From UHGV virus genome UHGV-0094927: a stretch of 22,135 nt of DNA, one strand, 5' to 3'. The position numbers and the translations under genes are program-made. This stretch comes from a virus. Of the stretch, positions 1 to 22,135 are shown piece after piece. The stretch's first letter is position 1. Each line of letters starts with the position of its first letter. The notes below the pieces were generated by a model, which made no database searches, was not told the origin of the DNA, and saw only the letters and a program-made list of their open reading frames with translations.

Positions 1-8846: not shown

Positions 8847-10178
8847 TTACTGCCCCAAAGATGGAAGATATCCGTAGCGATTAATGAAGTCGATTGACAG
8901 CTCGGGGTGCTGCTTCAGGTAATCTATAGAAGCCTGAGGCGCTTCCACTCGCTTGATACCGTTTTGCTGAACGTACTTACCAACCGCCTCATTACGCTTC
9001 TGGTTGAGCGTGTTCAGGATGACGCCAGCGTTGCGACGAAAGGACTCCTCGCTCTGCGAGTTCTGCAGCGAACCAACAGCCTGGTCGAGCTTTTTGCCCT
9101 CGGCATCAGAAAGTGCGCCCATGCCTCGCATGGCCTGAACCGCTGTCAGGTATGCTTGTGATTTAAAGGTATCAAGTCGTGCCTGAGTGTCTGCAGCCTG
9201 TGAGCCTGGAACGTTGGGGATTACTCCACGTAAGCCTGTAATGCTCTTAAGTGAAGGAGAACTAACGATATCGTTCAGAGTGAACATGCTGGTTGTGAGG
9301 GTGTTGATGCCGTCTTTGTAGCCATCATTTAGCGCTTGCTGCTTCTGCTGCAACTGCTGGTTGTTGGCTGCTATGCGGCTCTGTATTTCCTGGCGCTTCA
9401 GATCGTTAGTTTCTGCTGATAGCATCCGGTCAAGGCGCTTATTTTCGTTGTTAATGCGGTTTGTTTCTGCGTCCAGATTAATGCGCTGCTGACCTAAATT
9501 CGCCTGGATATCTTGTCCGCGCATTGTGATTGCCTGATTCCGAGCGGCGGTTTGCGAATCCAGATCCTGACCGCGCATGGTAACCTGGCGACCCTGCATT
9601 TTATCCTGTAGGTCAAAGTATTTTTCGGGTCCGAGACTGTTCATCCCCAGGTGATCGACAAATTCGCCGAACTGCCGCGGGTTCTGTTGGTACATCTGAG
9701 CGACGTCCTGAGGATTAACGCCAACACGAGCTAACTCACCGGCGTTGTTTTGCAGCCATGATTGCATTGCTTCTGGAGACGATGACGCAAGGCGTGCGCC
9801 AGCCGCTAAGGTGCCGATAGAATTACGCTGGTCTTCATCAATGAACCCCATGCCTTTACGAACGGATTCAATCTGGTCTGGATATTGAGTAGCCAACTGA
9901 CGCAAAGCACCGCGATCACCAGACGCATAAGCATTAGCGTACGCCTGCTGAAATTCTTTCTGCCGCTGAGCCTGCTTTTCCTGCTGAAACACCCCTGCAA
10001 TGCCTGAAAGGCCTTGCAAAGCAGTAAGCCCAACATTGTTAGCGCCTGAACGCTCAATATCATTGTTCTGCCTGATAAGCTGAAGCGTATTGCCGATGTC
10101 ATTTACGCTCGGAGCGTTTGAGTTGACGCCGCCGATACCAGCTAACAATCCGCCATTTGATCCTTGCCAAGTAGCCAT
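8847..10178 (-). CDS. Ejection (DNA-transfer) protein, gp20-like
   Basis: 443 aa, Gln/Ala/Asn-rich with coiled-coil-like central region. Middle of three consecutive ejection-protein genes (P22 order 7-20-16). Start ATG 10178 lies 10 nt after the upstream gene's stop. Confidence 0.65.
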   Translation of the reverse strand: MATWQGSNGGLLAGIGGVNSNAPSVNDIGNTLQLIRQNNDIERSGANNVGLTALQGLSGIAGVFQQEKQAQRQKEFQQAYANAYASGDRGALRQLATQYPDQIESVRKGMGFIDEDQRNSIGTLAAGARLASSSPEAMQSWLQNNAGELARVGVNPQDVAQMYQQNPRQFGEFVDHLGMNSLGPEKYFDLQDKMQGRQVTMRGQDLDSQTAARNQAITMRGQDIQANLGQQRINLDAETNRINNENKRLDRMLSAETNDLKRQEIQSRIAANNQQLQQKQQALNDGYKDGINTLTTSMFTLNDIVSSPSLKSITGLRGVIPNVPGSQAADTQARLDTFKSQAYLTAVQAMRGMGALSDAEGKKLDQAVGSLQNSQSEESFRRNAGVILNTLNQKRNEAVGKYVQQNGIKRVEAPQASIDYLKQHPELSIDFINRYGYLPSLGQ

Positions 10179-10187
10179 GATTACCCC

Positions 10188-10880
10188 TTAAAACAACGAG
10201 CCAAGCAATCCGATACCAGCACCAATGCCAGCGCCCCAAGGCGTTGATGTTCCCAAAAGGCTGGCAAGACCTGCACCGGCAATCGCACCAGACGTGCCGC
10301 CGCTAATTGCAGTCTGAAGACTTGATGGTTTATTGGCATTAGCAGCGGCAAGTGCTGCGCTTTGCTGTGCAATGCTGCTCATGTTGTTGGCGTACGTCTG
10401 CCCGGCGTTTGCCTGACCTTGCAGCGCACCAAGCCCAACGTTTGCCAGATTGTTGTAATTGCTCATCTGATTTGATAACCAAGACTGACCGAGTGTCGGC
10501 GCGATCGTAGCCAGTTGATTGCTTGTGGCTGTCGAACCAAGTCCACCCGTCGCCTCCGCAGCAGCAAGACTCTGGTAACGCGCCTGACCTGCAAGGTCTT
10601 TATACTGCTGAGAGTTGTAATACTGATTAAGTGCCTGCCCCTGACCTTCTAAACTGGAAAGATTCTGAAGCTGGTTAACATACTGCTCCGCAAGAGGCGT
10701 GAACGGAGCAAGGTTTTTCATGATCGTCTGCCACTGCTGATTTTGCAGGTCTGCGGCATACTTCTGAGCTTCTGCTGCATACTTTGCGCTTTTATCAGAG
10801 CTGCCACCTTTCCCGCCTTTTTCAGGGCAATAAGGTTCCTCGCCGCGCAGTTTTCTGCCCAGCTTAAATGCATATAACAT
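10188..10880 (-). CDS. Ejection (DNA-transfer) protein, gp7-like
   Basis: 230 aa (P22 gp7 is about 229 aa), N-terminus MLYAFKLGRKLRGEEP, Gln/Ala/Asn-rich, Gly/Ala-rich hydrophobic C-terminal tail. First gene after the gp14-like gene. Confidence 0.7.
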   Translation of the reverse strand: MLYAFKLGRKLRGEEPYCPEKGGKGGSSDKSAKYAAEAQKYAADLQNQQWQTIMKNLAPFTPLAEQYVNQLQNLSSLEGQGQALNQYYNSQQYKDLAGQARYQSLAAAEATGGLGSTATSNQLATIAPTLGQSWLSNQMSNYNNLANVGLGALQGQANAGQTYANNMSSIAQQSAALAAANANKPSSLQTAISGGTSGAIAGAGLASLLGTSTPWGAGIGAGIGLLGSLF

Positions 10881-10882
10881 AG

Positions 10883-11338
10883 CTATCTCCCGTGATTCAG
10901 GAAGTCGATTAGTTCTTCGCGTGTGGCGCTGTAAAAAGTCACGTCATCCACTCCTTTGAAGTATTTCTTGATGGTTCCTACACGCTTAAGGCCAATCATT
11001 GCGCAGTACATCTGACCGTGTCGGAATTTGCGTGCAGCGAACGATGTTACGCACTGAACGGTGGTGTTAGTCAGAATGTATCTCCAGAACGCCAGCCCGA
11101 TTTCCTTGCTGAAGCCGCGAATCTCTGGCAGGTACATGGCGTGGCAATCGAATGTCAGCGGCTGAATCTCCTGATAGTAAACAATGCCGCCAAACTGACC
11201 GTGCACGTTCACCTCAAAGTAACGGCATTCAGGTTTGTAGTCGTATCCATCACCGTTGTTGCTCCCGGCGATAATGTCAGGGTGATTTCCGACTGCTTCT
11301 ATCAGGTCGATGTTTCGCGTTGGTTTGAATGTAATCAT
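10883..11338 (-). CDS. gp14-like head/ejection-associated protein
   Basis: Position between tail needle and ejection proteins matches P22 gene 14. The listed ORF begins with GTG at 11341; the adjacent ATG at 11338 overlaps the tail-needle stop (TGATG), so I place the start there (151 aa). Identity by synteny and size only. Confidence 0.6.
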   Translation of the reverse strand: MITFKPTRNIDLIEAVGNHPDIIAGSNNGDGYDYKPECRYFEVNVHGQFGGIVYYQEIQPLTFDCHAMYLPEIRGFSKEIGLAFWRYILTNTTVQCVTSFAARKFRHGQMYCAMIGLKRVGTIKKYFKGVDDVTFYSATREELIDFLNHGR

Positions 11339-12186
11339 CACTGCTCCGCGATTATCTTGATGGTTGTGGCAGTAAACGCCGCACCATTCGACTGAATGGT
11401 TAACGTACTGCCATTTGTGGCAAGAAAGCCGTCTTTATCCACGCTGAAGAACGTAGCTAACAGGATGTTGTCGGTTGTTGTCGCCGCATTACGACTGCTG
11501 ACCAGTGTGTCAGGAACAGAGCCGGAAAATGTTAGCTGCATTGACCTGTTGGCGGTTCCGCTGGGCCACGTCCCGACGATCGACAGCTTGAAGAACAAGG
11601 TTTTGTTCTCGTTGAACACAACCATCTTGTTGTTAACGGTGTCGAAGAATGGTGCCAACGTCCCGGATGACGGCGTGAGCGTTTTCAGCAGGCTAACAAG
11701 GTTGGTCGGCGCTGTCGGGATGGTTACTGATACGCCAGAGTAAACAACCTCTGACTTCTTGCGTGTGGTTGCATACTCCAGAGCATCAATGCGCGTTTCA
11801 TGGTCTGAAACCTGCGACTCCAGCGACTGAACTCTGGTATCAAGCGACGCAATATCGCTTTCATTCTGAGTGATTCGTGTTTCATGTTCCTGAAGAGTTG
11901 ATTCTGCCTGGCTGATTCGCTCCTCATGATTAACAAGCGTTGCTTCCGCAGCAGAAATTCGCTGCTCATGGTCAGCGAGAATCACATCCTGCTCATCGTT
12001 CCTGACTTGTGCATCATAAGCGCCCTGTCCGGCCTCGTTGGCCTTGTTAGCCACGTTACCAACATCAGTACCCTGTGCGATAACGTACAGCAGATATGAC
12101 TGCGAGAAGATATTACGCGGAAGGACTGATGTATCGAGCCGCGTAGCTTGGATGATTACCGGCACATTGAGATTCGAATCCGCCAT
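11338..12186 (-). CDS. Tail needle (gp26-like) with trimeric coiled-coil shaft and an extra C-terminal domain (knob-type extension)
   Basis: 282 aa. N-terminus [43 protein letters not shown] matches the P22 gp26 N-terminal domain as I recall it. Central region has a 14-residue periodicity (DHEQRIS / NHEERIS / EHETRIT / DHETRID). The C-terminal ~140 aa are Thr/Ser/Asn-rich and extend beyond the 233-aa P22 needle. Start ATG 12186 overlaps gp10 stop (TAATG). Confidence 0.85.
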
Positions 12187-13604
12187 TACTCAATCCTTAT
12201 CTGGCAGCCAGACAGAGTGACAGGTGACTTCGTGATAACGCGCAATTTGAAGCCGACATTTTTCCTGATGCGCCCGACTCGCTTCCACAAAACACGTTTG
12301 TCGTAAACGAACGGTTCATTCTGTTCAATCATCTGCTCACGTCCGTAATTTATGCCGTCAGTGGTTGCAGAGAGGAACAGGCGGTCGGCGTACTGAGCTA
12401 CGCCAGTGGATGATTCCACCTCCAGATCGAAGCATCTGGCGTTATCCGCTTTGAACAGTGGAGTAAACAGCAGGTGTTCCTGTTGAAGCCCATACTGGCT
12501 GCTGATATCGAACTGCAATTTGCCAGTAACCGATTCCAGCTTATCGCCGCACGTTATCTGATTGCCTTCGTAAATGAAGTCGATAGCGCGGTACACATCG
12601 TCATACAGGCCTGTTTTCAATACACACCATTGCGGACCATTGGCGCTTGAAGATGCGTCGTATACGAGGACATGGCGCGGAAGATGGATAATCAGCAGCT
12701 CATGCGCATCAAATCGCAGAGACTCCATCACGCCATCAGCCAGTTCATCAGCAGTGTAGGAGCGTAGTATTTTCTCAATGCTCGCGCTGGCGATTGGTGA
12801 TACCTGACCGGAGCCGATGATATACACAGACGGCGCACCTGTTGCCGGATTGCTGATAAACGCATAGGAATCAGCAAACGGCGTTTTGCAGTAAGTTCCG
12901 GCGATGCCTTTTTGCACCATCAGCGATGGCTGTGCGACATATAAAGCGGCACCAACAGTGGTTGCGCCAGTCAGGGAGAAATATTCAATCGTCGATGAAC
13001 CAAAGCAGACGATGAAGTCTCGCCATGTACCTATGCCGATGATTCCGTCAGGCTGAGACTCGGCACGATATTGTGCACTGTAGCGGTCAGGATGCGATTC
13101 GTCTTCAAGGTCAGTGATAAACCATGAATCAGTACCGTCTTTTGACCACGCATAACGCCCACGTAAGCGTGTAATGTCGCGGACTGAACCTAACTCATAC
13201 TGCGTGAATCCGCTGTCTGTAGGCCAGTTTGAGACGGTTTTAACCGTGCCATCATAACGATACTCGACCAGTTGACCATTAACGCCTACAGCCTGAGATG
13301 TTCGACCATGCGCCATTGATACGCGACCACTTCCGGCAACATCTCCGACTTCGCTTTCGCCTTTGTAGAGTTTGCCGCCACACACGCGATAAACAGCATT
13401 CTGCGCCATGTTGTACTCGACGCCGCGAGATACACCGTTCACATCAGAGCGTTTGGCAATGCCCGGGAATGAGCGAAGATATCCGCTGCTGTTGAGGATT
13501 TCTTTGGGTGTAGCCAACATATTCACTGGCAGATAGTCGATATAGTCGGCGTTTCTGAAATCTTTGCCGACACCTTTCATAAGCGGAAGTTGCTGAATCG
13601 GCAT
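12186..13604 (-). CDS. gp10-like head completion / tail hub protein
   Basis: 472 aa, same length as P22 gp10. Sequence [49 protein letters not shown]... is recognisably gp10-like. Start and stop tightly coupled to neighbours. Confidence 0.92.
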
Positions 13605-14105
13605 TTATTCGCTCCCGTTATCGCAAGGTTCCTTCCGGTGGAAGTAATTCCAACCGTTCCACTTCGCCAACTGATTACCGCTACCAACAGGCATACGGTT
13701 TGGATAACCGGACTTACATTTAGCGGCTTTTGCTCTGTCCATTGCAGACAGTTTGACGAGTTGCTCTTTCCCGTATCTGGCAGTGGTTATAAGTTTTGCA
13801 GACGCTTCCAGCGCATAATCCGGAGCAATGCGGCAGGCAAGGTTGAAAATGACAGCATTTATAGCGTTATTTGATAAACCGTGTTCATCGCCAGGATCTG
13901 GAGCGACATCTGCATCAGCGAAAATGTAGCCAACGTTGATACCTGGTGACGCATCACCGCCAAGCCATTCAGCCATCATCATTTCAAGGTCGTTGACGCC
14001 ATCTTCCATAGACTGCGGTTCGAAATCGGTTAACGTGGCATTTGATGCCACACCGAGCTTACGTAATGCCGCAAGAACTAAATCACCCTTCGTTGTCAGG
14101 TTCAT
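13605..14105 (-). CDS. gp4-like head completion (portal-binding tail adaptor) protein
   Basis: The ORF track starts at 14168 (187 aa), but the internal ATG at 14105 gives 166 aa beginning [33 protein letters not shown], matching the P22 gp4 length and N-terminus as I recall it, and largely avoids overlap with the upstream small ORF. Stop abuts gp10 start. Confidence 0.85.
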
Positions 14106-14307
14106 CTGCTGCCGCCTTAGGTTTTCGACCGGGCTTTTTACGCTGTTTTTCTTCTGGCTCTGCAACATCCTTCAAAAGGTCATCAGGATGTGAAAACCAG
14201 CCAGCACCCAGATATTCCTGAAGCTCTTCGGCTTTCACGATTTCAAAGTCGTAGCCAACGCCTTTCCACTTCTTCATGTCGCCATGACGAAAGATCATGT
14301 GTGTCAT
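14083..14307 (-). CDS. Small hypothetical protein between coat and gp4 genes (74 aa from the ATG after the terminator hairpin)
   Basis: Track ORF 14083..14355 (90 aa) has its first 16 codons across a terminator hairpin. The ATG at 14307 ([43 protein letters not shown]...) lies just downstream of the hairpin. P22 has a small ORF in this position, as I recall. Acidic/basic C-terminus; function unknown. Confidence 0.5.
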
Positions 14308-14320
14308 GCTTGTCTCCAGA

Positions 14321-14343
14321 TAAAAAAGGGAGCCGAAGCTCCC
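14321..14343 (-). terminator. Intrinsic terminator-like hairpin immediately after the coat gene
   Basis: Minus-strand read GGGAGC-UUCG-GCUCCC followed by UUUUUUA (plus 14328-14343 hairpin, 14322-14327 A-run). Begins 8 nt after the coat stop (TGA at 14352-14354). UUCG tetraloop. Confidence 0.6.
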
Positions 14344-14351
14344 TCTGGTTA

Positions 14352-15647
14352 TCACGCAGTCTGGTTAGGCAGACCAACACCAATTGCCTCTGGTCGTACA
14401 GCACATGCTGAATACCACACAGCAATACGGCACTTACCAGACAGAGTGTTGATATCACCCTGCGTTGCGAAGATGCCGTTAACACCAATACCAGGAATGC
14501 TGAAGGAAGAAGTTTTCATGCCAGCAAACAGTTCATGAGTTACCGGGATCGGCTGAGACAGCAGACGGATTGAGTCATCAGCCCAGAACACGTTAGCGGT
14601 GGTTGTTGCCACGTTCAGAACATTTACCGGAGTGGTATCAGCAAGAGAGGTGTTTACGTTAGCGTAAGCCTTCTCTTCTTTTGTCAGTGACGAGTCATCC
14701 AGTGCAATCGGTTTCGGCGTGATTTCGAGGTGAGTACCATCGATCACACGGGTGATTGAGAAAGTAGCATCATCAGTCAGCACGTTCTTCGCCATCTGAG
14801 ACAGGAATTTCACACCAGTGAAGCTGATTTTGTCGCCGCGCTTAAATCCGGTGGTGGAGGATACGGTTACCGTTGCAACACGGTTGTCGACGTTCTCTTT
14901 GTTACCATCGGTATCAAGGGTGTATGCCTGCGGCTTAAACTTCTGCGCACCAGAAACAGTTACACCAGTAGCGGTTGACTTGGTAACTGCCGGAAGTTTC
15001 GGTGAGCGAAGAATTTCATCAAAGCCAGCAATCTGACGCTGAATAGTACCGTTGCGATACGCTTCTTCAGGAACGCGACCGAAGATGTCACCATCTACCA
15101 GGTTGCGGCCTGCTTTGCGGTAATCGTCAGGGTTCAGGAAGTAACTGATGCCCATATCGCGGTTTAGCTCACGGGAGAACATCAGGCGCTCTGCATCAGA
15201 CACAAAATCCCAGCCAGACAGGCCAGTAGATGGACCAATTGCGCGGGTATCGTGAACAACAAGCGAGCCCATTTCAGTTGCCTGTTTGGCAATTGCTGAC
15301 TCAATGTTATTCGCCAGTTTTTTGGCGGATGCCTGGATGCGGCGACGGTAAGAACGCTCATCACGCAGGTCATTTGCACGAAGCTCGAAGAAATCGTTAT
15401 CCGGATCGCCCATGTTGCATTTCACGGAGAGTTCCAGAATCCCGGTTGCGTTGCCAGTTAAATCCCAGCCAGTCTGGGTTGGCGCTTCCTGCTCAACAGG
15501 CATCCACACGGTGTTGCTTGAACGCTGCATGGATTCTGCCGGAGGGGTGTATTTTGTCACTTTGGACGCCATTGGCGTCAGGTTCTGGACGGTTTCGATG
15601 ATTTCATCCAGAGCATACGTGACCAGTTGACCTTCATTTAATGCCAT
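14352..15647 (-). CDS. Major capsid (coat) protein, P22 gp5-like (HK97-fold)
   Basis: 431 aa, [54 protein letters not shown]...; recognised as P22 coat protein along its length. Start overlaps scaffold stop (TAATG). Confidence 0.96.
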
Positions 15648-16558
15648 TATCGAATTCCTTTATTCAGTTGCGCCTTGAGCTTGCGGTACGTCTCTACATC
15701 CCCTTTGTTTGCTGCCGCCTCCATCTGCTTCTCAATCGCAGAGATATTTGCAGCAACAGCGTGTCCCTGAATGGGTTCATCAGGTAGCGGGGCTTCTGAA
15801 ACAGGTTTGGCTCGAGGCTTGAGAGTTAAACGTTCTGACAGTCGAGTGAGTTCAATCAACGCGGATTGCCCGTCCATCGCCAGCAACTGGCGTGTTTTTT
15901 CAGGATTAGCACCAAGGTGATACATGAGAGCAGCGGATTTCTCCGGGAATAGGCGCATGATGTCGGCACCGACTGCTGGCGGCACCAGTTGCATGAATGC
16001 ATCCTCTTTCTCCTGATAGTCAGGGATATTGAGCTTTTCCGCTGCGTCGTAGTGCTTACGGGCTGCCTCGACGTATTGCGCTGATTGCTGGGTGAACTCC
16101 TGAGTTTTGCGACCCTGCTCGGCGACAGCCTGGCTTCGTGCGTCCATAGCCTTGATCTGCCATTCACTGTTTGCCTGCTGGAAGGCAGCCAGTGCGCGGC
16201 TCTGGTCATAGTCGTACTTAGCCAGTGCATCTTCGGAAAGATAATCGTTAGGGTCTGGTTGTTTTGGTAACTCAGGGTTCACCCGCAGGTGCTCCGGCAA
16301 CTCTCCACGCTTAACCGCTTCCATCTGCTGCTCAAGCTCACGCTGGCGTTTGCGTTCGATGCGGCGACGGGCAAATTCAGCATTAGTTGCCGGGTCTTGT
16401 TTTGGTTTCTCATCGTCTTTCAGGACAATCTCGAAGCCTTCTTCCTGACCTGCGATGTCGTTGGCATTATCGACAACTAAGCCATCAGCAGATGCCGCTG
16501 CATGATTGCCGGGCAGGGTTAACTCTTCAGAAGCCTGAATGTCGGTGGTTTGGTCCAT
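15647..16558 (-). CDS. Scaffolding protein, P22 gp8-like
   Basis: 303 aa (P22 gp8 is 303 aa), acidic N-terminus, helical charged protein ...[26 protein letters not shown]...; immediately between portal and coat. Confidence 0.93.
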
Positions 16559-16571
16559 GGTTAACTCTCTC

Positions 16572-18737
16572 TTATTGAGGTGTCTCGGCTACTCCGCCGG
16601 AGGGGATTTGAACTTGACGCATAAGATTCGCGAAATCCATGCGTTGTGAATGAGTCTGGTCTGCATCTTTAAGAAGCAGCTCAGCGTTAGCGCGAGCATC
16701 TTTGCTGCGCTGTTGCTGGAATTGACCTACGAGCTTGAGGTACTCACGCAGTTCTGCCTGCTTGTCGAGGTCCATATTGTTGAAGATTTCTGCAATCTTC
16801 GCGGCGTTGAGTTGGTTTTGAGCTTCAACCTTGGCAGCTTCAACCTGAATCTGCGCCTGTTGGTTCTCTGCCTTGAGCAATTCAGCCTGACCTTGCAGAA
16901 GGATACCCTGCGCCTGAATTTGCTCTGCTGATGGCTGCTGCGGCTGCTGTTGAGCCTGCTGTACCATCTCCATCTCTTCAGGTGTTTCTGGTTTCTTCAA
17001 CCCCATCATCACCAGTTGCTTGTTCGCGTACTCTCGCATCATCTCGACGCCTTTACCGTCAAGCAGCGTGAAGTATTGCAGCATCAGCATCTGGAACTCT
17101 GGAGTACCTTGCGGAACCTTGGTTAGTAACTCCTGAATCTCTGCGCGGTTCTGTTCCTTCATGCTCTGGAAGGATGGTCCAACGTCTGTATAGCACTCAT
17201 AGCGACCACGAATGTCGTTGAGTGTGACCACATTGCCGGACTGGTAATCGACAACTTGCGCGTAGAGTTGAACGTCTTTCTCGCTACCATCTTCAAGTGT
17301 CAGCGTTACATGGCGAGGAACGTCATAAATATCGTTGACCATTGAGGCATAAATCTCGCCATCACGTCGCATTGCGGTAGCCAGGTTATCCTGAAACACG
17401 TATGTCTCAAGGTCTGCCCGCATGTTCAGTTGATTGACGGTATCAAAAGCGACCTGACCATTTGCCGCCTGCGCATCCACGCCAAGACTAGCCACTTCTT
17501 TCACTGCGTTGGTGGCAGCCTCAAGCATGTAAGCGTTGGCTTGCGGCACTTCAGGGTTTTCCATGTAGGAGATTGGACCAATCGGCAGGTCGCTACCGTT
17601 TTCATCGGTCCTGTTCTGCAGATAGTACGGATAGTCATCATTTCCACCGTACATGTATTCGTAGCCTTCGATTTGCTCAGGGAAGAAGGTCGGTTTCTTC
17701 TTCGGTGAACGAGCAACAATATCGGCGTTGAACGACATGATCATGTTACGAAGGCGTTGACCGTCTTTCGTCAGCCTTACCACTCCTTCGTAGCACTCCT
17801 TGTCACCAGCGAATGACCATTCGCCATACACTGGAACGATTGGAATATGCACTCCGGCTATCTTCTCGCGGTCTTTCAGTATCTGCGTGCAGGTGATGAT
17901 CGACTTATACACACGCCGACGCTTCACCTTGCGCTCTGCTACCTTAATGAATCCACGATTAGCCAGGTCGTCGATGACGTCTTTGATATCCTGCTGGTAA
18001 TAGCTGACCGGCTCACCTGTCAGCGGGTCGCGGTAGATGAAGACTTTCTCCTTCTTCTCTTCTACCTCGTAATACTCAGCGACGTAGACGACATCATTCG
18101 ATACCCAAGGAAACAGCCATGTATCGTTCGGATTCTGGAAAGATGGCAAGGTGTCCGGATCAATACCGTAATCCTCTGCGAACTCTTTCCAGCCATTGCG
18201 TGACAAGGCGTTAATCACCGTGCAGTGCTTAGCGTCGCTCTTATCCATCTGCTTGCTGTTGGCGTCCCATATGACGTGTGAGCAGGCTTCATGGATTGGA
18301 AGGCGTCGGATTACCTGATTGTTGCTTGTTGGGTCGTTGTCTTCGTACTGGGTGACCAGACGCCATGCACCAACGCCGGACTCTATCTGCTCACGAACGC
18401 CAACGTTAACGGCAATTTTTGCCGTGTTATGGCGCATATCAGTACGATACATCCCCATCAGCACATCGGCAGCATCAGGATTAGCGCCGTCTTTTGGTCT
18501 GAATAGAACGTCGATAGGGTTCCGGCGCATCTCTGCGACGAGTTTCCTGACCACCGGGCGAACAACATCGAATTGTCCGCGATATTGCAGGGTGGTGTAG
18601 TTTGATAGCCAGTCATCCCATTGCGACACTCGGCTAAAATACAGGTCATTTGTCGCCTCGGTTCTGGCTTCATCGCTCGCCATCCAGTCCGCGTCAAACT
18701 TACACAGAATGGAATTGAGTCTGTTTTCGTCGGCCAT
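16572..18737 (-). CDS. Portal protein, P22 gp1-like
   Basis: 721 aa, [63 protein letters not shown]...; recognised as P22 portal along its length, including the long C-terminal helical barrel region. Start follows the TerL stop directly (TAAATG). Confidence 0.97.
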
Positions 18738-20237
18738 TTAAGTTCTCCGTGCGATGGGCCTGATTGGGGCTGGTATCTTTTTCTCTTTTGGTTTTTTGAT
18801 GTCGCGCATCATTTTGGCGAAGCGGCGCATCATGTATGCATAGCGAACGGCTGAGAGAACGTCGTCGTTAAGCTTGACGATTTTCCCGTTTTCATCACGG
18901 TGATAGAGGCGGAACTCCTCAAAGAATGGCTCACAGGTGTTGAATACTTTGAAGCGACCATCGAGCATCATGTCGCGCAATTCAGTGATGCCAGGCTCAA
19001 CAGCATTACCGCCATCAGGCCATGTCGCATGCTCCTGCAACATCATAAAACCAGCGTCCGCGTACTGCCCTTTAAGCTGCTCACCGCCGCCCTTCTCATG
19101 CTGGTTTCCGTCATGAGGCCATGCTGTTGGCACTTTATGCGCCCATGATTTAACCGCTCCCCATGCCTGAACGGCTGTTTTTTCTTTCGCCTTCCACACG
19201 CGTGAAACGTAGATTGTGTCTGCGTCCTTATCCCACCAAAGCTGAACCTGCGCCTGAGGGTGATCCCATCCGAAATCCATCCCGCCAATTACGTAGAAGT
19301 GATCAGGACACTCGAACGGCTGACACTTAATCGTCTCTTCCGGTATCTGGAAGATTCGCCCGCTACCCATCGTAGGAATACCGCGAGCACGCGCCTCTCT
19401 CTCATGCTCGGGATAGGATGCGATGATTTGCTCTTTCTGCTCGTGGGTGTAGTGCTCAGCGTCGTAGATGGTCATGTTGACCACTTTCTGCGACCTGCTG
19501 GGATTCTTCAGGAACTTGGTAACAACGTCAGACATCCCCATCAGCGGGGTAAACGTCAGAATTGAGAATTGCCCGTATTTGTTGGTACGGGTAAGACCTT
19601 CGCCATAAATGCTGTATGGTGGTTCTTCGTCAAACCACACGCCATGGATTGTGTCACCCTGCCAGCGAGCACGGCCTTGCGAGTATGGCTTGAAGTAGCA
19701 GATTGAAATGCCATCTTCAACGCCATCAGCCGTGTGATGCTTAACCAGAAGATGATCAACAAGGTTCGGAAAGAAAGGAGACTTCTTCCAGCTAATGATG
19801 TCTTCTTTCGGTATGGAACCGTAGCCAGGCTCATCATTCTCTTCGATACGACCGCACAGGATGCGTTGAGTCGTTTTGGTTACAGTCTCGTTTGTCTCGC
19901 CACCAATCCAGAAGACAACAGGCTCATAGAAACGCTTACCTTTCCACTCACCGCCATATTTACCATCAGCAGGATAGCCTTTTGTGCCCGGATAACGCCC
20001 TGTAAGGTGAAACGCGACTTCAGCAGCACCAGTAAATGACTTACCAAGCTGGTTACCAGCCATAAAACATCGCTCTGGATAGTCATGCCCGGCGTCGATG
20101 AACTCACGCTGTTTGCTGTATGGCGTAAATTCATATAGCAGGTGTGTGTTCCGGTAGTTCTCTTCTTCTTCGAGTAGCTCGAGCAATTCGATTTGCTCTT
20201 CGTCGCTCAGGTTATCAAGAATCGCGTCCAGTTCCAC
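18738..20237 (-). CDS. Terminase large subunit, P22 gp2-like
   Basis: 499 aa (P22 gp2 is 499 aa), acidic N-terminus [30 protein letters not shown]. The start codon at 20237 is GTG on the minus strand. Overlaps terS by 23 nt. Confidence 0.96.
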
Positions 20238-20703
20238 GGTTGAATAGCTCCTTGATACGAGAGCGTCGCTTATCGCGATCTCCCTTATCAGGTGTCACGT
20301 CTTCAACTTGCGACTGCTCTTTGAGGCCCAAATCACGGGCGATGATGTTAGCGTTGAGAAGGTCAGCGGCTGCGCCAGAGAATTTCTGGTCGTAGATGAT
20401 GTCTTCCGCTCGTGATGTGACGTCAGAAAAACCTTCCATTGACCGGAAGGTTCCCCATGTTTGCCTGGTGATATCAAGGAAGGTACACAATCCTGAAATA
20501 GTCATGGCTCGCATCTTAGGGACATTAGCCTTAATTATTTCTCCCTGATATGAAAATACCTTACCCTCCCATAGCGGGTTATCATCAGCCCACTCGAAGT
20601 ATTCACAACAAGCAGCCCACAGCGCCTCAGGCGATTCGAATTTAGGATTTCGCCCATGACTACTGCGGGCCTCCCAAAATCGGTTGCCCTTTGGTGCTGC
20701 CAT
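20215..20703 (-). CDS. Terminase small subunit, P22 gp3-like
   Basis: 162 aa (P22 gp3 is 162 aa), [38 protein letters not shown]...; ATG 20703 preceded by GAAGGGA. Confidence 0.92.
20408..20435 (-). other. Candidate pac (packaging initiation) site inside terS
   Basis: Minus-strand read GAAGGTTTTTCTGACGTCACATCACGAG in the central part of terS (codons for EGFSDVTSR) resembles, from memory, the P22 pac segment, which lies at the equivalent position of gene 3. Contains the palindrome TGACGTCA. Inference only. Confidence 0.3.
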
Positions 20704-20708
20704 ATTGA

Positions 20709-20798
20709 TTATTTCCCTTCTGCTTGCTTATCCCATTCATCGCGGAATTTGGATGGGTTGTCGAAGCCCTGAGAGCCTGAACAAACTTTGATTACCAT
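20709..20798 (-). CDS. Possible 29-aa micro-ORF between the Cys-rich ORF and terS
   Basis: ATG at 20798 preceded by AAGGAG (7 nt spacing), overlapping the upstream ORF stop (TAATG); encodes [29 protein letters not shown] and stops 5 nt before the terS ATG. Could equally be just the terS leader. Confidence 0.25.
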
Positions 20799-20992
20799 TA
20801 CTTAGCTCCTTTCTGCTTGCCTGTGTTTGATGTCGTTTCAGCAGCAGCCCCAGAGCAATTAACGCTACCCGCAACACCATATCCATAACCAGTCTTGAAG
20901 AAATTGCTGCCAGTAAATTGGTTAACAATCTTCCCGCAGCACGGGCAGCGTTGGCATTGGCAATAAGGGGATTGATTATTCCAGTGATACAT
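20798..20992 (-). CDS. Small Cys-rich hypothetical protein (about 64 aa from the internal ATG)
   Basis: Track ORF 20798..21067; from the ATG at 20992 it reads MYHWNNQSPYCQCQRCPCCGKIVNQFTGSNFFKTGYGYGVAGSVNCSGAAAETTSNTGKQKGAK, with a CxCxxCxCC cluster suggesting metal binding. Same strand and operon as the terminase genes. Confidence 0.35.
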   Translation of the reverse strand: MYHWNNQSPYCQCQRCPCCGKIVNQFTGSNFFKTGYGYGVAGSVNCSGAAAETTSNTGKQKGAK

Positions 20993-21365
20993 CTTGTTTC
21001 TCCTGAATGAATGGCAGGAAGTGATTAACCATCCTGTCCAGCATGTAACAGTACGTCTCGTTGGCATCTTCAGGCCTTGTCGTCACGCCGACATCAGAGC
21101 AAACGTAAAAGCAGACGTGGGCGCACTCATGAACGAGCGTAGCGATCTGCTGATCGAATACTCCAATCAGATAGCATCGCTCACCCGTATCAGTGTTTTC
21201 ATAGTTGCTTGCAAACCCAAGATTGAATGGCTTCTCATCCCCGCTGCCGCCAAGGAATTTATCAGCGTGCTGAAACTGTTCTCTGGTTGTTGCGAGGTAG
21301 ACATGTGCCCTTTGAAACAGCGGAATGGTGAACGCCGGGAGTTTGTGCCATTTGGCCTTAGCCAT
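20976..21365 (-). CDS. Hypothetical 129-aa protein with an HExxH motif (possible small zinc metallopeptidase-like protein)
   Basis: ATG 21365 overlaps the stop of the upstream ORF. Sequence contains ...IATLVHECAHVCFYVC... (H-E-C-A-H). No family recognised. Confidence 0.55.
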   Translation of the reverse strand: MAKAKWHKLPAFTIPLFQRAHVYLATTREQFQHADKFLGGSGDEKPFNLGFASNYENTDTGERCYLIGVFDQQIATLVHECAHVCFYVCSDVGVTTRPEDANETYCYMLDRMVNHFLPFIQEKQDVSLE

Positions 21366-21366
21366 A

Positions 21367-21621
21367 TCACACTCCAGCGGTGAACAGGTCTAACGCTTCC
21401 TTCGACTTACGCACCGCTTCGATAGTGCGGGTCGTGATATCTGAATTAGCGCCACCTGACTGGAAGTGAATTTTGAATAGCTCAAGCTTCAGTTCGTCAG
21501 TGCCAATGAATTGAAATGCTTCTTCTGCGGCTGCGTTCTGGTTCATGACCAGTTTGTAAATCTCTAACTGGAATTTCTGTTCTTCAGTCATGGGAATAAT
21601 CTCTGCCATTGTTGGCTCCAT
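21367..21621 (-). CDS. Hypothetical small acidic protein (84 aa; 80 aa if started at the second ATG, 21609)
   Basis: MEPTMAEIIPMTEEQKFQLEIYKLVMNQNAAAEEAFQFIGTDELKLELFK...; the second ATG (21609) has GGAG 7-8 nt upstream. Stop overlaps the start of the HExxH ORF. Function unknown. Confidence 0.5.
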   Translation of the reverse strand: MEPTMAEIIPMTEEQKFQLEIYKLVMNQNAAAEEAFQFIGTDELKLELFKIHFQSGGANSDITTRTIEAVRKSKEALDLFTAGV

Positions 21622-21713
21622 TTATCCGTTAAAAGGGATATCAGTTAAGTTATCCCGTGTAGGGTATAAGCCATTATCAAAGCCACTCTGTAGGGAATGG
21701 CTTTTGTGATGGC

Positions 21714-21739
21714 AATAAAAAAGGCCGCCTGAGCGACCT
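21714..21739 (-). terminator. Intrinsic terminator-like hairpin downstream of a small ORF
   Basis: Minus-strand read AGGUCGC-UCAG-GCGGCCU (7-bp stem with one G-U) followed by UUUUUUAUU; starts 10 nt after the stop (TGA, 21749-21751) of ORF 21749..21913. Confidence 0.45.
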
Positions 21740-21748
21740 GTTAGTTGT

Positions 21749-21913
21749 TCACAACTTGCATTGTTGAAGGTTCAGCATGTCGAAAAATGATCCGCATTTG
21801 GGGGTATTTTCCATTCTTGCCCTCTCTTCAGCCGCTTTGTAATAAGCCATTGGCCTTTTCACACCATCAGCACCAGTGATGTATTCAACACCTTCCTTCG
21901 GATCTTTACTCAT
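21749..21913 (-). CDS. Hypothetical small protein (54 aa from ATG 21913)
   Basis: The track ORF starts with TTG at 21937; the first ATG is at 21913 (MSKDPKEGVEYITGADGVKRPMAYYKAAEERARMENTPKCGSFFDMLNLQQCKL). Followed by a terminator hairpin. No homology recognised. Confidence 0.35.
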   Translation of the reverse strand: MSKDPKEGVEYITGADGVKRPMAYYKAAEERARMENTPKCGSFFDMLNLQQCKL

Positions 21914-21923
21914 AATCCAAACT

Positions 21924-22085
21924 CTAGTAGCGACCAAAAGTTGAAATATCTTTAAGAATTTTAATTTGTAAGGTGTTAAGGCGGTATTCTCTTTCCAATT
22001 CAGAAAGAATCACATCCTCAGCGACACTATTTCTAGCAGTATCAACTCCTAAGATAATAGCCAATGCCTGCATAAACTTTTTCAT
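21924..22085 (-). CDS. Hypothetical small protein (53 aa), below the ORF-track size cut-off
   Basis: Hand translation of the minus strand: ATG at 22085 with GAGG 7-10 nt upstream, MKKFMQALAIILGVDTARNSVAEDVILSELEREYRLNTLQIKILKDISTFGRY, stop TAG at 21924-21926. Confidence 0.3.
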   Translation of the reverse strand: MKKFMQALAIILGVDTARNSVAEDVILSELEREYRLNTLQIKILKDISTFGRY

Positions 22086-22096
22086 CACAACCTCGT

Positions 22097-22135
22097 CTAG
22101 TTGTTCGTCATAGATTCAGTGGCAGGCGGTGACGA
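22097..22135 (-). CDS. 3' end of a minus-strand ORF whose start lies beyond the window
   Basis: Minus strand reads ...SSPPATESMTNN then TAG (plus 22097-22099), open to the window edge. By P22 gene order the lysis cassette should lie in this direction, but identity cannot be established from 12 codons. Confidence 0.25.
   Translation of the reverse strand, partial: SSPPATESMTNN

Follow-up and report, generated by a model that had tools for sequence, protein, structure and literature searches.

A predicted minimal zincin-like protein of the Orf-129/HkcC family encoded in a small-gene cassette directly upstream of terS in a phage genome

Orf-129 of phage ST64T and HkcC of phages P22 and HK620 have both been catalogued as proteins of unknown function (PMC2629481, PMC4837284). 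They are relatives of the 129-aa protein described here, which contains the motif HECAH. Orf-129 and its ST104 counterpart ORF47 share 60% identity with this protein over 124 residues and have the HECAH and NETYCY motifs in common with it. In these P22-like phages of Salmonella, the gene also occupies the same position: the lysis genes are followed by the Orf80 homolog, then by Orf-129 and a small gene, and finally by gene 3. In place of the Cys-rich gene and the micro-ORF considered below, a 134-aa gene follows there. HkcC is more distant (35% identity; E = 8e-24 for P22 HkcC) and retains both motifs, but its gene is not upstream of terS; it belongs to the ant moron, a variable gene insert upstream of the tailspike gene, and is flanked by gene 16/sieA on one side and by mnt or the tailspike gene on the other. 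Morons are genes inserted into a phage operon and expressed on their own (PMC2629481); neither an ant moron nor an HkcC copy was found in the window, i.e. the entire stretch of 22,135 nt that was analysed (virus genome UHGV-0094927).

The core of zincin-like metallopeptidases comprises a three-stranded sheet, an N-terminal helix, a helix with the HExxH motif, and a helix with a glutamate residue (PMC5512222). According to its predicted structure, the 129-aa protein shares this core with the MPTase domains of polyvalent proteins, such as the C-terminus of ArdC and P1 DdrB, which are encoded by mobile elements and for which a role in host conflict has been proposed (PMC5512222). It is a stand-alone protein, whereas MPTase-PolyVal is a domain of giant multidomain proteins, and no significant Pfam match to MPTase-PolyVal was obtained with the 129-aa query or 127 of its relatives. 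The SprT-like, Wss1 and Spartan minigluzincins are minimal zincins of similar size, weak Pfam SprT-like matches were obtained with the protein and its relatives, and some database records of relatives are labelled 'SprT-like'. In comparison with these, the 129-aa protein is acidic, has no DNA-binding region, and has glutamate as predicted third ligand. The third zinc ligand in Spartan and Wss1 is a histidine. Thermolysin-type gluzincins, with HExxH and Glu, served as a further comparison system.

Reading of the window revealed four minus-strand ORFs located directly upstream of terS (Table 1), the latter being identified by Pfam GP3_package (E = 8e-31) and a phrog_606 match. Each of the four small genes is preceded by a Shine-Dalgarno sequence, and their spacing is tight: the stop codon of the Orf80 gene (21367-21369) is separated by 1 nt from the ATG of the 129-aa gene (21365), the 64-aa gene starts within the final 17 nt of the 129-aa gene and thus overlaps it by 17 nt, the stop codon of the 64-aa gene and the start codon of the micro-ORF have the sequence TAATG in common, and the ATG of terS is located 5 nt beyond the stop codon of the micro-ORF. 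An earlier note on this DNA had described these ORFs as tightly coupled and deduced co-translation from overlaps of the types ATGA and TAATG. Coordinates, Shine-Dalgarno sites, spacing and frame conservation agree with real, coupled genes, and the TAATG overlap exists; an ATGA overlap does not, the junction between the Orf80 gene and the 129-aa gene being the 1-nt spacer.

Table 1 Features of the small-gene cassette and its surroundings (positions refer to the window)
Feature	Coordinates	Strand	Basis or remark
Orf80/DUF2560 gene	21367..21609	-	80 aa from ATG 21609; Pfam, PHROG, PGAP, P22 annotation
129-aa HECAH protein gene, predicted minimal zincin-like, Orf-129/HkcC family	20976..21365	-	phrog_1365, alignment, AF2
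HExxH codons H79-E80-C81-A82-H83	21117..21131	-	sequence reading, alignments, AF2 helix 74-91
E103 codon, probable third zinc ligand	21057..21059	-	alignment, AF2 helix 103-127
64-aa basic Cys-rich protein gene	20798..20992	-	frame conservation, dN/dS
29-aa micro-ORF	20709..20798	-	frame conservation, dN/dS
terS, P22 gp3 type	20215..20703	-	downstream anchor of cassette; GP3_package, phrog_606
Terminator-like hairpin + T-run	21722..21739	-	context only; consensus scan

The first gene of the cassette is a plain member of the P22 Orf80 family. Its product matches the full model (1-72) of Pfam DUF2560 (PF10834; 147.5 bits, cut-off 25, E = 1.3e-43) as well as phrog_571, and the counterpart in P22 is annotated as orf80. 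The 80-aa form is the choice of PGAP in an E. coli prophage with 99% identity, and an in-frame upstream ATG at 21621 gives an 84-aa form (21367-21621); together with a pI of 4.6 this confirms the acidic protein of 80-84 aa reported before. The AF2 single-sequence model, which is of low confidence (pLDDT 57), is all-helical with four helices. ORF80 of Sp5, encountered in the literature, is unrelated to P22 Orf80.

The 129-aa protein matches phrog_1365 with residues 1-125 (E = 4.6e-37), and the phrog_1365/Orf-129/HkcC family comprises 873 clusters at 50% identity. Pfam and NCBIfam contain no curated family that is reached at threshold, no Pfam family covers the protein, and a PDB sequence search yielded just one spurious match (E = 1.1). 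The statement of the earlier note that none of the proteins was recognisable has to be revised for the 84-aa protein (P22 Orf80/DUF2560) and the 129-aa protein (Orf-129/HkcC family), and stands in so far as a function has been characterised for none of them; the homology check against characterised P22 genes led to Orf80 and HkcC, neither of which has been assigned a function. The 129-aa protein is best regarded as an uncharacterised member of an already known ORF family with a predicted zinc-protease-like nature.

In an alignment of 127 diverse members with 24-49% identity to the 129-aa query, the only invariant columns are H79, E80, H83 and E103. The HECAH motif (residues 79-83) is invariant among close relatives and, as HExxH, in 127/127 diverse members, and the same number holds for E103, which is located 20 residues past H83. 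This spacing equals that between His146 and Glu166 of thermolysin. The AF2 model of the protein (pLDDT 85, pTM 0.81) contains strands at residues 20-25, 50-56 and 63-69 and helices at 28-37, 74-91 (the HExxH helix) and 103-127 (the Glu helix, of which E103 is the first residue). The four invariant residues are thereby distributed over two successive helices, with the small beta-sheet in front of them. The predicted structure thereby exhibits the features by which the zincin core has been defined, namely an HExxH helix, a Glu on the next helix, and a sheet with a backing helix (PMC5512222). Among the predicted viral protein structures of BFVD, 27 small phage proteins match the model at E <= 1e-3, and the few named ones are designated SprT-like, PolyVal metallopeptidase, IrrE, or metalloprotease. 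An anti-repressor protease of the ImmA/IrrE (M78) type was rejected, as neither a Pfam match nor an HTH repressor among the neighbours was found; the single BFVD neighbour labelled IrrE has a TM score of 0.35. Taken together, the alignment and the model predict a minimal zincin-like (HExxH + Glu) protein of a widespread phage family. The zinc-metallopeptidase signature seen in the earlier note is thus substantiated by its invariance and the predicted fold, but the nearby Cys and His residues suggested there as metal ligands are kept only among close relatives and not across the 127 diverse members; judged from the alignment, Glu103 is the likely third ligand instead. With a pI of 5.4 the protein is acidic; neither an additional DNA-binding domain nor a signal peptide or membrane segment is present in its sequence.

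Mechanically, the Cys-rich ORF spans 89 aa (20798-21067), and the conserved start is ATG 20992, which is preceded by AGGAG and leads to a 64-aa protein with C11, C13, C16, C18 and C19 in the motif YCQCQRCPCCGK. Its frame is kept in the relatives L004/L029 (88%), L043, L032 (63%, with a 6-nt in-frame indel), and L072 (47%), and such products have been called elsewhere in public records (P0262, 90 member sequences), although no Pfam or PHROG match was obtained for the 64-aa product. The micro-ORF is preceded by AAGGAG and has a conserved 15-residue core, an 18-nt in-frame indel in L030 leaves its frame intact, and in phage APC_JM3.2 the core occurs with its own ATG directly after Orf80, i.e. in a different upstream context. 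Both ORFs, of which the second had been proposed only as a possibility on account of its strong Shine-Dalgarno sequence, thus proved to be conserved. Pfam DUF2740 was considered for the micro-ORF and rejected, the score being 12.6-13.5 bits against 27 in five variants, each time with the same 14-residue stretch. PGAP annotated no gene between the 129-aa gene and terS in the 99%-identical E. coli prophage, and the 64-aa gene and the micro-ORF are therefore unannotated there.

Comparison with diverged relatives gave dN/dS values of 0.04-0.38 across all four ORFs, with frames kept and indels in-frame: 0.04-0.08 for the 129-aa gene (vs 0.05-0.21 for terS), 0.20-0.38 for the 64-aa ORF, and 0.05-0.36 for the micro-ORF. 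For the little-diverged pair formed by the window and L004 alone, differences at the three codon positions numbered 4/4/7. A stretch of 170 nt (21020-20850) is conserved far above its flanks. A conserved RNA element was rejected as the cause, as no Rfam match was found at E <= 1 and RNA folding of the stretch was unremarkable (z = -1.29). A mosaic recombination block, the left junction of which falls within the 3'-terminal part of the HExxH gene, explains the pattern better. That the cassette consists of chance ORFs or decaying remnants without function is hardly credible: the blank left by PGAP at 20709-20975 and the lack of significant Pfam or PHROG matches for the 64-aa and 29-aa products would fit, but all four genes show purifying selection and frame-preserving indels, the HExxH family is large, and there is neither an RNA-family match nor unusual RNA folding to account for the conservation. 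For the 129-aa and 80-aa genes this explanation is largely refuted. All four cassette genes are real.

The Cys-rich 64-aa gene begins within the terminal part of the HExxH gene, whose last 12 codons move together with it as one mosaic block. An HExxH enzyme that is not proteolytic and modifies the Cys-rich peptide (as in systems for RiPPs, i.e. ribosomally made peptides modified after translation, e.g. by an aKG-HExxH hydroxylase), or a Cys-rich protein serving as obligate regulator, would agree with this and with a hit to NCBIfam TIGR04267 mod_HExxH (E = 0.0074). We consider this very unlikely. The TIGR04267 hit, rejected as a family assignment, scores 16.3 bits, the cut-off being 40, and covers only 30 residues around the motif, the Cys-rich gene is absent at most homolog loci, in L072 it comes after DUF2560 instead, L026 contains the same Cys motif among early genes in an unrelated setting, and the fold and the invariant Glu suit a zincin.

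The distribution of the HExxH gene was analysed in 101 loci, in which Rz is followed by a variable region, (DUF2560), the HExxH gene, and 0-3 small genes ahead of terS, which belongs to at least five types; the same order was found in mEp044 and at the distant homologs L117 and L121. In APC_JM3.2, Orf80 is followed straight by the micro-ORF and terS, the HExxH gene being absent between the same flanks, and in P22 its position between the same flanks is occupied by Orf59c. Among 5426 complete E. coli genomes, the 129-aa gene is present in 29 and Orf80/DUF2560 in 899. Because APC_JM3.2 and P22 lack the gene between the same flanks, and because of the 29 versus 899 genomes, the zincin gene can be regarded as accessory and not structural; it is optional although its position is conserved. 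The interval between lysis genes and terS is therefore a slot for variable cargo, as the earlier note had assumed. Genes for Tad2-like proteins (PF11195) were found up to 1.6 kb upstream in 7/101 loci, many of which are redundant, and in L119 the Tad2-like gene directly abuts the HExxH homolog; the gene of the 'Gp49 family' that lies upstream in L001 is not Tad2-like but belongs to PF13876 (Phage_gp49_66).

A consensus scan detected neither a sigma-70-like promoter on the coding strand at 20500-22135 nor a terminator that would separate the cassette from terS. The hairpin listed in Table 1 lies about 110 nt upstream of Orf80, but such sites are not above shuffle expectation, so it is weak. Late expression of the cassette is deduced from the absence of a promoter-like site on the strand and the terminator-like hairpin upstream. 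With respect to the definition of a moron, the presence/absence pattern between syntenic relatives (APC_JM3.2, P22) was found, and an own promoter and terminator were not found in the consensus scan. A classical moron, i.e. a prophage-expressed exclusion or lysogenic-conversion factor directed against incoming phages, corresponds to the exclusion function suggested in the earlier note, and it would be in line with the variability of the slot, which resembles that of moron sites, and with the P22/HK620 paralog HkcC in the ant moron beside sieA, where a promoter is annotated. The cassette in the window speaks against it, being devoid of a promoter-like site, translationally chained into the late operon, and located behind the terminator-like hairpin. 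Moreover, PADLOC, whose models represent defence and not anti-defence systems, gave no match for the four proteins (E <= 1), by which a known defence system was also rejected, and the 129-aa protein differs from SieA-type proteins in lacking a signal peptide and membrane segments. We thus regard an exclusion role in the lysogen as quite improbable.

The constant adjacency of the HExxH gene to terS could instead point to a packaging-related role, in which the protein would process a terminase, portal or ejection protein or, like the DNA-protein-crosslink proteases SprT/Wss1, remove proteins from the DNA ahead of the terminase. In accordance with this, terS or terL genes of at least five unrelated types directly follow the gene, which shares a transcript and close spacing with terS; its distant homologs include some beside an SU10-type portal. 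In addition, an uncharacterised protein of Acinetobacter phage Loki has the same predicted fold (BFVD), and for Loki gp24, which is encoded in the replication module, a link with SprT-like domains and peptidase domains has been described (PMC5313236); that the fold match and gp24 are the same protein is our assumption. The SprT-like signals themselves are weak: membership in Pfam SprT-like (PF10263) was rejected with 12.7 bits against a cut-off of 25.6 for the query (E = 0.12) and just 4/127 relatives at E <= 0.01, and hhalign of the 127-member alignment against E. coli YggI, which we take to be SprT, gave a probability of 4.9%. Furthermore, most phages that share these terS, terL and portal genes lack the HExxH gene, the ant moron with the P22 paralog is remote from the terminase, and the protein is acidic without an extra DNA-binding domain. 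A phage-internal packaging role therefore seems unlikely.

The interpretation we favour, with a probability of about 0.5, is that of a dispensable accessory cassette in the late operon of a P22-like prophage, the core of which is a minimal zinc protease that probably acts on a host protein. The core would be a free-standing cytoplasmic metallohydrolase of the zincin type of about 120 aa, in which H79 and H83 on the HExxH helix, together with E103 on the next helix, would hold a zinc ion, with E80 as putative general base. It would be made late in the lytic cycle alongside the packaging proteins and, as an active zinc peptidase, would cleave one specific protein and not serve virion assembly. 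The most likely target would be a host protein, in the sense of counter-defence or host manipulation, and the action could take place late in infection or after carriage into the next cell. Orf80, the 64-aa protein and the micro-ORF would represent separate, independently shuffled cargo, co-translated with the zincin and not obligate partners. A conflict context of the HExxH gene is suggested because of the Tad2-like neighbours and the location of HkcC beside sieA. Known anti-defence genes are, however, more often early genes, which counts against counter-defence, and the literature on phage metalloproteases as anti-defence factors yielded none matching the Orf-129/HkcC family.

A bolder version, which appears doubtful at present, is that Orf-129/HkcC proteins are widespread, unrecognised counter-defence proteases that are produced along with the packaging proteins and destroy a host immune protein, with the Cys-rich 64-aa protein acting in trans as a 'cysteine-switch' inhibitor or zinc donor. 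Possible targets would be sensors that respond to terminase, portal or further late proteins or, in the event that the virion carries the protease, a restriction factor of the next cell, and the translationally coupled 64-aa protein would keep the protease silent until it is needed.

A stand-alone predicted zincin of about 120 aa occurs in hundreds of phage lineages, including P22, HK620 and ST64T, and has neither a name nor a Pfam model; its invariant HExxH + Glu site turns a 'hypothetical protein' into a testable enzyme hypothesis. Should the target be a host immune protein, this would add a proteolytic mechanism of counter-defence, and the interval between lysis genes and terS of lambdoid phages would be a place to seek more of them; should it be a phage protein, an optional processing step in packaging would result. 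The 64-aa gene and the micro-ORF constitute conserved coding sequence directly upstream of terS that was overlooked by automated annotation, and the last 70 nt of the micro-ORF are present in 217 E. coli genomes.

The 129-aa protein carrying the HECAH motif (residues 79-83) is in all likelihood a true minimal zincin. In 35 close relatives, residues H79, E80, A82, H83, N102 and E103 as well as several structural residues are invariant, and among 127 representatives with 24-49% identity to the query only four invariant columns are left: H79, E80, H83 and E103. The second histidine of the motif (H83) and the glutamate E103 are spaced by 20 residues, as in thermolysin. AlphaFold2, given the family alignment, yielded a confident model (pLDDT 85, pTM 0.81) that comprises strands 20-25, 50-56 and 63-69, a backing helix (28-37), a helix bearing HECAH (74-91), and a helix starting with E103 (103-127). 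The predicted fold is that of the zincin-like metallopeptidase core, i.e. a three-stranded sheet, an N-terminal helix, the HExxH helix, and a second helix with the Glu ligand (PMC5512222). The invariant residues and the predicted fold thus bear out the zinc-metallopeptidase-like character proposed in the earlier note. Nearby cysteines had also been considered there as possible metal ligands; C81, C85, C89 and C106 are conserved only among close relatives and are unlikely to serve this purpose.

The protein has no family match in Pfam and matches phrog_1365 (E = 4.6e-37), whose function is listed as unknown. A single-sequence search yielded 206 clusters at 90% identity and a profile search 873 representatives at 50% identity. 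Nearly all members are stand-alone proteins of 115-140 aa, Pfam domains were absent from all members examined, and almost all are named 'hypothetical'. ST64T Orf-129 and ST104 ORF47 share 60% identity with the 129-aa protein and have the same genomic position, whereas HkcC of HK620 and P22 (35% identity, E = 8e-24) is encoded in the ant moron beside sieA, a variable insert upstream of the tailspike gene; hkcC is given only as a function-unknown gene (PMC2629481, PMC4837284). The 84-aa protein is DUF2560 (Pfam, E = 1.3e-43), a known family to which no function is assigned, and a homolog of P22 orf80. Two of the proteins that had not been recognised from the sequence therefore belong to named, though uncharacterised, families of the P22 group (DUF2560/orf80 and Orf-129/HkcC).

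Neither Foldseek with the model nor a sequence search gave a significant match in the PDB. In BFVD, a collection of predicted viral protein structures, 27 small proteins from phages of Pseudomonas, Ralstonia, Achromobacter, Erwinia and Acinetobacter, crAss-like phages and others match at E <= 1e-3, the few named ones being SprT-like, PolyVal metallopeptidase, IrrE, or metalloprotease. The SprT-like profile scored 12.7 bits against a cut-off of 25.6 for the 129-aa protein and reached E <= 0.01 in only four of the 127 relatives; hhalign of the family against E. coli YggI (SprT) gave a probability of 4.9%. TIGR04267 scored 16.3 bits (cut-off 40). As these curated families do not take in the protein, we assign it to the zincin superfamily and, at sequence level, to the Orf-129/HkcC family, and not to the SprT-like, M78, or RiPP hydroxylase families.

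All four minus-strand ORFs of the cassette proposed in the earlier note were found where it had placed them (see table). Their tight chaining, including a TAATG, was confirmed as well; the overlap implied for the junction of Orf80 and the 129-aa gene proved to be a 1-nt spacer. The 80-aa form of Orf80, starting at the second ATG, is called by NCBI PGAP in a 99%-identical prophage. The Cys-rich ORF is mechanically 89 aa long, but the start kept in relatives is ATG 20992 (GTG in the homolog locus L030), which lies 7 nt after AGGAG; translation from it yields a product of 64 aa, and the gene then overlaps the end of the 129-aa gene by 17 nt. Its stop shares the TAATG with the start of the micro-ORF, which is preceded by AAGGAG and ends 5 nt before the terS ATG.

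Features of the window. dN/dS values are Nei-Gojobori estimates.
Feature	Position	Strand	Remarks	dN/dS
Integrase fragment	50-682	+
gtrA	1287-1649	+
gtrB	1646-2578	+	family-2 glycosyltransferase
596-aa ORF	within 50-4352	+	gtrC position; no Pfam match
Tailspike gene	4495-6288		P22 head-binding domain
Gene for 797-aa protein	6453-8846		P22 gene 16 position; N-terminal SLT lytic transglycosylase domain, E = 2.8e-25
terL	18738-20237	-
terS	20215-20703	-	P22 gp3 type; Pfam GP3_package, E = 8e-31	0.05-0.21
Micro-ORF	20709-20798	-	29 aa	0.05-0.36 (few sites)
Cys-rich gene	20798-20992	-	64 aa	0.20-0.38
HECAH gene	20976-21365	-	129 aa; ATG 21365 one base after Orf80 stop; GGAG upstream	0.04-0.08
Orf80/DUF2560	21367-21621	-	84 aa; second in-frame ATG 21609 after GGAG	0.16-0.38 (dS near saturation)
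Terminator-like hairpin	21739-21722	-
Small ORF	21749-21937	-	62 aa
Small ORF	21924-22088	-	54 aa

All four ORFs are best read as protein-coding genes, the small ones because diverged copies keep them. In L032, genes for DUF2560 and for products of 128, 63 and 30 aa follow one another as in the window; the 63-aa product is 63% identical to the Cys-rich protein and carries an in-frame 6-nt deletion. In L043/L030, the Cys-rich gene carries 14 substitutions in its final 50 nt, mostly at third codon positions, and the micro-ORF has an in-frame 18-nt deletion. A 62-aa Cys-rich copy (47% identical) stands elsewhere in the gene order of L072, and in phage APC_JM3.2 Orf80 is immediately followed by the micro-ORF in a 23-aa form that has an ATG of its own. 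A 64-aa product is annotated in some public records (cluster P0262, 90 member sequences). The 129-aa gene is under strong purifying selection. No Rfam family matches the cassette region, and its RNA folding is unremarkable (z = -1.29). On the plus strand, a 129-aa antisense ORF (20994-21383) exactly mirrors the zincin gene; it is without support and most likely a mere by-product of codon usage in the real gene.

The window represents the late region of a P22-like (Lederbergvirus-type) prophage on the minus strand, and its nearest public DNA is found in E. coli chromosomes (98-99% identity). To the left of the terminase genes lie the portal, coat and ejection genes and then the tailspike gene; the ant moron is absent between the latter and the gene in the gene 16 position (6288-6453). 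At the far left, the gtrA/gtrB cluster and the integrase fragment belong to a region (50-4352) that is probably an O-antigen-modifying conversion module. Upstream of the cassette, the two overlapping small ORFs match phrog_5425 and phrog_8360 (E about 1e-42), both without assigned function, and are followed by the terminator-like hairpin. This hairpin, the lack of a promoter-like site on the coding strand of 20500-22135, and the translational chaining point to expression of the cassette within the antiterminated late transcript, a reading that leans on the established late transcription of P22.

We compared 101 loci taken from genomes and viral contigs. The HExxH gene has a fixed slot in them, with the lysis cassette on one side and terS on the other; the arrangement is Rz, a variable region, often DUF2560, HExxH, zero to three small genes, and terS/terL. 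The adjoining terS/terL genes are of at least five unrelated types, DUF2560 is absent from many of these loci, and in L069-L073 and L086-L087 the order of DUF2560 and HExxH is swapped. The lambdoid phage mEp044 has the gene in the same position, and distant homologs (L117, L121) immediately precede terS-like, terL and portal genes. In the N4-like lytic Pseudomonas phage phCDa (L116, 2809-3171, gp24), the homolog is the first of a series of small plus-strand genes divergent from the late/terminase cluster, which may be an early region with early expression in that lineage. Presence of the gene is optional: it occurs in 29 of 5426 complete E. coli genomes, compared with 899 for Orf80, 18 for the full Cys-rich segment, and 217 for the micro-ORF leader. 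Phages that share the terS, terL and portal genes do without it, and it is thus not a core assembly gene.

We infer that the 129-aa protein is active as a zinc peptidase and that its target is specific and non-structural. A role linked to packaging also has to be considered, since the gene constantly neighbours terS. A host target, i.e. counter-defence or host manipulation, is favoured tentatively, on thin contextual evidence, because the gene is dispensable and patchily distributed, because its P22 paralog resides in the conflict-related ant moron beside sieA, and because a part in such conflicts has been suggested for zincin domains encoded by mobile elements (PMC5512222). The host target is also favoured by Tad2-like genes (Thoeris anti-defence 2, PF11195; E = 2e-24, 7.5e-30) in the same lysis-terS interval of seven of the 101 loci. 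Such genes lie close to zincin homologs in L005 (3408-3689), L119 (3729-4004), L043, L056, L080 and L082, the one in L119 directly adjoining the homolog. The literature search found no experiment on any Orf-129/HkcC family member, and E80A and deletion tests in P22, ST64T or the window prophage would be worthwhile.

The zincin is found in loci that lack Orf80, the Cys-rich protein or the micro-ORF, and each of these three is found in loci that lack the zincin; they are not obligate subunits. The single-sequence model of Orf80 is all-helical and of low confidence. The YCQCQRCPCCGK motif recurs in an unrelated 74-aa Cys-rich ORF of another phage contig (L026, 1835-2059), which suggests a small metal-binding module. 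That ORF is one of several consecutive small genes preceding a 777-aa ORF; DNA identity is 92% over 37 nt, and there is no further similarity. As Wss1-type minigluzincins are under cysteine-switch control (PMC4559962), it is conceivable, as pure speculation, that the Cys-rich protein might act as an inhibitor in trans.

What follows Orf80 is subject to shuffling, in agreement with the variable accessory cargo postulated earlier: the slot is empty in APC_JM3.2, contains Orf59c in P22, and elsewhere holds Lys-rich proteins of 46-69 aa, a 110-aa protein, proteins of 134-203 aa, or Ig-like proteins. The Lys-rich family of about 46-69 aa (MPLKKGKSKKVIGENIATEIKAGKP...KKKKGAK), which has no Pfam match, is found in the zincin-terS slot of other phages (L047, 4377-4514; L061; L078; L085; L072, 4776-4925). 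A comparison of window 20976-21025 with an Atlantibacter prophage (L004, 4342-4390) shows a sharp mosaic junction: at roughly 21020, within the final 12 codons of the HExxH gene, DNA identity rises from ~65% to ~97% and remains high up to and including the micro-ORF. These codons thus form one mosaic unit with the Cys-rich gene and the micro-ORF that is exchanged as a whole, its junction lying within the zincin gene. The proteins P0113, P0047 and P0058 are chimeras: P0113 has a lambda NinF-like N-terminus joined at ...CGQK|CAHV... to the C-terminal half of the zincin, and in P0058 another N-terminus is joined at the YL(I/V)GVFDQQ strand. Illegitimate recombination or deletion has probably given rise to all three, destroying the enzyme.
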